NCBI GenBank assembly: GCA_031375135.1
Contig: JANMHK010000188.1
Location: forward strand, 1-42,692
Length of the DNA: 42,692 nucleotides
Direction of reading: 5' to 3'
Source of the DNA: Sphingobacteriales bacterium
GTDB taxonomy: Bacteria; Bacteroidota; Bacteroidia; Chitinophagales; Chitinophagaceae
Every line of letters begins with the position of its first letter. Within the stretch, counting starts at the first letter, position 1. Shown one piece after another: positions 1-42,692 of this stretch. The notes below the pieces were generated by a model. It saw only the letters and a program-made list of their open reading frames with translations. It did not search any database and was not told the origin of the DNA. The translations under genes were made by a program, and so were the position numbers.

Positions 1-566
1 TAAGCATAGCAGCTCATCGAGGGTTCATCTACGGTGATCTCGGTGCATCCTGCTTCTACAAGCGCTTCGAGCTCTTTCCGCACCAAAGGCAGCAGCGCTT
101 CCGTGATCTCAAAACGGTCTTTATATTCTCGATTTGGCAAAAGTCTTCCACTTAAAGTGTAAGGACCGGGAACACTTGTTTTTAGAACAAATCCTTCGGG
201 TGCGAGTTTTTTCAAGCGTTGATATTCTGCCACGGCACCCAGGCCATTGGGGGCGCTCAGGGTGTCTACAATACTGTGTTTTCCCCGTTGATCGTGCGCA
301 GCCGGGCCCCATTTCCGGGTTTCCGACTGGTTGGATTCGATACCGTTGATAAAGCCGTAGAACGACAGGTTGAAGTCGAGCCGCGTCTGTTCACCGTCCG
401 TGATCACATCCAGCCCCGCAGTCACCTGGTCGTGTATGGCCGCGATAACCGCGTCGTTGATCATTTCTTCAATGTCAGCAGGACCGAATTTGTCGAGGTT
501 CTCACTCGCAAATTCAAGCCATCCGGGAAAAGGGTAGGAGCCTACAACAGTTGTTCTGATCGACAT
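1..566 (-). CDS. Cobalamin-independent methionine synthase II (MetE C-terminal-like) family protein, runs off the left edge
   Basis: Not in the ORF track. My translation from ATG at 566: MSIRTTVVGSYPFPGW...HDQVTAGLDVITDGEQTR...SVPGPYTL...LVEAGCTEITVDEPS, showing the family motifs TTxVGSYP, Q..AG.D.ITDGE.R, GPxT and xDEP. Zn ligands lie outside the window. Confidence 0.85.
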   Translation of the reverse strand, partial: MSIRTTVVGSYPFPGWLEFASENLDKFGPADIEEMINDAVIAAIHDQVTAGLDVITDGEQTRLDFNLSFYGFINGIESNQSETRKWGPAAHDQRGKHSIVDTLSAPNGLGAVAEYQRLKKLAPEGFVLKTSVPGPYTLSGRLLPNREYKDRFEITEALLPLVRKELEALVEAGCTEITVDEPSMSCYA

Positions 567-600
567 AGTTAAAATTGAGCGGTAAATATATGACTAGAAT

Positions 601-2793
601 TTATATGTGAATCTGAATGATAAAGCTGGTGCCTTCTCCTTCTTTACTCTCGACTTTCATCGTTCCCCCATGTCCTTTAGTAATGATGTCGTAACTGAGT
701 GAAAGACCGAGGCCAGTTCCTTCACCGCTGGGTTTGGTGGTAAAAAAAGGTTGGAAGATCTTGTCACGGATTTTTTCCGGGATACCATTTCCATTGTCGT
801 GAACTATGATCTGTATGCCATCTTTGGTCAAACTTGTTTTAACAACCACACGGGGCCTGTAATCGCTGCCGGCAGTTTTAGTTTTTTCCTGTACCGCGTA
901 AAAAGCATTGTTGACCAGGTTTAGTAAAACGCGGCCAAAATCCTGCTGCAGCAAATCAACGGTTGTAATAGATGCATCGGGTTGAATCTCAAAATCAGCA
1001 TTGAATGATTTATCGCGGGCCCTAAGACCATGGAAACTGAGCCTGGTGTATTCATCCACTAATGCGTTCAGGTCAACGGGCTCTTTCTGGGTTGTGCCCT
1101 TGCGTGAATGCAAGAGCATGTTTTTAACGATGCTGTCGGCACGTTTCCCGTGAAACTGGATCTTTTCCTGGTTGCCGGTAAGATCGTTGAGCATGGTGAT
1201 CAGGCTTTCCCGTTTATCTTCGGGGATCCATTTTTCAACTTCTGCTTTGATCTCGCCAGTGATCTCATTATTGACTTCAGCAAAATTATTGACGAAATTG
1301 AGCGGGTTCTGGATTTCATGGGCAATACCTGCCGTCATCTCACCGAGAGACGCCATTTTCTCCGACTGGATCAGTTGGGCTTGTGTTGATTTCAAATTTT
1401 CAAGGGACTGTTTCAATTCAGCGGTGCGTGCTGTTACCTGATTTTCAAGATCTACTTTTTGGTTTTCAATCAAGCGGATTTTTTCCTGTTCCTGCTCGAG
1501 CAGGATCAGCTCTTTTTCTTTTTCCTGTTCGCTGATTTTCTGCCGCTGTTCAGAGAACCGCCTGAACAGCAGCCTGCTGAACGAAATGATCATCCAGATG
1601 AAGGTCAGTTCCATTAATGTATTAAGTGACGTCACGAGCCACTGGAGTATTTTATTATTCAGAAACACGGAATCGTCTCCGGTGATGAGATACCAAAACA
1701 CGAGCAACAGCAGGAGGGGGAAAACCAGGAAGAATGGAAGCACCGCATAAAGAAGGAATTTTCTTTCAGTATGTTGGCTGCCTTTTAGTAAAAAGAAAGT
1801 AGTGATCAGGCAGATGATAAAAAAGGCTAAAAAAACAAAAATGAAGCCGCTATCAGACCTGTTAAAAAAAAACGCATCTACCGCTCCAATGATTAGAAAT
1901 AAGAAAGAAAAAGCGATCAGAAATTTATCCCATCGGGGCAGGTGTTTTTTAGTGTTCAGGTATTGGCGGATGAAATGAAGGAAAAATACAAAGGAAATAA
2001 GGCCAGATAGCATATTAAGAATAGCCGCCGTGTCAGGGTAATTCCGGTAGAGTTCTGTCTGAAAATGAGCGTTGCCGTAATAAAGGAATAATACAAAGAA
2101 AGCAAAATATAGAAATACTTTTTCCCTTACCAGGAAAAAGAAAACAAAATAGATCAAAGCGGCGATCAGATAAATACCACCGTAAAAAGCCCTTGTTTGT
2201 TCCTCTCCTCTGACCAGGAGTTTTTCATTGTCTGCCAGGTATTTCCGGGCGTACCGGTCGGGGTTAACCATGGCTACCTTAAAGCTTTTTGCAAATCTGG
2301 GATTTAAGAGACTTGCATGATAAAACACTTCGATCGTTTCATCCTTGCCCATGGCAACCGGCGCAATATTGGAATTTCGGAATTCCTTTTTCTTTTTCCA
2401 GGATAGGTTGTCGCCGGTGGTATAAATCTCATTTTTCCCGCTCGGTCTGATCACATGGAAATCGGCCTTGTTACTGTAAGCATCAAAACCGGTTTCAATA
2501 AGCTTGCCGGTTTTGTTAGCAATGCGGTAATAAAACCAGTATTCCCCCTGGTCAAGTCCTTTTTTGGCGTATTCGTTTTTCCAGGGTTTCATTCTACCCT
2601 GTTTAAACGCAGACGTAGCATCTTCCAACGTCATCTTTCCTGCGGCGTCCTGGATAAACAGAAGATTCGAATCGTTTATTTCCTGCTGCCAAAGCGTATC
2701 ATTCCTGATCTCATAACCAGGAGGTATAGACTGGCTATATCCCTGAAACGTTACAAGCAGAAAAGTCAGAAGTGTAAACAGTCTGGTCACCAT
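601..2793 (-). CDS. Membrane sensor histidine kinase with 7TM-DISM extracellular and 7TM domains
   Basis: Signal peptide, DISMED2-like region, multiple TM helices, coiled coil, H-box ([24 protein letters not shown]), N box (NLVNNA), G boxes (DNGNG, FFTTK, GTGLGL). ATG at 2793 preferred over the ORF-track start. Confidence 0.9.
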
Positions 2794-2850
2794 AAAATGG
2801 AAATTATTGGTTGAGATCACCCATTGAATATAGTGCTGAATTCCCGAAAG

Positions 2851-3624
2851 CTAAAATGCATAAAGCTTTGAGAGCCTGGCGGCATGCTCATCATATGCAC
2901 TTTCAAACAAGCTCGTTGCTTTTTCAACACCCACATTACAAACTGCAGTAAGCACTTTCGGCGGTTGTCCCGCTTCAGTCAGCAGTCTGGCCAGTTCTGC
3001 CTTAATGCAATTCACTGCCAGGATGCCACCAACCGTAGAGCCAGGTGCCACGGGTGTTTCAAGGCCTTCGATCTTTACCATGGCATCCCCGGCTGGGGCA
3101 CCTGTATCAATCACGAGGTCTGCAAAATCGGTCAGCTTTTTACCATCACTACGCTTACTTGCACTGGCTGCTGAATGTTCAGCTGTAATGAGTGCTACTA
3201 CTTTGATCCCCCTGAGTTGAAATTGCTCGGCCATTTCTACAGGAACTATATTGGTTCCACTGCTGGAGATCACGAGCGCCGTATCAACGCTGGATAGCAC
3301 AAAATTTCTCAATATGCGGTCTGCCAGGCCACTCACATTTTCTAAAAACATCGCCTGACGCTGACCGTTAGCGCCCACTACATTGTTATGATAGGTAAGT
3401 GAGAGTTCCACAATGGGATTGAAGCCCGGGAAAGAGCCATACCGCGGCCACATTTCTTCTACCATGATCCGGCTGTGCCCCGAACCAAAAACATGTACCA
3501 TGCGTCCGGCCAATATGGTTTCTGCGAACCATGTTGCTGCTGTTTTTAATTTCTCTTCCTGTTGACCTATCCTTTGAAGAATAAGGGTCGATTTCTGAAT
3601 GTATTGCTGAATAGGATCCATCAT
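2851..3624 (-). CDS. SIS-domain sugar-phosphate isomerase-like protein (UPF0309/SIS_2-like)
   Basis: VFGSGHS, ISSSG, and ADLVID..AP.GD motifs. Start ATG overlaps the ROK stop (ATGA at 3621-3624). Confidence 0.85.
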   Translation of the reverse strand: MMDPIQQYIQKSTLILQRIGQQEEKLKTAATWFAETILAGRMVHVFGSGHSRIMVEEMWPRYGSFPGFNPIVELSLTYHNNVVGANGQRQAMFLENVSGLADRILRNFVLSSVDTALVISSSGTNIVPVEMAEQFQLRGIKVVALITAEHSAASASKRSDGKKLTDFADLVIDTGAPAGDAMVKIEGLETPVAPGSTVGGILAVNCIKAELARLLTEAGQPPKVLTAVCNVGVEKATSLFESAYDEHAARLSKLYAF

Positions 3625-4511
3625 ATTTTTTTTTGTTGCATCATGGCGAAGCCCGCTGCGCCGATCGCTCCTGCCAGATCCCCATGTGCTGCTTTTAATA
3701 TCATAGCCCGGTTTCCTCCGGCACGCCATTCAAAAGAGGCGAGAAATTTTTCTAATGGATCGAACAATGCATTTCCCGCTTCTGTAATTCCTCCTCCCAA
3801 TATGACCGCCTCAGGGGATAGTATATTCGTGAGGGAAGCAATACCGATGGCAAGTTGGCGTATCGAATCCAGCCAGATCAGTTGGGCAAAATGATCACCC
3901 CGTTTATAATCATCGATCAACTCATGTGTATACTGATATCGGCCCAGGCTTCTTTTGCTGATGGTGCAGTTCCCGATGGCGTTCTCCAGACTGCCTGGCA
4001 TTCCACAAATATCGGGCTCACCCTGATTGTCAAGCGAAATATGGCCAACATGTCCTGCTTTTTGAAATGCACCCTGATAGATCTGGCCATTAATGAGCAA
4101 GGCCCCGCCAACACCGGTGCCGAGGGTGATCAGGATCGCGTGCTCCAATTCTTTGGCAACGCCGAAACGTTTTTCTGCTGCCAGTGCTGCTATGGCATCA
4201 TTGGCTACCCAAACCCGTTGAAAAAACACATCCGACCAATCCAGCCCTTCAAGTCCTGCTAAACGCCCGGGCATATATTTGATCGCTGAGTTCTGTTCAT
4301 CCGGGATCCCAGGTGCAGATATGCCTATCAGATGTTCGCCGGGATTTTTTTCCGTTAACGATTCAACGGTGTCAATGATGGTTTCTTTCCAATTGTCGTT
4401 GACAATTGTATGATACTGTTGGTCTAGTATGTCACCTTCTTCGTTGACCACAACACCTTTGATCCGGGTTCCACCAAGATCAATACCGATAGCGGTAGCA
4501 GCACTATTCAT
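3621..4511 (-). CDS. ROK-family sugar kinase
   Basis: GIDLGGT, NDA, TLGTGVGG, ILGGG and AGAIGAA motifs. No N-terminal HTH. Confidence 0.9.
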   Translation of the reverse strand: MNSAATAIGIDLGGTRIKGVVVNEEGDILDQQYHTIVNDNWKETIIDTVESLTEKNPGEHLIGISAPGIPDEQNSAIKYMPGRLAGLEGLDWSDVFFQRVWVANDAIAALAAEKRFGVAKELEHAILITLGTGVGGALLINGQIYQGAFQKAGHVGHISLDNQGEPDICGMPGSLENAIGNCTISKRSLGRYQYTHELIDDYKRGDHFAQLIWLDSIRQLAIGIASLTNILSPEAVILGGGITEAGNALFDPLEKFLASFEWRAGGNRAMILKAAHGDLAGAIGAAGFAMMQQKKI

Positions 4512-5298
4512 ACTGCCCCTCCGTTACGGACCATCCGCCATCTACAGATATGGTTTGCCCAGTGATAAATGAAGCATGATCAGACAATAAGAACACAACC
4601 GCGCCATCCAGGTCGGCAGGTATTCCCACGCGCCCGCCATCCAGTGGTTGTTTCGAGCGTGTGAACGAAAGGATCTCCTCGTTGTGCAGTGCTCGTTGCG
4701 ACATCGGTGTTTCCACCAGCGCAGGTGCGATCACATTGATACGAATATCATGAGGTGCATAATAAGAAGCGATGGATTTGGAGAAACCCACAACCGCTGA
4801 TTTTGCCGCAGCATAAGCGTGGGTTGCGAAATATTTTGGGGAAGGTGAATGCGCCAATACGGATGACATATTCAGGATCACTCCCTTTTTCTTTTCGCGT
4901 AGAAAATATTGCACGGCCGCTCTGTTCGAGTACATCACGGAGTCCAGGTTCCAATGCAGTGTTTTTGACCAACCTTCCACCGTCAACTCATGTAGTGGAC
5001 CATCGCCAAATCTTCTTCCACTGCCACCGGCTACATGGTAAAGTCCGTCAAAGCTACCAAACCGGGTAACGGCCTCTTCTATTACCAGAGAGGCTGTTTT
5101 TTCCTGCATCGCGTCAGCGCTCATTACATGGGCATGCTCACCCAACACCGCCTGTGCATCAGCAGAATGTTGTAGATCCCGTCCAACAACTACAATCTTC
5201 GCGCCTTCATCTACACATGCTTTTGCTGCCGATAATCCAAGCCCTGTTGTGCCTCCGATGATTACAATTACTTTGCCAGAAAGCCATTCTTTTCCCAT
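4504..5298 (-). CDS. SDR-family NAD(P)-dependent oxidoreductase
   Basis: GGTTGLG Rossmann motif, YAAAK catalytic motif, FITGQTISVDGG C-terminus. Overlaps ROK by 8 nt. Confidence 0.92.
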   Translation of the reverse strand: MGKEWLSGKVIVIIGGTTGLGLSAAKACVDEGAKIVVVGRDLQHSADAQAVLGEHAHVMSADAMQEKTASLVIEEAVTRFGSFDGLYHVAGGSGRRFGDGPLHELTVEGWSKTLHWNLDSVMYSNRAAVQYFLREKKKGVILNMSSVLAHSPSPKYFATHAYAAAKSAVVGFSKSIASYYAPHDIRINVIAPALVETPMSQRALHNEEILSFTRSKQPLDGGRVGIPADLDGAVVFLLSDHASFITGQTISVDGGWSVTEGQYE

Positions 5299-5363
5299 GT
5301 TTTGGTATCAGCTTGGAAATTACAATATTTTGTTACTATTTCGGGTCAATACATCACGGCAGG

Positions 5364-5382
5364 GAATTTGAAATTCAAATTC
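5364..5382. promoter_or_regulatory. Perfect 9-1-9 palindrome, possible operator in a divergent intergenic region
   Basis: GAATTTGAA-A-TTCAAATTC between the SDR operon and the L,D-transpeptidase. Confidence 0.4.
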
Positions 5383-5421
5383 AAGGTATATTGCCCGAGT
5401 TTCACTAATAATCCGACAAGA

Positions 5422-7095
5422 ATGAGGAGTTGCTTATTTATATTGGTCAGTTTCTCTTTGGCTATGCAAGCCCTTATGTCCTGCGAAAGTAGTGGCACTG
5501 GCCCACCTAAACCTAAAAGGGTGGACATCGTTAAAGAACCTGCTAAACTTGAACCTACGGTTAGTGGACAAATGTCTGCGATTCTTGATCTGGCACTGGC
5601 GGCGAACGGTCAGGCAGATGATATTCATTTGAATAGTAGTCCTGAGATTGCTTCCTACTATAGCAGGAATGCCTATACGCGCCTCTGGGGGAAAGACAAA
5701 CAATGGCATCCCGCTGCGGATAGTTTATTCGAAATGATCAGAAAGGCAGAATGGTATGGATTGTTTCCGGGAGACTATCACATAAAACCATTAACGGTCA
5801 TTTTTGAAAAGCTTCATGATTCCGTATCTAAAAATGATGCGGCCCTATGGGCCCGGGGTGAACTCATGCTGTCAGATGCGTATGCGTCAATGGCGAGGCA
5901 CTTGAAGAAGGGTAGAATAGAACGTGACAGCGTTACATTGAATCCGGATTCTGTTTTGACCCAGACATTTTACGACAATATTATTGATCGAATGAAAGCC
6001 GGTGAGCAGCCAAGAGAGATATTAGAAGCGCTCGAACCTGTACACCCAGGATACAAGGCGTTGCGGGCCCTGTTGCCGAACTTTGTGGATTCAATGGATC
6101 GAAAGGTATATACCTATATAGAACTTCCCAAACGTGATTCAATCAGTTTTGTGCGGCAGTTGCAAACCAGGTTATTTGAAAACGGCTATATAACGTTTAA
6201 TAACCGTCTTCCAGATTCGGTTGAATTGTCAGCCGCCGTAAAAAAAGCCCAACAATCACGAGGGCTAACCATTGACGGAAAGGCGGGTCCGGCAGTGGTA
6301 TCTTCTTTAAATAATACGGGGCCTGAAAAGTTCAAAAAAATCGCGATTAACCTTGACCGTTATAAACAGTTGCCGGATTCCATGCCGCTTTCTTATATAT
6401 GGGTAAACCTTCCTGCCTACAAAATGCAGGTATGGGACACGGGCACTGTTGTACTTGAATCAAAGGTGATTATCGGTCAGCCGAAAACGAGGACCCCGTT
6501 GTTGAATAGTCAGGTTTCTAATTTTGTTACCTATCCGCAGTGGACCGTTCCATATAGCATCATTTTCAAAGAGATGCTGCCCAAGATTATAAAGAATGTG
6601 AATTACCTGGCCAAGGAAAACCTGATGGTCGTGGATCGGAACGATAGTGTGATCGATCCTGCCACCATAGATTGGTCCAAACTGAGCAAATCAAAGTTCC
6701 CATATCAGTTCAAGCAACGGCAGGGAGATGATAATTCGCTGGGTGTGATGAAGTTCAACTTCCGCAACAAGTACGATGTTTACCTGCACGATACCAATGC
6801 CCGCTCTTTGTTCTCGAGGTCAAACCGTGCTCTTAGCCATGGCTGCGTCCGGGTACAGGAATGGGACAGCCTGGCCCGCTTTCTGATCGGAAAAGATACC
6901 AGCAATACCCCCATTGACTCCGTCGGCGCATGGCTTTCAAGACAGGAAAAACACACGGTGGGACTTAAGAAAAAAGTACCCGTTTACCTCCGTTATTTCA
7001 CCTGCGAGGCCACTAAGGATGGTAAGATCAAGTTTTATGAAGATATTTATGGGGAAGATAAAGTGCTGATAATGAAGTACTTCGCCAAAAAATAA
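5422..7095 (+). CDS. L,D-transpeptidase (YcbB/LdtD-like), probable lipoprotein
   Basis: Lipobox-like LMSC, peptidoglycan-binding-like GLTIDGKAGP, and YkuD motifs VNLPAY, YLHDT and SHGCVRV. ATG at 5422. Confidence 0.9.
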   Translation: MRSCLFILVSFSLAMQALMSCESSGTGPPKPKRVDIVKEPAKLEPTVSGQMSAILDLALAANGQADDIHLNSSPEIASYYSRNAYTRLWGKDKQWHPAADSLFEMIRKAEWYGLFPGDYHIKPLTVIFEKLHDSVSKNDAALWARGELMLSDAYASMARHLKKGRIERDSVTLNPDSVLTQTFYDNIIDRMKAGEQPREILEALEPVHPGYKALRALLPNFVDSMDRKVYTYIELPKRDSISFVRQLQTRLFENGYITFNNRLPDSVELSAAVKKAQQSRGLTIDGKAGPAVVSSLNNTGPEKFKKIAINLDRYKQLPDSMPLSYIWVNLPAYKMQVWDTGTVVLESKVIIGQPKTRTPLLNSQVSNFVTYPQWTVPYSIIFKEMLPKIIKNVNYLAKENLMVVDRNDSVIDPATIDWSKLSKSKFPYQFKQRQGDDNSLGVMKFNFRNKYDVYLHDTNARSLFSRSNRALSHGCVRVQEWDSLARFLIGKDTSNTPIDSVGAWLSRQEKHTVGLKKKVPVYLRYFTCEATKDGKIKFYEDIYGEDKVLIMKYFAKK

Positions 7096-7191
7096 GTTTA
7101 TTTTTGTCGATTTTTCAATTTTCTGCCTGGTTTTTGCAGGGTAAAGCTCAGAATTTGTGCCGTATGCCATTGTTGAACCCAAGCAAATTGA

Positions 7192-7608
7192 ATGAAAAGT
7201 ATCTTCTTAGCCTTTTTACTGATCCATCTCACTCAATTCGGAGCTATCTCTCAGGGGAAGGCTACGAGTACCCGGAAAATCAATCCGGCCAAGGTTCAAT
7301 ACGGTACTGCCAGCTTCTACGCAGATAAATTCGAAGGCCGTAAAACAGCCAACGGAGAAACATTCACCCAAAAAGGAATGACCGCAGCCCATAATTCGCT
7401 TCCATTGGGCACTTGGATCAAAGTAACGAACCTGAGTAACAAGAAGACAGTGTTCGTGAAGGTGAACGACAGGTTACATCACAAAAACCCACGACTGGTT
7501 GACCTTTCTAAAACTGCAGCGAAAAAGCTCGGTTATACCGGAAGGGGCCTTTCCCAGGTCCGGGTTGATGTTATCGGTAAACATCCAAATACACTCGCTC
7601 TAAAATAA
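7192..7608 (+). CDS. rlpA: RlpA-family lytic transglycosylase (DPBB domain only)
   Basis: GTASFY..KFEGRKTANGE, TAAH..LPLGT, VND, and VDLS..AA motifs. No SPOR domain. Confidence 0.88.
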   Translation: MKSIFLAFLLIHLTQFGAISQGKATSTRKINPAKVQYGTASFYADKFEGRKTANGETFTQKGMTAAHNSLPLGTWIKVTNLSNKKTVFVKVNDRLHHKNPRLVDLSKTAAKKLGYTGRGLSQVRVDVIGKHPNTLALK

Positions 7609-7633
7609 TTTTTTCAGGTCGGTTGCTTCAGGT

Positions 7634-7641
7634 TAATTTTG
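7634..7641 (+). promoter_or_regulatory. Bacteroidota -7 promoter element
   Basis: TAATTTTG about 25 nt upstream of the OmpA ATG. Confidence 0.55.
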
Positions 7642-7665
7642 CCTCCATTCATCAAAGCGACTGAT

Positions 7666-8985
7666 ATGAGAAAATTAATACTCGGTATCCTGTTTTTAAC
7701 ACCGACCCTGATAGGTTTTGGCCAGGTCAAAAACCAATACAAAAAGGGAAAAACCCTTGGCGTCCATTTTACCTTACATGATTTTGAAACTGCTGCAGAC
7801 CTGAGATCAGTGGGTTTGAGTGAAGTATTAAAGGAAGGTGAATGGTCCAATATCAGCCGGATGAATCCGGGGCTGGCCCTTTCATATACACAGGGATTTA
7901 CTGATAATATTGACTTTACAGGACGCTTAGGAGGTTCTGTTTTGTCATATCCGTTAGCAGGGAAACCGGCTCCCGCAAACAATAAGTTTTACCTGGAAGG
8001 AGACGTCACAGCAAATTTCAAACTGTTGTCTGACCATTACTGGGTATCTCCTTTCATCACAGCCGGTTTTGGACTTTCCAGCTGGAACGGTTACTTTGGA
8101 TCTTACACTCCATTGGGACTTGGGATGCAGGTTAATTTCTTTGACGAAACCTATTTGATCCTGCAAGCACAATATCGTTTCCCGATCATTTCAGGTACCA
8201 CTTCCAATCATCTGTTCTATGGAATTGGGTTAGCAGGAAATATTGGCAAGAAAAAGGAAGTTGCTCCACCGCCTCCGCCGGCGCCACCAGTAGTGACTGA
8301 CCGAGACAATGATGGTATTTTAGATCCGAATGATAAATGTCCGGACGTACCTGGTATCGCTAAATATGAAGGTTGCCCAATCCCGGATTCAGATAAGGAT
8401 GGTATCAACGACGAGGCGGATAAATGCCCGCAGTTGCCAGGGCTTGCTAAATATCAGGGCTGTCCAATACCCGATACTGATAAAGATGGCCTGAACGACG
8501 AAGAAGATAAATGTCCTCAGGTTCCGGGTTTGGCGCGCTACCAGGGCTGTCCAATTCCTGACGGCGATGGTGACGGAGTCAACGATGAGGAAGACAAGTG
8601 TCCAACAATTGCTGGTCCTCCTGAAAATGGTGGCTGTCCGGTGATCAACTTCAAAGCAGAAAATGTTCAGTTCCTGACAGGAAGTGCCAATTTAACCACT
8701 GGTGCTAAAACTGAATTGAACAAGCTGGTGAAAATTTTGAATGATGATTATCCTGGAGTGAAAATTGCGATTGAAGGCCATACAGATAACACAGGTAAGC
8801 CGGAAACAAATACTGCATTATCTCAGAAGCGTGCAAATGCGGTAAAAACTTATTTAGCAGGCAAGAAAGTTATACCAGAAAGAATGACTGCTACAGGATT
8901 TGGTCCTGATCAGCCAGTGGCCGACAATGCAACAGCTGCGGGAAGGGCGAAAAACAGAAGGGTTACTTTCAAAGTAAGCCAATAG
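7666..8985 (+). CDS. OmpA-family outer membrane protein with thrombospondin type-3 repeats
   Basis: N-terminal beta-barrel-like region, Pro-rich linker, DxDxDG repeats, OmpA C-domain (IEGHTD, LSQKRA, NRRV). Confidence 0.92.
   Translation: MRKLILGILFLTPTLIGFGQVKNQYKKGKTLGVHFTLHDFETAADLRSVGLSEVLKEGEWSNISRMNPGLALSYTQGFTDNIDFTGRLGGSVLSYPLAGKPAPANNKFYLEGDVTANFKLLSDHYWVSPFITAGFGLSSWNGYFGSYTPLGLGMQVNFFDETYLILQAQYRFPIISGTTSNHLFYGIGLAGNIGKKKEVAPPPPPAPPVVTDRDNDGILDPNDKCPDVPGIAKYEGCPIPDSDKDGINDEADKCPQLPGLAKYQGCPIPDTDKDGLNDEEDKCPQVPGLARYQGCPIPDGDGDGVNDEEDKCPTIAGPPENGGCPVINFKAENVQFLTGSANLTTGAKTELNKLVKILNDDYPGVKIAIEGHTDNTGKPETNTALSQKRANAVKTYLAGKKVIPERMTATGFGPDQPVADNATAAGRAKNRRVTFKVSQ
8299..8640 (+). repeat. 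Four intragenic 87-nt (29-aa) TSP3-like Ca-binding repeats
   Basis: DxDxDGxxDxxDKCPxxxGxxxxxGCP four times. Confidence 0.9.
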
Positions 8986-9004
8986 GATATTTGATAAGAA
9001 CAGG

Positions 9005-9034
9005 AAAAGGGGTTGTGTTTACAACCCCTTTTTT
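9005..9034. terminator. Bidirectional intrinsic terminator
   Basis: AAAAGGGGTTG-tgttta-CAACCCCTTTTTT between convergent ompA and PBP1A genes. Confidence 0.85.
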
Positions 9035-9071
9035 ATTGGTTCAAGCTGACGCTAAAGTTTTTAAGAATTGC

Positions 9072-11453
9072 CTATTCTTTATCTCTCTTACCGAACACCC
9101 GTTCCAGAAACTTCTTCTTTTTCTTAACCGTATCTTCCGCAGTCCTGGATTTAGAATCCGACTTCATAACCGCCTTAGGATCTTTGGCAGGTTTGTCTTC
9201 ATCAACTACTTCTTTTGACTCTGCAGAAGCCTGTTCTGAGCCTGCACTTACGGGAACATCAATGAAATCGGCAGAGCTGCCACCGCCTACATTTTCACCC
9301 TCTGCAGGAGGAGGTTGTTCTCCACCAGTCAGGGCCTGATAATCATAGATGGCTTCATTCCTGATCGTTTCAGGCACTACAAATTTCGCAGCCGGGTCTA
9401 TGTTCAGGGTTTTGTCTTTATAAACTTCCTGGAAGAAATATCCATATGCAGGCATGGCCATCTGTGCACCGCCTGTAGTGTACAAGAGGCGAAGGAAAGG
9501 ATCATCTGCACCAACCCAAACACCTGCAAGCAGTTGTGGTGTAAATCCAATGAACCAACCATCCGCATTATCGTTGGTGGTTCCGGTTTTTCCGGCCATT
9601 TCGCTGGTGATGCCATAGGCTCCGCGTAATGCCCGGCCCGTTCCAAAATCAACAACGCCCTGCATCATTTTAGTCATCACATAGGCATCTGCTTCGCTGA
9701 TCACTTCTTCTCCTTTGGGAGTGAAAGAAGCCAGTACGTTTCCGTTACGATCTTCGATCCTGGTGATGAAATAGGGCTTCACATTAAAACCACGACCAGG
9801 GAACATAGAGTATGCGCGAACCATTTCGATGAGTGAGATATCGGCCGATCCAAGGGCGATAGAAGGCACGGCTGGGACCTTACTTTCAATGCCACACAGC
9901 TTTGCAAATTCAACTGTTCTTTGAACACCGAGTTGATTGATGAGGAAGACGGCACCCGGGTTTTTTGAGTATGCTAAACAGATCGCCATCGGCCCGCCAC
10001 TGCCCGTGATCACTTTATCGCCCATATTAATAGGTCCTCCGGGGAAAGGTGTTTCAGGAGTATAACCGTTGGTTACCCCGAGGGTATAGAGGATAGGTTT
10101 GAAAGTTGATCCAACCTGTCGTTTAGTATTAATATTAACGTGATCAAATTTGAATGTTTTGTGATCGATTCCGCCTACCCATGCTTTCACTTCACCGTTG
10201 TAAGGATCAACCACCAGAAATCCTGTTTGAAGCATGGTTTTATGGTACTTGATGGAGTCCAGGGGAGTCATCACAGTATCCTTCTCCCTTTTCTGATTCC
10301 AGGCAAACACTTTCATGGGCAGTTTCTGATTAAAGCTGGCCCTTATTTCTTCTTCCGAAAGTTCATCCTCTTTCAGGTTCTTCCATCGATCACTTTGTTT
10401 CATCGCATTCTCCAGAACGCGTTTTCCTTCTTTCGTTAACCAGATCGCCCCGCTTTTTATGTTGGATTGATTGGAAAACACTTTCTGAAGGTTTTGCATA
10501 TGCCTGAAAACAGCGATCTCCGCATATTCCTGCATACGGGGGTTAATGGTTGTGTAGATCTTCAGACCATCTTTATAGATATCATAGGGATTACCTGTTT
10601 TTGGATTCTTGTTCTCCTTGCACCATTTCTTCACTTCATCGCGAAGTACATCACGGAAATAAGGTCCAATGCCCGCATTCTCATCCATCTTTTTGTATTT
10701 CAGGTCGATGGGTTTGAGCTTGAGTTTTTCGGCTTCAGCTTCTGGAAGAAAATTGTTCCTCACCATTTGGTCGATCACGGTATTCCGACGGTCCAGCGCG
10801 GCCTTTGGATTCCTTCTTGGGTTATACAAGGTGTTTCCCTTGAGCAGTCCCACCAGCACAGCGGACTCTTCTATGTTTAATCTTGACGGCTCCTTTTGAA
10901 AATATGTTTTTGCGGCATTTCGAATGCCATAGATCTCATCGCCATAGCTGACCATGTTGAGGTATAAGGAGGCGATCTCTTCTTTGGTAAAGTTTCTTTC
11001 CAGTTTGATCGCTACGATCCACTCCTTGAATTTTTCGATGACCCGAATGGCCTTGTTGTTATTGCCCTGGTTAAGCAGGTTTTTAGCCAACTGCTGGGTA
11101 ATGGTGCTCGCGCCACCTTCACTGCCCAGGAAAATGACCGCACGTGCAAGGCTTTTTATATCGATGCCGGAGTGCTGGTAAAACCTTTCGTCTTCGGTGG
11201 AGACCAGAGCTTTAATCACCGTGGGTGAAATATCATTATACTTTACATTGGTCCTGTCTTTCAGGTAGTACTTCCCCATGAGTGTGCCGTCTGAGGCATA
11301 GATCTCGGAAGACGACAGCATGGAAGGATTCTCAAGTTCTGCGAGAGAGGGTAGTTTGCCAAACACACCCAGATATACAGCTATGAGGAAGAGCAAGAAA
11401 ACTCCCCAGCCCCAAATGAATATCTTCCAGAATAATCTTACAGCATTCGACAT
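9072..11453 (-). CDS. mrcA: Class A penicillin-binding protein (PBP1A)
   Basis: Transglycosylase motifs EDERFYQH and GASTITQQ. Transpeptidase motifs STFK, SKN and KTGT. Confidence 0.93.
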   Translation of the reverse strand: MSNAVRLFWKIFIWGWGVFLLFLIAVYLGVFGKLPSLAELENPSMLSSSEIYASDGTLMGKYYLKDRTNVKYNDISPTVIKALVSTEDERFYQHSGIDIKSLARAVIFLGSEGGASTITQQLAKNLLNQGNNNKAIRVIEKFKEWIVAIKLERNFTKEEIASLYLNMVSYGDEIYGIRNAAKTYFQKEPSRLNIEESAVLVGLLKGNTLYNPRRNPKAALDRRNTVIDQMVRNNFLPEAEAEKLKLKPIDLKYKKMDENAGIGPYFRDVLRDEVKKWCKENKNPKTGNPYDIYKDGLKIYTTINPRMQEYAEIAVFRHMQNLQKVFSNQSNIKSGAIWLTKEGKRVLENAMKQSDRWKNLKEDELSEEEIRASFNQKLPMKVFAWNQKREKDTVMTPLDSIKYHKTMLQTGFLVVDPYNGEVKAWVGGIDHKTFKFDHVNINTKRQVGSTFKPILYTLGVTNGYTPETPFPGGPINMGDKVITGSGGPMAICLAYSKNPGAVFLINQLGVQRTVEFAKLCGIESKVPAVPSIALGSADISLIEMVRAYSMFPGRGFNVKPYFITRIEDRNGNVLASFTPKGEEVISEADAYVMTKMMQGVVDFGTGRALRGAYGITSEMAGKTGTTNDNADGWFIGFTPQLLAGVWVGADDPFLRLLYTTGGAQMAMPAYGYFFQEVYKDKTLNIDPAAKFVVPETIRNEAIYDYQALTGGEQPPPAEGENVGGGSSADFIDVPVSAGSEQASAESKEVVDEDKPAKDPKAVMKSDSKSRTAEDTVKKKKKFLERVFGKRDKE

Positions 11454-11480
11454 ATTATCCAATTATTAAAGCAAATATGA

Positions 11481-14400
11481 TTATTTCAACGGAATGTTCT
11501 GTTGCAATAGATCAAGGTATTGTTTCAGATCCTTTCTCGTTTTAAGCAGTTCCAGATTGGTGGTGCTGATCAAGAAGAATGAATACTTCTCTTTGGGTAG
11601 CCAGGGGAAGATCTCAGAAGCTGCACTGCTTTTTGCACGGGTCAGATAATCGTGCGCTTCCACTACACCCTGGAAACTCGCAATGCCGATCATTTTCCGG
11701 GTCTCATCAAAAGCTGAAGTAGTCAGTTCAAGAGTCCTCGCCGTGAATTTGTCCCTGTTATAACGATTCAATGCATTTCTTGCCTCATTCATATACACTA
11801 CGTCCACTTTATCCAGCAGCAGTACAACAAGGTACTGATCAGTAGGTACAAAACTGTAGCCTTCCGCTTTCTTCTCAATGACAGGAGCCTTGAAGTTGGA
11901 AGAGTCGACCTTGACAGCGAGCGGCTGTTTATTTTCAGATTTCACTTCACCTGCTTTTACCGGTGTTTTTGAAACCTGCTCTTTTATTTTAGGAACTTCA
12001 GGTGCCGTGAGTTCAGGTTTCTTCACGGTCAGCTTCTCTTGACCGGCAGTTACTGCTGAAGTCTTTTTTACTGCTGCTTTTTCAGTATCCATGCTTACGG
12101 TAAAACTGTCTTCCTGAGCTCTTTCAATGGTGAGGTTGGTCAGGTAATTCTCGATATCAGCCCGGCGTTGCAGTACATCGATCATATTCCGTGCCTTTTG
12201 ACCCATGGGTGATTCCGGATACAGGGAGATCAATTTATTAAGTGTGGATATCGCAGTACTATCGTCACGCTGCTTGATATAATAGATCGATTCAATATAG
12301 AGCAGTTGGGGGGTCCAGAAATTTTCTCCATAGCTGCTGTCGGCTTTCTTTTTTTCCACAACTGCTTTGTTAAAATCTCCTTCTATAAAAGAGGTGTAAA
12401 CTTCTTCATATTTTTTTGTCGCTGCCGTAGACAGGGCCTTGTTTTCTGCATCTGCTTTCCTCGGGTCGTTGATCATTCGCAGGAACTTGCTTTGCGCAAA
12501 GTTCTTAGCTATATAATCTTTGTAAAACTTAGCCTTGTCTGCGTTTCCGATTTTCTGGTTGCAATAGTACAATCCAAACAACGCTTCTTCTGCATAAATG
12601 GACTGCGGATACCTGTTGAGCAATTCTTCATTGTTGGAGATCAGGGATTCACAGTCTCCTGTTTTTTCCCTGAATATCTTGCCGAGTTCATGCAGTGCCA
12701 TCGCTATAGAATCGTTAGACGCCTGAGCCATTTCGGGAGTAAGCGGGATATTCGCAGAAAGTGCTTCGGTGGTCAGTTCACTCGGTATCGTTTTACTATT
12801 TGCGGCGCCCGAAGTGCTTATTGGAACAATATCTTTTCTGGCAGGGGGTTGGAGCGCCAATGCCTGTTGCGAGATGGCCGATGCGCGCCGCCAGTTATCA
12901 ACATTAGGCCGGTTTCCCCAGGATGATTTAAAATCTCTCGAGCCCCTGGACTTCATGGATGAGTTATAAAAGTACCATTCGCCTTTGCTGCTGTTATCGG
13001 CAAACAGATCGGCAGGCTGGTCTTGTTTTGTGGGATCTACTACGGAGCTGGTGCCGCCCATAAACGAAGCCTGGTTAGCAGCTTCTTCTTTGAGGCCTTT
13101 TTCTTTCCTAAGTTTTCTCACCAACCCTTTCACATAGGCTATTCGTTCCTGTTCAGGCATCCCTGCAATCCGCAGTAAACTGTCTTCTACCCTGATGGTC
13201 TCATACTGATGGATGATTTCGGCGAGCAGGAGTTTGCGGTCCTGGATCCTGTCCGGTTCCAGTATGGCAGGATCGTTAAGCTCCACACTGTCGTAACCCA
13301 TCGCGGCCAACTTGTACTTTCTGCGTTCAAATGCCAGATCTGCGAGTTCGAGATAAGCCTTGTTCTTAAAACCAGGATCCGTTGTGCTATTCAACCCAGC
13401 CAGTTTTAGGTAATTGATGGCAGGATCATACTGCTCCCTGGACAATTCCATTTGCGCGGCTGCATAATAGATGATGTGTTTGTATTCTTCATACTTATAT
13501 TTCTTCACCATCTTCATCAGCTCTTCAATGTTCTGCTGAATTCTTTTTTCCTCATCTTCACCCGTGATCAGCCTGATTCGACTGATGCGCGCATAGGCTT
13601 CCATAATAGGATCCGTAGTATGGTTAATTACTTTATCATACCATTCATCGGCTTCGGCGGGTTTCTTAGTGATCTCGTTTAATTGGGCCAGCAAATATTC
13701 CCAGCGTGCCTTTTCCTGGATATCGGCAGCATTATCCAGCGCCTGAACCAGATACAGGGCGGCACTGTCGTACGCTTCCTGGGTATAGTGCAGATAAGCT
13801 TTCAGTTCATTCAGATCCGGATCAAGCCTTTTAGGAAAATTGGCGTCACGGCCCAGGGTCTCAATCATGCTCCAGGCTTCACCATACATCCCTTTTTCAA
13901 TAAAGGTGCGGGTGAGCCAGACCAGAGATTCGTTTCTGGCCGGGGTATGGCCGAGCGCTTTAGCGGCTATGTTATTTTTCTCTTTGGAAGAAATGGTGTA
14001 GACGTTACCCGTTTCATTGGTATTGCTGCCTATGTATTTGACGTTTCCGATCTCGTCTTTTTTTCGGGGTTGAAAAGCGTAGTTGACGTACTGGAAACTG
14101 ATGGCCGCGGAATCGAAATTCTTTTTATAAAAATAAGCCCGGCCCATCATCAGGTAGAGGTCGTCCACCCAATCATTTCTAAGGTCGTGCAGGAGGATCG
14201 CATCGTTGCATGTCAGTAAAACAGAATCGAGGTCCCTGCCCTGGGAGGCCGTGCCATCGAGGGTATAATTGTAAAAGGGGAGGAGCTGAGAGAAATTATC
14301 TTTAAAACCGCTGCGCGCATTAAAAAGGATCTCGTTGATCTTTCGTTCCGAATTAAAATAAAAATTATATCTCGTATTGAGGTTCTGCCCGGCTTTCTTA

Positions 14401-14573
14401 ATGGGGTTCAGCGGTTTGTCAGTGGGCTTTTCCGATGCCAGCGTCCGGTTCTCGTATTTCTTGGGTTTATCTAATTTAACAGCTGCGCCTGGCTGTGCCA
14501 TGGGCAGCAGGGGCAAGAGCATAGATAGCAGCAGGATATGCCAGCCGGACCTGGATTTTTTGATCAGGATCAA
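11481..14573 (-). CDS. sprE: T9SS/gliding TPR protein SprE (PorW)
   Basis: TRYNFYFN N-terminal motif, TPR arrays, WYFYN...F...WGNRPNVDNWRR motif, and neighbouring bactofilin/AtpZ-like genes. TTG start uncertain. Confidence 0.8.
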   Translation of the reverse strand: MILIKKSRSGWHILLLSMLLPLLPMAQPGAAVKLDKPKKYENRTLASEKPTDKPLNPIKKAGQNLNTRYNFYFNSERKINEILFNARSGFKDNFSQLLPFYNYTLDGTASQGRDLDSVLLTCNDAILLHDLRNDWVDDLYLMMGRAYFYKKNFDSAAISFQYVNYAFQPRKKDEIGNVKYIGSNTNETGNVYTISSKEKNNIAAKALGHTPARNESLVWLTRTFIEKGMYGEAWSMIETLGRDANFPKRLDPDLNELKAYLHYTQEAYDSAALYLVQALDNAADIQEKARWEYLLAQLNEITKKPAEADEWYDKVINHTTDPIMEAYARISRIRLITGEDEEKRIQQNIEELMKMVKKYKYEEYKHIIYYAAAQMELSREQYDPAINYLKLAGLNSTTDPGFKNKAYLELADLAFERRKYKLAAMGYDSVELNDPAILEPDRIQDRKLLLAEIIHQYETIRVEDSLLRIAGMPEQERIAYVKGLVRKLRKEKGLKEEAANQASFMGGTSSVVDPTKQDQPADLFADNSSKGEWYFYNSSMKSRGSRDFKSSWGNRPNVDNWRRASAISQQALALQPPARKDIVPISTSGAANSKTIPSELTTEALSANIPLTPEMAQASNDSIAMALHELGKIFREKTGDCESLISNNEELLNRYPQSIYAEEALFGLYYCNQKIGNADKAKFYKDYIAKNFAQSKFLRMINDPRKADAENKALSTAATKKYEEVYTSFIEGDFNKAVVEKKKADSSYGENFWTPQLLYIESIYYIKQRDDSTAISTLNKLISLYPESPMGQKARNMIDVLQRRADIENYLTNLTIERAQEDSFTVSMDTEKAAVKKTSAVTAGQEKLTVKKPELTAPEVPKIKEQVSKTPVKAGEVKSENKQPLAVKVDSSNFKAPVIEKKAEGYSFVPTDQYLVVLLLDKVDVVYMNEARNALNRYNRDKFTARTLELTTSAFDETRKMIGIASFQGVVEAHDYLTRAKSSAASEIFPWLPKEKYSFFLISTTNLELLKTRKDLKQYLDLLQQNIPLK

Positions 14574-14743
14574 CGAAACAATGATTTAGCGTAAATGTAA
14601 ATTCGAATCGGCTGATTTTGTAGGTGTTGTGTGTTAAATATAACGCACGGGAAGAAAGAATAGTATTATTTGCCCGACCAAATATAGCCATTTCTCCCGC
14701 CAACAATAAATTACCTTATTTTGCCGTATAAGTAAAGCAGGGA

Positions 14744-15142
14744 ATGGCGAAACTGATAGATACGAAGGCCACCTTAAGGCGGTTGAGGAACAGGTACCGG
14801 TTGGTGATCATGAATGACGATACCTACGAGGAGGTTGCTACCTTCAAACTCAACAGGTTAAGTGTTTATGTGGCCTTGTGTACAGTTTTTGTGGTGTTGG
14901 TGGGGCTCACGGTGGCGTTGATCGTGTTCACCCCCCTAAAATATTATATCCCGGGTTATGGCGACCAGGCGGAACGTAGGTTTATGATCGATATGAAGAT
15001 CAAGGCCGACTCCCTGGAGCAGCAGTTGAAGCATAGAGAAGCATACTGGGAGAATGTAAAAAAAGTTTTAAGCGGCGATGTTACTGACAAATCGGATACA
15101 TCGACACTTTCGATACCCAATCTTGAGAAATCCACTGACTGA
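14744..15142 (+). CDS. Single-pass membrane protein resembling the N-terminus of Bacteroidota M23 peptidases, with no M23 domain
   Basis: YRLVIMNDDTYEE...TM...FTPLKYYIPGY followed by a coiled coil. No HxxxD/HxH motifs. Confidence 0.7.
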   Translation: MAKLIDTKATLRRLRNRYRLVIMNDDTYEEVATFKLNRLSVYVALCTVFVVLVGLTVALIVFTPLKYYIPGYGDQAERRFMIDMKIKADSLEQQLKHREAYWENVKKVLSGDVTDKSDTSTLSIPNLEKSTD

Positions 15143-15155
15143 AAAATCTAATCTT

Positions 15156-15566
15156 ATGTTTTCCAAAAGCTCAAAAACGGACCACGACAAAGTCATCCCT
15201 TCCGGGAATACTTTAATTGGAACAGGTACCACCATTACCGGCGATATTGTAAGCAGCGGCGACGTGCGGATCGATGGTATCCTGAAAGGGAATATTCGCG
15301 GCAGTGCGAAGATCCTTATCGGGGAGGACGGGGTAGTGGATGGCGATATTGAGGGCCTTCATGCCGATATCATGGGTAAGGTCCAGGGAAAGATCGCGGT
15401 AAAGGAACTATTGAACCTTCGCGCTAGTGCGGTGATCAAAGGGGATATCAGGGCCGGAAAACTTCAGATAGAGCCCACGGTAGTCTTTAATGGCCAATGC
15501 CAGATGGGTGAGGCCAGTGTAGTGGAGATGGCCAAGGATGAGTTTAAACATGCCATTGCCAAATAG
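15156..15566 (+). CDS. Bactofilin (polymer-forming cytoskeletal protein)
   Basis: MFSK N-terminus and beta-helical TLIGxGT.I.GDI...G..RIDG repeats, ending in FNGQCQM. Confidence 0.92.
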   Translation: MFSKSSKTDHDKVIPSGNTLIGTGTTITGDIVSSGDVRIDGILKGNIRGSAKILIGEDGVVDGDIEGLHADIMGKVQGKIAVKELLNLRASAVIKGDIRAGKLQIEPTVVFNGQCQMGEASVVEMAKDEFKHAIAK

Positions 15567-15771
15567 CCAGGAGCCCGGGAATAAGAATAATTTGATACAA
15601 TATGCAGGGATGGCCTTTCAGTTTCTGGGCGCCATCGGTATTGCCGTATTTGTTGGACTAAAAGCAGATCAGGCCCTGAACTGGAGAATGCCCGTATGGG
15701 TTTGGGTATTACCTTTACTCGTTATTACGGGGATGATCATCGGGGTCATCCGGAACAGTTCAAAAAAATAA
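15538..15771 (+). CDS. AtpZ/AtpI-family small membrane protein
   Basis: YAGMAFQ...VFVGLKAD and two TM helices. Start may be 15550. Confidence 0.7.
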   Translation: MSLNMPLPNSQEPGNKNNLIQYAGMAFQFLGAIGIAVFVGLKADQALNWRMPVWVWVLPLLVITGMIIGVIRNSSKK

Positions 15772-15774
15772 ATT

Positions 15775-16173
15775 ATGCTGAAAGGGTCTCCCGCCCGTCC
15801 GATCATCTTGTTGTTTATCGTTCTAAATGCCCTGGTCATTGTTTTCCGCCGTTCACTCACCAGTGAAGGTTTTTTTGTTGACATGCTGATCATTGGCAAT
15901 ATCATCCTTTTTGCCATGACTATTTTGTCGTTTTTCCTGCTGTATAAAGGCATGAAAGCAACTTCTACCCCCGCTTTCCTTCGATCCATATACGGAAGTT
16001 TTATGATCAAATTTTTTGTGGTCATCGTTGCGGTATTCGGATATGCGTTCCTGAATAAAGGCAATATCAATAAGCATAGCCTGTTCACCCTCATGTTCCT
16101 TTACCTGGTTTATACTTTTCTGGAAATGAAGACATTGATGAAGTTGAGCAGGAAAGAGAATCTTCATGGCTAA
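15775..16173 (+). CDS. Four-TM membrane protein, ATP synthase I-like
   Basis: Four hydrophobic helices, GSFMIKFF and YLVYTFLE motifs, directly after the AtpZ-like gene. Confidence 0.55.
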   Translation: MLKGSPARPIILLFIVLNALVIVFRRSLTSEGFFVDMLIIGNIILFAMTILSFFLLYKGMKATSTPAFLRSIYGSFMIKFFVVIVAVFGYAFLNKGNINKHSLFTLMFLYLVYTFLEMKTLMKLSRKENLHG

Positions 16174-16792
16174 ACAACAAGCCCCCCTCGAAGCCCTAAA
16201 ACAATTCCTGCCCGAAGGAACCTTTGAGCTGGTATCAGCCTATCTACATTCCCACAAGATCCATTTAACGGTAACGCGTGAACGAAGTTCCGTATTGGGC
16301 GATTATCGGAATGCCATTGGCGGGAAAAACCACCGCATTTCTGTCAATGGAAATCTTAATTCATACGCATTCCTCTACACCCTCATCCATGAAATCGCAC
16401 ACCTGCTGGTGTTTGATCACTATGGCCATCGGGTAGCTTCACATGGGAAAGAATGGAAGCAACAATTTTCGAAGTTGTTGAAAGATTTTTTGGCGGAAGA
16501 TGTGTTCCCTGCAGATATAAGAAATGCCATCGCCGTTTCACTGCATAACCCTGCAGCGAGCAGCTGTGCAGAAGACGATCTGCTAAGGGTTTTCAGGAAG
16601 TACGACAAAGGCAAACGGGATATGTTTTTTGTAGAGGAAATTGACCAGGGAGAGTTGTTCTCATTAAAAGACGGTCGTATTTTCAGAAGAGGCCCCAAAG
16701 TGCGGAAAAGATATAAATGTGTGGAAGTTTCCAGCAGAAAGGAATATTTGTTCAGTCCTGTGTATGAGGTCAAAAAAATGGCGGCCGGTTAA
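16166..16792 (+). CDS. SprT-like zinc metalloprotease domain protein
   Basis: HEIAH and HGKEWK motifs. Confidence 0.88.
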   Translation: MAKQQAPLEALKQFLPEGTFELVSAYLHSHKIHLTVTRERSSVLGDYRNAIGGKNHRISVNGNLNSYAFLYTLIHEIAHLLVFDHYGHRVASHGKEWKQQFSKLLKDFLAEDVFPADIRNAIAVSLHNPAASSCAEDDLLRVFRKYDKGKRDMFFVEEIDQGELFSLKDGRIFRRGPKVRKRYKCVEVSSRKEYLFSPVYEVKKMAAG

Positions 16793-16798
16793 ATGAAG

Positions 16799-17302
16799 TT
16801 ACTCATTTAGGATTTTAAGCATCCAGCATTCACATCCGAAATGCCCTGTATTACCCATCGGACCATTCAGGTATTCGAATCCAAAAAGTTCATACACTTT
16901 TAATGCTTTCTTCAGTTCCGGCATTGATTCAATGTAGACTTTCTTAAAACCTTTTTCTCTTGCTGCTGAAAGGCATTCGCTGATCAGCTGCTTGCCCAAG
17001 CCAATTCCTCGCACTTCGGGAATCAGGTACATCTTGACCAGTTCACAGGTGTCGGCCGGTAATCCATCTGATGGGTAAATGCCTCCGCCACCCACGATGC
17101 GGTTTTCGAGGACTGCAACATTGTACATAGAACCTGGCTGGAGAAAAACATCCGAAAGATGATCAGTTGTTGGATCGTAGTAGACGGTTCCGGGATGGTT
17201 GGCGCCAAACTCAGCAAGGGTGTCCCTGATCACTTTGGCTAAAGCGGCGTTGTCATCTTCTGTAATGGGCCTGATGGTAATATCCTGTAGGGTCAACAGC
17301 AT
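16799..17302 (-). CDS. GNAT-family N-acetyltransferase (YjgM-like)
   Basis: CELVKMY, RGIGLG acetyl-CoA motif, YELFGF, and GNTGH. Confidence 0.9.
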   Translation of the reverse strand: MLLTLQDITIRPITEDDNAALAKVIRDTLAEFGANHPGTVYYDPTTDHLSDVFLQPGSMYNVAVLENRIVGGGGIYPSDGLPADTCELVKMYLIPEVRGIGLGKQLISECLSAAREKGFKKVYIESMPELKKALKVYELFGFEYLNGPMGNTGHFGCECWMLKILNE

Positions 17303-17312
17303 CTACAAAAAT

Positions 17313-17336
17313 AAAAAAAAGGGGCCAAAAGCCCCT
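17313..17336 (-). terminator. Intrinsic terminator after the lipoprotein gene
   Basis: On the minus strand, AGGGGC-ttttg-GCCCCT followed by a T run. Confidence 0.75.
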
Positions 17337-17360
17337 GATAGAAATATGGGTTAGAAAAAT

Positions 17361-17837
17361 TTATTGAGCAGTAAATACAATGGTTGCCGTAAACGTTGTT
17401 CCGTTTGAAACCTGGGTTCCCGATATTCTGAAGCTCGTACTGGTCAGTTCGCGGATCGTAAGGGTTTCTGCAGGTTCAGCCGAATCGTCAATGATGATCT
17501 TGGTCTCATTCTCGGTCAATTGCCATGTGCCTGAAGAGACTACATTGGGATCAGTACTCACACACTTGGTTGAGCCTTCTACAACGGTATAAGTTCCATT
17601 TGCACTGAACTGCCAAATATTGTCTTTGTCGCAGGCTTCAAAAAAACTATTGAAGACGCTCACCTCTGGTGTGCCCGCCTGAGCAGCCAGCAGGTCGGTC
17701 TGGATCCAGTTCCGGGCGATCAGGGATGCCTTTGAAATAGTCTTTGTGCTGTCATCTTTACCACAGGAGGCAAATGACAATAGGAGCGCAAGAGTGAGGG
17801 CTCCGGTCAATCTGATTAGGTTGCTGTTCATGTACAT
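17361..17837 (-). CDS. Lipocalin-like domain lipoprotein
   Basis: Lipobox FASC, LIARNW, ACDKDN..F..NG, and GTWQL motifs. Confidence 0.75.
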   Translation of the reverse strand: MYMNSNLIRLTGALTLALLLSFASCGKDDSTKTISKASLIARNWIQTDLLAAQAGTPEVSVFNSFFEACDKDNIWQFSANGTYTVVEGSTKCVSTDPNVVSSGTWQLTENETKIIIDDSAEPAETLTIRELTSTSFRISGTQVSNGTTFTATIVFTAQ

Positions 17838-18091
17838 CTTTTGGATGAACTGATAAAACGTATGCCGTGAGCATTTATTGCCCCCGGGGTTGCCACAAAG
17901 CTATGTTTGATATCATTGCAGTTGGCAGCCACTGGTAAAACCGGCGACTGACATCTATGAGATTGCGCAATACTGTAACTTTGTTTTGTTCGTGTGGTGC
18001 AGCATGATGATACACTGAAAGCAAATCTACTGCTGATAGATCAGGAGATCGCTACGCATAATATTGAGGACGTAGCCAACGTTGTAACGGA

Positions 18092-18199
18092 GTGAAACAA
18101 TGCGGCATAGGAAAATACAGCTATCGCAACGGGTAAGGGTACGATGACTGGGTAATGTATGATGAATATGGAAAACGCAAAAAGAAGAATATAGCCTAA
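18092..18199 (+). pseudogene. Possible degenerate MORN/YwqK-like gene remnant
   Basis: Frame reads VKQCGIGKYSYRNG*GYDDWVMYDEYGKRKKKNIA* with one internal TAA. Final TAA overlaps the flippase ATG. Confidence 0.25.
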
Positions 18200-19503
18200 T
18201 GAAGCAATTGCTTGTGAAAGCCAGGCAGATCTTTGCCACTGATTTGGTAAAGGTTTCCTTTCTGAATGGAATTTCTACAGTGATACGTATGATGGCGGGG
18301 CTGGTAAGTACCAAGGTTGTCGCTTCCGTGGTAGGTCCCGTAGGTATCGCCTTGTTGGGGCAACTAAATAATTTTACCACCATCATGCTGAGTCTTGCCA
18401 ATGGTGGCATCACCACGGGCATTACAAAATATGTGTCTGAACATGCTGTTGAGACTGATAAGACCGGACGGTATATTGGGACGGCTTTCCGAATTACCTT
18501 TATTTCATCTTTGTTTACCGGTTTGGCGATTATCGTGGGTGCGGGTTATTTCTCGCGCCTAATCCTGAAAGACACAAGCTACCAGGCTGTATTCTACATT
18601 CTGGGTTTTACCATCATCTTCTATGCCCTGAATGCATTGCTTCTCGCCATCCTGAATGGCTTCAAGGAATATAAACTCTTTGTAAAGATCAATATCATCA
18701 GCAGTGTGACCAGCCTGTTGTTCTCTGTTGGAATGGCACTCGCATTCGGACTGATGGGTGCACTGATCTCGGCAGTAACTTTTCAATCGGTAGTGTTTCT
18801 GGTCACGCTTGGACTGGTGTCCAAAACGCCCTGGTTCAGCTGGTCCATGTTTCTCGGCCAGATCAACCGAAAGGCATTAAATAGTCTTGTCCAATACTCC
18901 TTAATGGCCCTCGCCAGTGCGATCATTGTGCCGTTGAGCCAGCTACTGGTGAGGGGCACTATAGCGGAACATATCTCTGTCACCGATGCAGGTATATGGG
19001 AAGGGCTGAACAGGATCTCCGGGATGTACCTGACGGTTGTTGTGACATCGTTCAGCGTTTATTATTTACCCCGACTAGCAGAGTTGAAAACAAACCGGGA
19101 GATCAGGAAGGAGGTGCTGTCTGTTTACCAGCTGATGGTCCCTTTTCTACTGATCGTTTCTTTAGGCATTTATGTGTTTCGTGATCTGATCATATCCATT
19201 CTGTTTACTGCGGAGTTCAGCAATATGCGTTCTTTGTTCTTCTTCCAATTGACCGGCGATATCCTGAAGATGTCTGGCTGGGTATTGGGTTATTTAATGG
19301 TAGCAAAGGCCATGGCTAAGACGTATATCCTGATGGAAATCCTGAACTACTCCCTGTTCGTGGTACTTTCTTATTTGCTCGTGGGCCCTTATGGCGTGGC
19401 CGGAACCACTATGGCCTATGCTGCCGGACATTTTGTTTATCTCATTGGGATGATCGTCATCTTCAGAAAAATCTTATTCAATCCCACTGATCCCAAGTTA
19501 TAG
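18199..19503 (+). CDS. wzx: O-antigen translocase / WzxE-like flippase (MOP family)
   Basis: About 12 TM helices, VGPVGIALLGQ, GITTGITKY, YYLPRLAE, and GDILK..W motifs. Confidence 0.85.
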   Translation: MKQLLVKARQIFATDLVKVSFLNGISTVIRMMAGLVSTKVVASVVGPVGIALLGQLNNFTTIMLSLANGGITTGITKYVSEHAVETDKTGRYIGTAFRITFISSLFTGLAIIVGAGYFSRLILKDTSYQAVFYILGFTIIFYALNALLLAILNGFKEYKLFVKINIISSVTSLLFSVGMALAFGLMGALISAVTFQSVVFLVTLGLVSKTPWFSWSMFLGQINRKALNSLVQYSLMALASAIIVPLSQLLVRGTIAEHISVTDAGIWEGLNRISGMYLTVVVTSFSVYYLPRLAELKTNREIRKEVLSVYQLMVPFLLIVSLGIYVFRDLIISILFTAEFSNMRSLFFFQLTGDILKMSGWVLGYLMVAKAMAKTYILMEILNYSLFVVLSYLLVGPYGVAGTTMAYAAGHFVYLIGMIVIFRKILFNPTDPKL

Positions 19504-19582
19504 TTTCAGCAATTTGGTAAATATGCTGGCTGATTCACAAATGGCATCGATATTCAGGTGTTAGGTGAAAGACTCCTTGTTC

Positions 19583-19640
19583 AAAAAACAAAACCGGAAA
19601 ACAGGGTCATCGATTTTTTTCGATCAACGCGTTTTCCGGT
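19583..19640 (-). terminator. Long hairpin terminator downstream of sucC
   Basis: ACCGGAAAAC...GTTTTCCGGT outer stem with an inner ATCGA/TCGAT stem and a T-rich tail on the minus strand. Confidence 0.7.
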
Positions 19641-19667
19641 CTCTGTAAATTACTTTGAACCGTTGTT

Positions 19668-20879
19668 CTATGCTACAGATTTACGAACCAATTCCGCCGC
19701 TTCAGACAACAGGATCGCGCTCTGCACTTTCAGTCCGCTCTCATCGATCAATTTTTTAGCTTCTTCTGCATTAGTGCCCTGTAGGCGCACAATGATGGGA
19801 ATGCTGATATTTCCAAGATTTTTGTACGCGTCGATAACACCCTGTGCAACCCTGTCGCATCGCACGATACCACCGAATATGTTGATGAGGATCGCTTTTA
19901 CATTGGGGTCTTTCATGATGATCTTGAAACCCGCTTCAACGGTTTGTGCATTAGCCGTACCACCCACGTCCAGGAAGTTCGCCGGGTCGCCACCACTTAA
20001 TTTGATCATATCCATCGTCGCCATCGCCAGTCCTGCTCCGTTCACCATACATCCTACATTGCCATCGAGCTTAACAAAGTTCAGGTTGTACTTGCCCGCT
20101 TCCACTTCTGTAGGATCTTCTTCATATACATCCCTCAGTGCTGCAACATCAGGGTGGCGCATAAGGGCATTGTCATCGATATTCATTTTGCAATCCACTG
20201 CAACGATCTTATTATCTGCTGCTTTAAAAAGCGGGTTGATCTCCAGCATTGAGCAATCGAGGCCCACATAGGCGTTATAGATGTTTGTAACAAACTTCAC
20301 CATGTTCTTGAAGGCTTCACCCTGTAGATTCAGGTTGAACGCGATCTTGCGAGCCTGGAAAGCCAGGAGGCCACCACCGGGGTGCACCCATTCCCTGTAT
20401 ATTTTTTCCGGTGTGTCATGCGCCACATCTTCGATGTTCATGCCGCCTTCGGTGCTGTACATAATCACATTCTGGCCGGTAGAGCGGTCCAGTAAAATCG
20501 AGAGATAGAATTCTTTCCTTTCAGAAATACCATCGTAATACATATCCTGGGCAACCAGGATCTTATTGACCACTTTACCTGCAGGTCCGGTTTGCAGGGT
20601 GACAAGGGTGCCACCTAATAATTTCTTCGCGATATCAATGGCATCATCTGCATTTTTAGCCACTTTCACGCCGTTGATGCCATTCTCCTTGATTGTTCCC
20701 TTACCACGTCCACCTGCGTGAATCTGGGCTTTGATAACAGCAAAGCTGCTGCCATACTGGGTTTTGATCTGACGATAAGCCTCTTCAGCTTCATGCACTG
20801 TGGAACAAGCAAATCCTTCCTGGATAGTAACATTATACTTCTTCAGTAATTCCTTGGCCTGATACTCGTGAAGATTCAT
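19668..20879 (-). CDS. sucC: Succinyl-CoA ligase beta subunit
   Basis: MNLHEYQAK, KAQIHAGGRGK, NGAGLAMATMD, NFLDVGG, and NIFGGIVRCD motifs. Confidence 0.97.
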   Translation of the reverse strand: MNLHEYQAKELLKKYNVTIQEGFACSTVHEAEEAYRQIKTQYGSSFAVIKAQIHAGGRGKGTIKENGINGVKVAKNADDAIDIAKKLLGGTLVTLQTGPAGKVVNKILVAQDMYYDGISERKEFYLSILLDRSTGQNVIMYSTEGGMNIEDVAHDTPEKIYREWVHPGGGLLAFQARKIAFNLNLQGEAFKNMVKFVTNIYNAYVGLDCSMLEINPLFKAADNKIVAVDCKMNIDDNALMRHPDVAALRDVYEEDPTEVEAGKYNLNFVKLDGNVGCMVNGAGLAMATMDMIKLSGGDPANFLDVGGTANAQTVEAGFKIIMKDPNVKAILINIFGGIVRCDRVAQGVIDAYKNLGNISIPIIVRLQGTNAEEAKKLIDESGLKVQSAILLSEAAELVRKSVA

Positions 20880-20930
20880 AAAATTGATGATTTGCGCGAA
20901 GATAAATAAAACGGGCTATTCCAGCTGAAC

Positions 20931-22859
20931 TTAACGGATGATCGTGAGATAGCCGGAAAGTTTAGGGAACGGGTCTACCTTAAGATCGATTACATAGTAA
21001 TAAGTGCCTGCGGGCAGGGCCTTTCCGTTCCTGGTTCCATCCCAAGGCCGGGAATAACCGATGTCACGGTGTACGAGCTGACCTGCAGTATTGTATACTT
21101 CGGTCACTGATTTCTCGAAAGCCCTCAACTGATCAAGTTCCCAAACATCATTATAACCGTCGCCATTAGGTGTGAAGGTATTAGGAACTTTTAGGAAATC
21201 AAATACGCGAATTTCTACTTCATCGGTGGATGTGTTGGTGCAGCCCGTATTTGAACTCACCGTAAGGCGGTATCGAATATCTGATGGCGGATTTACTAAT
21301 GGATTCAGTAACCCAGGATCGCTCATATACTGTGCCGGACTCCAGGCATAAGAGATATCGGTGCCGGACGCAATTCCTTTCAGCGTTACGGAGCTGCCCT
21401 TCAATATCTTGATGTCGGGTCCGGCATCTGCGAGCGCCTTTTTAAAAACATTGACCAGTACGCTTCCGGTGTCCGTGCAGCCAACTGTGTTGGAGATGAC
21501 GGCAAAATACCGGGTGCTGCTGCTGATGGTGGCAACAGGGCTAAAAATAGTATCGTTATTTAAACCTGCCGAAGGCGTCCATTTGATCCTGGTTCCCCCC
21601 GAGGCAGTAATGGTAACTGGTGTTGCTTCGCATACGTTTAGGGAGGAAGGCAAGGTGATCACTGCATTTTGTAAAACAAGAACGTTTATAGTATCTAACG
21701 CACTGCAGCCTTCAGCATTGGTCACTTTAACGATGTATTTCCCGGCCTGAGGGTAATCTATACCAGGGATCACAGGATTTTGCAGGTTGGACGCAAAGCC
21801 AGTAGGTCCTGTCCATGCATAGCTGGCGCCACCATTGGCACCAAGGGTAACATCCGAGAGCTTACAGGCCCGGATATCGGGACCTGCGGATGCAGAGACC
21901 TTAGGATTAACTTTGACGGTGATCAGGGGCGATGAGATCCTGCAGGCAGATAAAATGATGTTTGTACCATCGGCGATCAGTGCCCTGTACTTGAAAGTGC
22001 CGACGGAACTCAAGGGCCGTAAATACGTATCGCTTGTTGCCCCTGGAATATTCTGCCAGTTGATCCCATTGTCCGTACTGGATTGCCACTGCAGTCTTGG
22101 ATCGGCATAAAGGGTGGAATAGGTCATTTTGAGTTTGAAGCTGTTGACGTCAGGCTCGCAGATCGTGGTGTCCTGATCTGATACGCCTTCAATACCTGCT
22201 TCAACTTTCGGCCCGCAGGGCCGGAACATGATATCGTCGATGGCCAGGTCGTTTCCGCAGCCGCCGGGTGCATTGTTCGTTATCCTGATGACCAACTTGG
22301 TAACATTGGCCGGGGTAGTTAGGAACGTGCCATATTGGACCCATTGCGGGCTACCCTTGGAGGGAATTTTACCTGTATTGTAGGTGACGAGTTTGGTACC
22401 ATTGGTCGTTTCAATGGTAAAAGTGAGGTCGGGCTCAATGGCATTGTTCCCGCAGGCGGATGACTTAATCACGTTCATAATATAGGCTGAAAACTCATAG
22501 GTGGTGCCCCCGCATAACGATGATACGGTATCAACATAAAATACGCCGGGTGTGTAGGACGCATTGAACAGCATAAAATAACCATTCTGATCTGAGGGAG
22601 TATGATCCAGGGTCACATCATGCCAGGTTTGCCCGAAACAGGCTGTGCTGGTATTGGTGATGGTATAGGAGCCATCAGGAGGACAAGAAGTGCCATTATA
22701 CGTGTAGTTTGTTTTATCCGGTGAGAGGGCAGGACCTTGCCCGGTACCTGTGCCAAATGTAAAAAGAGCCACGGGGTCACCTAAACTTCCGGTGCACAAT
22801 TGAGACCTGGCGATCGTGGAACAAGCCATTGCCACTATCAGAATCAATACGGATCGCAT
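20931..22859 (-). CDS. Secreted protein with Ig/PKD-like repeats and a T9SS type-B (gliding-motility-associated) C-terminal domain
   Basis: Signal peptide ending in Q, AGPD-type Ig repeats, and C-terminal VPNTFTPNGDGYND...WDGT...GTYYY. Confidence 0.9.
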   Translation of the reverse strand: MRSVLILIVAMACSTIARSQLCTGSLGDPVALFTFGTGTGQGPALSPDKTNYTYNGTSCPPDGSYTITNTSTACFGQTWHDVTLDHTPSDQNGYFMLFNASYTPGVFYVDTVSSLCGGTTYEFSAYIMNVIKSSACGNNAIEPDLTFTIETTNGTKLVTYNTGKIPSKGSPQWVQYGTFLTTPANVTKLVIRITNNAPGGCGNDLAIDDIMFRPCGPKVEAGIEGVSDQDTTICEPDVNSFKLKMTYSTLYADPRLQWQSSTDNGINWQNIPGATSDTYLRPLSSVGTFKYRALIADGTNIILSACRISSPLITVKVNPKVSASAGPDIRACKLSDVTLGANGGASYAWTGPTGFASNLQNPVIPGIDYPQAGKYIVKVTNAEGCSALDTINVLVLQNAVITLPSSLNVCEATPVTITASGGTRIKWTPSAGLNNDTIFSPVATISSSTRYFAVISNTVGCTDTGSVLVNVFKKALADAGPDIKILKGSSVTLKGIASGTDISYAWSPAQYMSDPGLLNPLVNPPSDIRYRLTVSSNTGCTNTSTDEVEIRVFDFLKVPNTFTPNGDGYNDVWELDQLRAFEKSVTEVYNTAGQLVHRDIGYSRPWDGTRNGKALPAGTYYYVIDLKVDPFPKLSGYLTIIR

Positions 22860-22863
22860 AAAA

Positions 22864-22898
22864 CAAATATACGCAATGGTTGAGAGGAATTATATTTG
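22864..22898. promoter_or_regulatory. Back-to-back divergent -7 promoter elements
   Basis: TATATTTG on the minus strand (22864-22871) and on the plus strand (22891-22898). Confidence 0.65.
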
Positions 22899-22916
22899 CC
22901 CCCTGAATTAAACACT

Positions 22917-23735
22917 ATGTCCCTGATCACACAGATAGACGAAACCGTTCGTTACATCAAAAGCGTTTATAGAAATGCACCCGAAATAGGTGTGATCCTG
23001 GGCAGCGGACTTGGAAATTTCAGCAAAGAAATTGAAGTAGAACTTGAGATTCCATATAGTGAGATCCCTCATTTTCCTGTTTCTACGGTGAAAGGACACC
23101 AGGGTAAACTGGTTTTTGGAATGATGGAAGGAAAGCGCATCGTCGCGATGGCTGGACGCTTTCACTTCTACGAGGGCTATACCACGGACGAAGTGGTGTT
23201 CCCTGTGAGGGTGATGAAATTTCTTGGCATAAAATTGCTGATGATCTCAAACGCCGCCGGCGGCGTTAATCCATCTTTTAATGTGGGTGATCTGATGATC
23301 ATTCGCGATCATATCAGTTTTGCAACACCCAATCCGCTGATCGGAAAAAATATCGACGAGCTGGGTCCACGTTTCCCCGACATGAGTGAACCCTACCATA
23401 AATCCATCATCAAAACCGCCAGGGAAGTTGCAAAATCTAAAGGGATCCCGGTTCACGAGGGGGTATATTTTGCAGTCACCGGTCCAACTTTTGAAACAAG
23501 GGCCGAATACCTGATGATCCATCATATGGGCGGAGATGCGGTAGGAATGAGCACCGTCCAGGAATGCATCATTGCAAATCATATGGGGCTACCCGTGTTC
23601 GCTATGAGCGTGATCACCGATATGGGCATTCGGGAAGAAGAGAATGTCATTACACATGAAGAAGTTCTTGAGGCTGCAAAAGCTGCTGAACCTAAACTTA
23701 CTGCCATTTTCAGGGGGGTCATTGCACAAGCCTGA
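22917..23735 (+). CDS. punA: Purine nucleoside phosphorylase (trimeric type)
   Basis: GSGLG, GRFHFYEG, NAAGG, GPTFET, and VGMSTV motifs. ATG at 22917. Confidence 0.93.
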   Translation: MSLITQIDETVRYIKSVYRNAPEIGVILGSGLGNFSKEIEVELEIPYSEIPHFPVSTVKGHQGKLVFGMMEGKRIVAMAGRFHFYEGYTTDEVVFPVRVMKFLGIKLLMISNAAGGVNPSFNVGDLMIIRDHISFATPNPLIGKNIDELGPRFPDMSEPYHKSIIKTAREVAKSKGIPVHEGVYFAVTGPTFETRAEYLMIHHMGGDAVGMSTVQECIIANHMGLPVFAMSVITDMGIREEENVITHEEVLEAAKAAEPKLTAIFRGVIAQA

Positions 23736-23788
23736 TTTATCATTTTTTTAAGTCAATGCCCGCCGTATTCAACTAATTTCGCAGCTTC

Positions 23789-25807
23789 ATGGCATTGAAG
23801 AGATCCAGTTTAGCCATCTTATTGCTTTTTATCCTTGGGATGCAGGCTTTGCATGCCCAAAACCAGCTGATGAACAGGATACCAAGGGGTGCAGGCGGCG
23901 GGGGATCCCGGGGTGGCGGGGGAGATTCGATCCAGTTTGAAAAACGGAATTTCGCGGACGATTCTGCGTTTGTTCGTTTCCGTTACCTGGATACTGCCCG
24001 GTTTTATAGTATTGATTCCTCGATCCGGGATTATTTTGACAAAGTGCCACTCGATGCTGAACATATCCACCTGGGGAATAATGGAACGGCAACCCGGTCT
24101 CTTTTGTTTTCTCCCAATTTGAAAGCGGGCTGGGATCCGGGATTTCATGCCTTCGATGTGTATGGTTTCAGGGTTGAGGATACCCGCTTCATGACTACCA
24201 ATAAGCCCTTCACCAGGCTGACCTACCTGCTGGGAAGCCAGTCTGAACAGCATATCGGTATTTTGCATACACAGAATATTACGCCCGACTGGAATGCGGG
24301 GCTTGAGTACAGGCTCATAAATGCACCAGGGTTCTACAATTCCCAGAACACCAATCACAAAAATTTTCGATTTAATTCAAACTATACATCAAAAGGCCGG
24401 CGGTACAATGCTTTTTTAGTAGTGCTGAGCAATAGTTTGCAGTCGTCCGAAAACGGTGGCATTGCCAGTGACACTTTTCTGATGAATAAGAATGCTGCGT
24501 ATAATGATCTCTATAATATCCCTACGAATTTGGCCAAGGTGCCCAGCGTATCCCGCAATTTTTTCAATGTTGCGCTGAATACCGGGAACAAGTATAGCAA
24601 CGCCACCTTCTTACTGCGTCAGCAATATGATTTTGGTAAGAAAGATTCCACGGTGACCGACTCTACCGTGGTCAGATTCTTCCTGCCCAGACTCAGGTTG
24701 GAACACACGATCCAGTACTCCGGATTCAAGTATCGGTTTCTGGATATACAAGCGTTGAACGACAGTGATTTTTATCAGGAAAATTATGGCATCAACACCC
24801 TGGCGGATACCGTCGAGTTCATAGATAAATGGAACCAACTCTCTAACGATTTTTCGATCATTCAGTTTCCTGATGCCAGTAATCCGTTGCAGTTTCTCAA
24901 ACTGGGCGCCACGATGGAGAATATAACCGGCACATTCGGCGCATTGCGTGATAATTTCCTGAACGTCAAACTACATGGGGAGTACCGCAACAGGACCAAG
25001 AACCGGAAATGGGATATGCTGCTGTACGGCGAATTTTACGGAGCGGGAAGGGCCGCCGGTAATTATGATTTTCAGGCCAGTTTGAAAAGATATCTCGGAA
25101 AACGATGGGGCTTTCTTGAATTGGGTGGCAGGAACGTAAACCGCGATCCTTCTTACATCTATCAGCGTCCAACTAGTTTCCCCATTCAATATAAGGGCGA
25201 CCTGAACGATGAAAACACCTTCCACCTGTTCGGTTCTGTGATCAATCCGGCGTTCCGGTTGAAACTAACGGCGGACTATTTTTTGATGGGGAACTATGTC
25301 TACCTCACCGAATTTTATAAAGTAAACCAGGAATCCACCCTGTTCAACCTCCTGAGGGTAGGAATGAATAAGGAACTCCGTTTAAGGAAGAACTGGAAAT
25401 GGTATCTGGATGTTTATTTACAAACCGTAACGGGTGCACCGCCTGTCAATGTTCCGTTGATTTATATTCGTAACCGGTTCGCCTATGAAGGGAGTGTTTT
25501 TATTAACCTGGCCCTGTCCACAGGATTTGACATTCGGTATCATACCCCTTATAAATCAGTCAATTACTCGCCGCTGCTGGGGCAGTTTTTCTTCCAGGAC
25601 CAGCAAACGATCAGTGCCCGGCCGGACATTGCCGCCTATGTCAATTTCAGGATCCGGAACTTCACCGGCTTCACCAGGCTGGAGAATTTGAACAGCCTGA
25701 CTTTCATTAATGGGTTCGGATTCAAAAACAATAATGTAGAAACCCCGTTATATGCCTATCCCGGTTTGCTGTTTAGAATGGGTGTGGTTTGGGACCTGGT
25801 GAATTGA
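23789..25807 (+). CDS. Putative outer-membrane porin (Bacteroidota porin_10-like)
   Basis: Signal peptide, LGNNG, HTQN, ENGG motifs, alternating beta-strands, and C-terminal MGVVWDL. Confidence 0.75.
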   Translation: MALKRSSLAILLLFILGMQALHAQNQLMNRIPRGAGGGGSRGGGGDSIQFEKRNFADDSAFVRFRYLDTARFYSIDSSIRDYFDKVPLDAEHIHLGNNGTATRSLLFSPNLKAGWDPGFHAFDVYGFRVEDTRFMTTNKPFTRLTYLLGSQSEQHIGILHTQNITPDWNAGLEYRLINAPGFYNSQNTNHKNFRFNSNYTSKGRRYNAFLVVLSNSLQSSENGGIASDTFLMNKNAAYNDLYNIPTNLAKVPSVSRNFFNVALNTGNKYSNATFLLRQQYDFGKKDSTVTDSTVVRFFLPRLRLEHTIQYSGFKYRFLDIQALNDSDFYQENYGINTLADTVEFIDKWNQLSNDFSIIQFPDASNPLQFLKLGATMENITGTFGALRDNFLNVKLHGEYRNRTKNRKWDMLLYGEFYGAGRAAGNYDFQASLKRYLGKRWGFLELGGRNVNRDPSYIYQRPTSFPIQYKGDLNDENTFHLFGSVINPAFRLKLTADYFLMGNYVYLTEFYKVNQESTLFNLLRVGMNKELRLRKNWKWYLDVYLQTVTGAPPVNVPLIYIRNRFAYEGSVFINLALSTGFDIRYHTPYKSVNYSPLLGQFFFQDQQTISARPDIAAYVNFRIRNFTGFTRLENLNSLTFINGFGFKNNNVETPLYAYPGLLFRMGVVWDLVN

Positions 25808-25856
25808 TCAAATGAAATTTTAACGATTCGGACTTGTCATTGCATATATTCTTGTC

Positions 25857-25864
25857 TAGATTTG
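25857..25864 (+). promoter_or_regulatory. -7 promoter element for the metal operon
   Basis: TAGATTTG 8 nt upstream of ATG 25873. Confidence 0.55.
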
Positions 25865-25872
25865 TCGTGTTG

Positions 25873-26247
25873 ATGAAGCGTTTCACAGCCATATTATTAG
25901 CCCTGATCTATCTGGCCACCACCACTGGCATTTTGATCAACACCCATTATTGTATGGGCGAAGTTTCGGGCGTGGCTTTTGGTCAGAAGAACAATGCTAC
26001 CTGTGGTACCTGTGGAATGGATAACGAAGGTTGTTGCCACGATGATCTGCAGGTGATTAAGTTGACCGCAGACCAACATTTTTCCTTTATTTCAACTGAC
26101 GTTCCTCATGCTGAAGCCCTTGCAGCAGATCACCAGACCGAGGAGCAGCGATCTGGTCTGTTATTCAGGCAAGCCCTTAAAATCAGGAACCATTCGCCGC
26201 CATTAACCTACTCCAGAAATACATTATTCTGCGTTTACCGGATCTGA
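25873..26247 (+). CDS. HYC_CC_PP-family protein, candidate metal-responsive leader ORF
   Basis: N-terminal hydrophobic segment, HYCMG, CGTC, GCCHD, HSPP and terminal FCVYRI. Confidence 0.8.
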   Translation: MKRFTAILLALIYLATTTGILINTHYCMGEVSGVAFGQKNNATCGTCGMDNEGCCHDDLQVIKLTADQHFSFISTDVPHAEALAADHQTEEQRSGLLFRQALKIRNHSPPLTYSRNTLFCVYRI

Positions 26248-26306
26248 TCATGATATAGTTTTCCTGAGTATTCAGTTCAATTATTATCATTTTAAAAAAT
26301 CAGATC
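26241..26306 (+). promoter_or_regulatory. Predicted RNA stem-loop linking the leader stop codon to the next translation start region
   Basis: GATCTGAT (26241-26248) is complementary to ATCAGATC (26299-26306), with a nested ATGATA (26250-26255)/TATCAT (26285-26290) pair. Confidence 0.5.
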
Positions 26307-26798
26307 ATGAAATCAAATATTATTTTAAGCATCCTGACCCTGTTCATCTTCACTTCAGTGTCAGCACAGAAAAAAGAAACCGTAAAAGTTTGGGGTAATT
26401 GTGGCATGTGCCAGAAAACCATTGAAACGGCTGCAAAATCAGCCGGAGCTTCAGCAGCAGAATGGAACACAGAGACCAAGGTATTGACCGTTGCCTATAA
26501 AGAGAAGAAAACCGACCTCACCAAGATAGAGCAGGCCGTAGCGGCATCTGGTTATGACACCAAGAATTTCACCGCTTCAGATGACGCTTATAACAAGCTT
26601 CACAGCTGCTGCCAGTACGATCGCAAGGCGGGGGCAACTGCATCTTCCGAAAAAGCTGATTGCTGCAAAGATGGCAAATGTGACAAAGACCATAACGAGT
26701 GTGCCAATTGCGAGAAATGCAAAGACGGCAAATGCGCTGATTGTTGCAAAGACGGCGTTTGCTCTACAGGCAAAGACTGCTGCAAGAAAACCAAGTAA
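26307..26798 (+). CDS. Exported heavy-metal-associated (HMA) domain protein with Cys-rich tail
   Basis: Signal peptide (VSA-Q), GNCGMC, HSCCQY, and 12 Cys in the last ~45 aa. Confidence 0.88.
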   Translation: MKSNIILSILTLFIFTSVSAQKKETVKVWGNCGMCQKTIETAAKSAGASAAEWNTETKVLTVAYKEKKTDLTKIEQAVAASGYDTKNFTASDDAYNKLHSCCQYDRKAGATASSEKADCCKDGKCDKDHNECANCEKCKDGKCADCCKDGVCSTGKDCCKKTK

Positions 26799-26816
26799 TA
26801 ATTAAATTAGTAAACG

Positions 26817-26841
26817 GGGGTGGTGCGTTGCATCACCCCTT
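26817..26841 (+). terminator. Intra-operon hairpin (weak terminator or mRNA stabiliser)
   Basis: GGGGTGGTGC-gtt-GCATCACCCC followed by TTAATATATTTT. Confidence 0.55.
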
Positions 26842-26853
26842 AATATATTTTCA

Positions 26854-27402
26854 ATGAAGAAGATCATCCTCATTGTGTTTCTGGGCGTGCTGACCATACC
26901 AGGAATAAGCCAGATCGCGTCGGCCAAATTGCAAGCCAGCGGACTCACTTGCGCCATGTGCGCGAAAGCGGTATATAGCAAACTGGAAAGCCTTCCTTTT
27001 ATTGATAAAATTGATACGGATCTTAATGGGTCTGCTTTTTTGATTGACTTTAAGCAGGGAGTACCTGTTGATATAGATGCGATAAAAAACAAAGTGGAAG
27101 ATGCAGGTTTCAGTGTAGCGATGTTGGACCTAAACGCATCCTTCCATGAAGTTGCTGTAAAAAAAGATGAGCATATCAACTATCACGGCCTTGTACTCCA
27201 TTTTATGGGTGGGAAAGAACAAACCATCCATGGAGACAAAACGCTGCGTGTGATTGACAAGCATTACACAACTGCCAAAGAGCAGAAGAAGTTCAATGGG
27301 CTTACAGATATGGAATGCTTCAAAACCGGTGTAGCTGCTGCCTGTTGTGCTAAAAACGGAAAAGGAGCATCAGAAAGGATCTATCATGTAATGATCAACT
27401 GA
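26854..27402 (+). CDS. Exported HMA-domain protein
   Basis: Signal peptide, GLTCAMC, VEDAGFSV, C-terminal C..CC and RIYHV. Confidence 0.85.
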   Translation: MKKIILIVFLGVLTIPGISQIASAKLQASGLTCAMCAKAVYSKLESLPFIDKIDTDLNGSAFLIDFKQGVPVDIDAIKNKVEDAGFSVAMLDLNASFHEVAVKKDEHINYHGLVLHFMGGKEQTIHGDKTLRVIDKHYTTAKEQKKFNGLTDMECFKTGVAAACCAKNGKGASERIYHVMIN

Positions 27403-28223
27403 TGAAGCGGCTTCTTATTTTCGCTTGCGTCCTGTTTTTCGGGACTGCTGAAGGGCAGGAGTTGTATGTATTTACCGGGCCTGCTTCCAATATGCCTGCG
27501 GGTGCAGGCGGATTAAAATATGCCGCCAAATTACTGGAAGCATCAGATGGAAGAACTGACCAACGGCATATGCTGGAGTGGCAAATGGGTTTTAGTAAAA
27601 AATGGATGACCCATGTCAGTACTTCATTCTCCAATATGTACGGCGATTACCTGCGATGGGAATCTGTCAGAAGCTACACCCAATACCGGTTTTTATCGAT
27701 CGATGATGTACATAGGCATTTCAGGGCAGCTGCTTTCGCTGAGCTCGCCTATAGTGTAAACAGTCCCAGGTATGATGAGCTGTCGCTGGATGGCGATCAA
27801 AGCGGGGTAAGTACAGGCATCATCCTAACCCAACTTCTGCATAAGCTGGCAGTCTCGTCAACGCTTTCATATACATTATCTTTGCAGGACCGTATTGAGC
27901 ATATGGGCATTCATAATTATAACTATAATGCCTTTAATTACAGCCTTTCGGCAGGCTACCTGTTGTTTCCCCGGAAGTATAACGGCTATGGGCAGACGAA
28001 CTTTAATCTATACCTGGAGTTATTGGGAAGTAGGGCCCTCGACAAACAGGCAGGGTTCGTGGATCTTGCTCCTGCAGTACAGTTTATCTTTTCCAGCAGT
28101 ACGAAATTGAACCTGGGTTACAGGTTCCAGCTGGCAGGCGACATGCAAAGGATGGCCAATAACAGTTTTCTTGTCAGTATTGAACGTACCTTTCTGAACG
28201 TCATGAACCGAAAAAACAAATGA
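27402..28223 (+). CDS. Hypothetical outer-membrane beta-barrel protein
   Basis: Signal peptide, QELYVFT.PASN, and alternating amphipathic strands. Coupled to the upstream gene (TGATG). Confidence 0.6.
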   Translation: MKRLLIFACVLFFGTAEGQELYVFTGPASNMPAGAGGLKYAAKLLEASDGRTDQRHMLEWQMGFSKKWMTHVSTSFSNMYGDYLRWESVRSYTQYRFLSIDDVHRHFRAAAFAELAYSVNSPRYDELSLDGDQSGVSTGIILTQLLHKLAVSSTLSYTLSLQDRIEHMGIHNYNYNAFNYSLSAGYLLFPRKYNGYGQTNFNLYLELLGSRALDKQAGFVDLAPAVQFIFSSSTKLNLGYRFQLAGDMQRMANNSFLVSIERTFLNVMNRKNK

Positions 28224-28297
28224 TCCCTCTAGTGAATTATATAAAATCAGTAGCCAAATGGATCAGGCGGTTCTTTAAGAAAGACTGCTGCGCCTAG
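28220..28297 (+). CDS. Unannotated 25-aa ORF MIPLVNYIKSVAKWIRRFFKKDCCA
   Basis: ATGA overlap with the upstream stop. Its TAG directly abuts the MFS ATG, so it fills the gap exactly. Confidence 0.5.
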   Translation: MIPLVNYIKSVAKWIRRFFKKDCCA

Positions 28298-29455
28298 ATG
28301 CGATCCCCGTTGAGCAAAACCATATGGATGCTTTCACTGGTTAGCCTGTTTACGGATATGGCCAGTGAGATGCTGTATCCCGTGATGCCGGTTTACCTGA
28401 AGGCTATCGGTTTCAGCGTGATCTGGATAGGCATACTGGAAGGAGTAGCCGAAGCAGTGGCGGGATTAAGTAAAAGTTATTTCGGGGCCTGGTCCGATCA
28501 CGCGGGCAAACGTCTTCCTTTTGTTCAATTCGGTTATGCACTCAGTGCATTGTCTAAACCCATGATGGGTTTGATGACCCAGGTCTGGTGGATCTTTTCG
28601 GCCAGGACCATAGATCGCCTGGGCAAAGGGATCAGGACAGGGGCAAGGGATGCGCTGCTGAGTGCAGAAGCAACTCCGGCAACCAAGGCTGAAGTGTTCG
28701 GGTTTCATCGGTCCATGGACACGCTTGGCGCAGTGCTCGGTCCTTTGTTTGCCCTGGTTTGGCTGCTTTATCATCCCCAACAATATCTTCCACTATTCAT
28801 CATTGCATTCATACCCGGCTTGTTGGCCATAGCGCTGACTTTTCTAGTTAAAGAAAAGAGCATGGAACCTGGAGTAAAACAAAGGGTTTCTTTACTGGAA
28901 GGATTTAAATTCTGGAAAACTTCCGGATCATCCTACCGAACGGTGGCGGGCGGTTTGCTGGTTTTTGCATTGATCAACAGCAGTGACGTGCTGCTGTTGC
29001 TTAAGATCCGCGAAGCAGGTCATCCTGATCATGTAGTCATAGGCATTTATATCTTCTATAACCTGGTATTTTCTTTGCTGGCATATCCCATAGGACGACT
29101 GGCCGATCGGGTAGGACTGAAGCGGATATTCGTTATAGGTCTTTTTTTCTTCACTATTACTTACGCCGGTTTCGCTTGGGCTAGCCAAATGCTTGTGTTT
29201 GTCGGTTTGTTTTTTTGTTACGGAGTATATGCCGCCTGCACAGAAGGTATTTCAAAAGCCTGGCTCACCAATATCTCGGACCCCCGGCAAATTGGCACGG
29301 CCATCGGCACCTATACTGGTTTCCAGAGTATTGCGTCTCTGTTTGCCAGTAGTGTGGCCGGGTTCATCTGGTACTATGCAGGTCCCGAGGCCGCCTTTCT
29401 TTCTTCCGCCATTGCCAGCTTTGGTGTATTGGTTTACTTTATTTCTAAGACCTGA
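28298..29455 (+). CDS. MFS transporter
   Basis: About 12 TM helices, SLFTDMASEM, DRLGKGIR...RDAL, and GRLADRVG motif A. Confidence 0.92.
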   Translation: MRSPLSKTIWMLSLVSLFTDMASEMLYPVMPVYLKAIGFSVIWIGILEGVAEAVAGLSKSYFGAWSDHAGKRLPFVQFGYALSALSKPMMGLMTQVWWIFSARTIDRLGKGIRTGARDALLSAEATPATKAEVFGFHRSMDTLGAVLGPLFALVWLLYHPQQYLPLFIIAFIPGLLAIALTFLVKEKSMEPGVKQRVSLLEGFKFWKTSGSSYRTVAGGLLVFALINSSDVLLLLKIREAGHPDHVVIGIYIFYNLVFSLLAYPIGRLADRVGLKRIFVIGLFFFTITYAGFAWASQMLVFVGLFFCYGVYAACTEGISKAWLTNISDPRQIGTAIGTYTGFQSIASLFASSVAGFIWYYAGPEAAFLSSAIASFGVLVYFISKT

Positions 29456-29491
29456 CCATCGCCCATTGTTTGGGGTATCAAAAATAAATAC

Positions 29492-29527
29492 TATGTTTGA
29501 CTAATAATTAATTTAGACAAGTCTAAA
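29492..29527 (+). promoter_or_regulatory. -7 promoter element plus DtxR/MntR-like operator
   Basis: TATGTTTG (29492-29499), then the palindrome TTTAGAC-AA-GTCTAAA (29512-29527) 3 nt before the ATG. Confidence 0.7.
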
Positions 29528-29530
29528 AAT

Positions 29531-31696
29531 ATGTTTAGGTCTGGCTTTTTATACGTCATGTTCTTGTTGCTGTCCATCCCCGGCTATGGACAGGCCATTG
29601 GCATGAAGGATACTATGGCCATCAAAAATTTATCCCGCGGTCAAGTGAAATCAGGTGTAGCGCATTTGAATAACCTTACTAGCGACCCTGCCGATACGGT
29701 GCCTGGTTTTATAAAACCAGACATGGATGAAATTGTGGTATCGGGAACTTTGAAACCCATGCGAAAACTGGAAAGCCCGGTTGCGGTTGAAGTGTACTCC
29801 TCCCAGTTTCTTAAGAAAAATCCGGTCCCCAGTATTTTTGAAGCCCTTCAAATGGTCAACGGGGTTCGGCCCCAACTGAATTGTAATGTCTGTAACACTG
29901 GTGATATTCATATCAATGGTCTGGACGGTCCTTATACCATGGTTACCATCGATGGTATGCCCATTGTCAGCGGACTCTCCACAGTCTATGGATTGTTCGG
30001 CATTCCTAATCAGATGATCGATCGGGTGGAAGTGGTGAAAGGACCTGCATCCGGACTGTACGGCTCGGAGGCAGTAGGCGGACTCATCAACATCATCACA
30101 AAGTCTCCCTTGAAAGCACCCTTGGTGTCTGCGGATATTATGGCTACTTCATGGCAGGAGTTCCAGGCCGACCTTTCTGTTTCATTCAAGGCCGGCAAAA
30201 AAACGCGCAGCATGTTGGGCGTTCATGTGTACAATTACAGCAACCCTGTAGACCATAACGGAGATGGTTTTACGGACATGACCCTGCAAAAACGTTTTTC
30301 ATTGTTCAATAAATGGAGCTTCCTTAGAAAGGATGACCGCGTTGCGGATATGGGTATTCGCCTATATCATGAGAACCGCTGGGGTGGCGAAATGAACTGG
30401 AGCAATGCTTTCCGCGGTGGTGACAGTTTGTATGGCGAAAGCATCTATACCAACAGGGCAGAATTTATCGGGCGCTACCAGCTTCCCATGAAAGAGCACC
30501 TGCTGTTTTCCTGGTCATACACTGCTCATAAACAGGATTCTTATTATGGACGCACGCCGTTTATGGCGGATCAGAAAATTGCGTTCGGACAATTAACCTG
30601 GGACAGATCCTATGGTGAACACAGTTTGCTAACCGGCCTGGCCCTTCGCTATAATTTTATGGACGATAATACGCCTGCCACGGCTGATCCTCTTACCGGC
30701 AAGAACAAGGAGAACATCAACTGGTTGCCAGGGATATTTATACAGGATGAGATCAAATTGAATGAACGAAATAACCTGCTGCTGGGTTTGCGATACGACC
30801 ATCACCAGGAACATGGTTCTATTTTTACACCGCGTGTTGCATGGAAATGGAAGGCCGTGAAAAACGGAGTTCTTCGCCTGAATGCGGGCACCGGGTTCAG
30901 GGTAGTGAATATTTTTACTGAAGATCATGCCGCACTAACTGGCGCAAGAACAATTGAGATCAAAGAAGAGATCCGCCCGGAAAAAACCTACAACGTCAAC
31001 CTCAATTATAACCATCGCCTCGTTTTTTCAAATTCATTCCTGACCATGGATGCCAGTGCCTGGTTAACCAGGTTCTCAAACCAGATCATCCCTGACTATG
31101 ATACCGACCCCAACAAGATCATCTACCAGAATTTAAAAGGATATTCGGTTTCCCGTGGCCTTAGCCTCAACGTCGATTATAACATCAATAACCGCTTTCG
31201 TATGATGGCGGGAACTACCATACAAGATGTATTTATCAAAAATGAAAAACAGAATCCGGTAAGACCCGTACTCGTGGAAAAATGGAGTGCTGTTTGGACC
31301 TTGTCTTATAGTTTTCCCGTGCAGGGCATCAACATTGACTATACCGGCAATATTTATGGTCCTATGCGATTGCCTCTGGCCGGTGCGCTTGATCCTCGCC
31401 CTGCCTATTCGCCAGTTTGGTCCATTCAAAACCTACAGGTCAGCAAAAAAATAAAACGGTTCGAATTCTATTGCGGCATCAAAAATCTTCTGAACTGGAC
31501 TCCTGATCGATCTGTTCCATTTTTGATCGCGCGTTCAGAGGATCCTTTCGATAAACAAGTGCAATATGATTCCGGGGGCCAGATCCTTTCTACTCCTCAA
31601 AACCCCTATGCACTGAGCTTTGATCCAACCTATATGTATGCCCCCAACCAGGGTCGAAGAGTGTTTGTGGGACTACGCTTTGCCCTTCAACAGTAA
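29531..31696 (+). CDS. TonB-dependent receptor, probably for metal uptake
   Basis: EIVVSGT TonB-box-like motif, plug with NCNVC, IDRVEVVKGPASGLYGSEAVGGLINIITK, and C-terminal GLRF. Confidence 0.93.
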   Translation: MFRSGFLYVMFLLLSIPGYGQAIGMKDTMAIKNLSRGQVKSGVAHLNNLTSDPADTVPGFIKPDMDEIVVSGTLKPMRKLESPVAVEVYSSQFLKKNPVPSIFEALQMVNGVRPQLNCNVCNTGDIHINGLDGPYTMVTIDGMPIVSGLSTVYGLFGIPNQMIDRVEVVKGPASGLYGSEAVGGLINIITKSPLKAPLVSADIMATSWQEFQADLSVSFKAGKKTRSMLGVHVYNYSNPVDHNGDGFTDMTLQKRFSLFNKWSFLRKDDRVADMGIRLYHENRWGGEMNWSNAFRGGDSLYGESIYTNRAEFIGRYQLPMKEHLLFSWSYTAHKQDSYYGRTPFMADQKIAFGQLTWDRSYGEHSLLTGLALRYNFMDDNTPATADPLTGKNKENINWLPGIFIQDEIKLNERNNLLLGLRYDHHQEHGSIFTPRVAWKWKAVKNGVLRLNAGTGFRVVNIFTEDHAALTGARTIEIKEEIRPEKTYNVNLNYNHRLVFSNSFLTMDASAWLTRFSNQIIPDYDTDPNKIIYQNLKGYSVSRGLSLNVDYNINNRFRMMAGTTIQDVFIKNEKQNPVRPVLVEKWSAVWTLSYSFPVQGINIDYTGNIYGPMRLPLAGALDPRPAYSPVWSIQNLQVSKKIKRFEFYCGIKNLLNWTPDRSVPFLIARSEDPFDKQVQYDSGGQILSTPQNPYALSFDPTYMYAPNQGRRVFVGLRFALQQ

Positions 31697-31710
31697 ATTT
31701 CAGCAGGGAA

Positions 31711-31743
31711 TGTGACCTAAGTCAAGCATTCAATCAGTTGAAT
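31711..31743. promoter_or_regulatory. Two short palindromes upstream of the RND operon
   Basis: TGAC-ctaa-GTCA (31713-31724) and ATTCAA-tcag-TTGAAT (31728-31743). Confidence 0.3.
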
Positions 31744-31762
31744 AAATTATCTTCAGCGGCTT

Positions 31763-34700
31763 ATGCTGAATAAGATCATTCGTTTTTCCGTCAGGAATAA
31801 ACTGATCATCGGTTTGTTGACCATTGGATGGATCATCTGGGGTATCCTGGAGTTGATCAGACTGCCCGTAGATGCCCTGCCCGACATCACCAGTAACCAG
31901 GTTCAGGTATTCACCGTAACGCCTGCACTGGCTTCCCCTGAGGTAGAACGCGTGATTACTTTCCCCATTGAACAGGCCTGCTCAAATATTCCCGGCATCA
32001 AAGAATTCAGGTCTATTTCGCGTTTCGGGCTTTCCGTAGTGACACTTGTTTTTAGCGACAATACCGATATCTATTGGGCCCGCCAGCAGGTTTCAGAAAG
32101 GTTGGTGCGTGTGCGGGATGATATTCCTAAAGGGGCAGGCATTCCCGAATTAGCACCTTTAACTACAGGGCTGGGCGAAATATATCAATACATACTTAAG
32201 CCTGCAAAAGGATACGAAAGCGTATTCGGATTGGATGAGCTCAGGAGCATACAGGATTGGATCGTCCGGCGCCAGCTGCTGGGTACGCCCGGGGTTGCCG
32301 ATGTAAGCAGTTTCGGGGGCTGGCTCAAACAGTACGAAGTGTCCGTGCAGGCCGACAAGTTAAAGTCCATGGGCGTGACGATTGCCGACGTGTTTGATGC
32401 ACTGGAAAAGAATAACCAGAATTCGGGCGGCGCCTATATTGAAAAGGGGAATGAAATGCTTTTCATTCGCACCGAGGGTATGACCGGAACGATCGAAGAC
32501 ATTGAAAAAATCCGGATCAAAACCACGCCTGCCGGATTCCCGGTCTATGTGGGCAGTGTGGCAAAAGTTCGTATCGGCCATGCAGTGAGGTATGGCGCGA
32601 TGACCTACGGTTCACAGGGAGAAGTGGCAGGGGCGGTAGTACTGATGCTGAAAGGGGATAATGCCTCCAAAGTTGTGGCCGATGTAAAACGACGTATCGA
32701 GAAGATCAAAGAGAACCTGCCTAAAGGTGTGCAGCTGATTCCGTATTACGATCGTACCAAAATTGTAAACCGCGCGATACATACGGTCAGGAACAATTTG
32801 TTGGAAGGGGCCCTGATCGTCATATTCATCCTTGTTATCTTCCTGGGCAATCTAAGGGCCAGTTTGATTGTGGCGTCAGTGATTCCCATGTCGATGCTTT
32901 TTGCTGTTAGCATGATGAATTTATTTGGCGTGTCCGGAAACCTGATGAGCCTGGGTGCACTTGACTTTGGGCTGATCGTGGATGGTGCCGTGATCATTGT
33001 AGAAGCCGTGATCCATCGCCTCTATCACAGGCATTTATATGATGGTCTTATTTCGCAGGACGATATGGATCGTGCCGTGGAGACTTCTTCTTCGAGAATG
33101 ATGAATGCCGCGGTATTCGGACAGGCCATCATCCTGATCGTCTATCTTCCCATCCTGTCCCTGACGGGCATTGAAGGAAAAATGTTCAAACCCATGGCGC
33201 AGACCGTCATCTTTGCGCTACTTGGAGCGTTTATCTTGTCGCTCACCTACGTGCCCATGATGACCGCGGTATTTATGGGAAAGAAGGTGAAAGATGGCGA
33301 AGGAATAACCGACCGTATGATGAATGGAATTAAATCGTTTTATGCCAAATCGCTGGAAAAAATATTCCGCTTCCCCAAAACAGTCATGTTGATCTCCATC
33401 GCTTTATTTGTTTTTTCAATCATCATTGCCACGCGCTTGGGCGGTGAATTCATTCCAAAACTGGAAGAAGGTGATTTTGCTGTGGATGCAAAATTACTCA
33501 CTGGTACAACGTTGACGGTAAGTGTTCAAAATTCTCTGCAAGCAGCAGCTATTTTAGAAAAATTTCCGGAGGTAGAAAGAATTGTAAACCGCATCGGCAG
33601 TAGCGAAATTCCAACAGATCCTATGCCCGTTGAGATGACGGACATTATGATCACCTTGAAAGAAAAATCAACATGGACATCAGCCAGCTCATACGAAGAA
33701 CTCGCCAATAAAATGAGTGCCGCATTAAAAGATCTGCCCGGTCTTACAACCGGATTCCAATATCCTATTCAAATGCGTTTCAATGAATTGATCGCAGGAG
33801 CCCGTCAGGATGTGGTGTGTAAAATATTTGGTGAAAACCTTGATACCCTGGCCAGTTATGCTGCAAAACTGGGTGCCACCATTCATGGCATTGAAGGCGC
33901 CCGCGATATTTATGTAGAAACGATCACAGGACTGCCCCAGATCGTGATCCGTTTTAAAAGGGATGCGATGGCGATGTACGGACTTGATATGTCTGATGTG
34001 AACCGAACAATAAGATCTGCGTTTGCAGGTGAATCGGCGGGTAAAGTATATGAGAACGAAAGACGATTTGACCTGGTGGTGAGGTTGTCCGAAACTGCCC
34101 GCCGCAATCTGGACGATGTTCGGCAGTTGCTGATCCATACGGAGAAAGGGACACAGATTCCATTGTATGAAGTGGCAGATATCAAGATCGAGCAGGGGCC
34201 TAATCAGATCCAGCGTGAGGATGCCAAAAGGCGGATCATTGTTGGATTCAATACAAGGGGCCGGGATGTGGAGACCATAGTAAATGAATTACAGCAAAAG
34301 ATCACTGAGCATATGCCGCTTCCCGCGGGATACTATATCGTTTATGGGGGGCAATTTGAAAATCTGGTGGAAGCAAAGCAGCGCTTGACTATTGCTGTGC
34401 CGATAGCACTGGCACTGATCTTCCTGATGCTTTATTTTGCTTTCGGATCACTCAAATACGGGTTGCTGATTTTTACGGCAATACCCCTTTCTGCCATTGG
34501 TGGAATTCTTTCCCTATGGATCCGCGGAATGCCTTTCAGTATTTCAGCAGGAGTGGGTTTCATCGCCTTATTCGGTGTGGCCGTTTTAAATGGTATCGTG
34601 TTGATCACAGAATTCAATCGATTAAAAAATGAAGGCATGACCGATGTGAAGAAGATCATATTGGAAGGCAGTTTACTCAGACTTAGGCCTGTATTGATGA

Positions 34701-36106
34701 CTGCTTCCGTGGCTTCTTTTGGATTTCTTCCGATGGCCCTCAGTCATTCAGCGGGTGCCGAAGTGCAACGTCCCCTGGCTACCGTGGTGATCGGTGGTTT
34801 GATCACGGCAACTTTGCTTACCCTAGTGGTGCTGCCTTTGCTCTACTACTGGTTCAGCGGTGAGCGTAAAACGGGAAGACCGGTCACCTTGTCTGTCATT
34901 TTCCTGTTGGGCAGTTTTACAGTAGTTGCGCAACCCACCGGCAAGCCCATAAGCCTGGACTCCGTGCTGTCCATCGCCAGCAGGCAGAATCTGATGTTGG
35001 AAACAAACAGGAGATCCACGGATTACTGGAACGCCCTCATGTCCAGCACCTTTGATCTGCCTAAAACCCAGATCGGGGCCGAATATGGAAACATAAACAG
35101 CTTAAATAAAGACACCAGGCTGTATATCAACCAAACCTTCATGTTGCCGGCAGTTTACCAGAGCAGAAAAGCATTATACGCTGCTCACCTCACTGCAGGT
35201 AAGGCAGAGATCCGACAAAAAGAAACCGAGTTGAACCGGGAACTTCGCGTCAATTACTACCACCTGCAGGACCTTTTAGGGAGGTATCAATTGCTTCAGG
35301 TACTCGATTCCGCCTATAAAGGATTTATTGAAGCAGCGGCATTGAGGTATAAAACAGGTGAGTCCTCTTTACTGGAGAAAACTTCTGCGGAAACAGAATA
35401 TTCCCGCCTGGTGTTGCAACGCAGGGAACTGTTGGCCGATATCGAGATCCTGCAGGAAAAGAATAACTACCTGTTACGGACAAACGAAAAGCTGATACCT
35501 GATCATATCGATGACAGTATCTATTATTTCCCGGGATCAACAGACAGCCTCTCACATCCCATGCTCGCTTATTGGCAATCGAAGCAGGCGGTTCATGAAG
35601 CAGAAATAAAGCATGAAAAAACGGCTACGCTTCCTGATTTCAATGTTGGCTACAGTAATCTGTCCATTGTTGGATGGCAGACGCCCGACGGGGTAACTCA
35701 GAAATACTATGGTGCCGGCGACAGGTTCAGTACGGTTAGTGTTGGTATCGGTGTTCCCTTATTCAACGGTTCCGTAAAAGCAAGGATGCAAGCCAGTGGA
35801 GTTAGTCGTGATATTGCCCGGCTCCAGGAAAAACAGGTGATGGAATCAATGAAGAGCCGGCAAAAGCAGGTGCTGGCTGAATATGAGAAGTACCGGCTAA
35901 GTGTGAATCATTTCCGGCAGACAGGTCTCAAGCAGGCTGATCAGATCATTAGCCAGTCTATTAAAGCGTACAGGGCAGGCCAGTTAAGTTATATGGAATG
36001 GATCAACCTGATGAACCAGGCCATTACCATCCGTATGGGATATTTGGATGCGCTGCTTGCATTAAGAACCACAACCGCAGAACTGGAATTTATAAATGGC
36101 AAATAA
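31763..36106 (+). CDS. czcA: CusA/CzcA-family heavy-metal RND transporter fused to a C-terminal TolC-like outer membrane factor
   Basis: DALPDIT, GALDFGLIVDGAVIIVE, RLRPVLMTA and EVQRPLATVVIGG motifs, followed by ~390 aa of OEP-like helical region. Confidence 0.93.
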   Translation: MLNKIIRFSVRNKLIIGLLTIGWIIWGILELIRLPVDALPDITSNQVQVFTVTPALASPEVERVITFPIEQACSNIPGIKEFRSISRFGLSVVTLVFSDNTDIYWARQQVSERLVRVRDDIPKGAGIPELAPLTTGLGEIYQYILKPAKGYESVFGLDELRSIQDWIVRRQLLGTPGVADVSSFGGWLKQYEVSVQADKLKSMGVTIADVFDALEKNNQNSGGAYIEKGNEMLFIRTEGMTGTIEDIEKIRIKTTPAGFPVYVGSVAKVRIGHAVRYGAMTYGSQGEVAGAVVLMLKGDNASKVVADVKRRIEKIKENLPKGVQLIPYYDRTKIVNRAIHTVRNNLLEGALIVIFILVIFLGNLRASLIVASVIPMSMLFAVSMMNLFGVSGNLMSLGALDFGLIVDGAVIIVEAVIHRLYHRHLYDGLISQDDMDRAVETSSSRMMNAAVFGQAIILIVYLPILSLTGIEGKMFKPMAQTVIFALLGAFILSLTYVPMMTAVFMGKKVKDGEGITDRMMNGIKSFYAKSLEKIFRFPKTVMLISIALFVFSIIIATRLGGEFIPKLEEGDFAVDAKLLTGTTLTVSVQNSLQAAAILEKFPEVERIVNRIGSSEIPTDPMPVEMTDIMITLKEKSTWTSASSYEELANKMSAALKDLPGLTTGFQYPIQMRFNELIAGARQDVVCKIFGENLDTLASYAAKLGATIHGIEGARDIYVETITGLPQIVIRFKRDAMAMYGLDMSDVNRTIRSAFAGESAGKVYENERRFDLVVRLSETARRNLDDVRQLLIHTEKGTQIPLYEVADIKIEQGPNQIQREDAKRRIIVGFNTRGRDVETIVNELQQKITEHMPLPAGYYIVYGGQFENLVEAKQRLTIAVPIALALIFLMLYFAFGSLKYGLLIFTAIPLSAIGGILSLWIRGMPFSISAGVGFIALFGVAVLNGIVLITEFNRLKNEGMTDVKKIILEGSLLRLRPVLMTASVASFGFLPMALSHSAGAEVQRPLATVVIGGLITATLLTLVVLPLLYYWFSGERKTGRPVTLSVIFLLGSFTVVAQPTGKPISLDSVLSIASRQNLMLETNRRSTDYWNALMSSTFDLPKTQIGAEYGNINSLNKDTRLYINQTFMLPAVYQSRKALYAAHLTAGKAEIRQKETELNRELRVNYYHLQDLLGRYQLLQVLDSAYKGFIEAAALRYKTGESSLLEKTSAETEYSRLVLQRRELLADIEILQEKNNYLLRTNEKLIPDHIDDSIYYFPGSTDSLSHPMLAYWQSKQAVHEAEIKHEKTATLPDFNVGYSNLSIVGWQTPDGVTQKYYGAGDRFSTVSVGIGVPLFNGSVKARMQASGVSRDIARLQEKQVMESMKSRQKQVLAEYEKYRLSVNHFRQTGLKQADQIISQSIKAYRAGQLSYMEWINLMNQAITIRMGYLDALLALRTTTAELEFINGK

Positions 36107-37238
36107 CATGTTGAGATATTTAATAATAGCCACGATCTTATTGACTGCATCCTGTAAAAACGCAGAGAAGGATCAGCCCGTCACAGACGAAGTTGAAGCC
36201 TCAATATCAACGGTGGTGCTGACAGCAGAACAGATCAAAACTGCAGAACTTCGTTTCGGCGGATTAGAGAAGACCAAGCTGGCAGATCTGATCACGGTAA
36301 ACGGGGTCGTGGACGTTCCCCCGCAAAATCTGGTCTCAGTAAGTTTCCCGCTCGGCGGATATCTGAAACGAACAGAATTACTGCCGGGCAAGAACGTGAG
36401 AAAAGGAGAAGTGATCGGGATCATGGAAGACCAGTCTCTGGTGCAGTTGCAGCAAGACTATCTTGTGGGTAAAGAAAAATTACATTACCTGGAGCAGGAT
36501 TTCAACCGCCAGGAAGAGTTGAATGAAAGTAATGTCAATGCAACCAAGGTTTTTCAGCAGGCTGCAGCTGAATTAGGAAGCCAAAAAGTGATGATGCGGG
36601 CCATGGGGGAGAAACTGCGGCTGATCAATATTAATCCCGATAAACTCACAAGCGAAAATCTGTCGAGGAGTGTTCCCCTGTATTCTCCGATCAACGGTTT
36701 CGTCTCTAAGGTCTTTGTAAACCCAGGCAAATATGTTCAGCCTTCCGATGTATTGTTCGAGCTGATCGATCCCGATGATATTCATGCGGCATTGACGGTA
36801 TTTCAGAAAGACATTAGCAAACTGGCAGTAGGCCAGGAAGTAGTCATCAATTTTATTGATGAACCTCAGAAATTCTACCAGGGAAAAGTCATACTGGTCA
36901 ATCGCAGCCTCGATGAAAATCGAAGCGAAGTGGTGCATTGTCATTTTACGGAACATCCCAAAGATCTTCACCCGGGGATGTTTCTACAGGCAAAAATCAA
37001 AACTTCCCCACGTGAGGTGTTAGCGTTGCCGGAAGAGGCCGTTGTTGGATTCCAGGGCCATGAATATATCTTCATTGTGGGGGAAGCCGGAAAATTTGAG
37101 ATCGTGGAAGTAGAAACCGGGATAAGAGAAAAAGGCTTCATTGAAATAAAAAACGCTGGATCCTTTCCTCCTACTGCAAAAATTGTTTTAACCAATGCCT
37201 ATGCCGTTTTAGGAGCGATGAAAAACAGTGGGGAATAG
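36096..37238 (+). CDS. RND efflux periplasmic adaptor subunit (CzcB/CusB-like lipoprotein)
   Basis: Lipobox TASC, VDVPP, SPINGFV lipoyl-like motif and PGMF. Overlaps czcA. Confidence 0.9.
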   Translation: MANNMLRYLIIATILLTASCKNAEKDQPVTDEVEASISTVVLTAEQIKTAELRFGGLEKTKLADLITVNGVVDVPPQNLVSVSFPLGGYLKRTELLPGKNVRKGEVIGIMEDQSLVQLQQDYLVGKEKLHYLEQDFNRQEELNESNVNATKVFQQAAAELGSQKVMMRAMGEKLRLININPDKLTSENLSRSVPLYSPINGFVSKVFVNPGKYVQPSDVLFELIDPDDIHAALTVFQKDISKLAVGQEVVINFIDEPQKFYQGKVILVNRSLDENRSEVVHCHFTEHPKDLHPGMFLQAKIKTSPREVLALPEEAVVGFQGHEYIFIVGEAGKFEIVEVETGIREKGFIEIKNAGSFPPTAKIVLTNAYAVLGAMKNSGE

Positions 37239-37350
37239 GATTGTAGAATTGACGAATTGGCGGATTCGCGGATTATCGGATTAGGAGTTAATCAATTCGA
37301 CAATCCGTCAATTCGATAATCCGTCAATTCGTCAATCCGCCAATCCTATT
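37234..37350. repeat. Palindromic array of degenerate octamers (GRATTNNN)
   Basis: Six forward units (37238-37285) and seven inverted units (37291-37346), with terminal AATAGGATTG/CAATCCTATT inverted repeats. Confidence 0.85.
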
Positions 37351-37660
37351 TATATTCCTGCCTGACCGGGCTGAACACATCCATCACTTTACATGCGGTA
37401 AGTGCTACCGCAGAATGGGGCGTGTTGGAAGGGATCACATGATAACATCCCGGCGTTAATACCATGGTCACGCCGCCTATTGTCATTTCCAGTTCACCTT
37501 CCAGAATATAGGTGATCTGTTCGTGGACGTGATGATGCAGTGGAAGAATGCTGCCTGCTGCGATCTCAACGATACCAACAGTGGAAAGTTCTCCATGAAT
37601 ATACCTTCCGCTAATGCCCTGCGCAAGTTGCTTACTATTGATATCGCCGAGATGATTCAT
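37346..37660 (-). CDS. Cupin domain protein
   Basis: PLHHHVHEQITYILEG, IPSNTPH and DVFSPVR motifs. ATG at 37660. Confidence 0.88.
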   Translation of the reverse strand: MNHLGDINSKQLAQGISGRYIHGELSTVGIVEIAAGSILPLHHHVHEQITYILEGELEMTIGGVTMVLTPGCYHVIPSNTPHSAVALTACKVMDVFSPVRQEYK

Positions 37661-37664
37661 AATT

Positions 37665-38858
37665 TTATTGTTCAAAATAGGCAACTGAAGCACCTACCCA
37701 TTCTTTATCCTGATTATAGCGAACCCCGATCATCTTTCCTTTACTGAGCCTGCTTAGGTTGGTCACCAGTTCCGGTCTGGCCAAACCGTCTTTCCAGATA
37801 TACATCATTCGGATCTCGACTTTGGCTCCGCCATCAGGGGTTTTGATCACGTCGGCGTATTTCACTTTCTTCTGCAGGATCCAGTTTTCAGGATCTTTTA
37901 TTCGTTCCAAATCAGCATGAGTTAGATCGATCACTACACCTTGTCCTGCGAACGAGAACAACGGTTTCAGCACATAGTTCTCCAGGTCTGCCGGCGGTTG
38001 CTTAAGGTCGTTCAGGAAGAAAGTCTGCGGTACAAAAGGATGGTGGATGAATGGAAGCGTATACTTGCTGATCCTGTAGAACCAGTTGGGGTGCGGGATC
38101 CATTTAACGTTCCAGTCTTGCGTGATGTCAATGATAGTACCAAGTTTATCCTTTTGGGCATGAAGATCATCAAAAATGATTCGGTTGTAAATTCTTTTGA
38201 TCTGGATCTTTCTTCCTTCGGAATAATAAAAAAGGTCCCTGCCTTCTGCTGAAACTTCGGTTATACATACCGGTTTGATTCCGATCAGGTCTTGGGTGCA
38301 ATAAAAATCGATCCTGGTTTTCTGTTGATGCGGTTTGATCTCCAACAGTATAACCTCTTCTGTTTTGGCATCACCAACGATCAGTTCCTTCAGAGTTTGA
38401 ATATAAGTATCGCGCGTGTGCCCATTGAAGTAGTGGCTGTAGTTGAGCGGAATATCAAAATGTTTTTCAACCACAGAAGGGTAGTAAGCCTGGAATCCGA
38501 AAAGCGTGGGGAATCCTTGCATTTCAATCAACTGCGGTTCAAGCGCACCCGCCGCATTTTCACAAATGCCAAAATCGAGGGCGATGAAATGGGAGTGGTC
38601 ATTTTCATTGGCTACCCATTCCCCTGGAGGTATAGCCTGATCGGTAGCTGATTTAAAAGCAGGATCTGTAATGATGTCGATAATATGTTCGCAGGCATCA
38701 ATGATCTTGTCGCCAAACCATTTTGGGATGAATTCCGGCGTTTCAGCTATCCTGAAATCAATGGTTCCCGGGTAATGGCTGTTGAGATCATCGAGAAATG
38801 CATGGTATTTTTCTAAGGTGAAGTTTTTATTATAAGCTTCTCTGATCTGTTCTACCAT
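37665..38858 (-). CDS. Circularly permuted ATP-grasp-like ligase
   Basis: DF...LIEMQGFP lies N-terminal to VLKPLFSFAGQGV, WILQKKV and EIRMM, the permuted order seen in glutathionylspermidine-synthase-like ligases. Confidence 0.65.
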   Translation of the reverse strand: MVEQIREAYNKNFTLEKYHAFLDDLNSHYPGTIDFRIAETPEFIPKWFGDKIIDACEHIIDIITDPAFKSATDQAIPPGEWVANENDHSHFIALDFGICENAAGALEPQLIEMQGFPTLFGFQAYYPSVVEKHFDIPLNYSHYFNGHTRDTYIQTLKELIVGDAKTEEVILLEIKPHQQKTRIDFYCTQDLIGIKPVCITEVSAEGRDLFYYSEGRKIQIKRIYNRIIFDDLHAQKDKLGTIIDITQDWNVKWIPHPNWFYRISKYTLPFIHHPFVPQTFFLNDLKQPPADLENYVLKPLFSFAGQGVVIDLTHADLERIKDPENWILQKKVKYADVIKTPDGGAKVEIRMMYIWKDGLARPELVTNLSRLSKGKMIGVRYNQDKEWVGASVAYFEQ

Positions 38859-38867
38859 CGGTGTTGG

Positions 38868-39704
38868 TTAATGGGGGATTGCTAAAACATGATTCACTGA
38901 AAGATCAAGGAAATTAGGAAGGATATGTGAATAGGTCCAAAGGATTTTGTCAGGATCATTCAGGTGATCGATCATGGTCTCCCATTTCTCATACCCGTGG
39001 TTCTCGATGACTGTTTTCTTCTTTTCCTCCCTTTGCAGATACATGCTCATACCGATCGCGTCTGCTTCGGGATGAAACTGCGTTCCGATCATGTACTGGT
39101 TGAATCGAACGGCCATGATAGCCCTCTCCAGTGGGATATGGGGCCTTTCTTTTTCGATACAAAGGATTTGGGCATCCATTTCCTTCAGCTTGTTGTGGTG
39201 GGGTTGGGTGACCTGGTAATCACGACTGTCCACCGCATAAAAAGGATCGTTCAGGCCTTCGAATATCAGTTCCTGCTCAGCGTCTTTCAGCATGTGAATG
39301 GGGAACACACCGAATGCTGTAGACCTTCTTTTTGTTACATGACCAATTTTGTAATGCCTGCACGCGAGTTGGAAGGAATGGCAGATAAAGAACACGTGTT
39401 TCTTGACCTGGTTGGCGGGATCATTGTTCCATTTCTCGACCTGATGCAGCCAATGGAAATATTTTTTCTCCCATTCGGAGCCCAGCGATTCAATGGGGCT
39501 GCCGGGACCGCCACTGGAGATGTACATGTCGTACGACAGATCCGGAATTTCCTTTCCTAATCGTACATCAAATTCATCCCAGCTTAGTTCAAGCTGATTG
39601 GCATCGCTGTATTGGTTGAGAATTTCCCTGATACAACGCATGCCCTGGTTTTCGACTCCCTCGTAAAGGTCCAGTATGGCTACTTTAAAAGATTTTTCCG
39701 CCAT
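38868..39704 (-). CDS. Class I glutamine amidotransferase-like protein
   Basis: SSGGPGSP, FICHSFQ (nucleophile Cys) and QFHPE (His-Glu). Own -7 element TAATTTTG at 39714-39721. Confidence 0.88.
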   Translation of the reverse strand: MAEKSFKVAILDLYEGVENQGMRCIREILNQYSDANQLELSWDEFDVRLGKEIPDLSYDMYISSGGPGSPIESLGSEWEKKYFHWLHQVEKWNNDPANQVKKHVFFICHSFQLACRHYKIGHVTKRRSTAFGVFPIHMLKDAEQELIFEGLNDPFYAVDSRDYQVTQPHHNKLKEMDAQILCIEKERPHIPLERAIMAVRFNQYMIGTQFHPEADAIGMSMYLQREEKKKTVIENHGYEKWETMIDHLNDPDKILWTYSHILPNFLDLSVNHVLAIPH

Positions 39705-39753
39705 GATCAGTGCCAAAATTAATGATTTTTTAAGCTTTCGGCTTTACTAAAGT

Positions 39754-39780
39754 AAAAGGGCAGCCTTTTGACCGCCCCTT
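39754..39780 (-). terminator. Intrinsic terminator after ybdK
   Basis: Minus strand AGGGGCGGTC-aaaa-GGCTGCCCTTTT. Confidence 0.6.
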
Positions 39781-39800
39781 CTTAACGTCATTTTAAGCGG

Positions 39801-40913
39801 CTAGAGGCGAGCCAGGAATTGTCCTGATATAAAATCAGCCACACTCACCAGATTTTTGGTCTCTTCAAATACCTTGAGCTGACGATCTGCGCCTGTACCA
39901 TTGTCGAGTATCTTCTGTACAAGTTTTAAGCCTTCCCTGCAGCCGAGGTCGTCTGCCACATCATCTACAAAGTCCAGCAATTCGTAGATCAGAACGCGGG
40001 TATTCACTTCTTCTTCTTTTCCAAAATCGATCATCTGTCCGTCAATTCCATACCGGGAAGCGCGCCATTTGTTTTCATTGACCAGTTGGCGGGGATAGAT
40101 CATGAAATTGAGGTTCTTCGATCTCAGTTTATAGAGTTTCGCGCAAAGGCACTGAAAAATAGCCGTTATGGCGATGGTGTCGTCTACGGTGAGGGGAACG
40201 TCGCATATCCTGAACTCCACTGTGCCAAAAAAAGGATGTACCCTGAGGTCCCACCAGATCTTTTTAGCATTGTCTATACAATTGGTTTTAATGAGAATAT
40301 TTACATAGTTCTCATAACTGCTGTAGCTGTCGAAATAATCCGGAATTCCGGTTCTTGGGAATTTATCAAAGACTTTCGTCCTGAACGATTTAAAGCCCGT
40401 GAGGCGGCCCTCCCAAAAAGGTGAGTTGGTACTCAGGGCAAACACGTGGGGGAGGAAATAGCGGGCTGAATTGGCTATATGGATGGCCATTTCCTGGTCA
40501 GGCATACCTACATGGACATGTAGACCGAAAATGAGGTTGCTGCGTGCAGCTTCCTGCATTTCATTGACTATTTCCCGGTAGCGGGCATGATCAGTGATCA
40601 GTTGGCTTTCCCAGTGTGAGAAAGGGTGGGTGCCTGAAGCACCCATCTTGAAACCGAGTCCGTCTGCAATACCTGATATGGTGGTCCGCAGGGTAGTGAC
40701 GTCTTTGTAAGCCTCCTCAATGTCCTGGCAGATGTCCGTTCCAACTTCAACAACGGCCTGGTGCATTTCTGCCTTCACCTTGTCTTTGATGATCTTCTGG
40801 CCTTCGGTCACGATCTTCTGTTCATGGCTCCTCAATTCCCTCGTATTGGGGTCGATCACCATATATTCCTCTTCCACGCCCAGGGTAAAATGCTTGTAGC
40901 TGAAGTTTGCCAT
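39801..40913 (-). CDS. ybdK: Carboxylate-amine ligase (YbdK / glutamate-cysteine ligase 2 family)
   Basis: TLGVEEE, VEV, GTHPF, FGLHVHVG, NSPFW, WWDLR, TVEFRICD and ENKWRASRYG motifs. Confidence 0.93.
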   Translation of the reverse strand: MANFSYKHFTLGVEEEYMVIDPNTRELRSHEQKIVTEGQKIIKDKVKAEMHQAVVEVGTDICQDIEEAYKDVTTLRTTISGIADGLGFKMGASGTHPFSHWESQLITDHARYREIVNEMQEAARSNLIFGLHVHVGMPDQEMAIHIANSARYFLPHVFALSTNSPFWEGRLTGFKSFRTKVFDKFPRTGIPDYFDSYSSYENYVNILIKTNCIDNAKKIWWDLRVHPFFGTVEFRICDVPLTVDDTIAITAIFQCLCAKLYKLRSKNLNFMIYPRQLVNENKWRASRYGIDGQMIDFGKEEEVNTRVLIYELLDFVDDVADDLGCREGLKLVQKILDNGTGADRQLKVFEETKNLVSVADFISGQFLARL

Positions 40914-40933
40914 CTTGGTTAGTTATTATGGGG

Positions 40934-41887
40934 TCAGGCCAATGGGGTTTTCGCAGCGCTGCGTTTGATGTATTCACCCCAGGTGAGGTTATCCATACCT
41001 TCCTGCTGCGCCTGGGCCCTTTCGATGGCATAGGAAGCCGCGGTTTCTACTACCCAGTCGAAATTCTCCTGACCTACACTTCTTATATCGGCATCAGGGG
41101 CGGGATTGCAGAAGTCGATCGCATAAGGTATTCCATCGCGGGTAGCGAGTTCCACGGTATTGAAATCGTAACCCAGGTAATGATTGATACGAAGTACAAT
41201 TTCTTCCATCATCTTGTATTCTTCAGGTGAAGTTTCAAAACTGGCTACATAGCGGAGATGATGCGGATTGCGTGGTTCATAAGGCATGATCCGTACGTGT
41301 TTACCGCCGATACAATAGCAGCGATAATATTTTTCGAACACGATCTCTTCCTGCAACAGCATCACCAGTTGTCCTGTTTCTGCATGTTTCGCAAAAAAAT
41401 CGTCCATGCTGTCTAAACGGTAAACGTTTTTCCAACCACCGCCGGCGAAAGGCTTCATATAGGCGGGAAAGCCCACATAGTCGAAAATGGTTTTCCAGTC
41501 CAATGGATAGGCGAGGTTTGAGAAAGAATCATCTGTGGTATCATCCGGGAGGTCCCTGGAAGGTAGGATCACGGTTTTAGGCACTGGCACGCCTATTTTG
41601 GTGGCCAGGGCATTGTTGAAAAATTTCTCATCTGCACTCCACCAGAACGGGTTATTGATGACCGCTGTTCCACTGATCGCTGCATTCTTCAGAAAAGCCC
41701 GGTAAAAAGGCACGTCCTGCGATATTCTGTCGATGATCACAGCATAACCGCTGGATTCACCTTGCATAACCTTGTCAATAGATACTGGTTCTGCCATAAT
41801 GCCCGGTACCTGTTTGTTGTTCACCCTTTCAACGAAGGCCTCGGGGAATGATCGTTCTTTGCCAAACAATACGCCTATCTTTTTCAT
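40934..41887 (-). CDS. RimK/glutathione-synthetase-like ATP-grasp protein
   Basis: VINN, DEKF, VPKT, FPAYMKPFAGGGWKNV, LQE, YRCY and AIDFCNPAPD motifs. Confidence 0.85.
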   Translation of the reverse strand: MKKIGVLFGKERSFPEAFVERVNNKQVPGIMAEPVSIDKVMQGESSGYAVIIDRISQDVPFYRAFLKNAAISGTAVINNPFWWSADEKFFNNALATKIGVPVPKTVILPSRDLPDDTTDDSFSNLAYPLDWKTIFDYVGFPAYMKPFAGGGWKNVYRLDSMDDFFAKHAETGQLVMLLQEEIVFEKYYRCYCIGGKHVRIMPYEPRNPHHLRYVASFETSPEEYKMMEEIVLRINHYLGYDFNTVELATRDGIPYAIDFCNPAPDADIRSVGQENFDWVVETAASYAIERAQAQQEGMDNLTWGEYIKRSAAKTPLA

Positions 41888-41937
41888 GCTTTGATGTATT
41901 TATGAGATCCTTATGAATTAGGGGGATGGGGTTTAAT

Positions 41938-42006
41938 CAAATATATTTTTATCAGTAGAATAAAACAAATAAGGCCGCCTGATTTTTGTATCATGGATTA
42001 TATTTG
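41938..42006. promoter_or_regulatory. Divergent -7 promoter elements for the ATP-grasp operon and the esterase
   Basis: TATATTTG on the minus strand (41938-41945) and on the plus strand (41999-42006). Confidence 0.6.
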
Positions 42007-42012
42007 AATGAT

Positions 42013-42692
42013 ATGCTGACTAAGAAAGAGTCGTTGATCCTTGTTGAACGGCATGACATATACTCAAAGCACCTGAACAGGGATGTTGTGGTTGATTTCT
42101 TTTTGCCTACGAACGTTGAAGATCCCGCTAAGATGAGTCTGCTGCTCATCAATGATGGGCAGGATATGGAAACGATGGGTTTCCGGACTATACTAGAGAA
42201 GATCTATGCCGAAGGGGCGATCAGGCCGGTGATGTTTGCGGCTGTCCATGCCGGTAAGGACAGGAAAAATGAATACGGCACGGCCAATCATCCCGACTAT
42301 AAAAATCGGGGGGCAAAAGCAGGGAAATACACCTATTTCGTATTTCAGGAATTGATGCCCCATATCCGTAAACAGTATCACGTTCCCGAGTTCCGCGATA
42401 AATCGTTTGCCGGATTTTCACTCGGCGGCTTAATGGCACTTGATGTTGTTTGGAATCACCCGGCTGAATTTTCACATGTAGGGGTATTCAGCGGCTCCCT
42501 ATGGTGGCGGTCGAAGGGTTTGGATGATGGGTATGATGAAGATCAACACCGGATCATGCATGCCGAGATCCGCTCGGGTCAGTATGCCCCTTGGCTAAAG
42601 TTCTTTTTTCAAACTGGTGCGATGGATGAGACGGCCGACAGGAATAAGAACGGCATCATTGATTCAATTGACGATACCCTTTCGTTGATCGA
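42013..42692 (+). CDS. Alpha/beta-hydrolase esterase (Fes/IroE-like), runs off the right edge
   Basis: Not in the ORF track. My translation: MLTKKESLILVERH..SKHLNRDV..LLLINDGQD..RKNEYG..ELMPHI..AGFSLGG (GxSxG)..FSGSLWW. Confidence 0.88.
   Translation, partial: MLTKKESLILVERHDIYSKHLNRDVVVDFFLPTNVEDPAKMSLLLINDGQDMETMGFRTILEKIYAEGAIRPVMFAAVHAGKDRKNEYGTANHPDYKNRGAKAGKYTYFVFQELMPHIRKQYHVPEFRDKSFAGFSLGGLMALDVVWNHPAEFSHVGVFSGSLWWRSKGLDDGYDEDQHRIMHAEIRSGQYAPWLKFFFQTGAMDETADRNKNGIIDSIDDTLSLI

Follow-up and report, generated by a model that had tools for sequence, protein, structure and literature searches.

HYC_CC_PP leader ORFs and a stop-to-start helix ahead of metal-handling genes in Bacteroidota: a candidate metal-sensing switch acting in cis

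The window analysed here, a 42,692-nt stretch of DNA from a Sphingobacteriales bacterium (contig JANMHK010000188.1), carries a small ORF with a predicted export segment directly ahead of a run of metal-handling genes, which raises the question of whether this ORF controls the next gene in cis and, if so, at which of its codons a ribosome would have to sit. The original prediction proposed a leader-peptide switch analogous to the proteobacterial copper leaders CruR and CutF, with a hairpin covering the downstream start region.

The leader ORF, its neighbours and its promoter

The ORF at 25873-26247 scored 43.9 bits against the NCBIfam model NF047658 (HYC_CC_PP; curated cut-off 28); it had no match in the Pfam release searched, and its Atlas look-alikes point to DUF8199 of Pfam 38. 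All the motifs named beforehand were found in it, namely H25-Y-C27, C44xxC47, C54-C55, H107-S-P-P110 and the terminal CVYRI. The start coordinate first given, 25857, holds a promoter box, whereas the ORF itself begins at 25873. The features needed below are as follows.

25857-25864, + strand: TAnnTTTG, the -7 box of the Bacteroidia housekeeping sigma factor, read from the sequence; the transcript would then carry 3-4 nt ahead of the ATG
25873-26247, + strand: HYC_CC_PP leader ORF, 124 aa
25873-25926, + strand: N-terminal hydrophobic helix (residues 2-18; AlphaFold2 helix), predicted signal peptide or anchor
25945-26037, + strand: Cys/His cluster H25-Y-C27, C44xxC47 and C54-C55, a putative metal site judged by conservation
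26038-26190, + strand: linker, variable in sequence and conserved in length
26191-26202, + strand: HSPP motif, with PP at 26197-26202
26203-26247, + strand: conserved C-terminal tail running to [FY]-[RL]-I-stop, whose last codons double as the 5′ arm of the helix
26230-26260, + strand: 5′ arm of the stop-to-start helix (predicted folding), core 26241-26248 across the stop codon
26279-26315, + strand: 3′ arm (predicted folding), core 26299-26306, covering the A-rich stretch where the next gene is initiated together with its first codons
26307-26798, + strand: first downstream gene, putatively controlled, encoding an exported CopZ/MerP-like HMA protein whose tail is Cys-rich
26854-37238, + strand: remaining co-oriented cluster from profile matches, taken as gene order only

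The first downstream gene begins 59 nt beyond the leader stop, and its MerP/CopZ-like product was matched by PF00403 at an E-value of 6e-5, just under the cut-off. Its metallothionein-like tail (26640-26798) has repeated CCKDGKC-type units and varies in length among kin. It is followed by genes for a second HMA protein, an unknown protein, an MFS transporter, a TonB-dependent receptor, a CusA/CzcA-OEP fusion and an RND adaptor; the fusion (31763-36106) is a 1447-aa CusA/CzcA pump joined to an outer-membrane efflux (OEP) domain. Between both HMA genes, an inverted repeat rich in G+C with an A/T run after it (26816-26839) is possibly a terminator or an mRNA-stabilising hairpin, and would split the cluster. 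An Rfam covariance-model search of the window element returned only two chance-level matches (E 2.5 and 4.2), and no relatives of the leader were found on viral contigs.

The promoter box agrees with the published consensus TAnnTTTG and its 4-5 nt spacing (PMC6847099). A box within -30 to -5 of the start was present in 56 of 90 family loci, compared with 131 of 1724 long ORFs of the same genome, and in most of the 56 it sits 4-10 nt ahead of the start. The leader is thus likely to be first on a near-leaderless housekeeping transcript, so that control would be left to later steps. The only mapped start, that called by Rockhopper for the relative Fjoh_1450, lies 30 nt upstream, away from the near-leaderless position expected, possibly owing to read-through from upstream genes.

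A profile search placed the family in 133/150 genomes of the host's family, 32/36 of its genus and 55/201 across the phylum, with up to five copies per genome and no members in two large families of the phylum (0/39 and 0/33 genomes). From 131 loci, 126 leader ORFs were recovered, of which 121 lie directly upstream of, and co-oriented with, a partner gene; the other five (two without a called partner, three with an unclear start) were dropped. Reduction of the 121 at <55% identity left 95 loci, with four starts corrected by hand; these are best-scoring matches and not a random draw, and kin among them are non-independent. Behind the leader, among 94 loci, stands a gene for an HMA protein (51), a CusA-type pump (12), an HMBD protein (7), a TonB receptor (7), a DUF3347 protein (4) or another protein (5), with no match in 8, so that a metal chaperone, pump or receptor follows in 81 of the 94.

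The window's genome holds a second, divergent leader under the HMM cut-off (L002; G000:C249, minus strand 1468-1965), which has a His-rich loop, no HYC, 73 residues from CC to its end, a PP and an F-Q-I end, together with a very strong stop-to-start helix on an 18-bp scale within 130 nt after the ORF. Only a 63-aa ORF lies behind it, and an exported protein with a CPMH-type metal motif, identified by eye, starts 336 nt on; its first partner may therefore be broken. This leader suggests a superfamily wider than NF047658.

Pairing between the leader stop and the next start

The predicted complementarity between the leader's stop region and the 8 nt before the next ATG was recovered in folding as an 8-bp helix (26241-26248 : 26299-26306) with pair probabilities of 0.87-1.0. 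The nested stem expected to enclose the initiation region was likewise predicted, as an inner helix at 26250-26260 : 26279-26290 with a small hairpin inside (26264-26275), and a weaker extension (p 0.5-0.65) joins 26230-26236, in the C-V-Y codons, to 26310-26315, the second and third codons of the downstream gene. By itself, this hairpin is modestly above chance: the 81-nt structure had a z-score of -2.33, with 6 of 200 shuffles equally good; a 150-nt segment around it reached only -0.77 against shuffles; and among 132 ordinary gene pairs of this genome, the window pair included, 8 form a duplex as strong.

That the helix is more than chance is indicated by a cross-locus test over the family and not by this single-locus score. 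In this test, each stop region (-15 to +15) was paired with its own downstream start region (-30 to +3) and with the start regions of other loci, using the 76 of the 95 non-redundant loci with a spacer of at most 135 nt. The results showed that matched pairing averaged -9.10 kcal/mol against -5.22 kcal/mol across loci, and that a locus's own pairing surpassed 95% of cross-locus pairs in 35/76 loci, compared with 3-5/76 for six control window pairs in which either window was shifted into coding sequence, and with 14/132 for ordinary gene pairs of the same genome. The window locus itself had a z-score of -3.79. The stop-to-start helix is thus real across the HYC_CC_PP family and upholds the cis-leader layout, with 41/76 loci below the top-5% mark and about a quarter no better than the cross-locus median; among the 19 loci with spacers above 135 nt, no excess was found (2/19). 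Absolute duplex energies separated poorly (≤ -10 kcal/mol in 36/76 family loci and 34/132 same-genome pairs, p 0.03) because starts in the control pairs were assigned only roughly and have a higher G+C content, and the matched-versus-cross test was therefore used.

In averaged pair probabilities, the 5′ arm extends from about -17 to +12 around the end of the stop, which is about one terminating-ribosome footprint, and peaks at the stop codon (0.52-0.54 versus 0.10-0.14 in controls). The 3′ arm covers -30 to +9 around the ATG with a peak at -13 to -9, the region that governs Shine-Dalgarno-free initiation in Bacteroidia, which is described as tuned by adenines at -3, -6, -12 and -13 together with low structure (PMC6847099). 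The predicted helix covers an A-rich start region lacking a Shine-Dalgarno sequence, as had been supposed. In two loci from other classes of the phylum (L128, L130), a Shine-Dalgarno-like AGGAG is buried in the same helix, its complement coming from the leader's last codons or from the spacer. As a separate observation, the subfamily L014, L016, L019, L020, L023, L096 and L122 shares a mid-spacer hairpin, rich in G+C, with a short conserved motif directly after it, and its stop-to-start pairing is often weak; hairpin and motif may form an independent element for pausing or processing.

Folding and covariation across HYC_CC_PP loci had been named as the check on this helix; the locus-specific pairing came out clearly, whereas strict covariation was weak. 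The helix letters vary between subfamilies, and the nearest kin offer one clean compensatory change (ATC:GAT in the window, ATT:AAT in L034 and L102). Among 79 Flavobacterium spacers, the helix is conserved yet nearly invariant, with 1/10 pairs compensatory. Separately, an ATC/ATT covariation test gave p 0.036, or 0.18 once redundancy was removed.

Published ribosome profiling of Flavobacterium johnsoniae in rich medium (PMC6847099, Table S2) bears on the state of the start. Fjoh_1450 and Fjoh_1451 were identified by synteny only, the Flavobacterium locus L223 being matched to Fjoh_1446-1454 through gene strands and lengths (696, 456, 537, 447, 399, 2007, 345 against 342, 681 and 1236 nt). The leader Fjoh_1450 had 822 RNA and 288 ribosome reads (Ribo/RNA 0.35), whereas Fjoh_1451 had 611 RNA and 16 ribosome reads (0.026), the second lowest ratio among the 82 genes on one of the table's 62 pages (median 0.42). 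From the leader to the next gene, ribosomes per mRNA fell 13-fold, RNA per nucleotide 6.8-fold and output about 90-fold, the figure for Fjoh_1451 being a gene-level count of 16 reads in one medium. A translated leader before a nearly silent gene fits a default-off switch, and in this synteny-matched relative the expectation that downstream translation is off by default was borne out. Beyond the silent receptor gene, the HMA gene Fjoh_1452 is itself translated, and a start site of its own is predicted for it (PMC6847099, Table S2).

These counts weigh on two simpler accounts. Plain translational coupling, in which the helix ties downstream synthesis to that of a partner protein and nothing is sensed, is compatible with all the helix evidence and with the codon bias of the tail described below. 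We consider it improbable, because translation of the leader is average and the next gene falls 13-fold below it per mRNA and about 90-fold below it in output, the partners are unrelated proteins, and the fixed linker length and the PP are left unexplained. Transcriptional polarity, through Rho-dependent termination or decay in the spacer, as in CruR, and with the helix secondary, would account for the fall in RNA coverage and for the 19/95 long-spacer loci that lack excess pairing. The drop in ribosomes per mRNA nevertheless exceeds the drop in RNA, and untranslated mRNA yields polarity anyway, so that polarity as the main cause appears very improbable.

Ribosome position and the leader peptide

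The place at which a ribosome would open the helix was modelled by stepwise removal of the RNA under it and computation of the cost of opening -20 to +6 of the next start. At the window locus, the modelled cost stayed at 10-12 kcal/mol with the ribosome anywhere from PP to the sixth-last codon, and fell from 10.9 to about 2.6 kcal/mol (2.5-2.8) only when it stood at the last two codons or the stop. Over the family, a relief of at least 2 kcal/mol was obtained in 49/76 loci with the ribosome at the stop and in 2/71 with the ribosome at PP, the controls giving 13 and 15 of 132 ordinary pairs. The modelling supports the caveat raised at the outset, that PP lies some 40 nt ahead of the hairpin (38 nt 5′ of the core helix) and that the opening ribosome would have to sit at the terminal codons or stop. 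Direct opening by a stall at PP was rejected on the same count of 2/71; if PP is the arrest site, the helix stays shut and the logic is inverted relative to CutF.

In the leader peptide, among 97 sequences, C27, C47, C54 and C55 are invariant and H25 is conserved in at least 90%. The distance from CC to the end has a median of 74 residues (sd 2.2; 71 in the window leader, 73 in 80/80 Flavobacterium loci) and that from CC to PP a median of 56 (sd 2.1; 53-61), the HYC-to-CC spacing being looser (sd 4.0). Because the two deviations are so similar and the spacing regression slope, 0.59 on a scale from 0 (stop-anchored) to 1 (PP-anchored), falls midway, spacing singles out neither PP nor the stop as the arrest site. 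The terminal motif [FY][RL]I-stop is kept in 91/95 loci. Arg at -2 is drawn from both codon boxes (AGR 33, CGN 22), and the tail is therefore selected as protein too; the bias of its V, F and I codons (GTT 28/41, TTC 57/73, ATT 51/75) implies that part of the tail conservation serves RNA pairing and not arrest. A disulfide between a tail Cys and the odd N-terminal Cys was considered and rejected, since the two do not co-occur (among two-Cys loops, a tail Cys is present in 35 and missing from 41). The hydrophobic C-terminus could also act as a protease tag (cf. PDZ proteases).

In the main rival account, arrest would take place at [NH][AS]PP, 25-40 nt before the helix, which would stay shut until metal bound to the Cys cluster released the ribosome, as in CruR, to reach the stop and open the helix. 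A canonical PP is present in 84/95 loci within its 53-61-residue distance of CC, and the YYG subfamily holds CC-to-PP at 57-59 while its tail lengthens (CC-to-end 78-80). Among the 89 members with a PP, NAPP (27), HAPP (11) and HSPP (8) recur and RAPP is absent from the contexts listed; the three resemble the NAP/NSP motifs and the validated HAPP arrest motif, at which the ribosome stalls when the first Pro occupies the P site (PMC10987492). A ribosome at PP leaves the modelled opening cost unchanged, and such a checkpoint would turn pumps and chaperones on with metal. On the other side, PP is lost or shifted in 11/95 loci, most of which keep the helix and the length (7 of 10 short-spacer loci without a canonical PP retain a stop-opened helix and a CC-to-end distance of 71-77), NAP/NSP arrest is described only with the stop in the A site (PMC10987492), and a passing ribosome would open the helix only briefly. 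We regard a checkpoint at PP as a strong rival, though less probable than a dwell at the terminal codons, and note that it may combine with a dwell at the terminal codons as the first stage of the same switch. In a clade of the window's genus (L040-L043, L047-L055, L058-L062), the canonical PP is lost and a PP stands 9-10 residues from the end, at the helix edge; these loci are natural variants for distinguishing the two mechanisms.

The AlphaFold2 model of the leader (pTM 0.46) opens with an N-terminal helix, places HYC on a beta-hairpin and a strand behind CC, and leaves the C-terminal half extended; Foldseek found no match in the PDB at E ≤ 0.001. The beta-hairpin and strand around the Cys cluster are the confident part of the model, and linker residues are partly conserved within Flavobacterium, both of which would suit a periplasmic or membrane protein that binds metal and acts by itself in trans, the helix being incidental. 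The pTM of 0.46, the extended half without a fold match, the position directly upstream and co-oriented in 121/126 loci, the several copies per genome and the locus-specific pairing all argue against such a protein, and we hold it to be the most improbable of the accounts considered.

Known leaders and the proposed switch

The closest counterpart is CutF, encoded before cutO in Rhodobacter capsulatus (PMC9973294; 10.1101/2025.02.05.636593), which like HYC_CC_PP is a small exported Cys-motif leader with a Pro-Pro near its C-terminus, stands first in a metal operon and acts in cis on a stem-loop over the next initiation site. CutF bears CxxxC and a spacing of 45 residues, whereas HYC_CC_PP has H-Y-C, CxxC and CC, with PP following after 55-56 residues and the end after about 73; its PP lies 14-16 residues before the stop, beyond reach of the helix, and its helix has the leader's own stop at its centre and covers an A-rich start without a Shine-Dalgarno sequence. 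CruR of Bordetella pertussis (PMC9426467), whose arrest is confirmed (PMC12992588), shares the fixed spacing from Cys motif to a PP-type motif and the position before metal transport genes. Unlike HYC_CC_PP, it works through Rho-dependent termination, switches its operon off with copper and carries RAPP three residues from its end.

The analogy to these DUF2946 leaders held for the cis-leader layout and not for family membership: PF11162 (DUF2946) matched neither the window protein (E 0.1) nor any of 97 members (E 0.01), and the RAPP about 45 residues after CxxC that marks CruR and CutF is replaced by a PP at a median of 56 residues from CC. The SecM- and CutF-type arrangement, a stem masking the initiation region and overlapping the footprint of the leader ribosome, is present in the predicted folding. 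The rule-based list D of CutF-like proteins (Ozturk 2023; PMC9973294), as defined there, takes proteins of <150 aa with an N-terminal Sec signal, a co-oriented neighbour within 1000 nt and a PP in the last 15 residues, and is 40% Bacteroidota after normalising. The window leader has the length and the neighbour, its hydrophobic N-terminal helix is predicted, and its PP (residues -16/-15) falls just outside; PP lies inside the last 15 residues in 18/95 members, so that some HYC_CC_PP subfamilies may be included in that list.

A second precedent comes from SecM-type peptides and the Bacteroidota NSP-stop, NAP-stop and RQH peptides, described in PMC10987492 as sharing an export signal and a C-terminal motif and as unmasking the next start through a stalled ribosome, as is proposed for HYC_CC_PP. 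The NSP-stop and NAP-stop peptides of Bacteroidota arrest with the stop codon in the A site (PMC10987492). These peptides precede secA, secDF or yidC, serve as monitors of secretion and have Pro or RAPP-like motifs at their ends; the HYC_CC_PP chain, by contrast, ends in [FY][RL]I and bears a Cys cluster. HYC_CC_PP would thus combine stem unmasking as in CutF with a ruler as in CruR, outside DUF2946, and is best read, by analogy, as a Bacteroidota counterpart of both, gated at the terminal codons.

In the mechanism that we propose, the helix would hide the start of the next metal-handling gene by default. Sec export would bring the Cys cluster, about 70 residues from the peptidyl-transferase centre, just into the periplasm, a distance at which periplasmic folding of LepB is described to pull (10.1101/2021.02.06.430026). 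Metal bound by the cluster on the exported nascent chain, probably of the Cu(I)/Ag(I) type to judge from the ligands and neighbours, would set the dwell time of the ribosome, either arresting it on the [FY][RL]I-stop tail or slowing its termination there. A ribosome dwelling on the last codons or the stop would unwind the helix and free the next start, so that chaperones and pumps would be on with metal. We give this cis leader, with a metal-set dwell at the terminal codons, slightly less than an even chance; that HYC_CC_PP is a sensing cis switch of some kind, by terminal dwell or by a checkpoint at PP, we consider quite probable. The full picture, of a phylum-wide, DUF2946-independent group of metal-sensing arrest peptides that stall at termination on [FY][RL]I-stop, read periplasmic copper through a 73-residue tether and melt a helix on their own stop to switch Shine-Dalgarno-free initiation, possibly after a PP checkpoint, is a tentative one.

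HYC_CC_PP, a family named for its motifs alone, heads genes for copper-type chaperones, pumps and receptors, yet a described function is lacking: a literature search, with most subscription papers outside its coverage, returned no account of a function, helix or regulatory role for HYC_CC_PP, DUF8199 or NF047658, further searches on Fjoh_1451 and on copper in Bacteroidetes returned no description of the family, and the accessible part of PMC12914433 does not treat Bacteroidota leaders. The proposed switch is directly testable in F. johnsoniae with Fjoh_1450/Fjoh_1451, for which profiling data and reporters exist. If true, it would add a new arrest motif at termination and would explain how metal genes are tuned post-transcriptionally in Bacteroidota, whose ribosomes ignore Shine-Dalgarno sequences and from which RAPP/RGPP leaders before copper genes are reported absent. 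In the full, tentative picture, HYC_CC_PP would be the main built-in copper switch of Bacteroidota, carried on a near-leaderless housekeeping transcript.

What the first reader, a model, noticed from the sequence alone, without database searches (positions are those of the whole stretch)
37346..42692. Triple amide-ligase cluster (ATP-grasp, YbdK, permuted ATP-grasp) with GATase, cupin and esterase: unknown peptide or gamma-glutamyl metabolite system
Seen: three ATP-dependent amide-bond-forming enzymes of different types, a class I GATase with an intact Cys-His-Glu triad, a cupin, and a divergently transcribed GxSxG esterase. No precursor peptide, NRPS or transporter is visible. Known: YbdK-family enzymes gamma-glutamylate amines with only weak cysteine activity, ATP-grasp and permuted ATP-grasp enzymes build glutathione-like peptides or protein tags, and class I GATases can act as gamma-glutamyl hydrolases. 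Such neighbourhoods have been predicted computationally, but I know of no identified product. Inference: non-ribosomal synthesis and turnover of a glutathione analogue, storage oligopeptide, osmolyte or reversible protein modification.
Basis: partly seen in the sequence, partly recalled or inferred. Interest (0 to 1): 0.8.

Follow-up and report, generated by a model that had tools for sequence, protein, structure and literature searches.

The report
Widespread three-ligase peptide-building gene set
Three different ATP-driven ligase genes and their hydrolase partners travel together through about a quarter of the Bacteroidota genomes sampled and likely build and take apart a small peptide-like molecule that has not been identified; the neighbouring cupin gene is probably a bystander.

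Summary
The minus strand carries a RimK/LysX-fold ATP-grasp, a YbdK ligase (PRK13515, over cut-off), a class I GATase-fold enzyme with an invariant Cys-His-Glu triad, a permuted ATP-grasp (YgiC/glutathionylspermidine-synthetase fold) and a cupin. A divergent esterase is cut off by the contig end.

Of 251 phylum genomes, 68 hold the ATP-grasp orthologue. Of these 68, all hold a second esterase (unlinked here), 67 a permuted ligase, 58 the YbdK and 43 the GATase. The GATase slot is filled instead by an M29 aminopeptidase in 7 genomes (never both) and in 38 of 39 soil-metagenome loci, which points to a peptide hydrolase rather than an ammonia donor. The cupin is poorly conserved. No precursor peptide or carrier protein was seen.

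Best reading (0.55): free-standing synthesis and trimming of a short, probably gamma-glutamyl, cytoplasmic peptide or peptide-amine. Substrates and reaction order are inferred. Plain glutathione is unlikely.

I recall that Iyer 2009 predicted this kind of neighbourhood, but could not read the paper. This scan has reported the system before in at least 8 other genomes. My searches found no characterised member.

The parts
40934..41887 (-). RimK/LysX-fold ATP-grasp ligase, 317 aa, no Pfam model; anchor gene of the system. Conserved K88, K145, Q179, R189, E246, D258, N261. The metal ligands are swapped relative to RimK (D248...E260-x-N262).
   Evidence: (TIGR00768 E 1e-5, below cut-off)
39801..40913 (-). 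YbdK/GCS2 carboxylate-amine ligase, PRK13515 subfamily, 370 aa; predicted gamma-glutamyl donor step
   Evidence: (E. coli YbdK 1r8g, E 1e-46)
39755..39781 (-). GC-rich hairpin between YbdK and the GATase, a likely terminator (about -18.8 kcal/mol, z -3.5, 0 of 200 shuffles as stable in the 46-nt fold; z only -1.9 in the 87-nt fold; not listed by the simple terminator scan)
38868..39707 (-). Class I GATase-fold cysteine enzyme, 279 aa from ATG 39707; triad C109/H212/E214, plus Q113 and G66-G67-P68-G69; predicted gamma-glutamyl or peptide hydrolase
37665..38858 (-). Circularly permuted ATP-grasp ligase (YgiC/Gss/eukaryotic glutathione-synthetase fold), 397 aa, no Pfam model. Invariant D95, E112, R226, K265, R370; E-x-Q instead of E-x-N; no R-x-D arginine; near-invariant E348-x-R350.
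37346..37660 (-). Cupin_2 protein, 104 aa, with KdgF among its structural relatives; starts 4 nt after the permuted ligase but is poorly conserved with it; likely accessory or bystander
41938..41969 (-). Bacteroidota primary-sigma promoter match (TTTG-N20-TATATTTG) about 50 nt upstream of the ATP-grasp gene; conserved in relatives
   Evidence: 27 of 78 loci; shuffles mean 0.07, max 2
42010..42692 (+). Divergent alpha/beta-hydrolase (PF00756, GFSLG), cut by the contig end and continued on contig C491; accessory esterase common in close relatives
   Evidence: (73 of 80 loci)

Best explanation
The genes encode three ATP-dependent ligase folds and two kinds of hydrolase that stay together across many bacteria, and they likely form a free-standing, ribosome- and NRPS-independent route that builds a short cytoplasmic peptide or peptide-amine and trims or recycles it. 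Shown: folds, conserved active-site residues, co-occurrence, slot exchanges and a conserved promoter match. Inferred steps: (1) YbdK would join the gamma-carboxyl of glutamate to an amino acid or amine; (2) the RimK/LysX-fold enzyme would add a further amino acid through an acyl-phosphate; (3) the permuted YgiC/Gss-fold enzyme would couple the peptide's C-terminal carboxyl to a last amino acid or a polyamine, using R350 in place of the missing R-x-D arginine; (4) the GATase-fold enzyme, or the M29 aminopeptidase that replaces it, would remove the N-terminal (gamma-)glutamyl or amino-acid unit, as maturation or as turnover; (5) the unlinked core esterase would be the hydrolase or transferase partner of the RimK-fold enzyme. 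The order of steps and all substrates are untested.
Against: There is no biochemical or expression evidence. YbdK was not found in 10 of 68 genomes that all keep the GATase, so the GATase cannot always remove a glutamyl group placed by YbdK. 18 of 68 genomes show neither GATase nor M29 with these queries. Both ATP-grasps depart from canonical catalytic motifs, and residue equivalences rest on motifs and fold, not on a residue-level superposition. Fold identity to any characterised enzyme is only 10-18%, so substrates cannot be transferred. In close relatives the set is often split: the GATase lies in only 16 of 64 loci with at least 1.5 kb after YbdK. The core esterase also occurs in 12 genomes without the ATP-grasp orthologue.
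Confidence: 0.55

Rival explanations
1. Reversible protein tagging: the RimK/LysX-fold enzyme and the other ligases would add amino acids to a protein or carrier encoded elsewhere, and the hydrolases would remove them.
For: The top folds of the anchor gene are RimK, ArgX and LysX, which act on protein C-termini (their activities recalled). The anchor gene is the most constant member.
Against: No conserved small ORF or target gene in 160 loci. The closest folds of the permuted ligase act on small molecules. A solute symporter is linked in one family. An unlinked target cannot be excluded.
Confidence: 0.17
2. Glutathione or a homoglutathione-like thiol: YbdK would make gamma-Glu-Cys, the permuted ligase (eukaryotic glutathione-synthetase fold) would add Gly or another unit, and the GATase would act like GGP1.
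For: Fold matches to yeast, plant and human glutathione synthetase. No GshA (PF04262) or GshB (PF02955) in this genome. The GATase resembles GGP1.
Against: This reading does not explain the anchor ATP-grasp and core esterase, the two most constant members. YbdK is missing in 10 of 68 genomes. No GST_N match in this genome. BshC (bacillithiol) is present here and in 50 of 50 system-positive genomes tested, though also in 27 of 30 negative ones. The weak cysteine activity of YbdK is recalled.
Confidence: 0.12
3. Glutamine-dependent amidation: the GATase would release ammonia from glutamine for the permuted ligase, which would amidate a carboxylate.
For: Intact triad and glutamine-binding Gln; 9-nt gap and adjacency in 34 of 43 genomes; unusual E-x-Q active site.
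Against: The same slot holds an M29 aminopeptidase or an amidohydrolase elsewhere, and GATase and M29 never co-occur in 251 genomes. The best family matches are stand-alone GATases (PRK09065 in 39 of 39 members; GMP synthase in 2 of 39).
Confidence: 0.08
4. Storage polymer like cyanophycin or poly-glutamate, built by the ligases and mobilised by the peptidases.
For: One locus lies beside cyanophycin synthetase, cyanophycinase and a glycogen branching gene; two others lie beside glgC or amylomaltase genes. Synthetase and hydrolase genes are paired.
Against: Cyanophycin synthetase is in 10 of 50 system-positive and 8 of 30 negative genomes. The storage neighbours differ from locus to locus.
Confidence: 0.08

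Closest known systems
Predicted CP_ATPgrasp_2 (PF14403) / GCS2 / alpha-beta-hydrolase / amidohydrolase small-peptide neighbourhood (Iyer et al. 2009, Mol Biosyst 5:1636; content recalled, paper not held)
   Same: Same parts list as recalled. In 11 sampled genomes a distinct permuted-ligase clade occupies the slot; 2 of 3 such proteins scanned passed the PF14403 cut-off.
   Different: The window's permuted ligase does not match PF14403 (0 hits; 6 of 117 homologues at E<=0.01) and has E-x-Q without R-x-D, whereas 7 of 7 PF14403-type proteins have R-x-D...E-x-N. The hydrolase here is a class I GATase or M29.
E. coli glutathionylspermidine synthetase/amidase Gss and peptide-spermidine ligases YgiC/YjfC
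   Different: 11-15% identity. Gss R316 and N332 equivalents are replaced. The hydrolase is a separate GATase or M29 gene. No glutathione genes were found in this genome.
RimK / LysX / ArgX amino-acid ligases
   Different: 14-17% identity; E246/D258-x-x-N261 instead of D248/E260-x-N262; no LysW-like carrier or S6 gene nearby; below the TIGR00768 cut-off.
E. coli YbdK (GCS2) and gamma-glutamyl protect/deprotect pairs (PuuA/PuuD, EgtA/EgtC; recalled)
   Same: True YbdK-family member next to a class I GATase-fold hydrolase.
   Different: PRK13515 subfamily with unknown amine; the GATase follows the permuted ligase, not YbdK; similarity to PuuD is only local.
Plant gamma-glutamyl peptidase GGP1
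   Same: Cys-His-Glu triad, Cys+4 Gln and shared structural neighbours (PMC12958103).
   Different: No direct sequence hit to GGP1 structures; substrate untested.
Fungal E-64 ligase Cp1B / AnkG
   Different: 14% identity; secondary-metabolite clusters with tailoring enzymes, none of which were seen here.

Membership tests
YbdK/GCS2 carboxylate-amine ligase (PRK13515, TIGR02050, PF04107) | Score above curated cut-offs | tested here: met
   PRK13515 519.8/371; TIGR02050 295/176.4; PF04107 205.9/21
YbdK/GCS2 carboxylate-amine ligase | Gamma-glutamyl ligase activity and identity of the amine | not testable with these tools
   Needs an enzyme assay
ATP-grasp superfamily (40934-41887) | Pre-ATP-grasp plus ATP-grasp fold with ATP-binding lysines and metal ligands | tested here: met
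RimK family (TIGR00768) | Score above cut-off 143.4 | tested here: not met
   25.1 bits; works-like claim only
RimK/LysX systems | Linked protein substrate or carrier (S6, LysW) | tested here: inconclusive
   None seen in 160 loci; an unlinked substrate is not excluded
Circularly permuted ATP-grasp fold (Gss/YgiC/eukaryotic GS) | Permuted topology over the whole chain | tested here: met
CP_ATPgrasp_2 (PF14403) | Score above gathering cut-off 32 | tested here: not met
   No hit for the window protein; 6 of 117 homologues weak
Glutathionylspermidine synthetase / YgiC (PF03738) | Pfam match and R-x-D...E-x-N catalytic motif | tested here: not met
   10 of 117 homologues weak; position 93 is A/Q/V/L, position 114 is Q in 115 of 117
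Class I GATase (PF00117) | Score above cut-off and Cys-His-Glu triad | tested here: met
   29.9/22.8 bits; triad invariant in 39 of 39
Glutamine amidotransferase complex | Physical coupling to a synthetase and glutaminase activity | tested here: inconclusive
   Adjacent in 34 of 43 genomes but replaced by M29 elsewhere; activity not testable
Canonical bacterial glutathione pathway | GshA (PF04262), GshB (PF02955) and glutathione-using GST genes | tested here: not met
   No match in this 98.6%-complete genome; controls rang
Iyer 2009 predicted permuted-ATP-grasp peptide system | Permuted ATP-grasp + GCS2 + alpha/beta hydrolase + amidohydrolase/peptidase neighbourhood (definition recalled) | tested here: inconclusive
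   The parts list matches, but the paper could not be read and the window ligase is outside PF14403
Graspetide / RiPP systems | Linked precursor peptide | tested here: inconclusive
   No conserved precursor seen; ORF clustering went down to 45 aa in the 80 metagenome loci and 90 aa in the 80 close loci

The most novel reading that the evidence does not exclude
The set makes an unrecognised, housekeeping-level cytoplasmic metabolite, a gamma-glutamyl peptide or peptide-polyamine conjugate distinct from glutathione, bacillithiol and glutathionylspermidine. It would be shared by a quarter of Bacteroidota and by soil Acidobacteriota-like bacteria, built by two unmodelled ATP-grasp families with rewired catalytic motifs, and cycled by interchangeable peptidases.
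Probability: 0.4. Interest if true: 0.75.

Novelty: new variant of a known kind. Interest (0 to 1): 0.52.

Why it matters
If right, abundant soil and freshwater bacteria make a common small molecule that has not been identified, from a compact five-gene set that is directly testable. Cultured relatives carry the set, or most of it near one locus (for example Flavihumibacter petaseus, Pedobacter sp. and Mucilaginibacter spp.). It would give a physiological reaction for a YbdK-family ligase, a long-open question (recalled), and add two ATP-grasp families without Pfam models as possible amide-forming biocatalysts. The exchange of GATase and M29 in one slot and the two clades of permuted ligase narrow down which experiments to run.

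Full report
Setting. The window is contig C145 of a 3.7-Mb, 98.6%-complete genome. Its closest relatives are mostly titled Chitinophagaceae, so that placement is inferred. The finding runs to the contig end.

Active sites. The permuted ligase keeps D95, E112, R226, K265 and R370 in 117 of 117 sequences. It has Q114 (115 of 117) where E. coli Gss has N332, and it lacks the arginine of the Gss R316-x-D318 motif; E348-x-R350 is kept in 116 of 117. RimK (D-I-R) and this genome's other permuted ligase (G-I-D plus D-L-R-P) show the same arrangement, so I infer that R350 supplies the arginine. The anchor ATP-grasp keeps K88, K145, Q179 and R189, but has E246 and D258-x-x-N261 where RimK has D248 and E260-x-N262. 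These equivalences come from motifs and fold, not from a residue-level superposition.

Transcription. A TTTG-N20-TATATTTG match at 41938-41969 (minus) fits the Bacteroidota primary-sigma consensus (PMC7366714, one passage read). It is one of 2 matches in the window, with 0.6 expected, which alone is not significant. But 27 of 78 relatives have it within 130 nt upstream of the gene, against a shuffle mean of 0.07 and maximum of 2. A hairpin after YbdK (z -3.5 on 46 nt, -1.9 on 87 nt) suggests two units: ATP-grasp plus YbdK, and GATase plus permuted ligase plus cupin. This fits the frequent split in close relatives.

Close relatives. In the best 80 of 593 confirmed loci, ATP-grasp, YbdK and the divergent esterase occur in 80, 78 and 73; GATase in 17, permuted ligase in 15, cupin in 4. 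Many loci are short: of 64 with at least 1.5 kb after YbdK, 16 hold the GATase and 11 directly.

Whole genomes. I searched the same 251 phylum genomes with each gene (tallies in 78 and 133). The anchor matched 72; I set aside 4 distant matches (32-41% identity; the three fetched stand without the other genes), leaving 68. YbdK matched 65; I set aside 6 at 37% identity or less, leaving 59. Of the 68, the core esterase is in 68 (and in 12 other genomes), the window-type permuted ligase in 56, YbdK in 58, the GATase in 43, and all four window genes in 29. Eleven of the 12 genomes without the window-type ligase have a PF14403-type ligase directly after the anchor gene; its relatives are named Rhodothermales. 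Only one genome has both types. An M29 peptidase is in 7 genomes, all anchor-positive and GATase-negative. In four fetched loci an Amidohydro_3 gene precedes the permuted ligase, and in three a sodium:solute symporter does, two of them in frame. All 43 GATase genomes have a permuted ligase, adjacent in 34. Against a simple scheme, 10 GATase genomes lack the YbdK orthologue and 18 of 68 show neither GATase nor M29. Related genomes are not independent, so I give no P values. In this genome the core esterase lies alone on C525.

Beyond the phylum. Eighty metagenome loci (52-64% GC, no taxonomy given; Acidobacteriota-like is inferred) show the order esterase, ATP-grasp, YbdK, M29, permuted ligase. 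The counts are 51 of 61, 41 of 48, 38 of 39 and 27 of 29 loci with enough flanking DNA, and no GATase. No conserved precursor, carrier or transporter stood out among the top ORF clusters, which beyond the five genes looked mostly like shadow frames (judged by eye).

Mechanism. The GATase sits where an aminopeptidase or amidohydrolase sits elsewhere. Its family matches are stand-alone GATases, and it shares triad, Cys+4 Gln and structural neighbours with plant gamma-glutamyl peptidase GGP1 (PMC12958103, passages read). I therefore read it as an amide hydrolase paired with the permuted ligase, as amidase is paired with synthetase in Gss. YgiC and YjfC ligate peptides to spermidine (PMC12568646, passages read). 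With a gamma-glutamyl ligase and a RimK-fold ligase added, the most economical product is a short cytoplasmic peptide or peptide-amine that is built and trimmed (0.55). Rivals are a protein tag (0.17), a glutathione-type thiol (0.12), glutamine-dependent amidation (0.08) and a storage polymer (0.08). This genome has no GshA, GshB or GST match but has BshC. BshC is in 50 of 50 system-positive and 27 of 30 negative genomes; cyanophycin synthetase is in 10 of 50 and 8 of 30. These 80 handles were chosen by me from the 251.

What is known. I recall that Iyer et al. 2009 and the PF14403 description predict a permuted ATP-grasp with GCS2, alpha/beta hydrolase and amidohydrolase making small peptides. 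I could not read the paper and saw only its citation. PMC2588565 (passages) predicts glutathione-related peptide synthesis for other carboxylate-amine ligase plus GATase neighbourhoods. PMC13674229 (part 1 of 5) concerns different, NHISS-linked clusters. Searches listed no study of this operon. Earlier notes of this scan report the same system in 8 shown of 16 look-alike windows; they are unchecked AI notes and add no independent support.

Verdict. The system is real, widespread and uncharacterised as far as searched. It is a variant of a predicted kind rather than a new category. The cupin is probably incidental, and the essential esterase lies outside the window. Interest 0.52.

Noticed in passing
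window 37235-37350: A long imperfect palindrome built of short repeated units lies between the converging efflux operon and the cupin (fold z about -10). Related sequence occurs at 46 places in the genome, so it is a REP-like repeat family.
   Followed up: partly
L152:4890-7538, L153:4637-7240, L139; protein P0126: A sodium:solute symporter is in frame with the permuted ligase in two genomes and a separate adjacent gene in a third; an 870-aa database protein shows the same join. It may be a true fusion or read-through.
   Followed up: partly
L177 (G026:C1:1918000-1935000): An expanded cluster with a fourth ATP-grasp, an M17 aminopeptidase and two esterases, flanked by a glycogen branching gene on one side and cyanophycin synthetase, cyanophycinase and asparaginase genes on the other.
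   Followed up: partly
L181 (G000:C493:17767-21897): A separate canonical PF14403 permuted ATP-grasp cluster in the same genome, followed by genes that look like alpha-E and transglutaminase (labels recalled) and preceded by a gene that looks like a phytanoyl-CoA-dioxygenase relative.
   Followed up: no
L124 (G170:C70:9099-13292): A genome without the anchor ATP-grasp keeps the permuted ligase next to a distant (28%) YbdK-like gene: a possible reduced two-ligase variant.
   Followed up: no
P0162, P0173, P0204, P0209: Permuted-ligase homologues of 549-586 aa with an N-terminal extension of about 160-190 residues that begins like a signal peptide and has no Pfam match.
   Followed up: no
L158, L159, L160: Distant (32-41%) homologues of the anchor ATP-grasp stand without the other genes; one precedes an 1803-aa protein with AMP-binding, enoyl-CoA hydratase and dehydrogenase domains.
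   Followed up: no
L011, L037, L074: In three close relatives an Amidohydro_3-like gene (about 32% identity to the query) is inserted between YbdK and the GATase.
   Followed up: no
window 26307-37238: A run of genes that look like metal-binding proteins, a TonB receptor and a CusA/CusB-type efflux pair; the 1447-aa transporter appears fused to an outer-membrane-factor domain (read from sequence, labels recalled).
   Followed up: no
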